Positions 1 to 33,213 of a DNA stretch of 33,213 nt are shown here, one piece after another. The stretch's first letter is position 1, and each line of letters begins with the position of its first letter. The notes beneath the pieces are model-generated. The model had not been told where the DNA came from. It was given only the letters and a program-made list of their open reading frames with translations, and made no database searches. Location: positions 1 to 33,213 of the IMG/VR virus record IMGVR_UViG_3300028048_000100; one strand, written 5' to 3'. A program made the translations under genes and the position numbers. Source of the DNA: a virus (lineage: Duplodnaviria > Heunggongvirae > Uroviricota > Caudoviricetes).

Positions 1-2
1 AA

Positions 3-161
3 CTATGGATAAGTGATGATGAGCGCAATGAATTTGAAGAAAAGATAGTGGGCAATAAAATCATCAGTGAATTTAGAGATTTTTATATCGGTTCACGCAT
101 GACATATATAGGATATGTAAAACCTACATATAGCGTGTCCTATCTATCAAAACGCAAATGA
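3..161 (+). CDS. Hypothetical protein, 5'-truncated (C-terminal 52 aa)
   Basis: Open frame from the window start (LWISDDERNEF...YLSKRK) to TGA 159-161, which overlaps the next ATG (ATGA). Confidence 0.6.
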   Translation, partial: LWISDDERNEFEEKIVGNKIISEFRDFYIGSRMTYIGYVKPTYSVSYLSKRK

Positions 162-253
162 AAATCAATCAAGACATAATGCAAAATGTGATCATGGTGC
201 TCTATATAAGCACTATGGTCTTGTTTGTGCTAGGTTTGTTATTAGGTTATTAA
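158..253 (+). CDS. Small membrane peptide (31 aa), not in ORF track
   Basis: MKINQDIMQNVIMVLYISTMVLFVLGLLLGY; ATGA coupling to the upstream ORF, fills the gap to the next gene, hydrophobic C-terminal half. Confidence 0.55.
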   Translation: MKINQDIMQNVIMVLYISTMVLFVLGLLLGY

Positions 254-257
254 ACAT

Positions 258-662
258 ATGAAACGATATCCACCGTCTGAAAAATCAACTTTTGCTTACT
301 GGTTTGCTCATTGGAGAGCCTTCAATAAAACCGCATGGAGACTGGGCGTATGGAGGCCCAAATATCTCTTCCATGACATCGAAAAGCCTTTCTTGATGTG
401 GCTATGGAAGGACTATCCGCGTGTGCAGAAATGGCATCGCACTCATAACTCACATCACTGGGAATATAATGATTGTAAAGGTCCTCATGACTGGTTGGCT
501 ATGGTTATTGATTGGGAGTGTTCACCAATGACTAAAGAAGCATGTCCATGGGGTGCTCGGGATAAATTCAACCACGAGATTGAGGAATATGGGATGACTA
601 GCAACTACGGCGCGTCCCTATGTATCAATATGCATCCGATATTGGAAAAACTAGGTTTGTAA
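258..662 (+). CDS. HD-like metal-dependent phosphohydrolase (short DUF5662-like)
   Basis: H(18)...FHDIEK...HRTHNSHHWEY...MVIDWE pattern parallels the HDLSK / NPHHYEYW / ICDW pattern of the 15449 ORF. Confidence 0.55.
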   Translation: MKRYPPSEKSTFAYWFAHWRAFNKTAWRLGVWRPKYLFHDIEKPFLMWLWKDYPRVQKWHRTHNSHHWEYNDCKGPHDWLAMVIDWECSPMTKEACPWGARDKFNHEIEEYGMTSNYGASLCINMHPILEKLGL

Positions 663-664
663 TT

Positions 665-880
665 ATGGATCCGAGTAAGTATAGGCGAGTAGATGAGTTA
701 AGTCATGAAGAACTCAATGAATTACGTCAAGCAATGTTCTGTGCTATCTCGGATGTGGATGGCGAAGAAGGAAATTGTCCCTACCACAATGCAGATGAAA
801 TACCGGATGAAGAAGTCATTAAAAACTACTCGAATGAGTTTTTCAATATAGATGACTTCACATGCAACCAATATAAATAA
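665..880 (+). CDS. Hypothetical acidic protein (71 aa)
   Basis: ATG 665 lies just after the previous stop; tight packing. Confidence 0.6.
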   Translation: MDPSKYRRVDELSHEELNELRQAMFCAISDVDGEEGNCPYHNADEIPDEEVIKNYSNEFFNIDDFTCNQYK

Positions 881-890
881 ACTAGATTCA

Positions 891-1916
891 ATGAAAATAC
901 TTATATCAGATACGCATTTTGGATGCCGTCAGAACTCTCCTACATGGCTTGACTCCCAGATGAAATTCTTCGACGAACAGCTTATACCGTTCATTCAACA
1001 ACAGAAGAAGAGTGGTGAGAGGGTATATCTATACCATCTCGGAGATGTGTTTGATTCCCGTGCATCTGTTAATCTATTTGTAGCGGATCGCGTCAAACGC
1101 TTATTCGGCCGTCTCAAGCATATATGTGACAGAGTCATCATCATCGGAGGTAATCATGACTATTACTCACCGACTGAGAATGATGATAATGTGAACTCAT
1201 TGCGCCTTATTCTTGGTGATTTAGAAGATGATTACCACAATTTTGTCATTGTCGATAGGGAAAACTATGAGCGAACTGACGAACGCGAGATATTCATCCC
1301 ATGGTTTCGTTACTATGACTTTGATGATTTAGTCAACGAACTTCATAATGGCAAGTATAATGAGAAAAATTTTGATCGCATATTCATTCATAACGATCTA
1401 ACGGTTACTCTAGAAAATCGTTACCGGGAATTGTTTAGGGATTATGAGGTATTTTCCGGTCACATACATACCCCGAAGCACGTTAGCAACCTCCATACTC
1501 TCGGTTCGGTATTTGCACTAACATTTGCGGATGCAAACCAGAGACGTGGGTTTTACACTATGAATGATGATGGGTCCGACTTCAAATTCCATGCGAATGA
1601 GTGTTCGATCAAATTCTGGCGCTGGTATAATGGGGATATATTCGGCAATTACCCTGCAGATCGCAACGACTATGTAGAGTTGTACATCAGTCAGGATAAT
1701 ATGTCAAAGGATAGTTACATACAACGAATGCGTGAGCTGTCACAACGCTATCCAAATATGAACATCCTCCCGATTACATCTTATCACTTTGATGATGGGT
1801 CCTCTACTGATTTCGAGAGGTATGACATACAAGACATATGCGCACAGAATATCCCAGACACCCTAAAAGAGAAGTTCGACAAGATATCATCAGAGGACTA
1901 TGGAAAAGAAAATTGA
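891..1916 (+). CDS. Recombination endonuclease subunit, T4 gp47 / Mre11-SbcD-like metallophosphoesterase
   Basis: Motifs ISDTHFG, LGDVFD, GGNHD, SGHIH, LGS; start moved to ATG 891 (MKILISD). Confidence 0.88.
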   Translation: MKILISDTHFGCRQNSPTWLDSQMKFFDEQLIPFIQQQKKSGERVYLYHLGDVFDSRASVNLFVADRVKRLFGRLKHICDRVIIIGGNHDYYSPTENDDNVNSLRLILGDLEDDYHNFVIVDRENYERTDEREIFIPWFRYYDFDDLVNELHNGKYNEKNFDRIFIHNDLTVTLENRYRELFRDYEVFSGHIHTPKHVSNLHTLGSVFALTFADANQRRGFYTMNDDGSDFKFHANECSIKFWRWYNGDIFGNYPADRNDYVELYISQDNMSKDSYIQRMRELSQRYPNMNILPITSYHFDDGSSTDFERYDIQDICAQNIPDTLKEKFDKISSEDYGKEN

Positions 1917-1920
1917 TTTA

Positions 1921-1973
1921 AAGAGATCAAACCGTGTAAGGTTATTAACTATATATTTACACTGAGATCTCTT
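1921..1973. terminator. Long interrupted hairpin between convergent genes (likely bidirectional terminator)
   Basis: AAGAGATC (1921-1928)/GATCTCTT (1966-1973) plus inner GTGTAA (1934-1939)/TTACAC (1957-1962). Confidence 0.55.
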
Positions 1974-1996
1974 GTTAAATCGCAAATAAACGCGCC

Positions 1997-2254
1997 TTAT
2001 GTAAACCTTTCACAGATACTGATGATGTCGTTTTTCTGTGTTAGGCCGATTTTGCGCTCGACGAGCTTATCATCGTCATAGAATAGCAGGGTAGGAACGT
2101 TAGTCACTCCACACTCTTCAGCGCGTGCTTCTTCTTCATCGACATTGACGAACTCAACGTCATATCCTTTTTCCCTTATAAGCTCTTCTAAGATCTTGTC
2201 CTGGAGCTTACATGGACCACACCAAGGTGCTCCAAACTTAACAATCTTTACCAT
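1997..2254 (-). CDS. trxA: Thioredoxin
   Basis: WCGPC active site, cis-Pro motif VPTL, 85 aa. Confidence 0.92.
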   Translation of the reverse strand: MVKIVKFGAPWCGPCKLQDKILEELIREKGYDVEFVNVDEEEARAEECGVTNVPTLLFYDDDKLVERKIGLTQKNDIISICERFT

Positions 2255-2255
2255 G

Positions 2256-2495
2256 TTAACTTATAAATTTGTCTCCCAGCCAACCGATGAAACCTAGGAA
2301 TAGTGCAAATATAAGATATAGTACTACTGCGATTACAATGAGTGGACTGAAGATGATGAACAGCAACACCTCAAAGAACACCCAAATGCTCACATCACAT
2401 GCATATAATATAGCAACCGGAATGTAAATGATTGCCGCGATCACTAACGAAACTATCAATAGTGATACCAAGAAGATCAATGCTAATGTTTCCAT
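2256..2495 (-). CDS. Small membrane protein (2-3 TM)
   Basis: Almost entirely hydrophobic, 79 aa. Confidence 0.7.
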   Translation of the reverse strand: METLALIFLVSLLIVSLVIAAIIYIPVAILYACDVSIWVFFEVLLFIIFSPLIVIAVVLYLIFALFLGFIGWLGDKFIS

Positions 2496-2510
2496 GAATC
2501 AATAATAAGT

Positions 2511-3050
2511 TTAATAAAACGCAGAATAGTTCTCAAAACCTACTATGTCTAGAACCCACGAACAGTTGTGAGTCACTTGCTTGATGTTAGCGATCTGCTT
2601 GTCGGACCAGTCATACTTATCCAAGTCCTTCAGGTCTATCCACTTGACTTCCGCCACTTCGTCCTTCTCCGCGACGTGATCCATGGATAACTCCCAATCT
2701 TTCGTCGCGGTCTTTGGGAAGATAGCCGAATGCATAGCTACCATAGTCTGACGCTTACCTCGAGGAGTAGTATCGAGGAACTGAAAATTGACGTGTTCTA
2801 CTGGGATAGAAACACCAGTCTCTTCAAACGCCTCGCGTATAGCGCATTGCTTGGAGTCCTCATCGAAATCTATGAATCCACCTGGAATGTTCCACTTACC
2901 CTTATTGTACTCACAACCCTGTCCACGACGCGCAGCTAGCACCTCAATAGTGTTATACGCCGAGTCGTATCGTAGGATTACCAAGCCGCAAGCAAGTGAA
3001 CGACTATACCAGAGCTTCTTGCCCTCGTGTTCAAATTCAAAATTTTTCAT
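2511..3050 (-). CDS. Nudix hydrolase
   Basis: Canonical Nudix box GFIDFDEDSKQCAIREAFEETGV (GX5EX7REUXEEXGU). Confidence 0.92.
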   Translation of the reverse strand: MKNFEFEHEGKKLWYSRSLACGLVILRYDSAYNTIEVLAARRGQGCEYNKGKWNIPGGFIDFDEDSKQCAIREAFEETGVSIPVEHVNFQFLDTTPRGKRQTMVAMHSAIFPKTATKDWELSMDHVAEKDEVAEVKWIDLKDLDKYDWSDKQIANIKQVTHNCSWVLDIVGFENYSAFY

Positions 3051-3412
3051 ATATCTTCTTCAAAATAATCGTAAAGACACGCGTGAACAAACGGGCCCCA
3101 CATTGGTGTGAATGATAGAAATCGGCCATCATGAGAGGGATCAGAGCAATCCTCAAACACACCTTCGTCGTACCACATAACATCATCGCGATGTGAGAAA
3201 ATCCTCCAAACGAACATTTCACTACGTTCGGTACCAACAAGTAGAGTGGCTAGTACCAAGATAATCAGGAACGACGGGAATAGTGTGATCCAACAAATGA
3301 GTACTGATACTACATACGTTGGCCACAGTATGATTTCGGATATCAAAAATATCATCCTGCGAACGAATGATATCCCAATCGCTTTCAATTCTTGTTTGTC
3401 TTCTGCTGTCAT
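3047..3412 (-). CDS. Membrane protein
   Basis: Hydrophobic N-terminal half; ATGA overlap with the Nudix gene. Confidence 0.7.
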   Translation of the reverse strand: MTAEDKQELKAIGISFVRRMIFLISEIILWPTYVVSVLICWITLFPSFLIILVLATLLVGTERSEMFVWRIFSHRDDVMWYDEGVFEDCSDPSHDGRFLSFTPMWGPFVHACLYDYFEEDI

Positions 3413-3690
3413 AATGTTAATTTATTTGTTACAATGAATACTGTGATTTCCGACTCTTCACCAGTGTACGTCTTGACCTCTTGGAGTTTTGGCAGGAGTT
3501 TATCTGCCTCCTGAATGGTCTTGTACTCTACATATAGAGTTATATAGAACGGATTTTCAGACTCAGATACGACTAGTGCATTTTCTAGTCCCGATGCAGC
3601 CAACTTACGATACAGGAGTTGTCTTTTGATTTCGACGTTGTCTGCATTATCCTTTATGGCTGGTTTGATGTTAATAACGTAACTATACAT
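3409..3690 (-). CDS. Hypothetical protein
   Basis: Coupled overlaps on both sides. Confidence 0.65.
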   Translation of the reverse strand: MYSYVINIKPAIKDNADNVEIKRQLLYRKLAASGLENALVVSESENPFYITLYVEYKTIQEADKLLPKLQEVKTYTGEESEITVFIVTNKLTL

Positions 3691-4156
3691 TGTTGGCCCT
3701 TATATATTTCTCTAAGAAAACCTTCGAACCCTCTTTTTCAAACACCCTCGCCTGCTCTATGCATTGTGCCACATCCTCTTGGGTGATGCCAGCTCTAAAC
3801 AAAACATCAGCAATAAGGTACTTATAATACACCAGCATGATTCGATCATGGTTGTGATAAATTGCCACGTCTCCATCATGGAAGACTAGTGCATAATATC
3901 CTGTCATTTTGTCTCTCTCATACTTCTCGGCGACTCCTGTCATTACGAAGTACGGATTAGAATAGATAGGGAGTGCATTACCATCTTTCAGGTACTGAAT
4001 AACATCCATGTAGAAATTGTAGATGGGTTTATTACATTCCTTCACGTACCGTATTTGACTTTTGAGGTTTGGAAAGAAGATGGATAGTTGCTGGTATGTA
4101 AGTACGATGATCATCACTACCAGCGTAGATAGCATAATTATTGAAAACGAACTCAT
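3683..4156 (-). CDS. Hypothetical protein with N-terminal TM anchor
   Basis: Hydrophobic aa 4-27; ends in TAG. Confidence 0.7.
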   Translation of the reverse strand: MSSFSIIMLSTLVVMIIVLTYQQLSIFFPNLKSQIRYVKECNKPIYNFYMDVIQYLKDGNALPIYSNPYFVMTGVAEKYERDKMTGYYALVFHDGDVAIYHNHDRIMLVYYKYLIADVLFRAGITQEDVAQCIEQARVFEKEGSKVFLEKYIRANNV

Positions 4157-4297
4157 ATTGTTGTTAATTTGGCATTACACACTCACGAACGACATGATAT
4201 CCGCGTCGTTCATATGACCTGGCGACTGATTCGACATAAGTCTCCGCTACAAATCTCCCGTCGTATGAGATAATATATTTAAAACTTGGCATAGTAT

Positions 4298-4489
4298 TTA
4301 GTCAATTAGTTCCAGTTGATCCTCGGTGAATTTATTCTGGAATCCTTCATCGGTGCTTACAGCCCATCCATAACGATCCTTATAGCAAATAGTACCAGTT
4401 TTTCCGAGATATAGATTCCGGAATCCGTTGTAGTTCTCTACTTCAATCTTTACGATACGCACGCGAGCGCCTGGTTTGAACTCTTTCAT
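4298..4489 (-). CDS. Small SH3/KOW-like beta-barrel protein
   Basis: FKPGARVRIV...GKTGTI...FTEDQLEL pattern. Confidence 0.6.
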   Translation of the reverse strand: MKEFKPGARVRIVKIEVENYNGFRNLYLGKTGTICYKDRYGWAVSTDEGFQNKFTEDQLELID

Positions 4490-4692
4490 AACTCCATACG
4501 AATTACTGCCTGCACTGTGCGCCTCTCTACACTTTGAGCAAATTGGTAATCAAATGCCTTTCTCATAGTGAGAGGTATATCAGCGTACTCGTCGAAATCA
4601 TCGGGTACAACAGCGAAACGGTAAATGTCTCGCTGTATCTTGCACATCCGATTATATTCAGTCTGCCTTAGTAAGGTTAGAGTCGCTGCCAT
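4486..4692 (-). CDS. Hypothetical protein
   Basis: ATGA coupling; tight packing. Confidence 0.6.
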   Translation of the reverse strand: MAATLTLLRQTEYNRMCKIQRDIYRFAVVPDDFDEYADIPLTMRKAFDYQFAQSVERRTVQAVIRMEL

Positions 4693-4693
4693 A

Positions 4694-5269
4694 TTAGCAT
4701 CCTCCCATTCCTACTGTGTTAAACGGCATGTCAATCGGCTGGTTCTTACTCAAGCCGAGACGCCACTTAACTATCTCTGCCACTATACCACCTTCGGCGT
4801 TCTTAACTACGTCCTTGAGGCGCTTGATGAGCAATCCCATAGACTTTGGGGACTTCTCAATATCTTCGATCTTGTCAAACGCTTCGTTGATCTCAGAATA
4901 GGTAGCCGGACGCGGTATATACTCCTGGAGAACATTAACGCGGTCAACCTCTTCACGGAACATCTCGTGTTGATGCTCTAATTCCTGTTGGAGCTTAGGC
5001 ATTTCGTCGTGATCTGCCTTGGATGCCTTATCCTCAAGTGTGTGGATACGATTTGCATAAACAGCTGCGTTCTCCTGGCACTTAGTACACATGTCCTTGA
5101 GGATCTTGAGTTCTACCTCTTCGGTATACACAGCCTTCTTGAGATAGTTCTCCTTGCTGTTGTGCCAGGCAACGAGTTCTGCCTTGATCTCCCGAAGGAC
5201 CTTCTTTTTCTTTTCATCTCGAGCCTTCATAGCGTCTAAGATGAGTTGGTCAATCTTGTCGTATAACAT
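4694..5269 (-). CDS. GatB/YqeY domain protein
   Basis: N-terminus LYDKIDQLILDAMKARD...LREIKAEL and C-terminal YIPR...SMGLLIKRLK...AEGGIV match the YqeY pattern; central coiled-coil insertion. Confidence 0.8.
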   Translation of the reverse strand: MLYDKIDQLILDAMKARDEKKKKVLREIKAELVAWHNSKENYLKKAVYTEEVELKILKDMCTKCQENAAVYANRIHTLEDKASKADHDEMPKLQQELEHQHEMFREEVDRVNVLQEYIPRPATYSEINEAFDKIEDIEKSPKSMGLLIKRLKDVVKNAEGGIVAEIVKWRLGLSKNQPIDMPFNTVGMGGC

Positions 5270-5271
5270 TG

Positions 5272-6000
5272 TTATTCTTCTTTTGGTTTCTTGGATAATT
5301 CAATTTCGTAATTAGTTACTTTCTCGAAGTACTCACGAGCGGTTGTATACTCATTGTGTTGAACATCAAACACTCTATGCTTGATCTCTGGATGATAATC
5401 TGCACCAAGTGCAGTTAGGATGCTGTGTGTGATGACAATGACTGATGCATTTGGGAAATGGTCAAATACAAGGTGATTGATAATGAATGACAGACGAATC
5501 TGTGCTCTCATATCCAAACCGTCGTCCAACTCGTCCATTACAAATAGCATACGGTCTTCACAATGATCTCCACACATCTGTACGGCATCGGATATCAAAC
5601 GGCAAATCATATCAACTCGATTGCGACCGTTATTGCGATGTTCTGCTCTTAATCCACCACCAGAGACATAACTAAATGCAGTAGCTGCGTTGATGAAACT
5701 GTTAGGATTATCCGCAACAGTATCTCGATAGAATGCTTTATCGAACCCAAAGTCTTCAATCACAGCACTACCTTTCACATCGAGTATGTGTGTCAGGAGG
5801 GCAATTTCTCTCATTCCATCAGTGCGTTTTTTGTCCCTCTCCCTCAATGAGTCGAGATGAGTGCGCATAGCGAACATAAGAGTCGATTTACCACATCCAT
5901 TCTCGCCAACCATGAATGTTATCTCACCTGGCTGTGGATCGATGTTATATTCAGCTCCGGATTTGAAGCAACGGAAGTCTCGTGTAATCTTGATCTTCAT
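5272..6000 (-). CDS. Stand-alone ABC-family ATPase (no coiled coil, no TM)
   Basis: Walker A GENGCGKST, Walker B/D-loop FVMDELDDGLD, H-loop VITHS; signature degenerate (NNGRN). Confidence 0.85.
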   Translation of the reverse strand: MKIKITRDFRCFKSGAEYNIDPQPGEITFMVGENGCGKSTLMFAMRTHLDSLRERDKKRTDGMREIALLTHILDVKGSAVIEDFGFDKAFYRDTVADNPNSFINAATAFSYVSGGGLRAEHRNNGRNRVDMICRLISDAVQMCGDHCEDRMLFVMDELDDGLDMRAQIRLSFIINHLVFDHFPNASVIVITHSILTALGADYHPEIKHRVFDVQHNEYTTAREYFEKVTNYEIELSKKPKEE

Positions 6001-6002
6001 GA

Positions 6003-6257
6003 TTAGAGATGTTTAATGATACTGGGTATGCTCTTAATGAAATCCCAGAAGCCTAAGATAAGAGTATCCCATACATGTTTACATAACCACACCATAGCGA
6101 TGATTGTGTAAATCACGAAAGTAAAAGGCCATAAAATAATTCGAGCGATAACCGAACGATTGGTTATGTCAGCATCAAACCCACAAGCTGCTGCCATGAA
6201 CACAAGCGCAGTCATGAGTATATATATTATCGTATAACCTGTAATTAGTGATGCCAT
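6003..6257 (-). CDS. Small membrane protein
   Basis: Two hydrophobic segments, IILWP motif. Confidence 0.7.
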   Translation of the reverse strand: MASLITGYTIIYILMTALVFMAAACGFDADITNRSVIARIILWPFTFVIYTIIAMVWLCKHVWDTLILGFWDFIKSIPSIIKHL

Positions 6258-6258
6258 A

Positions 6259-6417
6259 TTATATGTGTTTTAGTTTCTTATTTAAATAATGTTTTCGCTG
6301 GCTTTGCCATTTCTTAGGATCTCGCCAATATAATTTTCGCATCAGGCGTTCCATTATGCGACGATCGATGGAATCTGAAAGATCTTTCGTACATTGTTCC
6401 ATCCAAACATCAAACAT
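6259..6417 (-). CDS. Small basic hypothetical protein (52 aa)
   Basis: Start reassigned to ATG 6417 (MFDVWMEQ), overlapping the stop of the upstream small ORF. Confidence 0.55.
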   Translation of the reverse strand: MFDVWMEQCTKDLSDSIDRRIMERLMRKLYWRDPKKWQSQRKHYLNKKLKHI

Positions 6418-6550
6418 TCCCATGGCGTATACGCATTGATAAATAGTGATTCCGGCGTGCAATTAACTTACCTGTGTTAGGCCAGTTGAACCACATATGC
6501 CGAACCAATACTTTGCCTAAATAATCCAAGTCTTTTTCATATTGAGACAT
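6410..6550 (-). CDS. Small hypothetical protein (46 aa), not in ORF track
   Basis: MSQYEKDLDYLGKVLVRHMWFNWPNTGKLIARRNHYLSMRIRHGNV; fills the gap between neighbours. Confidence 0.5.
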   Translation of the reverse strand: MSQYEKDLDYLGKVLVRHMWFNWPNTGKLIARRNHYLSMRIRHGNV

Positions 6551-6561
6551 ATGTGCATTAG

Positions 6562-6744
6562 TTACAATACCTCGAACTCTGAAGCGTTCACAGTGCCGCG
6601 ACAGTAGAAAATCTCGCCATCAGATTCCTGTTTGCGGACCTTGATAGCATACAGCTGCTCGCCGTTGTGTTTGAACTCACTCGTGATTTCTGCTTCATAA
6701 CCTGCATACAGGCCATGAGTAACTTTGATTCGTTTTCCAGTCAT
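6562..6744 (-). CDS. Small KOW/SH3-like protein
   Basis: GKRIKVTHGLYAGYEAEI resembles a KOW motif; first gene after a promoter motif. Confidence 0.6.
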   Translation of the reverse strand: MTGKRIKVTHGLYAGYEAEITSEFKHNGEQLYAIKVRKQESDGEIFYCRGTVNASEFEVL

Positions 6745-6768
6745 AATCTAATATATTTAAATTGTTAC

Positions 6769-6801
6769 ATATCTAAATACAAAGAAATGAGAAATCTTTA
6801 G
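6769..6801 (-). promoter_or_regulatory. Phage promoter motif copy 1
   Basis: CTAAA-GATTTCTCATTTCTTTG(17)-TATTTAGATAT, intergenic, no hairpin. Confidence 0.75.
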
Positions 6802-6805
6802 TGTT

Positions 6806-7189
6806 TTATAGTTCGTCTTTGTATTTTTCTTGAAGGCGTTTCAGTTCGGAGAGCTCACGTTTACGCACTGCGTCTTTCTTTTTCTGTTCGGCCTGCTCGC
6901 GCTTCTCACGAATCTCATCGTTGATACAACGCACTTTGTGATACAGCGCCTCATCAGACATAGTGAGGTAGTGAATCGGGAACTCGCAACTGATAGTGTC
7001 GCCGTAGCCGTTACCACACACTTTGTCACCTTCAATCCACCAACGAGTACATTCACCAGCATACTCATAATCGGTGTAGTTCGAGTTGGCATCGTAGTTC
7101 ACTTCGGCAATGATTTTGCCTACTCGTTCACACTCTGCTTGGAACTCAGGATACAGACCCTGCAGTTCGAGTACTTTTTCTTGTGTCAT
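6806..7189 (-). CDS. Hypothetical protein with C-terminal charged helix
   Basis: ORF track; ends ...ELSELKRLQEKY. Confidence 0.75.
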   Translation of the reverse strand: MTQEKVLELQGLYPEFQAECERVGKIIAEVNYDANSNYTDYEYAGECTRWWIEGDKVCGNGYGDTISCEFPIHYLTMSDEALYHKVRCINDEIREKREQAEQKKKDAVRKRELSELKRLQEKYKDEL

Positions 7190-7764
7190 TTTTTATTACA
7201 GTATTTACGTGCCATTTCCATTGCGTATGATTTGATGCTCCAGGATGTGCGACCGTACTCATCGCGAACCTGAGTATCACCTATATATACCTCCCATCTA
7301 CCTTCCGAGTTCTGCACGCATCGTGCTGAATCGAAGTCATACTTGCTGGGATAGATTAACTCTTCTTTCCAGACCTCATCAATGACCTGCATAGGATTCT
7401 TATCGTTCGAAACGAAGTATGTGAGGTTATTGGATAGGTACAACGTTCTACCTTCTCGTTGCAGTTTGAACCTATCCTGGAGTGTTCGTTGCTCAAGGCT
7501 ATTAGCGGCTTCCAGCCAGGATTGATTTTTCATGCGTTCTTCCATCTCTACAGCTATTCGCCATGGGCTAGATGGATGGTTAAGCATTATCTCGGGTTTA
7601 GACGGGTCGTTTATACCTTTGATAACATGAGTGCCTTCTTTGCGATCTTCAAAACCCAGTTTAAACTCTCGAGCCATAACCTTATTGAAATGGTCGAGAA
7701 CGTCCTGCTCAGTGTGAGGTTTTAAATACCAGGTGCGGTTATCTAACAATACAAAGTGATACAT
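7186..7764 (-). CDS. Hypothetical protein
   Basis: 192 aa, coupled. Confidence 0.75.
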   Translation of the reverse strand: MYHFVLLDNRTWYLKPHTEQDVLDHFNKVMAREFKLGFEDRKEGTHVIKGINDPSKPEIMLNHPSSPWRIAVEMEERMKNQSWLEAANSLEQRTLQDRFKLQREGRTLYLSNNLTYFVSNDKNPMQVIDEVWKEELIYPSKYDFDSARCVQNSEGRWEVYIGDTQVRDEYGRTSWSIKSYAMEMARKYCNKK

Positions 7765-7765
7765 A

Positions 7766-8143
7766 TCAGTGATCGATTTTACCTTCTTCTAATAGTTTGT
7801 CGTGCTCCCTGCACATCTGGTTATAACTTGAATTAGGGTCGTACATGTCTCGAACTGCACCCTCTGCCACATTCCGAAGCTTGCTGTGATAATTAGGGTC
7901 GTCATAAGGAACACAATCACAGAGTATTTCCATAGCGTGCTGCACTTCCATCTCGAACTCGTCTCCTACAGGGAACAATGCCCGAACTCGAACACCCCCG
8001 TCTTTCTTGAGTTTGTTCTTAATGGTGTCAAACAACTTATCAGCCGCCTCTTGTGCTTCTTTTTCAGTCTTGTAGTAGCTCTGATTATAAAGCCCCCAGA
8101 TGCCAGGTTCTAGACTGAGCTCTATGATGTATACAATTGTCAT
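7766..8143 (-). CDS. Hypothetical protein
   Basis: 125 aa, tight packing. Confidence 0.7.
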   Translation of the reverse strand: MTIVYIIELSLEPGIWGLYNQSYYKTEKEAQEAADKLFDTIKNKLKKDGGVRVRALFPVGDEFEMEVQHAMEILCDCVPYDDPNYHSKLRNVAEGAVRDMYDPNSSYNQMCREHDKLLEEGKIDH

Positions 8144-8145
8144 GT

Positions 8146-8403
8146 TTACTTTAGATTATACTTGTCAATGTTTTCCAATGTCAGATCCTGAGACTTACCG
8201 AGCATATAGTCCATGCCCATATGGAATAGCTCAACAAATGTAGCATAGTCCAGCATATCCATCTTGAAGATAGGACGGCCTGTCTTTTCATCAAATTCAC
8301 ATATACCTCGACTTCGGATCGGTGCAAAGTCTGTAGCATTTAGATAAGCCAATACGAAATAGTACGCATCGCTCATCACAATCTTATCTTTAATCGCTTT
8401 CAT
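8146..8403 (-). CDS. Hypothetical protein
   Basis: 85 aa, coupled. Confidence 0.65.
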   Translation of the reverse strand: MKAIKDKIVMSDAYYFVLAYLNATDFAPIRSRGICEFDEKTGRPIFKMDMLDYATFVELFHMGMDYMLGKSQDLTLENIDKYNLK

Positions 8404-8606
8404 AGTTTAATATAGTGAATAAAACCATTTTCTAACACTATACGGAGTACCTTATCTGTATTTTGTACAGTAACACCATTATCGTAGTATGCCTTAGTGG
8501 GACAGTGTGCTCCTGTCATCTCATTAGTTGCTTTAACCAGGACACCTCTATACAGATCTCCAGGTTTAAGTCGTCTAACTTCTCCTATGCGTTGTCTATG
8601 TCTCAT
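8400..8606 (-). CDS. Hypothetical protein
   Basis: 68 aa, ATGA overlaps on both sides. Confidence 0.6.
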   Translation of the reverse strand: MRHRQRIGEVRRLKPGDLYRGVLVKATNEMTGAHCPTKAYYDNGVTVQNTDKVLRIVLENGFIHYIKL

Positions 8607-9865
8607 ACTCTAAATACATTTCGCAGTGCAATCTCATCCATCTGTCGCAATGCGCTAACATGGACTTCATTGTAGCCAGTGGAATCCGTGTTGATCACGC
8701 CACCATAGAACTTATTGGCGTATTTGTAGATCATGGTGATTTGAATCTTAGTCGGACACCATAGACGAACTCCGTTGTCCGCATCCTCCATATCATATGC
8801 GTAGAATCCATATACCTTGTCGTGATGGATCTTCATAAGACCCTTATTCATGAGGCTGTACTCTGCATCGCTTTTGAGAGCGGAAACATTACTGTACAGA
8901 CTCCCACTGCGCACGAGCATGTCTACCAGTTGTACATGGAGCAGTTCGTTCTCATGACCATTCAAGCCATAGAATTTACCATCCGGAGCTAAGAAGCCTG
9001 CGTCGTATCCATCCAGGATGTTCTTAGCAATAACCTTATTCTGGAAGTACTCTGCTCCTAAAACAGTTCGTTTCATCTCCTCCTCCATCTGCTCCTTGAG
9101 CTTGATAAGCGGACCGTCACACATTACGTGGTGGTAACCTTTCTCAGTGTCGTAGAACTCTTCGAGATAGTTATATAGCGAGTTCTCAAATTCATCCTCA
9201 ATAAACGGCACGTGCTCAATCATGCCATACTTCTTGAGACTGTGGTAGATCTTATCAAGGAGTATAAGCTTGCCATGCAAGATCTTGATAGCGTCAAAGT
9301 ACCGAATGATACAATACATGTTTCGCTCATTAGTATTGAGCTCATCCAAGTTGTCATCGCCAATGCTCAGTACCCGGTTAAGACCTACGTAGTTTGGATT
9401 GCCGACTATATCATGTCCTGCAAGATGACGAGCAACGAGTGTGCCGAGAGGTGCTAATACCTGCTCACCCGTGTGGGGATCTACTTCGAGATAACGAGTT
9501 AAACAGTAGTCATTCAGACAGATATTGCATGAGTCTCGCAGCTCAGTAATATTACGACGAACACATTGGATGTCTGTGATAATCTCGCGCACGATTAGGT
9601 TCCAATCACGCATGTTATCCTTGTTCGCTTCGATGGCCTGAGGATCATCTGTCATGGTAATGTTACAACCGTCAGCAGACACGCGGAGAACTGCTTGGTT
9701 CTTGAGAACCATAAGAGCGTACTCTTTGGTAAACCCACAAAGAGAGTCAGTATACGCAGCAATAGCACCGTCAAAATCACCTTTCGTGATCTTATTTTGT
9801 GCGATGTCGAGGAGGATTTCACCCATGTTTTCGCCTAAACGGAAGTGTAATGATTGCTTACTCAT
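8603..9865 (-). CDS. Hypothetical protein (420 aa) with C-terminal GFLAPDGKFY-type domain
   Basis: Long ORF directly downstream of promoter copy 2. Confidence 0.8.
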   Translation of the reverse strand: MSKQSLHFRLGENMGEILLDIAQNKITKGDFDGAIAAYTDSLCGFTKEYALMVLKNQAVLRVSADGCNITMTDDPQAIEANKDNMRDWNLIVREIITDIQCVRRNITELRDSCNICLNDYCLTRYLEVDPHTGEQVLAPLGTLVARHLAGHDIVGNPNYVGLNRVLSIGDDNLDELNTNERNMYCIIRYFDAIKILHGKLILLDKIYHSLKKYGMIEHVPFIEDEFENSLYNYLEEFYDTEKGYHHVMCDGPLIKLKEQMEEEMKRTVLGAEYFQNKVIAKNILDGYDAGFLAPDGKFYGLNGHENELLHVQLVDMLVRSGSLYSNVSALKSDAEYSLMNKGLMKIHHDKVYGFYAYDMEDADNGVRLWCPTKIQITMIYKYANKFYGGVINTDSTGYNEVHVSALRQMDEIALRNVFRV

Positions 9866-9883
9866 AATATATAGTTTTGTTAT

Positions 9884-9926
9884 ATATCTATATACAAAGA
9901 AAGAGGAAATCTTTAGTGATTTCCTC
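9884..9926 (-). promoter_or_regulatory. Promoter motif copy 2 fused to an intrinsic terminator hairpin
   Basis: Hairpin GAGGAAATC-ACTAAA-GATTTCCTC then TTTCTTTG TATATAGATAT; CTAAA-N17-TATATAGAT. Confidence 0.8.
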
Positions 9927-10278
9927 AGGATTTGTCTTCTTTTTCTAGCGACTGGATTTGTGCGATTATGTCCTCCTTATTAGCGCAGCATCTCACGAAG
10001 GTTTCAAAATCCAGAGCAAATTGATCTTCGGTAGGCCATCTATTGTTTCCACAATGACAGCGGAATTTACCGTGGCACTCCGGACATTCAAACACGCCCA
10101 TCATACCGTAGTCAGTTTCACACCAGCCAATAGCAATCGGTTCAATATACTGATCTTCACCAAACCACCCCGCATATGCAATATCCGCACGACCACATTG
10201 ACAACGAAGTCCCGCGGAGTATGGAACAGCCTCCCACTGCACAATCTTAGGCAGTACTTTTAGAATAGCATTTTTCAT
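9925..10278 (-). CDS. Zinc-ribbon-like protein
   Basis: CQCG ... CPECHGKFRCHC cysteine pairs. Confidence 0.7.
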   Translation of the reverse strand: MKNAILKVLPKIVQWEAVPYSAGLRCQCGRADIAYAGWFGEDQYIEPIAIGWCETDYGMMGVFECPECHGKFRCHCGNNRWPTEDQFALDFETFVRCCANKEDIIAQIQSLEKEDKS

Positions 10279-10287
10279 AATCTTATA

Positions 10288-10452
10288 TTATAGCACTGGA
10301 TAGTCGAGCTTCTTAACGCTCAAATCTGTCCCATTAAACCTTGCAGTCACTTCGCAGTTGTACTTATCCGACATCCGCGACATTTCTTGCTTTAACTCAT
10401 CCAGTGCACATCCCGCGCCTGGAGTAATATGTATCTTGTTAATCGAAAGCAT
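10288..10452 (-). CDS. Small hypothetical protein (54 aa), not in ORF track
   Basis: MLSINKIHITPGAGCALDELKQEMSRMSDKYNCEVTARFNGTDLSVKKLDYPVL; exactly fills the gap. Confidence 0.65.
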   Translation of the reverse strand: MLSINKIHITPGAGCALDELKQEMSRMSDKYNCEVTARFNGTDLSVKKLDYPVL

Positions 10453-10457
10453 ATTAG

Positions 10458-10805
10458 TTAAATTTTGTTGTCCATCATATCATTCACGCCTGCTACATAA
10501 GCTTCCCACACAAGCGTCTCTTCTGTGCTGCTCAACTTAGGGAATCCGTGACTGATACGTTCCTTGTTCACATTGGCGACATAATTTCGAGCAGCACGGA
10601 TAACTTGTTCTGCTGGAATATGCTTACTCTCTCGAAGGCGATCTACCTCAATTCTGAGTTCGGCGATCTCTTCATTCATACTATGCGCTCCGTCAATATA
10701 GGATTCTATGCGAGCTTGTTTCAATTGTTCATCCACTCGCCCCATATATGGAATCTTCTTCCATGCATAGTCTTCAGCATTCGTTTGAATTTGTTGTTCA
10801 GTCAT
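10458..10805 (-). CDS. Hypothetical protein with two A-x-x-Y-A/V ... Y-x-x-G repeats
   Basis: AEDYAW...SYIDGA and ARNYVA...AYVAGV; start ATG 10805. Confidence 0.7.
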   Translation of the reverse strand: MTEQQIQTNAEDYAWKKIPYMGRVDEQLKQARIESYIDGAHSMNEEIAELRIEVDRLRESKHIPAEQVIRAARNYVANVNKERISHGFPKLSSTEETLVWEAYVAGVNDMMDNKI

Positions 10806-10890
10806 ATGATTCATATTCTTTGCGGTTCTTATGATAGTCAGCCAACCACACCTTAATGGCTGATGTTATTTGATCTTCTGTGAACTTCAT
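10798..10890 (-). CDS. Small protein (30 aa), probably near-leaderless; not in ORF track
   Basis: MKFTEDQITSAIKVWLADYHKNRKEYESYD; ATG 2 nt after TATATAGAT; stop overlaps the next start region. Confidence 0.5.
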   Translation of the reverse strand: MKFTEDQITSAIKVWLADYHKNRKEYESYD

Positions 10891-10933
10891 ATATCTATAT
10901 ACAAAGAAAGAGGAAATCTTTAGGATCTCCTCT
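10891..10933 (-). promoter_or_regulatory. Promoter motif copy 3 fused to a terminator hairpin (downstream of the RNA ligase)
   Basis: AGAGGAGATC-CTAAA-GATTTCCTCT (one G.U pair in minus-strand RNA) then TTCTTTG TATATAGATAT. Confidence 0.8.
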
Positions 10934-10953
10934 CACTTTTCATCACAGTTTTA

Positions 10954-12648
10954 TTACTGTTGGTAACGTGCCTGTGACTCTGAATCAACCTTACCCTTGT
11001 CGACATCTTCTGCCTCCTTATGTAAGAAGCGAACTGTCTTGAGCTTGAATGCCTCGGCAATAGGATCGTCGTAGATACGAACTACGATACCCTCACGTGG
11101 AAGCTTGTTTACACAGAGTGGCTCATCCATCTCCATGCAGAAGTTCTTGTCGTTCTTCAAGCGCTGCAATAGTGCGGTCTGCCATGCTTTGTAGATTTTG
11201 CTATCACGAGAAACCTTCTCATTCAAGAAGTCGTTGATAGTCTTCTTCTCTACACTCATCCAGTCGTACATGTATGCGCGCTCTGCACGGATGATCGTAT
11301 TGAACTTCTCACGTGCTGCCTTATCCTCTTCAGACTCACCAGGAACTTCTGGGCGCTCTTCGATGAGCTTCAAGAAGTCGTCGCTGGTTGGAAGATCTGG
11401 ATAGAGACCTGCCACTTGACCGTCGTACAATACATCGAGAGGACGTAGGCGCTCTGCGATCTTATCCTTGCCGGCCTTAGTGAGTTCCACCTTGAGGTCA
11501 CTGACGAATTGAGCAATAGCATCTGGGTTGTACTCTGTGGTGCTATCCTCAAGCTTCTCAGAAACACGATAGATCATCAATTGGTTCTTTCCGACCGGGT
11601 TGCCGTAGTCAAACACCTTTCCACCGAGTGACATGATACCTGTTGAAGAGTCTTCGAAGTAGCCGACGATCTCACCATATACAGTGATGTTATGTGGGAT
11701 AAATCCAGCCAGACGCTCTTTCCAACGCTTGATCTCACGCTGCTCTGCACCGTCTACGTTCTCGTTGACCTTACCATCATACAACTCGCCGTTGATAATG
11801 ACGTTACGAGATGAACATACGTCATCATAAACAGTCACTGTCTTCTGGAGGCACGCAGGGAACCAGTTGAAGAAACGATTATAGAGACCACCCCACTTAG
11901 GCTTCTTAACCAGGATGTTACCGATGATTGAGCTAGTACCATGCAACTTAACTGAGATATTGATCCAAGTCCAAGGACGGAGCACACTCATATTGGTCTG
12001 GAGCTGTTGAGTGTCGTAGTGGAATGAGAACTGACCAGGTACGATACGAGAGAACTTTTTAAGTCTCTTGTTGCGCTTGTTACCACGAACTTGTGGTTGT
12101 GCACTAACCTCAGGCATGTAAGGTTGTACGAACAACTCACCATCCACAGTGTCGAAACGCTCACCGACGAGCTCTTCCCAGTTGATACTTGCACACTTTT
12201 TGTTGAATACAGTCATCATCTCGGGGTGAATCAGGTAACCCATAGACATTACACCACGAAGCTTCTTCATACGAACGCGGCAGTTCTTACCGAAGTAGCC
12301 TGAGTTCTGCGTTGCGAACTGTTGAACCTCTGCCTCTGTAGCACCAGATTGCTGTAGAAGCTTGATCTGGCTAGCTAACCAGTCGCGGTTAGCGTTGTAC
12401 TTGGTCTCTTGGAACTCGTTGTTGACAGAAAGGAACTGCGCATTCAATTGGCATTCGTTACAGATGTAAATCATGACGTTGCCTTCATGAACGGTGTCCT
12501 TGCGGACAACGATCTCACGGCCTTCTACAACAGTCACCCCGAGAAAGTCTGAGTTCTCCATAGGAGTCACTTGGTCCAAACGTACTACAGTTGCGCAGTA
12601 CTCATTAGACATGTCTTTTGATTGTGAAAGGATTGGATTCTTTTCCAT
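10954..12648 (-). CDS. ATP-dependent RNA ligase (Rnl2-like, DRB0094-type with N-terminal OB-like domain)
   Basis: Motif I SVKLHGTS, III YGEIVG, IV EGIVVR, V FKLK; N-terminal CATVVRL...EGREIVV...EGNVMIYI module; ATG 12648 preceded by an A-rich tract. Confidence 0.85.
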   Translation of the reverse strand: MEKNPILSQSKDMSNEYCATVVRLDQVTPMENSDFLGVTVVEGREIVVRKDTVHEGNVMIYICNECQLNAQFLSVNNEFQETKYNANRDWLASQIKLLQQSGATEAEVQQFATQNSGYFGKNCRVRMKKLRGVMSMGYLIHPEMMTVFNKKCASINWEELVGERFDTVDGELFVQPYMPEVSAQPQVRGNKRNKRLKKFSRIVPGQFSFHYDTQQLQTNMSVLRPWTWINISVKLHGTSSIIGNILVKKPKWGGLYNRFFNWFPACLQKTVTVYDDVCSSRNVIINGELYDGKVNENVDGAEQREIKRWKERLAGFIPHNITVYGEIVGYFEDSSTGIMSLGGKVFDYGNPVGKNQLMIYRVSEKLEDSTTEYNPDAIAQFVSDLKVELTKAGKDKIAERLRPLDVLYDGQVAGLYPDLPTSDDFLKLIEERPEVPGESEEDKAAREKFNTIIRAERAYMYDWMSVEKKTINDFLNEKVSRDSKIYKAWQTALLQRLKNDKNFCMEMDEPLCVNKLPREGIVVRIYDDPIAEAFKLKTVRFLHKEAEDVDKGKVDSESQARYQQ

Positions 12649-12689
12649 TGTTGTTTGTTTTTTGAAATCTAATAAGTTAGGTTCCACCA

Positions 12690-12723
12690 CCCATCCATTT
12701 AAAGTCCGCGATGGGAGGACTCT
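12690..12723 (-). other. Predicted H-type RNA pseudoknot upstream of the RNA ligase
   Basis: AGAGUCC-U-CCCAUC-GC-GGACUUU-AAAUG-GAUGGG: stem 1 AGAGUCC/GGACUUU, stem 2 CCCAUC/GAUGGG. Confidence 0.55.
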
Positions 12724-12726
12724 TCT

Positions 12727-12876
12727 TTAGGCCTTATCAAGCTCTTCATCCTTCTCCTTCAGGATATTGATTAGAGCTTTGAGACTTTCGCGTGTACTAA
12801 ATGTGAGACTGGTCACCATACCGCGATAATCGAAGCCGGGTCTAAACGGCGGTTCTTTGAGTTTTATTTCAATCAT
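12727..12876 (-). CDS. Small protein (49 aa), not in ORF track; in frame with the RNA ligase
   Basis: MIEIKLKEPPFRPGFDYRGMVTSLTFSTRESLKALINILKEKDEELDKA; ATGA overlap with the upstream gene. Confidence 0.65.
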   Translation of the reverse strand: MIEIKLKEPPFRPGFDYRGMVTSLTFSTRESLKALINILKEKDEELDKA

Positions 12877-13640
12877 GATTGTTGTTTTTCCTGAGGTGTG
12901 ATAGACTCAACTCCCTCGTCGTCGTAAGGATGCTCCGGGATGTCGATATTGTTTTGCTGACGATATACCAGCTCGCGTTTGTAATTAGATTTCTCGCCGT
13001 ACATCTCTACCAAGGCAATGATGTGTGCATTGGATAGCTTGGCAATCGGTACCCATCTGCGCTCGGATTTGTTTAGGTTGAACGTACCGCGAAGAATAAC
13101 TTCGCGTTGCTTCTCCCAAGGATCCCGATCGGTAACAACCATATTCACAGCTGGCACTTGGTTAACATAGCAGCGTCGGTAATCATTACCACCATCGAGC
13201 ATGTATTCCTCATTGGACACCTTGTCTTGATAACGAACGCAATCATGAGTGAAACGCGACCAAAGAATCGTGCCATCTGGAGTGCGAACGCGATTGGCGA
13301 CCATCTTAGGTTCATCCTCAGGCGGCGGCATATGACACTCGGCTTGACTTCGTAGCATCTCCTGCGTGAAATTTGGAAGTTTAGCCGGCTCAATCTGGTA
13401 GCTGTATAGCCACTCCGTTTTGACTCTACCGTTGACTTTTGTGTTGAATAACACTTCGTAATTCTTGCGCTTTGTATATCCGCACATACAGTCAACCACG
13501 TCGACTACTACACCGTACGAATACAGTGAGAGGTCACCTTTTGCCTTTCTGCAGGCATATCGAAGTACTAAACGCAGGCCTACTTCGGACCTATAGTTGA
13601 GACGAACAACGTCCCCTATTTTAAACTTTGCTTGTGTCAT
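12873..13640 (-). CDS. SH3-like N-terminal module fused to a conserved phage domain (RTPDGTIL...HD...LDGG.DY)
   Basis: KFKIGDVVRL...YSYQIEP; start reassigned to ATG 13640. Confidence 0.75.
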   Translation of the reverse strand: MTQAKFKIGDVVRLNYRSEVGLRLVLRYACRKAKGDLSLYSYGVVVDVVDCMCGYTKRKNYEVLFNTKVNGRVKTEWLYSYQIEPAKLPNFTQEMLRSQAECHMPPPEDEPKMVANRVRTPDGTILWSRFTHDCVRYQDKVSNEEYMLDGGNDYRRCYVNQVPAVNMVVTDRDPWEKQREVILRGTFNLNKSERRWVPIAKLSNAHIIALVEMYGEKSNYKRELVYRQQNNIDIPEHPYDDEGVESITPQEKQQS

Positions 13641-13671
13641 ATATTCTAATATATAGAAATTGTTGCTTTCT

Positions 13672-13809
13672 TTAAGATTTTCTCCGGATTTTCCTAACCC
13701 GGATTCGTGCATTGACACCCTCTCGATAACCGGCTTCGCGAATACTATTGTATATGGAAGCTGCGGCTGGGAATAGCGGATGATCCTTATTTACTCTACC
13801 AATGTTCAT
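13672..13809 (-). CDS. Small basic protein (45 aa), not in ORF track
   Basis: MNIGRVNKDHPLFPAAASIYNSIREAGYREGVNARIRVRKIRRKS; starts 2 nt after the upstream stop. Confidence 0.55.
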   Translation of the reverse strand: MNIGRVNKDHPLFPAAASIYNSIREAGYREGVNARIRVRKIRRKS

Positions 13810-13810
13810 A

Positions 13811-14146
13811 TCACATGAGTACTATCAAATTTATAACTGCCTCTAACTGAGCAACGGACTGAATCTTGAGATTGATATGATCTGCCATTCCGAAGAATCC
13901 ACCCCAGAATCCGTCAGATATTTCCACCTTAGCCTTGCCAGGACCGTCATATTTAACCATGACGAGATGCCGTCCGCTGCTAGTAAAAATCTCCTTAGTG
14001 TACAAACCCGCCGGGTCTACCCCAAACTCAGTAATCGTTGGACTGAACTGTTCAAATCCACGCTCATATAGGTACTCAGACGTGATCTGACTGAAATGAG
14101 TTGGCAGTATGGTAGTCTGCTTCTCTAATTGACGTTCTTGTTCCAT
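13811..14146 (-). CDS. Hypothetical protein
   Basis: 111 aa, first gene after promoter copy 4. Confidence 0.7.
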   Translation of the reverse strand: MEQERQLEKQTTILPTHFSQITSEYLYERGFEQFSPTITEFGVDPAGLYTKEIFTSSGRHLVMVKYDGPGKAKVEISDGFWGGFFGMADHINLKIQSVAQLEAVINLIVLM

Positions 14147-14184
14147 ATTAAATTTTGAGTTTATATCGATGTAGTTTTGTCGTT

Positions 14185-14218
14185 ATATCTATATAACATA
14201 GTATTAGTCAAAATTTAG
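14185..14218 (-). promoter_or_regulatory. Promoter motif copy 4
   Basis: CTAAA-N18-TATATAGATAT, overlapping the stop of the upstream ORF. Confidence 0.65.
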
Positions 14219-14407
14219 TGACAATTGATGTTTTTCGTCATATTCGCGCTGTTTGTCACGCATGCTTTGTTTCTTGGCTTCATTCAGATTCTCAATGAAA
14301 CGATCTATGGCTCGGTCATTTTCAAAAAATAAACCAGTTACGCAACCTTTGCCATCTCTTTGAATGGCAATTATATCACAGGGAGGTACGCTTACAATGG
14401 GGTACAT
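14204..14407 (-). CDS. Hypothetical protein
   Basis: 67 aa, tight packing. Confidence 0.65.
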   Translation of the reverse strand: MYPIVSVPPCDIIAIQRDGKGCVTGLFFENDRAIDRFIENLNEAKKQSMRDKQREYDEKHQLSLNFD

Positions 14408-14408
14408 A

Positions 14409-15452
14409 TCATTTTTCGTTTAATTGCTTCATCAAATTTACCATGTCGGTCGTATACTTAGGATCGACGTCGACGATATTGAATCTAGGATCGTTGCGGA
14501 ACTTCGACATAGTAAACACTGGGTTGTGTGATACTAATATGATTTGACACTTGTATGTCTCAATGAGCTTTGGCAATACATCTTGATATAGATAGACTAC
14601 AGTTTCGATATCCAGACTCTTGTCCATTTCATCGAAGATAAGGGTTACAGGGCCTTCTACAGCATAATCTGGCAGCTTCTTAAAGTGGGCGATAACATAC
14701 TTATACGTATCTCTCCATACGTCACTGTTTTCATGCTTACGCTGAGGTTCTAATATACTCTTCATACTCACCCCATGGCCAAGTTTCTTCAAGACCTTGG
14801 TTAATAGGTATGTAGTACGCTGTCCTGCAGAGATCTTGTTCTTATTGATCACCCAACTTAGCTCCTCTTCTATAGATCCGAGTACAGAACCAACGAGGTC
14901 ACCAATCTGTCCGTATGACTGGTGGTTTTGGAAATTATCATAATAGATGGCATTACCAGACCAATCAATAGTACAATCGTTCATCTTATAACGATCGATG
15001 GTAAGCTCAATGTGCTCTGGCTTAACATCCTCATCGAGCTTCTTACGTAAGTCGAGCGGCTCGAGCATAGTAGAATAGCCATCCTTAATAAGCGCGTTAC
15101 CAGCGAGTGCACTGAGAATGGTTGTCTTGCCACTACCATTCGGACCAAAGATGATATTGAGACCAGGCTTAAAATAGAACGTATGACCGATAAGGTTCTC
15201 GGAACAGCCTTTGGTGATGTACTGTCCTTTATGCGCCTTATAGAACTCCATATCCTCTTTATACTTGGCCATATCGGCTTCGTACTTCTCTTTATTGAAT
15301 TTTCGCACAAGGGGAGTATGCCAATCGTCTGGAATCTTGTGCTCATGACTCCAATAACACCAATTAGACTTCAGTGGACGCTCCTTTGGAGGTTCGTGCT
15401 TGCGATATATGTAACCATGTCCCTCAGTCGGGAAACTAATACTGTTGATCAT
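14409..15452 (-). CDS. Stand-alone ABC-family ATPase with N-terminal insertion
   Basis: Walker A GPNGSGKTT, signature ISAGQ, Walker B/D-loop LIFDEMDKSLD, H-loop LVSHN. Confidence 0.88.
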   Translation of the reverse strand: MINSISFPTEGHGYIYRKHEPPKERPLKSNWCYWSHEHKIPDDWHTPLVRKFNKEKYEADMAKYKEDMEFYKAHKGQYITKGCSENLIGHTFYFKPGLNIIFGPNGSGKTTILSALAGNALIKDGYSTMLEPLDLRKKLDEDVKPEHIELTIDRYKMNDCTIDWSGNAIYYDNFQNHQSYGQIGDLVGSVLGSIEEELSWVINKNKISAGQRTTYLLTKVLKKLGHGVSMKSILEPQRKHENSDVWRDTYKYVIAHFKKLPDYAVEGPVTLIFDEMDKSLDIETVVYLYQDVLPKLIETYKCQIILVSHNPVFTMSKFRNDPRFNIVDVDPKYTTDMVNLMKQLNEK

Positions 15453-16087
15453 AATTTCACATTACATTTTGTTGCGATTTCTTTCCAGATTCCATCCCAA
15501 TTTGTTTCGTCGTACTTTTCGGAAATCACATAGATATCTGGCAGGTGCTTCTTGAATAGGCTATCCGGCAGGTTGTGATACTTCCAGGTGACTTCCCGAA
15601 GCATCAATAAGCGGAATACAACAGTCACGTAGCTAGCTGTCTTCTTATTGATCTTGGGGTGTTCATTCTGTAGTTTATTCAGCCACCAATTCCATTCACT
15701 GGTATAGCTAAACTTGTCACCCATGTATGCTCGAGCTGCACCTAGCCAATCACAGATGAGCTCAGTCGCATACTTGTACGGCATCTGAAGCGCTACCGTA
15801 CCATCATCGTAACGGTCCGTCCAGTACTCGTAATGATGGGGATTGCGACCTTTGTGATGCTGCCATGCGAGCGAATAACCCTGATCCTTCTTGGCTGCGG
15901 TAATCGGTGAACTTGTGCCCTGATAATACTTAACCGATTCCCAGAACTCAACCGGGCTAAATTTAGACAAGTCGTGTACGATGCCTTGCCAGTAGAGTCC
16001 GCATTTGAAACAGTATCTCGCAACCCAATACTTATGGGTGCAAATCTTGTGAAAGTGGGCGATGACATTTTTAATTGAGATGGGCAT
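15449..16087 (-). CDS. DUF5662-like HD-type phosphohydrolase
   Basis: HKYWV...HDLSKFSP.E...WQHHKGRNPHHYEYW...ELICDWLGA; start ATG 16087. Confidence 0.8.
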   Translation of the reverse strand: MPISIKNVIAHFHKICTHKYWVARYCFKCGLYWQGIVHDLSKFSPVEFWESVKYYQGTSSPITAAKKDQGYSLAWQHHKGRNPHHYEYWTDRYDDGTVALQMPYKYATELICDWLGAARAYMGDKFSYTSEWNWWLNKLQNEHPKINKKTASYVTVVFRLLMLREVTWKYHNLPDSLFKKHLPDIYVISEKYDETNWDGIWKEIATKCNVKL

Positions 16088-16379
16088 GGTATACAAATGT
16101 ATTATCTTGTGAAACGATTCCACTAACCGGCCAGAAGTTGACGAGGACGATACTATTTAGATTATAGTGTAGATCAGTCGTAGTGCCATCATGCCACCAG
16201 AATTTAGGTTTCCGACTGTTAATCCACTGTGCAACCGCATCTTTCAGTGCCATTGGGACGTCTTCGGAATCAAACCCTTCGCATCCGTGAACCTCTATGA
16301 TGACGTCATTCATTGGCTCCCATTCCTTACATTGATGCAAGAGATAAAACGAAACGAGATACTTTTGTGGTTTTTGCAT
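16071..16379 (-). CDS. Hypothetical protein
   Basis: Start ATG 16379 (MQKPQKY). Confidence 0.65.
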   Translation of the reverse strand: MQKPQKYLVSFYLLHQCKEWEPMNDVIIEVHGCEGFDSEDVPMALKDAVAQWINSRKPKFWWHDGTTTDLHYNLNSIVLVNFWPVSGIVSQDNTFVYHAHLN

Positions 16380-16391
16380 AATCAAATCATA

Positions 16392-16637
16392 TTAGTCTAC
16401 AAATCCGGGTCTGCGTACTCGAAGTATCACCATGACCTCACGGTCGATGTCTACCGGACCTTGTGCATTGGTGTACTTCTGGAAAATAAACTCGCGACCT
16501 TCAACAACGAATCGAGCTGACTTGTCGTTTTCACGAACTGAGATTACTTCTCCTACATTAGGAATAACTGGGAAGGAATCTGAACAGAATAGCATCTTAT
16601 CGCCATGGAAGACGCTGACTGCGGTTCTACGTGTCAT
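16392..16637 (-). CDS. Hypothetical protein
   Basis: 81 aa; FPVIPNVGEVI beta-rich pattern. Confidence 0.7.
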   Translation of the reverse strand: MTRRTAVSVFHGDKMLFCSDSFPVIPNVGEVISVRENDKSARFVVEGREFIFQKYTNAQGPVDIDREVMVILRVRRPGFVD

Positions 16638-16643
16638 AATTGT

Positions 16644-16967
16644 TTATAGTTTAGTTACTAATTCATTTAACTCATCACACATCTCTTGACTTACTCGAAG
16701 TAAATTACGATAGTCACCACTCATTGCTTTTCGATTGTACTCGTCGATGCGTTCGGGACTCAGCCCACATTCTTTCATAGACTCACAGACGTAGTGCATG
16801 ATTCCGAATGCATTGCCATCAATACCAATGAGTGTATACTTCGGCTCGGCCTTGGGCAGCGGTAAATTAGCTTTGTCTTCATTATGTATGCCGAACTGGA
16901 AATAACACCACAAACCGCCGGCCAAAAATGCAAATACTGCTACAACAATGATATAACCTCCTGACAT
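16644..16967 (-). CDS. TM-anchored conserved phage protein (GxDGNAF...AMSGDY motif)
   Basis: N-terminal TM, then LIGIDGNAFGIM...KAMSGDYRNLL. Confidence 0.75.
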   Translation of the reverse strand: MSGGYIIVVAVFAFLAGGLWCYFQFGIHNEDKANLPLPKAEPKYTLIGIDGNAFGIMHYVCESMKECGLSPERIDEYNRKAMSGDYRNLLRVSQEMCDELNELVTKL

Positions 16968-16972
16968 AATAC

Positions 16973-17377
16973 TTAATGAATTACTTTGATTACTTCTTTA
17001 TAGTGACGAGGATAGAACGTCTCTCTGATGACAATCTCATCCCCTTCTTTAACTTTGCTGTACACATCATAACCATACCACTCCTCCAGGTTTTCACTAT
17101 GCATGTAGTACACTTTATAGTGATGCCGCGTTACTCTATGCCCACCTCGTCCTGGGCCGTGACCAACCCAATGGCTGGTTGTCCAAGAGTGACGCTTAGT
17201 GACCTTGCCGATATACTCTATTGGCTGTGAGTATCTGACCAGAGTTGAATCGCCTCTGAGGTCGTACTCCCACACGTAAATAGAATCTTCAGTCATATGG
17301 TCGATCCGGTCTCGCCTGCAGCTATTCAAGCAGACTAGGCAAGTGCATGTCAATATGAATAGAAATATTTTTCTCAT
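16973..17377 (-). CDS. Predicted lipoprotein
   Basis: MRKIFLFILTCTCLVCLNSC: basic N-region, hydrophobic core, lipobox-like LNSC. Confidence 0.65.
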   Translation of the reverse strand: MRKIFLFILTCTCLVCLNSCRRDRIDHMTEDSIYVWEYDLRGDSTLVRYSQPIEYIGKVTKRHSWTTSHWVGHGPGRGGHRVTRHHYKVYYMHSENLEEWYGYDVYSKVKEGDEIVIRETFYPRHYKEVIKVIH

Positions 17378-17410
17378 ATGTCTATATGCAAACAATTTGA
17401 AAAACTTTAG
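17378..17410 (-). promoter_or_regulatory. Promoter motif copy 5
   Basis: CTAAA-GTTTTTCAAATTGTTTG(17)-CATATAGACAT, immediately followed by ATG. Confidence 0.7.
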
Positions 17411-17412
17411 GA

Positions 17413-17706
17413 TTATTGTACAGTAACTTCGTCAATTTCCCAATTCTCGTATTTGCCGCAATACTTGATCCAGGATCGATCACACTTTTGCTCAAACTCG
17501 GGCTGCTTTTTGTTGTTGAAGTATGTATCTTTTTTAAGGCGCTCAAGAGCCTCAGTGAAACCTACGGTCAAATGACCAACAGCCTTGTGATAATCATCGA
17601 ATATCCTCGTTTGGGTGTACGGTGCCCATAGTTCTGAATCAAAATTACTACTAACACTGGTGTAAACCAGTACGTATAGTGATTTCTTCTTATTATCGTT
17701 TTCCAT
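17413..17706 (-). CDS. Hypothetical protein
   Basis: 97 aa. Confidence 0.7.
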   Translation of the reverse strand: MENDNKKKSLYVLVYTSVSSNFDSELWAPYTQTRIFDDYHKAVGHLTVGFTEALERLKKDTYFNNKKQPEFEQKCDRSWIKYCGKYENWEIDEVTVQ

Positions 17707-17708
17707 GA

Positions 17709-18011
17709 CTATGCCTTGTTAATATATAGACTTCCAACGTATGAGTTTTGTCCGCGCAATTCAATGCCATTTGCGAGAAGCTTGATGACGCTGGCTTCTT
17801 CATCTGTCAACCACATCGGCACGTCACAATGGTCCTCAGACGCCAGCGTGACGATGTACTTTTGACGCTTGGGCTTGGGATCATCTGCAGCATCTACACA
17901 GGATGATATGTACTCAACTGCGGTGTCTAGATTAGCTGTATCGATTGGGTCTTTCTCTCCGTTCCAGGAGATGAACAACTCAATAACATTTCGGATTTCA
18001 CTCTTTGTCAT
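17709..18011 (-). CDS. Hypothetical protein
   Basis: 100 aa; ends in TAG 2 nt before the next ATG. Confidence 0.7.
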   Translation of the reverse strand: MTKSEIRNVIELFISWNGEKDPIDTANLDTAVEYISSCVDAADDPKPKRQKYIVTLASEDHCDVPMWLTDEEASVIKLLANGIELRGQNSYVGSLYINKA

Positions 18012-18115
18012 ACTCTTTCAGGGTATTCTTCGTGGATGTACTCAATCACATACTGCCATACATCGACAGTATAAATGTAGTTTCCTACACGAACATTTAA
18101 TCTGTAACTATTCAT
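18008..18115 (-). CDS. Small hypothetical protein (35 aa)
   Basis: MNSYRLNVRVGNYIYTVDVWQYVIEYIHEEYPERV; track ORF 18008..18265 shortened to avoid a 137-nt overlap. Confidence 0.5.
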   Translation of the reverse strand: MNSYRLNVRVGNYIYTVDVWQYVIEYIHEEYPERV

Positions 18116-18128
18116 CTTTGTATTTATT

Positions 18129-18488
18129 TTATCGCCAATCCCAATGGCATTCTTGACATTCGAAACGATCCACAAACATTCCAGCATGACAGTGTACTTT
18201 CCGGGACCCGCATCGTGGGCATTTCCACATGTCATTTGGATCAGGCTTGTATAGTTTACTCTCAATCTCCCACTTCTGCTCTTCGGTAATCTTATCTAAT
18301 TCGTAGCTATAGAAGCTTTTACGAGTGCCATTATTGAACTCGGCCTCATACAGCACGCGACTACCCTCGTAGCTATCATACACTCCAGTGATCTTACCAA
18401 TAATGCCCGGCTTACCGAATGGATTGTATCGGTCTTCATATTTCTTCGCGAATACTACGAAGTCACCTTCTTGAAATTTCCGTTTCAT
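18129..18488 (-). CDS. SH3-like module plus C-terminal zinc ribbon
   Basis: KFQEGDFVVF...FYSYELDKI; CPRC...CQEC. Confidence 0.75.
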   Translation of the reverse strand: MKRKFQEGDFVVFAKKYEDRYNPFGKPGIIGKITGVYDSYEGSRVLYEAEFNNGTRKSFYSYELDKITEEQKWEIESKLYKPDPNDMWKCPRCGSRKVHCHAGMFVDRFECQECHWDWR

Positions 18489-18489
18489 A

Positions 18490-19335
18490 TCAGTACAGTC
18501 CCCAAGCTGTTTTTAACAAATCTTTGTGAGCATTAGCGAAGGCAACTGCGTCCTCATGAGTCCGGAAGTATAGCGCTCGCGATTCGGCAAGGCGAACCAG
18601 GATGCACCAACGATGTTTCGACATAGTAGAGATAACGTACTTTGTCTCTTTGTCGTTGTCCCAATCAGGTTGCCACCCGCCAGTCCATACGTAGCGTAAG
18701 AAGATCAACTTACCGAGCGCGAAATATTTCGACATGAGTTCTTTGGTCGGCATACACACTCCGGTAGAAGCCGTGTTAAATAAATCTCCACGTTTGCAGT
18801 GTGTGTCGATGATGTTCTCGCTATCGGAGTCTCCAGCAATTCTGCGATACACCTTGCCAACAAAGTCTCTACAGAGTTCACCCCACGTTTTTGGCTTCAT
18901 AGCCATCAACTCTTTCTCCGAGAACAGGCGCAATGCGAGCTGTTTAAGTTCAGCATTACCAGAGTCATACCAGCATTTTGCGGTCTCTAGAGATACCTTC
19001 ATCATGCGGGTAGTTGGCGTTAACTCAGGTGCAGGCGTCAGATCTGGTTTATGTATAACCTCAGGAGCTGCTTTAGAAGGGCGCAGATCGTATGCAGTTA
19101 AGCGAAGTAGACGAGGACAATCGGGGAACTGAACGAGGTATACGAACCGGTTGTCATGACGCTTATCTGATACTCCAACGACGGTACCTATTGCATGTTG
19201 TGCACCTGGGCGATAATTTTCTGCTCGAGTTGGGTTGATAATCACTTGGTCACCGGGTTTATACTTGCTCCGCTTCATATCGATGGGAGCTTTTGCATTT
19301 ACTGTTGGCCTTGGTGTTAATCTGCTAATCTTCAT
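18490..19335 (-). CDS. Multi-module phage protein (SH3-like + helical module + GWxPDW domain)
   Basis: KYKPGDQVII...TAYDL; VSLETAKCWY...LALRLF; WTGGWQPDW...LYFRTHEDA. Confidence 0.75.
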   Translation of the reverse strand: MKISRLTPRPTVNAKAPIDMKRSKYKPGDQVIINPTRAENYRPGAQHAIGTVVGVSDKRHDNRFVYLVQFPDCPRLLRLTAYDLRPSKAAPEVIHKPDLTPAPELTPTTRMMKVSLETAKCWYDSGNAELKQLALRLFSEKELMAMKPKTWGELCRDFVGKVYRRIAGDSDSENIIDTHCKRGDLFNTASTGVCMPTKELMSKYFALGKLIFLRYVWTGGWQPDWDNDKETKYVISTMSKHRWCILVRLAESRALYFRTHEDAVAFANAHKDLLKTAWGLY

Positions 19336-19354
19336 ATAGATTCATTTTTAAAAG

Positions 19355-19726
19355 TTATGCTACTTTTTCGAGTAATTCTCTTAGATGTTTCCGTGCTGCA
19401 GCTAGCTGTTTTCCAATAGAGTCAATCTCTTGCATTGCTAAGAATATCTCTTTGCGAATCTCTCGATTTGAAACCATGCGAGGTTTATATTCGCCACGAA
19501 TGAAGTCGACGATATCAAACTCACTTTCACTCTTCGTGAACAGAGTGCCTTTTGAGGTGAAGAACATGTGTCGATTTTGGCTTTCGTAATGGTAAGCGTA
19601 CAAACCCGCCGGATCTTCATAAGGTTCGATTGCATCGCCAGGAATCTCGTCGCCATTACGCATTACGAAATAACCTTTGATCTTGCTCTTCAGGCAAGCG
19701 TTTACTAAAAATTCAAACTCTTCCAT
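19355..19726 (-). CDS. Hypothetical protein with C-terminal coiled coil
   Basis: 123 aa. Confidence 0.7.
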   Translation of the reverse strand: MEEFEFLVNACLKSKIKGYFVMRNGDEIPGDAIEPYEDPAGLYAYHYESQNRHMFFTSKGTLFTKSESEFDIVDFIRGEYKPRMVSNREIRKEIFLAMQEIDSIGKQLAAARKHLRELLEKVA

Positions 19727-19727
19727 A

Positions 19728-20117
19728 TTACAATACCTCGTAGGATTTGGTTACTTTTACAATTTGAATGTGTTCTGGACCGAGATCCACCCATCCACCA
19801 CCTTCTCCTTGAAAATACCGAGTGATATAACCGCGATTTCGAAATGACACCAAATCATCATCTGAGATAGGCATCATTGTCCCTTTACGAAGAGATGCGG
19901 TACCTTTCCTTATTCCTTTGTGGAAGCGCGCGAAATACTCAATTGTGGGCAGCATCTCGGGAACTGACGTGGTTTCCAGCTGTGTCTTAACGTTGGCGTA
20001 GATACTATCCATTTCAGGATATTTACGCCAATGTTCATCACAATAAGCCATGCCTCGTTTTAAAAGCTCCAAGATACGGTCTTTTTCTCGATCTTTTAAT
20101 GCGATGATATAATTCAT
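19728..20117 (-). CDS. Hypothetical protein
   Basis: 129 aa, first gene after promoter copy 6. Confidence 0.7.
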   Translation of the reverse strand: MNYIIALKDREKDRILELLKRGMAYCDEHWRKYPEMDSIYANVKTQLETTSVPEMLPTIEYFARFHKGIRKGTASLRKGTMMPISDDDLVSFRNRGYITRYFQGEGGGWVDLGPEHIQIVKVTKSYEVL

Positions 20118-20139
20118 ATACTAATATATTCAATATGTT

Positions 20140-20182
20140 ATATCTATATACAAAAAAGAGGAAATCTTTAGGGATTTCCTCT
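20140..20182 (-). promoter_or_regulatory. Promoter motif copy 6 fused to a terminator hairpin
   Basis: AGAGGAAATC-CCTAAA-GATTTCCTCT then TTTTTG TATATAGATAT; spacer 16. Confidence 0.8.
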
Positions 20183-20202
20183 GAAAAAAAATACAAAGCA
20201 TA

Positions 20203-21102
20203 TTATGCATATCTCATCACAATCATCGGGCGGCGTTCATAACCTTCGCCCTTATTTGGGTCACCCCGCCAGCACCAGGAATGCGGCTCAACGGCTCCAT
20301 TGATCTTTTCTGCAGTCCAAAAAATACTTTCGTGAATGCATTGCCGAATGGTGCCTTGATAATACTCAATCTCTCGTTGAGCAGGAATGTGCCAGCCATT
20401 ATACAATGCGAAATCTCGAGCGAACCTCATAGAGCACCAATTGTGACCTTCTTTCATGAAATTGGTACAATCGATTCGCGAAACCCAAGCAATTGGACGT
20501 CCGTGTTCATTCAATTCAAGCACGAATGCTTTGCGACCAGCAACGGTCACTTCATCACCCACTTGAGCCTTCTTAACGGGTTCTGGGTTCAGTTGAGCAA
20601 CTGGGAACAACTTCAACGCTATCTCTTTAAGTTTACCACCCAATCTCCACCATCCACGTGCTTCAGTTAGGCTCACGTTCATCGTCTTGACAGGCTCCTC
20701 TGCCGCCTGCTCCGATATGATGACTTTGGTCTGTCTCATCCAGGGGTGGGGTTTGAGATGCTCGGCAACCTCTTTCTTGATTTCCTGAGCCAACTGTTTG
20801 TCATGCTCTTCGATCATCCTTTTGTGAGAAGGTCCATATTCCACCAACTCTAACTGATAGGAATAGAACTTCAGATACAATGGTGTAGTGCGACCTCTAT
20901 CCAGTTTTGTGAAGTTTACTGCGTAACAATAACGTCCAGTGATGTTCGAACCATAGGTGTGGTCTACGCGACCAACGCATCCTTTGAGTGTGGATGCCGG
21001 GATTCGCGTGTATGAGCCGTTCTCAGTAAACGTCCGAACCCACTTGATATTTGGGGTAAGCTTGACCTTATCCCCGACTGTGAATTTTGTGCTTGGTAAC
21101 AT
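20203..21102 (-). CDS. Multi-module protein: SH3-like + helical module + possible DUF1566/C-type-lectin-like C-terminus
   Basis: KFTVGDKVKL...FYSYQLEL; VSLTEARGWW...IALKLF; NWCSMRFA...GWHIPAQREI...FWTAE...SWCW; start ATG 21102. Confidence 0.7.
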   Translation of the reverse strand: MLPSTKFTVGDKVKLTPNIKWVRTFTENGSYTRIPASTLKGCVGRVDHTYGSNITGRYCYAVNFTKLDRGRTTPLYLKFYSYQLELVEYGPSHKRMIEEHDKQLAQEIKKEVAEHLKPHPWMRQTKVIISEQAAEEPVKTMNVSLTEARGWWRLGGKLKEIALKLFPVAQLNPEPVKKAQVGDEVTVAGRKAFVLELNEHGRPIAWVSRIDCTNFMKEGHNWCSMRFARDFALYNGWHIPAQREIEYYQGTIRQCIHESIFWTAEKINGAVEPHSWCWRGDPNKGEGYERRPMIVMRYA

Positions 21103-21104
21103 AC

Positions 21105-21707
21105 TTATTTTGTTTTTGGTATATAACAATATATGGCTATCTCAGATGTAGGGATGCACATGCCGGTTCGATCTTGGAAGAATACAACTCCATCTTTCAT
21201 TACGAGTTGGCCACTGAGCTTCTGTTCTGCCTTGGTTTGAGTCGCCTTAGTTCTGATTCGCATCGGTTTGTACAAGAGTATACCAGGTAGCTTAGAACTC
21301 AATGTATTACTACTTTCTTTAGGCCAAGGTTTGAACGTGTTATAGGCCTTGCAGCCCTCTACGCATGTTATGCACTTATTTTTGCCTGTTGACAAATCTT
21401 CAATCAACCAATAATAGTCTTCATCTGTCACTTGTACACCTTTAAATATACCAATCTCACCATGGGTAGTTTTACAAATATCTCCCACGTGATACTTAGC
21501 CATCTTGAGGATATCCGGGCGTCTTTTGAACATCTTTTTAACCTCCCAGCGGTTAAGGTCAGCCGGCTTGAGGTTGTACTCGGTGATATACCAGATATTG
21601 GAATCATCCTTAGCCCCACAGAGTTGTCTGTAGTAGTTCCAGTGGCGGCACACATCCAAGTACTCATCCAGCGTTTCAACTTCTATGTAATATGGTTTGA
21701 TTTTCAT
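21105..21707 (-). CDS. Hypothetical protein with internal KOW/SH3-like module
   Basis: KYHVGDICKTTHGEIGIFKG; TAATG overlap with the upstream stop. Confidence 0.75.
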   Translation of the reverse strand: MKIKPYYIEVETLDEYLDVCRHWNYYRQLCGAKDDSNIWYITEYNLKPADLNRWEVKKMFKRRPDILKMAKYHVGDICKTTHGEIGIFKGVQVTDEDYYWLIEDLSTGKNKCITCVEGCKAYNTFKPWPKESSNTLSSKLPGILLYKPMRIRTKATQTKAEQKLSGQLVMKDGVVFFQDRTGMCIPTSEIAIYCYIPKTK

Positions 21708-22465
21708 TAGGCTTTAACAACTTCGTGTCTATATGGGTCTGCTGCGAGAGGAACTGTTTGTAAACCTAGACGGTTCATCCATTCATATGCAGCTTTTTTT
21801 GTTACAAAATGTGTAGCAGTATCCTTATTGTCTACATATGCATACGATGAACCAAATGATTTATCTTGTCCGTCCGAATTTAACTTCAAATAATTGGTGT
21901 AAATTGGAACGTCACCTGGTTTATAGTCCTCAAGGCGATCATAAATAAGACGCCGAATTACATACTCATCAGGCATGTCGTTCACTGGTTTATCATCATT
22001 TTTGATCACAGGCATTTTTATCAACTTCAACGAATTCATGTCGCTATAGTCGAATGCAGAACTACCAGTAACATCATATGAAATTATTGAGTCTAGTGTA
22101 ATTGTCCCGAGATTGTCCACACCCCATGCACGTTGAGCACCCCATAATTGAACACCTGCATCAATCATCTGTTTGACGAGCTTGCCTTTCGGTGTATTTA
22201 ATATCTCGAGTGATGCATAGATGCCGTCATCCTTCATTTCGACATTGACTACCTTATGTGAAAGATCCGATAGGTTCAACCCATTGGTAAAGTCATATTG
22301 AGACTGCTCCAGCACACCTCCAACGAATGCACCGGAGTTCATTCTTAGTTTGAAATCTTCAAATGCTTTTTGCACACTCTCCTTAGTGTACACTCGACCG
22401 TTGCACCCCCTACGATCAAATGGGAGTACCATGCCGCTTAAAATGTATTTTATCTCTTGTTTCAT
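21707..22465 (-). CDS. Prohead protease (T4 gp21, peptidase S77-like) paralog, catalytic residues substituted, extra C-terminal domain
   Basis: NGRVY.K, LSHKV, GIYASLEILNTPKGKLVKQMIDAG and YDV motifs are conserved; ELxHP appears as VLEQS and GVSSRG as WGAQRA. Confidence 0.75.
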   Translation of the reverse strand: MKQEIKYILSGMVLPFDRRGCNGRVYTKESVQKAFEDFKLRMNSGAFVGGVLEQSQYDFTNGLNLSDLSHKVVNVEMKDDGIYASLEILNTPKGKLVKQMIDAGVQLWGAQRAWGVDNLGTITLDSIISYDVTGSSAFDYSDMNSLKLIKMPVIKNDDKPVNDMPDEYVIRRLIYDRLEDYKPGDVPIYTNYLKLNSDGQDKSFGSSYAYVDNKDTATHFVTKKAAYEWMNRLGLQTVPLAADPYRHEVVKA

Positions 22466-22899
22466 AGCCTTATTGTTTTAATTGGTCGCCATACATACCG
22501 CCAAAAACCAAAACCCTGATCTTCGTACCTAGTAAAAAGACTTCTGAATTTTCTCCAATGGTATTCCAAACAGCTTAGCTTACGGATCACACGATATGAG
22601 TCTTTTGCATGCCCAATCACCTTAACGCCGTGCTGCTTGCATGCTATCATCTCAGGACTGTCGTGGTATACATTACAGCGTCCGCATATCCCAGATGTGA
22701 TATAGATCTCACTGTCACATATAGTGACCTTACCAGTCAGTTCTTCTTTATGCATGGCAGGCATAACCAGTGTCGGGTGATCCGACAGTCCAGCATGAAT
22801 AGTGCCACTGATGCGATTGTAAACGTGTTCTACTAGTACAAGGTCTCCACCATTGCACTCATCCCCCATAGGTTCAGTCAGATGTTTGAGGACTCCCAT
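22462..22899 (-). CDS. Hypothetical protein
   Basis: Start ATG 22899 (MGVLKHL), 2 nt after the TK stop. Confidence 0.65.
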   Translation of the reverse strand: MGVLKHLTEPMGDECNGGDLVLVEHVYNRISGTIHAGLSDHPTLVMPAMHKEELTGKVTICDSEIYITSGICGRCNVYHDSPEMIACKQHGVKVIGHAKDSYRVIRKLSCLEYHWRKFRSLFTRYEDQGFGFWRYVWRPIKTIRL

Positions 22900-22900
22900 A

Positions 22901-23467
22901 TCATTCAGGTAGTTTACTGTAGAACTCCTTGCGCGACATAGATTGATACTTATCCTCACGTCCCAGTACTACTTGAGGTCCATCCATAGTGATCTGACCA
23001 TCTACTAAACGCGCGTTGATGATGACTTTGTTGCCTTCAGCATCGATATCCTCTATCTCGTGCAATTCATCAGCCAATTCGAATAAACGCTTGGATCCCT
23101 CAAATAGCTGCGTACGGAAATCAGTACGTAGACCATAACAGATGACGGTGATGTCTAACTCCGGATTGTCTACCAAAGCAGCGAGATACGCCACTTGTTT
23201 GGAAGATAAGAACTGAGCCTCATCCACAAGGATATAGCGAATGTATTTTAGATTATCCTCTACAAACCACTCTCCGTCTTTCCACATCAAACATGGCAGC
23301 TTTTCCTGAAGCGGTCTAGAAGATATATACTCACCGTCCCGTGTATCTGTAGCAGGTTTAAACACGAGATATGGTATGTCTTTGTTGCGCAATTTGGCTG
23401 CGAATGCGAGCAGCTGGAGTGACTTGCCGGCATTCATCGCTCCATAGTAAAATACTAATCTATTCAT
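22901..23467 (-). CDS. tdk: Thymidine kinase (type II / TK1-like)
   Basis: YGAMNAGKS, LVDEAQF, YGLRTDF, FEGS..LFELAD. Confidence 0.93.
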   Translation of the reverse strand: MNRLVFYYGAMNAGKSLQLLAFAAKLRNKDIPYLVFKPATDTRDGEYISSRPLQEKLPCLMWKDGEWFVEDNLKYIRYILVDEAQFLSSKQVAYLAALVDNPELDITVICYGLRTDFRTQLFEGSKRLFELADELHEIEDIDAEGNKVIINARLVDGQITMDGPQVVLGREDKYQSMSRKEFYSKLPE

Positions 23468-23717
23468 ATTCTTCTACGATTTCTTCATTGTATTTGCAAC
23501 CGTCTCTATCATTTTTAATTGCATGTTCAGCCTCTGTTAGAGTTTCATAGCAACCGTCTGTCCAACCGTCTATGTTATTGAAATTATACCACCACAAAAA
23601 TCCTAAAAATCGTTTTTGAGCAATATATTCAGTACGTGTAATTGGATTGATAGATTTACCATCTGAATTTATCTGCCAATATGTCTGTTCTCGCTTTAGA
23701 ATCCTATATCTTTTCAT
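23460..23717 (-). CDS. Hypothetical protein (KRFLGFLWWY-type phage domain)
   Basis: Start ATG 23717; ends in TAG overlapping the TK start. Confidence 0.7.
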   Translation of the reverse strand: MKRYRILKREQTYWQINSDGKSINPITRTEYIAQKRFLGFLWWYNFNNIDGWTDGCYETLTEAEHAIKNDRDGCKYNEEIVEEYE

Positions 23718-23731
23718 TATAACTATTATTT

Positions 23732-24298
23732 TTACCAATCTTCTGTATCTGTGATGTCCTGTGACTCACCACACTTATTGCACTTGATATTGACCAGTGG
23801 GCCGAGGCCTCCGGGAGTGATAGTGTAAGTGAACTGCATACCAAGCGTTGAGAATGCGAGCTTGCCTTCGCGCTTGAAATCATCACGATGGTTGTGCTTC
23901 TTTATGAAATCACGGGCGCGTTGTGTTTCTACCTTACCTAGTTCGAAGACAATATTATCATTACCATCAGGGTTGCAATATTTCTCATGCAGTCCTTTTG
24001 ACGGCTCATCCCAGGTATGGCCACAATTGCAGCACTTGACTGGATAAACGTCTTTGGCGGGGTTTGATGATTTTATCGCTACGCGTTTTTCTGTGACGAA
24101 TCGACGTTTCCCAGTACTGTTACCATTCTCATCGGTTTCAATCACAATCTTTGTCGTCTCTTCTTCAACCTCACGCGGTTCAAACAATTTGCGCTCGATG
24201 TCGTTTGAATGCACAACAAGTTCAGCCTTACAATGCGGACAGGTGAGCAAATAGTGCGGACTATGATATGTATTGAAAGCTTCTTGGCGTGTTTTCAT
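23732..24298 (-). CDS. Zinc-ribbon-containing protein
   Basis: CPHC, CCNC and CNKC pairs; C-terminal FTYTITPGGLG...DITDTEDW module. Confidence 0.75.
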   Translation of the reverse strand: MKTRQEAFNTYHSPHYLLTCPHCKAELVVHSNDIERKLFEPREVEEETTKIVIETDENGNSTGKRRFVTEKRVAIKSSNPAKDVYPVKCCNCGHTWDEPSKGLHEKYCNPDGNDNIVFELGKVETQRARDFIKKHNHRDDFKREGKLAFSTLGMQFTYTITPGGLGPLVNIKCNKCGESQDITDTEDW

Positions 24299-24309
24299 GA
24301 CACATTAGT

Positions 24310-24576
24310 TTATTTGATTGGCTGAATAGTGACTGTTACCTCTTCTTTGACAAAGTCTTCGACGTTGAAATACTTTGAGTGACCGAGGTGATTAAAATCA
24401 GGCGCATCTGGATAACCTTTTGGAAGATATGCTCGAATCTCATTACCTACAAACCCATAGTTAGTTGCATTGACACCGGAGGTGTATATCTTTCCAGTTA
24501 GATTAAGCCTATACATACGTGACTTATAGTCCAGATATAAACCCGTTGGAACGTGTTTTAAGCGATATGGAATCAT
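24310..24576 (-). CDS. Hypothetical protein
   Basis: YRLKHVPTGLY start pattern; coupled to the dUTPase. Confidence 0.7.
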   Translation of the reverse strand: MIPYRLKHVPTGLYLDYKSRMYRLNLTGKIYTSGVNATNYGFVGNEIRAYLPKGYPDAPDFNHLGHSKYFNVEDFVKEEVTVTIQPIK

Positions 24577-25079
24577 TTGCGTTGCTTGTCATTTTGCCAC
24601 TGACCCTGGTAGAGGTTACCCACCGGCTCAGATTCGAAGATCATAGTTTGAGCAATGCGAGCACCGCGCTCGATAACGATTGGATACAACACTTGCATGA
24701 AGAATCCCATCTGCTCAGTTTCAAAACCCGCATCGAATTGACCACAGTGGATGATAGCGCCATTACGGACGAGTGAGCTACGAGAGATGAAACGCATAGC
24801 AGCGTTATTCGGCATCTTGCACCCCTCTTTAACGATTACTTCATAGTAACCGGGTTGCAGCGTCCATGCTTCCGTGCCATTTTCACTTTCTTGTGGAGCC
24901 ACCTCGTAGCGATTACGCAAGATAGTCTTGCCTTTTGCCGGAACGAAACCATGTTTACCGAATTGATCAAATACGATGATCTTATCCAGGCGTACGTCGA
25001 TACCCTGCTGCTGTACTCCTTCTTCGCTGAAGTTCGTGATAATGCCACGTTCAACGATTTGTTTTCCTGTTAATTGCAT
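24573..25079 (-). CDS. dut: Trimeric dUTPase / dCTP deaminase family enzyme (probably dUTPase)
   Basis: QQGIDVRL, LQPGYYEV, SRSSLVRNG, GQFDAGF, RGARIAQ, YQGQWQ; lacks the TLE glutamate of dCTP deaminases. Confidence 0.8.
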   Translation of the reverse strand: MQLTGKQIVERGIITNFSEEGVQQQGIDVRLDKIIVFDQFGKHGFVPAKGKTILRNRYEVAPQESENGTEAWTLQPGYYEVIVKEGCKMPNNAAMRFISRSSLVRNGAIIHCGQFDAGFETEQMGFFMQVLYPIVIERGARIAQTMIFESEPVGNLYQGQWQNDKQRK

Positions 25080-25082
25080 AGT

Positions 25083-25367
25083 TTACTTTTGTAGTTTAGT
25101 TAATATATCTGTTTCTACTTCTTTTTTAAATTCCGTGCGCAGCCAGCCCAATAGGTTCGTCTTTATCCACCCGATGACAAACGCCACGACTTTGTTGTCC
25201 TGTTCATCCACGTATTCTTGGATGGCTTGAAGAGTTTTCTCTTGCTTCTTCTGCTCCTCGGTCTTCTCTGGTGCTTTGAAAAGAGGAATGATCTTCTGCT
25301 CTTGACCCTCTACGAGTACCGGAGCAGAAGATTTACCCTGCGAACTGTCTAGCCTGGTATAGTTCAC
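25083..25367 (-). CDS. Hypothetical protein
   Basis: 94 aa, coupled. Confidence 0.7.
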   Translation of the reverse strand: MNYTRLDSSQGKSSAPVLVEGQEQKIIPLFKAPEKTEEQKKQEKTLQAIQEYVDEQDNKVVAFVIGWIKTNLLGWLRTEFKKEVETDILTKLQK

Positions 25368-25756
25368 GCCGGATCCCCCTGTTCTTGTTTGATGCCATTC
25401 TGGGCTTCGGCCTGAGCGCGTTCGTGCTCAGATACGATACGATCAAACTCCTGCGCTTTAGCCACCAGCTGTCCAAACTCAAGTAGAGTTACAGTGCTGT
25501 ATGTATACAGGATAGATGCACACTCGTTAAGATTAGCGTCATACTCCTGCTCGGCCATAGAGGTTCCATTGAGGCGCTTGATGGCCTCTTCTGCAATCTG
25601 ATCGAACAACTTAGCCTTAACCTGCTCACTTGGGTACATGGCTATGAACTTAGCCTTGATGTCCTTTAGGAGAACACCCTCAGTAACGACACGAGTAGTG
25701 TCGAACAATTCGCCTTCTTTGCGATAGCGTACGATAAATGCTGCGTTAGTTTTCAT
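25364..25756 (-). CDS. Hypothetical protein
   Basis: 130 aa. Confidence 0.75.
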   Translation of the reverse strand: MKTNAAFIVRYRKEGELFDTTRVVTEGVLLKDIKAKFIAMYPSEQVKAKLFDQIAEEAIKRLNGTSMAEQEYDANLNECASILYTYSTVTLLEFGQLVAKAQEFDRIVSEHERAQAEAQNGIKQEQGDPA

Positions 25757-25801
25757 GTTTCAATTTTGTTTGATTTAAAATATGTAAAACATGCACGATT
25801 T

Positions 25802-26662
25802 TTAGTCATACATGTCTCTAAATTTGATCACATTGAGTGAAATTTGATTCTTGATAGACTCCGGCAAATCCTCTTTAAAGAAATCATCGATGATAGTATT
25901 CGGTTTGCCAAACTCTTCAAACATAGCCAAGCCCTTCACACCTAATTTTACCGGGTAGCCCGTATCCATACTACTGATGCCGCTATTCGGGTTGCGTGGA
26001 GCTACATAGAAAATCTTTTCAAGTGGACAGTGGGACCCAAGCAGGTGAACATAGGAGAACATATTGTTAATGAACGCCTGGTTCTTGAGAATGAAGTCGA
26101 CACGTCCTGCTGCATAATCCACATCTTCAGATAACATGAAGTCTGAATCAAATCCATACTTAGCGTAGAATGTATTCAGAATGCTACTCTGATAATCGCG
26201 GTCTTTAAACGCTTTCAAATGGAATGGGATGCAGATGCTGTTAATGCCCATTTTCTTATACTCGCGCATGCAATCCAGCAATTCGCGCTCATTCTTACCC
26301 TGAACAACAGCCATCGGATGAATGTCGCGGTTCTGAATTGGATACTTGATTAAAAACTCTCGAACTCCTTTGAGCGTCTGGGCTTTGTTACCAAGAATAT
26401 CCGGTAGGATATAGTAGGTTGGTCTCAATGCTTCAACGTATTTAGCATACTCTGCTAAATCTAACGTTTCTCCCTTAACGAAAAACTCATAACCTGAGTT
26501 GTCGAGGATCATGATGCGATCCGGACGATTCTCGCGAAGGCCAAACGCCCAATCATGATACTCTTTGCTCTCTTTGAGAAGATGGAACAGTACGAGTTCG
26601 AATTGATTGATATACACGCTTTCCTTGAGCATGCATAATGGTAATTCGCAATTGGTTTTCAT
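25802..26662 (-). CDS. dpdA: tRNA-guanine transglycosylase-fold protein, DpdA-like (7-deazaguanine DNA insertion)
   Basis: ILDNSGYE (D54), LPD, VVQG, HLLG and SMDTGYP (D233) match the TGT catalytic framework; lacks the C-terminal Zn domain of tRNA TGTs; lies next to PolB. Confidence 0.7.
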   Translation of the reverse strand: MKTNCELPLCMLKESVYINQFELVLFHLLKESKEYHDWAFGLRENRPDRIMILDNSGYEFFVKGETLDLAEYAKYVEALRPTYYILPDILGNKAQTLKGVREFLIKYPIQNRDIHPMAVVQGKNERELLDCMREYKKMGINSICIPFHLKAFKDRDYQSSILNTFYAKYGFDSDFMLSEDVDYAAGRVDFILKNQAFINNMFSYVHLLGSHCPLEKIFYVAPRNPNSGISSMDTGYPVKLGVKGLAMFEEFGKPNTIIDDFFKEDLPESIKNQISLNVIKFRDMYD

Positions 26663-26675
26663 ACTATAAATATAT

Positions 26676-29627
26676 TTAAAATAGTGACACTTGTAAGCTA
26701 CCGTCTCTACTTAACAGTGGCATTTTGTTGGCTTCTAATATGCGGTTGATCGGATCCAATACCGTTTGTTGGAACATAGTAGCACGATCAATCGGGGCAT
26801 ATTGTTGAGACCACTTTGGAAGGTTAGCTGCTTGATATGCAAAGTATCGTGTCTGTGCCTTCTTGTCTTTCACGGATTCCTTGATGATATACCACTTGAC
26901 TAAACCACCATATATTGGTTCACCCATCAGTGAGTGATAGTTGCGAATCTGGTTGTATGTAGCCAAGGCGCGTACGTTCCAAGGTATAGTGCGAAGTGGT
27001 TCGTTGGTTTTTGGATCAAATACGTTATAAATCGGACAATTCCCTGTATCGTCTTTGACACACTTGGAGTACCCATTGACCTTGATAGATCCACTAATCT
27101 TTTCAATATCCGCAGTTTCCCATAGATCACGCTTCTTCATCATTTCAATATTGAGCTTCTGAATAAGCATCGGATCACCGGCGTTACTTAGCATGAAGTG
27201 GAATAGGTCACCAAGGATCTTACGACTTAGTTTTGGGAAGGATGCTTTTACAACCTCGAGACCTTTGACTTTTAGTTTGAGGTTGTCCAAATCAAAGTAA
27301 TCCCCTTCTTTCCACAACAGGATCTGTGCATAACGTTTTTTCACATCGCCCCACACACCTGCTCGGTTAAGAGTCTCTAACTCGAAGTTATGAACAGACT
27401 TGCCAAAACGAGTGTCATAGTAGTTGGCTATGTACTCTCTATTGTGAGCATCCATAAACTTAGTATTGATGCCTACGATAATGTCTCGTTTCTGGGCTAC
27501 TGAGAGGTCTTCGTATCCTTTGATAGACTTGAGCAGTTGATTGTATGAGATATATAAGCTATCAGTATCACCATATACTACTGTAACGAAACTGCGTTTG
27601 TGATATGCATCCGGGTCCTGCTCGGCTGTGATTAAAGTAGCGTCTTCCAATGCCTGTTTAGCCTGATCTGGATCTACTTCAATACCCAACTTAGCGTGCA
27701 AGTCAGTACTTTCTACCCAATGCTCTCGATACCACTCTGGGATATGCTGCTCCATCTTATGGATAAGATTGCGAGACTCACCAGTGATATCGTTAGCCAA
27801 TGCCATATTGAACCAGTAGAAACTCTGGTGCGACGATCCGCCATACATCGAGTTCATCAACAACTTCATGGCTTGCTCGTGGCACGAATAATACGTAATC
27901 TCTTTTTCGAGCTCGTGTTTGAACGCCTTGAGCTCGTCGAATGAGTATTTGTAGAGATCGTCTGTAGATGCTGCATCGAGACCTACCTTCAGGATGGCCT
28001 CCTGCATCTCTTTGTCATAATCACGATGCTCGAGCTTGGTACCGTTCAAGTAGTGAGTAATATCCCACACGACAGTAGCCTCCATGCGCTTACCCAAATA
28101 CTTGCTAAAGTCACGATTAGACTTCAACTTAGCCTGAATACGGCGGAATGAGTAGTCCTTATCATTGCGATATACAGATCCGTTGACTGATACGAAATAG
28201 TTGGGGTCATGACGGAAACGCTCCAAGTACTCGTCATTCAAGAAGGTGCCAATCAATCGTCCAAGCTCCGGTTTCTTAGCTGTACCGGCGTTGTGGAATA
28301 CATTAGGACCGATAACGATATACGAAGTGTTATTCTGGTACGGTTTGAGCTTCTCATCGTCATAATACGAGCCGATATAGTTCTCGAATGATAAGTTGCA
28401 GGTGCGGATAGTAGACGGATATAGAGACGCGAAGTCATTACAGCACACATACTCCCATAGACCGGGAATGGGTATCTTAACATATGCGCCAATAAGTCGT
28501 CCGCGCTCCGGATTCTCATTCGGCTCATATACAATCTTCATATCACGCTCGTAGAAATCCTGGAATACCAGAGACTCCGTTACTGCGATTTTACTGAAAC
28601 ACTTGCCAATCTTTTCTTCACAGTATAGTGAATACATATAGATGTGGTCTAGTGTTTTGAATCGATAGTTGATAAGCTGAACAAGGATACTATCGATAGC
28701 GTTGTAGTAAACGTATCGTGGATAGTCATTGTTATAGAGATCCTGCAAACGACCATTATACTCAATCTTATTGATACCCATGGACTCATTGGCTATGTAA
28801 TCCAAGCTCAATGACTCTTTGATGGGCATTACGACCTTATCCTCATCCTTGATAACCTGCATCATATCGATGATCAGGGTGTGTTGAGGCATAGGCAACG
28901 TAATCTTGTTATCACGGATATCTGTGTATGTCTTCATCTCCATCTCGCCAGTGCAAGAGCAAGATTTTAATGAGATGTATGGGAAGTAATTCTTAATACG
29001 GTTGACGATATATTGCCAGTCGAAGAAGATACAGTTCCAACCAGTCAGGATCGGCGCTTTCGCTACTATGTTTTTCAAGAAGAAGTTGAGCATATCCTGC
29101 TCGTTCTTGAACTTCATGTACTTAAATGCCGGCTTATTCTGAAGCTTCAGCTCTTTGAAGAAATCCGTATTATCTAAGTAGCTATCAAACTGGTCACTAA
29201 CCCACTGCTGCTCGTCTTGGGTTAAGTCCCTCGTCGACAATACAATACAGTTCAGTTCCGGCGATACTATAGATATGGTAGTAATCGGGAATTTACCTTG
29301 TGCTGGATCTGGGAACTCATCATCTTCCGGAACCCAGGTCTCAATATCGAATGTATATACTTTGGGGAATGTTTTACCTTGAAGAAGGTGCTTGTGTGCA
29401 TCACCCAACTGCTTGAAGTAATACTTGAGGTCGAACTTACTTGGTTTTTCAGTCCAACACGCATCACATCTCGCTCCATCCCATGTCATGAATGGTCCAG
29501 TTGGTGTTTTATAGAATGTGCGGAAACGGTTGACGTTGAATTGCAACAGCTTCTTTGCTCCGATCTTATCTATATAAGATACATCCAGGCGTCGCTGTCT
29601 CTTGTCGTAGTTATAGTCTAATATCAT
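26676..29627 (-). CDS. DNA polymerase family B (T4 gp43-like)
   Basis: Exo I FDIET, Exo II GWNCIFFD, Exo III YNAID; motif A DFASLYPS, B KLLMNSMYG, C YGDTDS. Confidence 0.97.
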   Translation of the reverse strand: MILDYNYDKRQRRLDVSYIDKIGAKKLLQFNVNRFRTFYKTPTGPFMTWDGARCDACWTEKPSKFDLKYYFKQLGDAHKHLLQGKTFPKVYTFDIETWVPEDDEFPDPAQGKFPITTISIVSPELNCIVLSTRDLTQDEQQWVSDQFDSYLDNTDFFKELKLQNKPAFKYMKFKNEQDMLNFFLKNIVAKAPILTGWNCIFFDWQYIVNRIKNYFPYISLKSCSCTGEMEMKTYTDIRDNKITLPMPQHTLIIDMMQVIKDEDKVVMPIKESLSLDYIANESMGINKIEYNGRLQDLYNNDYPRYVYYNAIDSILVQLINYRFKTLDHIYMYSLYCEEKIGKCFSKIAVTESLVFQDFYERDMKIVYEPNENPERGRLIGAYVKIPIPGLWEYVCCNDFASLYPSTIRTCNLSFENYIGSYYDDEKLKPYQNNTSYIVIGPNVFHNAGTAKKPELGRLIGTFLNDEYLERFRHDPNYFVSVNGSVYRNDKDYSFRRIQAKLKSNRDFSKYLGKRMEATVVWDITHYLNGTKLEHRDYDKEMQEAILKVGLDAASTDDLYKYSFDELKAFKHELEKEITYYSCHEQAMKLLMNSMYGGSSHQSFYWFNMALANDITGESRNLIHKMEQHIPEWYREHWVESTDLHAKLGIEVDPDQAKQALEDATLITAEQDPDAYHKRSFVTVVYGDTDSLYISYNQLLKSIKGYEDLSVAQKRDIIVGINTKFMDAHNREYIANYYDTRFGKSVHNFELETLNRAGVWGDVKKRYAQILLWKEGDYFDLDNLKLKVKGLEVVKASFPKLSRKILGDLFHFMLSNAGDPMLIQKLNIEMMKKRDLWETADIEKISGSIKVNGYSKCVKDDTGNCPIYNVFDPKTNEPLRTIPWNVRALATYNQIRNYHSLMGEPIYGGLVKWYIIKESVKDKKAQTRYFAYQAANLPKWSQQYAPIDRATMFQQTVLDPINRILEANKMPLLSRDGSLQVSLF

Positions 29628-29686
29628 AAGTTATGCGTTCTTTCGCTGTGGTTGATCTGCCCAGTATTTGGGGCTCGGGTTAAACA
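29624..29686 (-). promoter_or_regulatory. PolB leader: 20-codon uORF with ATGA overlap plus hairpin
   Basis: MFNPSPNTGQINHSERTHNL*; hairpin GCCCA-AATAC-TGGGC at 29659-29673. Confidence 0.4.
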
Positions 29687-29740
29687 TAATTTTAGTTAAT
29701 TTAATATATAAAAATTGGGTTTGAACTTTATTATTTATAC

Positions 29741-31285
29741 ATGGAGTATACTAACATTAACATACTGGATGGTGATAGACGTTTTCGTTATATAATTGAA
29801 TATGTCAACAACGCAGAAAGCAATGTCTCGGACAACCTCTGCTATGTTATCGGTGACGAACACGTCATTAACGACAAACTCAGATGTGATATGTTCCAGA
29901 CTGGTTTAGAGCGATTCCGTCGTTTCAATAACTATTGGGAGAAGTATGATGGAGAAGTTATTGATGTGAATACTCAAGACAATTACCTGCCAGAGCATTA
30001 CAACCTTAGCTCAGTTAATATATACTTCCCAGATAGCTCAGTAGAGACATACGACAACAATAATTTGTACATGCTCGCTGTTAATACCTGGGTCCACGGT
30101 CATATTGTATATCTCGGTACTTATTTATTGGATCGTCGCAATGCATTAGCATGTAAACGTGAAACGAAATTCATAAATCGTCAGTATCATGAGTACATCA
30201 ATGTGAAATTTTTGGACCCTTGGCATCTAATATATTCAGATGAGTGGAAGGAATTTAGGCAGCATGTGTGTGGAGAAACTACTATAGATGACCATGAGCA
30301 AAACAACACAGGTTCAGTTCTTAACTTCACACTATATCCAGTTGTTGAAAACACAGAGGGGCAGTACGTCAAATTAGACCCATATATTGGAGGCCAAAAC
30401 GCTATAAACATTGCAGACAGTATTAGTGATTATATTGGGTGCGACATTGCAATAGCACCTCGTGAAGACGAGCTTCGTGTAGATGACAAAGAACTTTGCG
30501 TGCATGCTTCGGTTCATTTTAATAAGAGCTATCAAGAGGGTTCCAGCCAAGTGATTCAGGACCTCAATCAATACATGAAGGAAACATATGGTGTAGATGG
30601 TAGTTTCCACATCGATTACAGTTTAGTTGTGCTAGACAGTGATAACATCTATAAGATCATCACTAAGCATCGTGACTTATTGGATTGTACATTTACTCGA
30701 GAGGAAATTGCATTTGGTGACTGGGATGGATTTAAAGAGGGATTAAAGTTCTCATTGGATGTTAGTTTATACCAGGAGAACGATGGAGAGCGCGAGGATT
30801 ATATGATACTCCACTCTAACCAAATAAGCATCACACAGGATGTCATGAAGTACTTCATCGACACTAACAAAATTGAAATCATACCAAAGACTATAAATCT
30901 AGACTTAGTAGATATGAACAACTATACGATAAATGCAGTCAACAAGGTTGAGAAGAAAATCATACAGGTAGATCGTCCGGATGACAACAAGGCGAACTTG
31001 ATTAAACCTGCATATTTCCGTGCTCGTGAATTAAAAGAGCTAACCATACATCCAGCTGTAACGGAGAACATCTGCTTGAATCTGGATGCATATAAAGCAC
31101 GTACTACACGTTTCTATCTCCAAATTGAAGGAGCCACTTTCGCAGAGTATTCCAGAATCCCATCTGGAGTAATATTCAAAGTAGTTGGTGCTAACCTCCC
31201 AGGCGAAACAGGAGAAGGAGTATGCTACTTACTCAACCAAGACAAAGAGTTGATTACAACTGGTAAATACAAATACGAATCATGA
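29741..31285 (+). CDS. Hypothetical protein (514 aa), probably virion/baseplate-associated
   Basis: Acidic and Asn-rich; translationally coupled to gp25-like and gp6-like genes. Confidence 0.75.
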   Translation: MEYTNINILDGDRRFRYIIEYVNNAESNVSDNLCYVIGDEHVINDKLRCDMFQTGLERFRRFNNYWEKYDGEVIDVNTQDNYLPEHYNLSSVNIYFPDSSVETYDNNNLYMLAVNTWVHGHIVYLGTYLLDRRNALACKRETKFINRQYHEYINVKFLDPWHLIYSDEWKEFRQHVCGETTIDDHEQNNTGSVLNFTLYPVVENTEGQYVKLDPYIGGQNAINIADSISDYIGCDIAIAPREDELRVDDKELCVHASVHFNKSYQEGSSQVIQDLNQYMKETYGVDGSFHIDYSLVVLDSDNIYKIITKHRDLLDCTFTREEIAFGDWDGFKEGLKFSLDVSLYQENDGEREDYMILHSNQISITQDVMKYFIDTNKIEIIPKTINLDLVDMNNYTINAVNKVEKKIIQVDRPDDNKANLIKPAYFRARELKELTIHPAVTENICLNLDAYKARTTRFYLQIEGATFAEYSRIPSGVIFKVVGANLPGETGEGVCYLLNQDKELITTGKYKYES

Positions 31286-31620
31286 TTGATTTCAGTTTAG
31301 CAGAAGGCAAGGCAACGATCAATAATGATATTGAACTGCTCAAGCAGCAGATTGATATCTTATTTGATACCCGGGATATGGAGGTTCTCGGGTCATGTTA
31401 CTATGGTACTGATTACGAGACGTTCTTATATGACCTTAGTATGTCTGCACCTGCTATTGAAAGTGCAATACTAAACGATTTATACCAGTTAGAGACGTTT
31501 GGTTACAGCCCAAGCGTTCACGTCGATCTATTTGAAGGGACTGAAAATGACATCATACTAGTCAAAATAGATTTTGTTAAGGATTCAGACAATTACGAAT
31601 TTACATTTAAGATATCATGA
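31282..31620 (+). CDS. Baseplate wedge subunit, gp25/GPW-like
   Basis: IDILFDT..MEVLG...YGTD...FLY pattern (gp25: ILxTxxGER...xFGxxL); position upstream of gp6-like gene. Confidence 0.75.
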   Translation: MIDFSLAEGKATINNDIELLKQQIDILFDTRDMEVLGSCYYGTDYETFLYDLSMSAPAIESAILNDLYQLETFGYSPSVHVDLFEGTENDIILVKIDFVKDSDNYEFTFKIS

Positions 31621-33213
31621 AAATTTTCAGATTGTTAGATGCTCGTTATGCAAACTTCGTCACAGCGGTAAAGAATTATTTATCCAAGACGCTTACAGAT
31701 TACGAGACCTCATATAGCAACAGCTCTATCTTCGGCCAGCTGATCAATGTAGTTACTGCAGCCATCCAAAATAACCAATTGTATATTGAGGACGCGATGG
31801 TTGAGCAAAATAAGTATACTGCACAGCGTAAGAAATCTGTGTATTCTTTAGCACAGCTATCCGGATACAACCCATCACTCGGAAAAGCTGCAGGCGCGCA
31901 GATCAAGCTCACATACCAACCAAACAACGCACAAGAACTGAGCCTTATCGTTAACAACCATCAAAGGCTCACATGCACGCAGAATGGTATGACGTATAAT
32001 ATCATCCTCCCACAAGAAGCTATCGTGGTTAACCTGGACCGAGATAATAGTTCTAAATATCTCTATGTGGTAGAGGGTCATTTTGAAACTCAAACTTTCA
32101 TTTCTCGGGGTGGTCAGCTATATTCTATCAACGTGCCATTCTCTGGAGATGCAGATATTGACTACCTAACCGTCAAAGTAAACAATGAGGTGTGGGAACG
32201 AGTTGATAGCATATACGACATGAACGCGGATGGCAAACAGTTCATAGTTCGTACCTCACTGCATAAAGGATTCGACGTTATATTTGGTAATGAAGAGTTT
32301 GGTCGTGCGCTAAAAGAAGGTGACGATGTCGAAATCACTTACTTAGTGCATGATGGCGAACTTGGAAATATTGACTTGAATGTGGAGACATATTTCACTT
32401 TCGACGACATGCTGAAGGATATCTCAGGTGAAGAGGTAGACGGCAACTCAATATTCCAAGTGACTTTAGCAACACAAGACTATGCGACCTCTGGTACGAA
32501 CTCTGAAGACAAGGAGCTCGTCAAGCAGATGATCGGTTACAATACTCGTTCTTTGGTGCTATCCACACCGCAGTCATATAAGAACCTCATCAGTAAGTTC
32601 TCATTCTGCGGTTACAATCGTACTTGGTCTGAAGTGGGTAGTTTGGTGGTTAACTCACTAATCATTCGCAACTACAAACAGCAACTAAAAGATGGTAAGG
32701 ATTACTTCAATCTAGACGAGAGTGCATTCACACTATCATCAGCACAGAAGCAATCTATATACAACTTCATCAATAAGTCCAACAATCAATTGGCCGGTGT
32801 TGTATATAACATATACGACCCAATTCTTTGCAAATATGCTATGCATGTGTATGTAAAGCTTAAATCTGGCAACTTTGACCGTGATTATGTAAGCAATAAG
32901 ATTCGTGTGCTTGTTGGTGAGTTCTTCTCTGACGTGAATAATGATATGTTCATTCCAAAGTCTGACATAGTACATCTACTCAAGTCGAACATTGATGAGA
33001 TTGATAGTGTGAATGTGTACTTCCTGTCAGAGCGTAATGAGTCTGCTATGATTACCAGTCAGTATGTAGACGATCAGATTACATATGACATTGCAAATGG
33101 AACATACAAGCACAAAAAAGAAACTGTATATATCTTCGAGGGCGAGAATCCTAACTTAGGCCTAGACAACCACGGCAATATCCAGTTGGAGAACGACATG
33201 CAGTTCCCAGTAC
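31617..33213 (+). CDS. Baseplate wedge subunit, T4 gp6-like (3'-truncated; not in ORF track)
   Basis: Hand-translated as open from ATG 31617 to the window end (532 codons): SVYSLAQLSGYNP..G.AA, IFGNEEFG...EGDDVEITYLVHDGELGN, SGTNSED. Confidence 0.85.
   Translation, partial: MKIFRLLDARYANFVTAVKNYLSKTLTDYETSYSNSSIFGQLINVVTAAIQNNQLYIEDAMVEQNKYTAQRKKSVYSLAQLSGYNPSLGKAAGAQIKLTYQPNNAQELSLIVNNHQRLTCTQNGMTYNIILPQEAIVVNLDRDNSSKYLYVVEGHFETQTFISRGGQLYSINVPFSGDADIDYLTVKVNNEVWERVDSIYDMNADGKQFIVRTSLHKGFDVIFGNEEFGRALKEGDDVEITYLVHDGELGNIDLNVETYFTFDDMLKDISGEEVDGNSIFQVTLATQDYATSGTNSEDKELVKQMIGYNTRSLVLSTPQSYKNLISKFSFCGYNRTWSEVGSLVVNSLIIRNYKQQLKDGKDYFNLDESAFTLSSAQKQSIYNFINKSNNQLAGVVYNIYDPILCKYAMHVYVKLKSGNFDRDYVSNKIRVLVGEFFSDVNNDMFIPKSDIVHLLKSNIDEIDSVNVYFLSERNESAMITSQYVDDQITYDIANGTYKHKKETVYIFEGENPNLGLDNHGNIQLENDMQFPV

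Follow-up and report, generated by a model that had tools for sequence, protein, structure and literature searches.

On the minus strand of the window (the whole analysed stretch of DNA, 33,213 nt) an ORF of 49 amino acids ends shortly before an RNA ligase gene, and the interval between them contains a potential H-type pseudoknot. The initial annotation offered two readings of this junction. Either the knot stimulates readthrough of the stop codon into the ligase, or it serves as a translational operator or sensor that ties ligase synthesis to ribosome stalling. The question is which parts of this arrangement exceed chance, and what role they may have.

The junction upstream of the ligase gene

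The 49-aa ORF (12727..12876, minus strand, as are all features below) has no family match in Pfam, PHROGs or NCBIfam; its start overlaps the stop of the preceding 281-aa ORF (ATGA). It ends with GCC TAA (stop at 12727..12729), followed by A, 3 nt before stem 1 of the pseudoknot. Past the TAA the same frame stays open for 26 codons (AGA AGA GTC ... ACA ACA) up to the ligase ATG (12648-12646). Our translation of this stretch coincides with the peptide given previously, and the other sequence facts reported there (the ORF, the TAA, the open codons, the ATG and the two interleaved stems) are all correct. The element is located inside an operon, with no mapped promoter there. A two-box phage promoter at the stop codon was rejected, as its first box (CTAAAGA) overlaps the stop and the second box is missing.

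The gene that travels with the element (10954..12648) encodes a 564-aa RNA ligase, as indicated by a match to phrog_968 (RNA ligase, 1.2e-35) and by residues K234-x-H236-G237, E519-G520 and F534-K535-L536-K537, invariant in alignment A1 and corresponding to the motifs KxHG, EGIV.R and FKLK. The OB domain PF21189 scores 26 bits, just under the cut-off of 27; the profile match to the OB domain of the Naegleria RNA ligase (5COT) is weak (E 0.09), and TIGR02306, at 20.7 bits, is far below its cut-off of 151.

The two interleaved stems form a pseudoknot of 34 nt (12723-12690). The 5' arm of stem 1 is AGAGUCC (12717..12723), of which the 6-mer AGAGUC is common to L008-type relatives. A single U (loop 1, 12716; 3-4 nt in relatives, UUU or AUU) separates it from the 5' arm of stem 2, CCCAUC (12710..12715). 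Loop 2 (GC, 12709-12708) precedes the 3' arm of stem 1, GGACUUU (12701..12707), which lies within the loop of stem 2; GACU(U/A)UAAA is common to L008, L009 and L022. It is followed by loop 3 (AAAUG, 12696..12700), A-rich as in relatives, and by the 3' arm of stem 2, GAUGGG (12690..12695). The 3' end of stem 2 is directly abutted by UGGUGG (12684..12689), where U-G-G-Y is the near-invariant core of the family, and an A-rich leader without a Shine-Dalgarno sequence (12649..12683), predicted to be unstructured (MFE -0.3 kcal/mol), extends from the motif to the AUG. Relative to the AUG, the knot occupies positions -75 to -43, and UGGUGG positions -42 to -37.

Stem 1 has 7 bp, including one G.U, and stem 2 has 6 bp; folded as separate hairpins, they yield -7.1 and -7.8 kcal/mol. 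Some of the outer pairs of stem 1 (A-U, G.U and A-U) may fail to form, since loop 3 (5 nt) is short relative to the 7 bp of this stem. A 101-nt region folded by a program blind to pseudoknots is no better than its shuffles (z = -0.13).

From the window sequence alone, the pseudoknot is unremarkable and does not exceed chance: four sites on both window strands have the same or better quality, compared to a mean of 0.9 in nine dinucleotide shuffles. By chance, a 71-nt zone at this place would contain a hairpin of 6 bp or more abutting TGGTGG with a frequency of about 0.0005-0.001, and the only other strict matches of this kind in G000 are at 23593 and 7041. The pseudoknot is more than chance because relatives show a hairpin with TGGTGG before the ligase AUG, and their stems covary (see below).

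Several other features were looked for at the junction. There is no intrinsic terminator at the element, where the hairpins lead into AAAUG or UGGUGG, with no U run. ARAGORN identified no tRNA in the window or beside the ligase in 20 loci, and there was no match to RF00005. The GUG at 12690-12688, an in-frame alternative start yielding a 578-aa ORF, is unsupported by relatives. GGUGG was rejected as a Shine-Dalgarno sequence, since the phage lacks such sites: they are present in 7 of its 105 long ORFs against a background of 12%, and the host probably does not use them.

The motif and the reading frame in related loci

For comparison we used 71 distinct ligase loci; they come from phages of the rumen and gut, among them the Lak megaphages of Prevotella (up to 540 kb). 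Leaders were compared with relatives of at most 58% ligase identity, P0002-P0007 (51-63% identical) being left out. A hairpin of variable sequence directly followed by TGG[TC] is found 25-95 nt before the ligase AUG in 25 of the 71 loci, with 0.01 expected per locus, and the strict form (at least 6 bp plus TGGTGG) in the window and 13 of the 71 relatives, with 0.0005 expected. Members of the motif as defined here include L008, L009, L033, L035, L015, L025, L069 and Lak-B5. By this definition it has a hairpin stem of 5-8 bp, whose sequence is free, and the near-invariant U-G-G-Y behind it; where stem 1 is present, 3-7 nt just before the hairpin pair with the 5' part of its loop, and loop 3 is A-rich. 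The leaders from the motif to the AUG are 36-58 nt long, with MFE near 0 in most lineages. Two covariance models were built, R1 from sets 1 and 2 and R2 from the set 1 relatives alone. In five whole phage records (73-197 kb), R1 has exactly one significant match apiece, the one preceding the ligase; it also picks up Lak-B5 (E 5.5e-6) and Lak-C1 (E 6.8e-5), both outside its training set.

Covariation in the two stems had been proposed as a check in the initial annotation, and in two sets of relatives compensatory changes are indeed seen in both stems. Set 1, with 7 sequences, has 92% of its cells paired, and both sides have changed in 6 of the 13 pairs; none of 500 shuffles reaches the score, and sliding the partner lowers pairing to 30-50%. 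In set 2 (12 sequences), 93% of cells are paired, with both sides changed in 7 of the 11 pairs; in particular, pair 9-24 of stem 1 is AU in five sequences, CG in three and GC in three. Moreover, stem 1 complementarity averages 4.7 bp within a lineage versus 1.9-2.2 bp between lineages (0 of 20,000 permutations).

The same data bear on a possible role at the DNA level, as a cassette-border or recombination hairpin, a Chi-like site or a promoter. As would be expected of mobile cassettes, the element is patchy and the genes upstream of the ligase vary from phage to phage; the junction in group A, L025, L046 and L089 is GCTGGTGG, the E. coli Chi octamer, and RAGTTTG in set 2 resembles the Bacteroidota -7 box. 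Still, interleaved covariation and asymmetric loops are an RNA signature, not needed by a DNA hairpin, and the wobble pairs favour one strand, with five independent G.U pairs on the ligase strand versus two A.C mismatches (wobbles of the other strand). Pseudoknot stereochemistry also suggests that a loop 1 of 1-4 nt with a loop 3 of 3-7 nt would be a feasible H-type knot only on the ligase strand. The element lies on this strand in a fixed orientation and at a fixed distance from the AUG, and no second copy is found downstream of the ligase or elsewhere in the genomes. A DNA-level role is thus highly unlikely.

The knot is replaced by a GAAA-tetraloop hairpin in L002, L004, L007, L044, L046 and L089, and by a plain hairpin in L013, L042 and L058; since these two subgroups do without it, stem 1 is not essential to the family. 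Among ligase loci that have a spacer, roughly one in two shows no such element; L075, the closest accessible relative at 58% identity, is one of these. Rfam produced noise alone for the window region and 13 relatives, and neither a nucleotide search of cultured phages nor a close-relative protein scan of IMG/VR returned anything. The motif is apparently undescribed, having no match in Rfam 15, a comparison that does not cover the 8,495 IMG/VR candidate RNAs of PMC10690425.

R1 gives the copy in the window only 2.9 bits, so that it counts as divergent; its loop 1 has 1 nt, its stem 2 has 6 bp, and its loop has 14 nt. This low score, together with about one pseudoknot-compatible pattern per window expected by chance, would suit a mere look-alike outside the family. 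However, R2 places 12727-12677(-) at the top for the entire window (19.1 bits, E 0.037 for a search space of 66 kb), and the copy has the form of the motif, CCCAUC(14)GAUGGG-U-GGUGG, with the core at -40, stem 1 AGAGUCC/GGACUUU and an A-rich loop 3. The chance of a hairpin with TGGTGG at this exact place is about 0.001, and the copy shares AGAGUC, GACU(U/A)UAAA and the final 14 leader nt with L008 and L022. The probability of a look-alike is very slight.

The relatives also address readthrough, in which the pseudoknot would let ribosomes decode the UAA and continue into a ligase of 640 aa with an N-terminal extension. In the window the 49-aa ORF and the ligase do share one frame with 26 stop-free codons, and the pseudoknot follows the stop. 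Neither the frame nor the spacing is kept, however, in the 27 element-bearing relatives: the distance from the upstream stop to the element varies between -66 nt (inside it) and +134 nt (before it), all three frames relative to the ligase (0, 1 and 2) occur without preference, and in-frame stops intervene in nearly all of them. Among the first 20 relatives, too, neither frame nor stop position nor openness of the frame is conserved. The N-terminus, on the other hand, is conserved at the ATG, as 12 ligase homologues (47-100% identity) all start within about 5 residues of it; the longest among the 120 best matches (310-987 aa range) has 597 aa, the extra length being internal insertions. As in other genes of the phage, the ligase ATG comes with an A-rich initiation region of its own. 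Moreover, the stop is UAA, which is read by both release factors, and the spacer of 3 nt, compared to 8 nt between the stop and the pseudoknot of MuLV, would put stem 1 inside the ribosome with the stop in the A site.

At a single junction, such continuity would arise by chance in roughly 5-10% of cases, and the caveat that it could be accidental, raised along with the 640-aa isoform, proved appropriate: the continuity is real but not conserved in relatives. We consider readthrough refuted by this comparison, its probability being practically nil; the shared frame would be accidental, and no extended ligase would be made. Taken by itself, one sequence with a stop, a pseudoknot and an open frame thus mimicked recoding, and the relatives alone separated the real part (the knot) from the accidental one (the frame).

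Candidate roles of the leader RNA

The 34-nt knot, UGGUGG and roughly 35 nt of unstructured A-rich sequence would together constitute the mRNA leader of the RNA ligase gene, and this leader would represent a cis-acting RNA motif, apparently undescribed, in a divergent copy. Judging from the sequence comparisons, it is very likely that this is a conserved, ligase-specific leader RNA. As the knot is real and kept in many gut and rumen phages, the element is probably a control element for the ligase gene, and the leader RNA probably binds a protein.

A translational operator of the T4 gene 32 type has, in our estimate, an even chance of being the mechanism. The protein would recognize the stable stacked helix with the 3' single-stranded UGGY(GG), the most plausible binder being the ligase itself, via its N-terminal OB domain. 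When bound, it would occlude the unstructured A-rich leader that ribosomes of a host not using Shine-Dalgarno sequences would need to start translation, and the compact structure may also shield the message from decay at the 5' end. Ribosomes finishing the 49-aa ORF would have to melt stem 1, since the element is only 3 nt behind its stop. Of the two readings proposed initially, readthrough has fallen, while the operator finds support at the level of sequence in a conserved, covarying, ligase-specific knot, present in one copy per genome on the strand of the ligase, with an unstructured leader behind it; the link between ligase synthesis and ribosome stalling found no support.

The structure could also be passive, a cap that protects the message from 5'-end-dependent decay or a mark for an RNase cut, with no regulator involved. 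Promoter-like sequence is observed just upstream in several lineages (TATAAT-like in group A, TATATTTA in sets D and E), so that the transcript would start with this structure, and a plain stable hairpin can stand in for the knot. Such a role, though, leaves unexplained both the near-invariant single-stranded UGGY(GG) and the restriction to the ligase gene in genomes of 73-197 kb, and the window element is internal to the operon, not at a mapped promoter. We consider a passive role unlikely.

Less probable still, and distinctly unlikely, is a leader that senses a ligand or tRNA, either a small pseudoknot riboswitch or a minimal T-box-like sensor whose UGGY pairs with tRNA NCCA, tuning ligase synthesis to the state of the tRNA pool. 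The never-varying core U-G-G-Y adjoins a helix and consists of the same letters that T-box leaders use, in a UGGN-type bulge, to pair with tRNA NCCA; the downstream gene is an RNA-repair ligase, and the knot is compact with an A-rich loop 3, as in small riboswitches. Against this, no Rfam match was obtained, including the T-box (RF00230, E up to 5-10) and preQ1 families, and there is neither a terminator nor a U-tract. No conserved ligand pocket is seen, as the loop sequences are unconserved and one subgroup has only the GAAA hairpin. Neither is an expression platform, since parts of the pseudoknot complement the initiation region of their own locus no better than that of other loci; a switch by pairing with the start region was rejected on the same grounds. 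Complementarity to the tRNA end beyond UGGY is not universal either (UGGUAA and UGGUAU in group D).

The particular model in which UGGY at the end of stem 2 docks tRNA NCCA, forming a minimal T-box-like sensor, has only a slight probability. If true, tRNA docking would couple ligase synthesis to uncharged or damaged tRNA in the host's pool, e.g. after attack by a host anticodon nuclease or on the acceptor end. A related version, covered by the same estimate, is substrate mimicry, where the stacked helix interrupted in one strand mimics the nicked duplex sealed by this class of ligases, and the enzyme would repress its own message.

The window could encode MDGWW, which contains tandem UGG, and certain relatives VAERLE from a GUG start; a leader peptide or uORF was nevertheless rejected, as its start, frame and length are unconserved.

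The segment TGGTGG..GGAGAYTYGAAC reads, on the other strand, as CCACCA plus a T-loop; the window lacks that block. An antisense tRNA fragment, or a complement of a tRNA 3' end resembling a primer-binding site, fits poorly with a spacing of 18-34 nt (versus 24 nt for tRNA) and with the absence of the block from the window.

The motif is tied to one gene class, the distant Rnl5-like RNA ligases, in uncultured phages of rumen and gut that range up to the 540-kb Lak genomes. It may provide a small handle on the dosing of RNA-repair enzymes during infection and on translation control in hosts without Shine-Dalgarno pairing.

Comparison with known systems

The ligase itself resembles Rnl5-type ATP-dependent RNA ligases (Deinococcus DraRnl and Naegleria NgrRnl, PDB 5COT) in a predicted N-terminal OB domain, a predicted nucleotidyltransferase domain behind it (families PF21189 and PF09414) and the motifs KxHG, EGIV.R and FKLK. 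The relationship is, however, very distant, and the phage ligase is about 220 aa longer through insertions.

The readthrough signals described in PMC3835772 combine a leaky stop with a pseudoknot several nucleotides downstream. As in the MuLV-type gag-pol readthrough covered there, a stop is followed here, in one genome, by an H-type pseudoknot with an open frame beyond (PMC3835772). The differences are the stop (UAA, not UAG or the likewise leaky UGA), the spacer (3 nt, not about 8), the bacterial system, the frame and stop position, which are unconserved in relatives, and the downstream protein, which has its own conserved start.

With the T-box leader (RF00230) the element shares an invariant UGGY beside a helix, which could stack on a tRNA acceptor end, and a downstream gene dealing with RNA or tRNA. 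It has, however, no Stem I, specifier or terminator/antiterminator, is about 45 nt long instead of 200-300, and does not match the family in Rfam, so that the likeness is a resemblance only. The preQ1-I riboswitch (RF00522) is similar in size, H-type topology and A-rich loop 3; unlike it, the ligase element has no Rfam match, no conserved loop nucleotides and no sequestering of the start region, and one of its subgroups is knotless.

The closest parallel to the proposed operator is that of T4/RB69 gene 32, where a 5' pseudoknot of about 28 nt is followed by more than 40 nt of unstructured A/U-rich RNA up to the AUG (PMC535899). The two have no sequence relationship, the gene here encodes an RNA ligase and not Ssb, and the invariant UGGY(GG) tail has no counterpart there. 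The UUAAA/UAAA repeats are absent from the window leader, while several relatives have similar runs (AUUAAAA or UUUAAA). The host here probably does not use Shine-Dalgarno sequences. In both cases, however, a compact H-type pseudoknot with a very short loop 1 is located about 40-75 nt before the AUG (PMC535899, PMC3014915), RNA predicted to be unstructured (35-58 nt here) then runs into the initiation region, and the gene product has an OB-fold nucleic-acid-binding domain, a predicted one in the ligase.

The pseudoknot preceding the RNA ligase gene

On the minus strand of the window, a 49-aa ORF (12876-12727) ends with GCC TAA, and 26 sense codons in the same frame separate its stop from the ligase ATG (12648), the start of a 564-aa ORF. 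The sequence AGAGUCC-U-CCCAUC-GC-GGACUUU-AAAUG-GAUGGG (12723-12690, minus strand) begins 3 nt past the stop; its stem 1 (7 bp, one G.U pair) and stem 2 (6 bp) interleave, forming an H-type pseudoknot with loops 1, 2 and 3 of 1, 2 and 5 nt, respectively. As separate hairpins, the stems have energies of -7.1 and -7.8 kcal/mol. The pseudoknot, the ORF and the open frame were described in the initial annotation, and the sequence agrees exactly.

The product of the 564-aa ORF is an RNA ligase (phrog_968 match at 1.2e-35, PF21189 OB domain match), with the lysine motif KxHG and the motifs EGIV.R and FKLK invariant across homologues, while the family profile weakly matches the OB domain of the Naegleria Rnl5 ligase. 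The closest relatives in the protein search have 51-63% identity, and among cultured or published phages this search finds the family in Prevotella Lak megaphages, a human faecal phage and mycobacteriophages.

The pseudoknot is not beyond chance from the window sequence alone. The scan of both strands for perfect stems (at least 6 bp each and at least 13 bp in total, at most one G.U pair, loops in the same ranges) yields four sites, compared to 0-2 (mean 0.9) in nine dinucleotide shuffles. The other three, of similar quality, are at 18035-18073 (minus strand), 9867-9899 and 21175-21209 (both plus strand). Shuffles of the 101-nt region give nested folds that are just as good (z = -0.13).

Two further features are seen at this place. 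GUG at 12688-12690 (minus strand), inside the GGUGG core, is in the ligase frame (578-aa ORF), though as a start it has no support from relatives. CTAAAGA at 12724-12730 (minus strand), the first box of the repeated promoter motif of the phage, overlaps the TAA of the 49-aa ORF, but no second box (TTTGTATATAGATAT) is found at the expected distance from it.

A hairpin-UGGY unit in ligase leaders

Scans with a 12-sequence ligase alignment produced 20 IMG/VR and 69 metagenome loci, chiefly from rumen (L-numbers below), with ligase identity to that of the window at most 58%, and 150 nt upstream of each ligase start were compared. Many lineages have a common layout, in which a lineage-specific hairpin stem is directly followed by U-GGUGG (variants UGGCGG, UGGUGU, UGGUAA and UGGUGA), a purine-rich stretch, an A-rich run and AUG. 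As CCCAUC..GAUGGG-U-GGUGG of the window matches this layout and place, with the core at -40, stem 2 corresponds to the conserved hairpin.

The strict unit (hairpin of at least 6 bp with at most one G.U pair and a loop of 4-14 nt, TGGTGG directly after) has a background of 0.7-1.5 per 100 kb, and hence 0.0005-0.001 are expected per 71-nt zone; it occurs in the zone from -95 to -25 in 13 of 71 distinct loci. A hairpin with TGG[TC] occurs in 25 of the 71, against 0.01 expected per locus. About half of all ligase loci lack the element, including L075, the closest of the compared relatives, and thus it has been gained and lost. It also precedes ligase homologues of two 540-kb Lak megaphages, Lak-C1 (L092:277-320) and Prevotella phage Lak-B5 (MK250024.1; L093:286-338), the latter with the full knot AAUAGG-UUU-GAUUAUU-UU-CCUAUU-AAAA-AAUAAUC-U-GGUGA.

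Where the loop has 7-14 nt, its 5' end base-pairs, in most lineages, with 3-7 nt immediately before the hairpin. The arms of this stem 1 are AGAGUCC/GGACUUU in the window, AGUC/GACU in L008, AAGUC/GACUU in L009, UAAGUC/GACUUA in L067, UGUC/GACA in L033, AUCGUC/GACGAU in L035, ACAG/CUGU in L015, ACGG/CCGU in L052, AAAG/CUUU in L025, AAG/CUU in L069, GAG/CUC in L073 and AAUAGG/CCUAUU in Lak-B5. Covariation of both stems, the check suggested in the initial annotation, is found in two gap-free MAFFT alignments, set 1 (7 sequences) and set 2 (12 sequences), which are small and partly related by descent. In set 1, 92% of cells are paired, with both-sided changes at 3 of 6 stem 1 pairs and 3 of 7 stem 2 pairs; in set 2, 93% are paired, with such changes at 2 of 4 and 5 of 7 pairs, respectively. 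The covariation score is reached by none of 500 shuffles in either set, and sliding the 3' partners by 1-3 columns reduces pairing to 30-55% in both. Across 12 lineages, stem 1 complementarity is 4.7 bp with the own loop, versus 2.2 bp with loops swapped between lineages (0 of 20,000 permutations) and 1.3 bp with shuffled upstream sequence.

Stem 1 is absent from two subgroups, one with a GAAA-tetraloop hairpin instead (L002, L004, L007, L044, L046, L089), the other with a plain hairpin (L013, L042, L058). Therefore, what stays constant is a stable helix with a 3' UGGY, a helix most commonly built as the knot.

Several leaders have additional features. About half contain a second conserved block, GGAGAYTYGAAC, 0-16 nt past TGGTGR (L004:2944-2975, L045:914-935, L022, L042, L051, L058, L015, L069, L092, L093; not the window). 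On the other strand, the block and the core read GTTCRAG...CCACCA, resembling a tRNA T-loop and CCA end; the spacing is 18-34 nt instead of the 24 needed in a tRNA, and ARAGORN finds none. At the hairpin-core junction, L002, L004, L007, L025, L046 and L089 have GCTGGTGG, the exact E. coli Chi octamer, where the window has GGTGGTGG; the match probably arises by coincidence from a GC stem end joined to UGGUGG. In group E leaders (L069, L073 and relatives), an extra long-range helix between the core and ATG, with arms GGGAAAUU ... AAUUCCC or GGGGAAAAAAUU ... AAUUUUUUUCC that seem to covary, ends just before AUG, where it might mask the start region of this one lineage.

Family membership was assessed with two home-made covariance models, whose E-values are rough. 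R1, built from both sets, represents stem 2 without stem 1, as such models do not accommodate knots. Searched against five complete phage records (73-197 kb), it has exactly one significant match per record, always before the ligase, all other matches having E above 0.09. It recovers elements outside its training, Lak-B5 (E 5.5e-6) and Lak-C1 (6.8e-5), and also L002 (0.0045). Rfam and ARAGORN recognise nothing at the element, which is outside every Rfam 15 family. The element is very likely a conserved, ligase-specific leader RNA.

The window copy scores 2.9 bits with R1 and is not found; it differs in loop 1 (1 nt versus 3-4), in its 6-bp stem 2 without the usual UU/AA closing pairs, and in the 14-nt loop. 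With R2, built from set 1 alone, 12727-12677 (minus strand) is the top match of the entire window (19.1 bits; E 0.037 at a search space of 66 kb, or about 1e-4 when rescaled to the 141 nt upstream of the ligase). AGAGUC and GACU(U/A)UAAA are common to the window, L008 and L009, and the last 14 leader nucleotides to the window and L022. Judging by these similarities, the window copy is very likely a divergent family member, a chance look-alike being highly improbable. In the same leader, UUAUUAGAUUUCAAAAAACAA (12655-12675, minus strand) has a weak similarity to the loop half of the pseudoknot in set 1 (12.4 bits with R2, E 1) and may be a decayed second copy or noise.

Five independent G.U pairs are on the ligase strand (window stem 1, L044, L026, group D, L014), while reading the other strand would turn two A.C mismatches (L011/L040, L065) into wobbles. 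Loop geometry weighs more here. Loop 1 (1-4 nt) crosses the deep groove of the 6-7-bp stem 2, and the A-rich loop 3 (3-7 nt) crosses the shallow groove of the 3-7-bp stem 1; with the complement, just 1-3 nt of loop would be available to span a shallow groove of 6-7 bp. By standard pseudoknot stereochemistry, the knot would thus be feasible on the ligase strand only. An element acting at the DNA level is very unlikely.

Proposed programmed readthrough

The initial annotation also proposed that readthrough of the UAA produces an extended ligase. An open frame of this kind would be expected beforehand at roughly one in ten to twenty gene junctions, and neither frame nor stop spacing is conserved. 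Among 27 element-carrying relatives with an assignable upstream ORF, the position of the nearest stop ranges between 66 nt into the element and 134 nt ahead of stem 2, the frame relative to the ligase is 0, 1 or 2 with no preference, and nearly all have 1-8 intervening in-frame stops. Frame 0 without a stop is seen in the window only, L042 aside, for which the ORF scored as upstream overlaps the element and seems not to be genuine. From ATG onward, 12 homologues, down to 47% identity, keep the ligase N-terminus M-x3-5-SQSKDMS.EYCATVV, and none of the best 120 matches in the searched range of 310-987 aa exceeds 597 aa, the longer ones having internal insertions. The stop is UAA with a 3-nt spacer, so stem 1 would be inside the ribosome during termination, while known readthrough signals have a leaky stop and then a gap of several nucleotides before the knot (PMC3835772). 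Readthrough is refuted to the extent that comparative sequence data allow, and appears extremely improbable.

The ligase ATG follows an A-rich region without Shine-Dalgarno, like other genes of this phage: in the whole 97-kb record (G000), 7 of 105 long ORFs have a Shine-Dalgarno-like 4-mer, versus a background of 12%, and A makes up 40-50% of leaders. These figures suggest a Bacteroidota-type host, in keeping with the ligase relatives in Prevotella Lak megaphages.

Possible function and known systems

Since the element of this phage is inside an operon, 3 nt past a stop codon, terminating ribosomes must open stem 1. No terminator is found at the element. Nor is a switch supported: stem 2 arms or the UGGUGG region pair with the initiation region of their own locus no better than with that of other loci. 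The stable helix could be a passive 5' stabiliser or a processing signal, which we consider rather unlikely. A ligand or tRNA sensor, with UGGY set against tRNA NCCA, is distinctly less probable, as the loops have no conserved nucleotides and one subgroup has a tetraloop only, which argues against a ligand pocket.

Readthrough signals, T-box leaders, small pseudoknot riboswitches, terminators and tRNAs each have defining features that are missing here. A set of 8,495 candidate RNAs without names, predicted from IMG/VR in a paper that makes no mention of ligase (PMC10690425), may include the element. By its sequence features, the element would be a structured leader or operator of a phage gene.

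The closest parallel is the T4/RB69 gene 32 operator, where a 5' pseudoknot of ~28 nt nucleates binding of the OB-fold gp32, which then coats the unstructured A/U-rich RNA (>40 nt) between the knot and the start site (PMC535899). The ligase leader has the same layout, its 36-58 nt between the motif and AUG being predicted as essentially unstructured in most lineages, although the two elements have no common sequence and precede different genes. Because of this layout we favour, at close to even chances, a protein-bound translational operator acting in cis in the ligase message; the first-choice binder would be the ligase itself, via its N-terminal OB domain. Of the ligase operator suggested initially, the conserved, covarying, ligase-specific leader and its gene 32-like arrangement are thus borne out, while the operator mechanism is a proposal modelled on gene 32.
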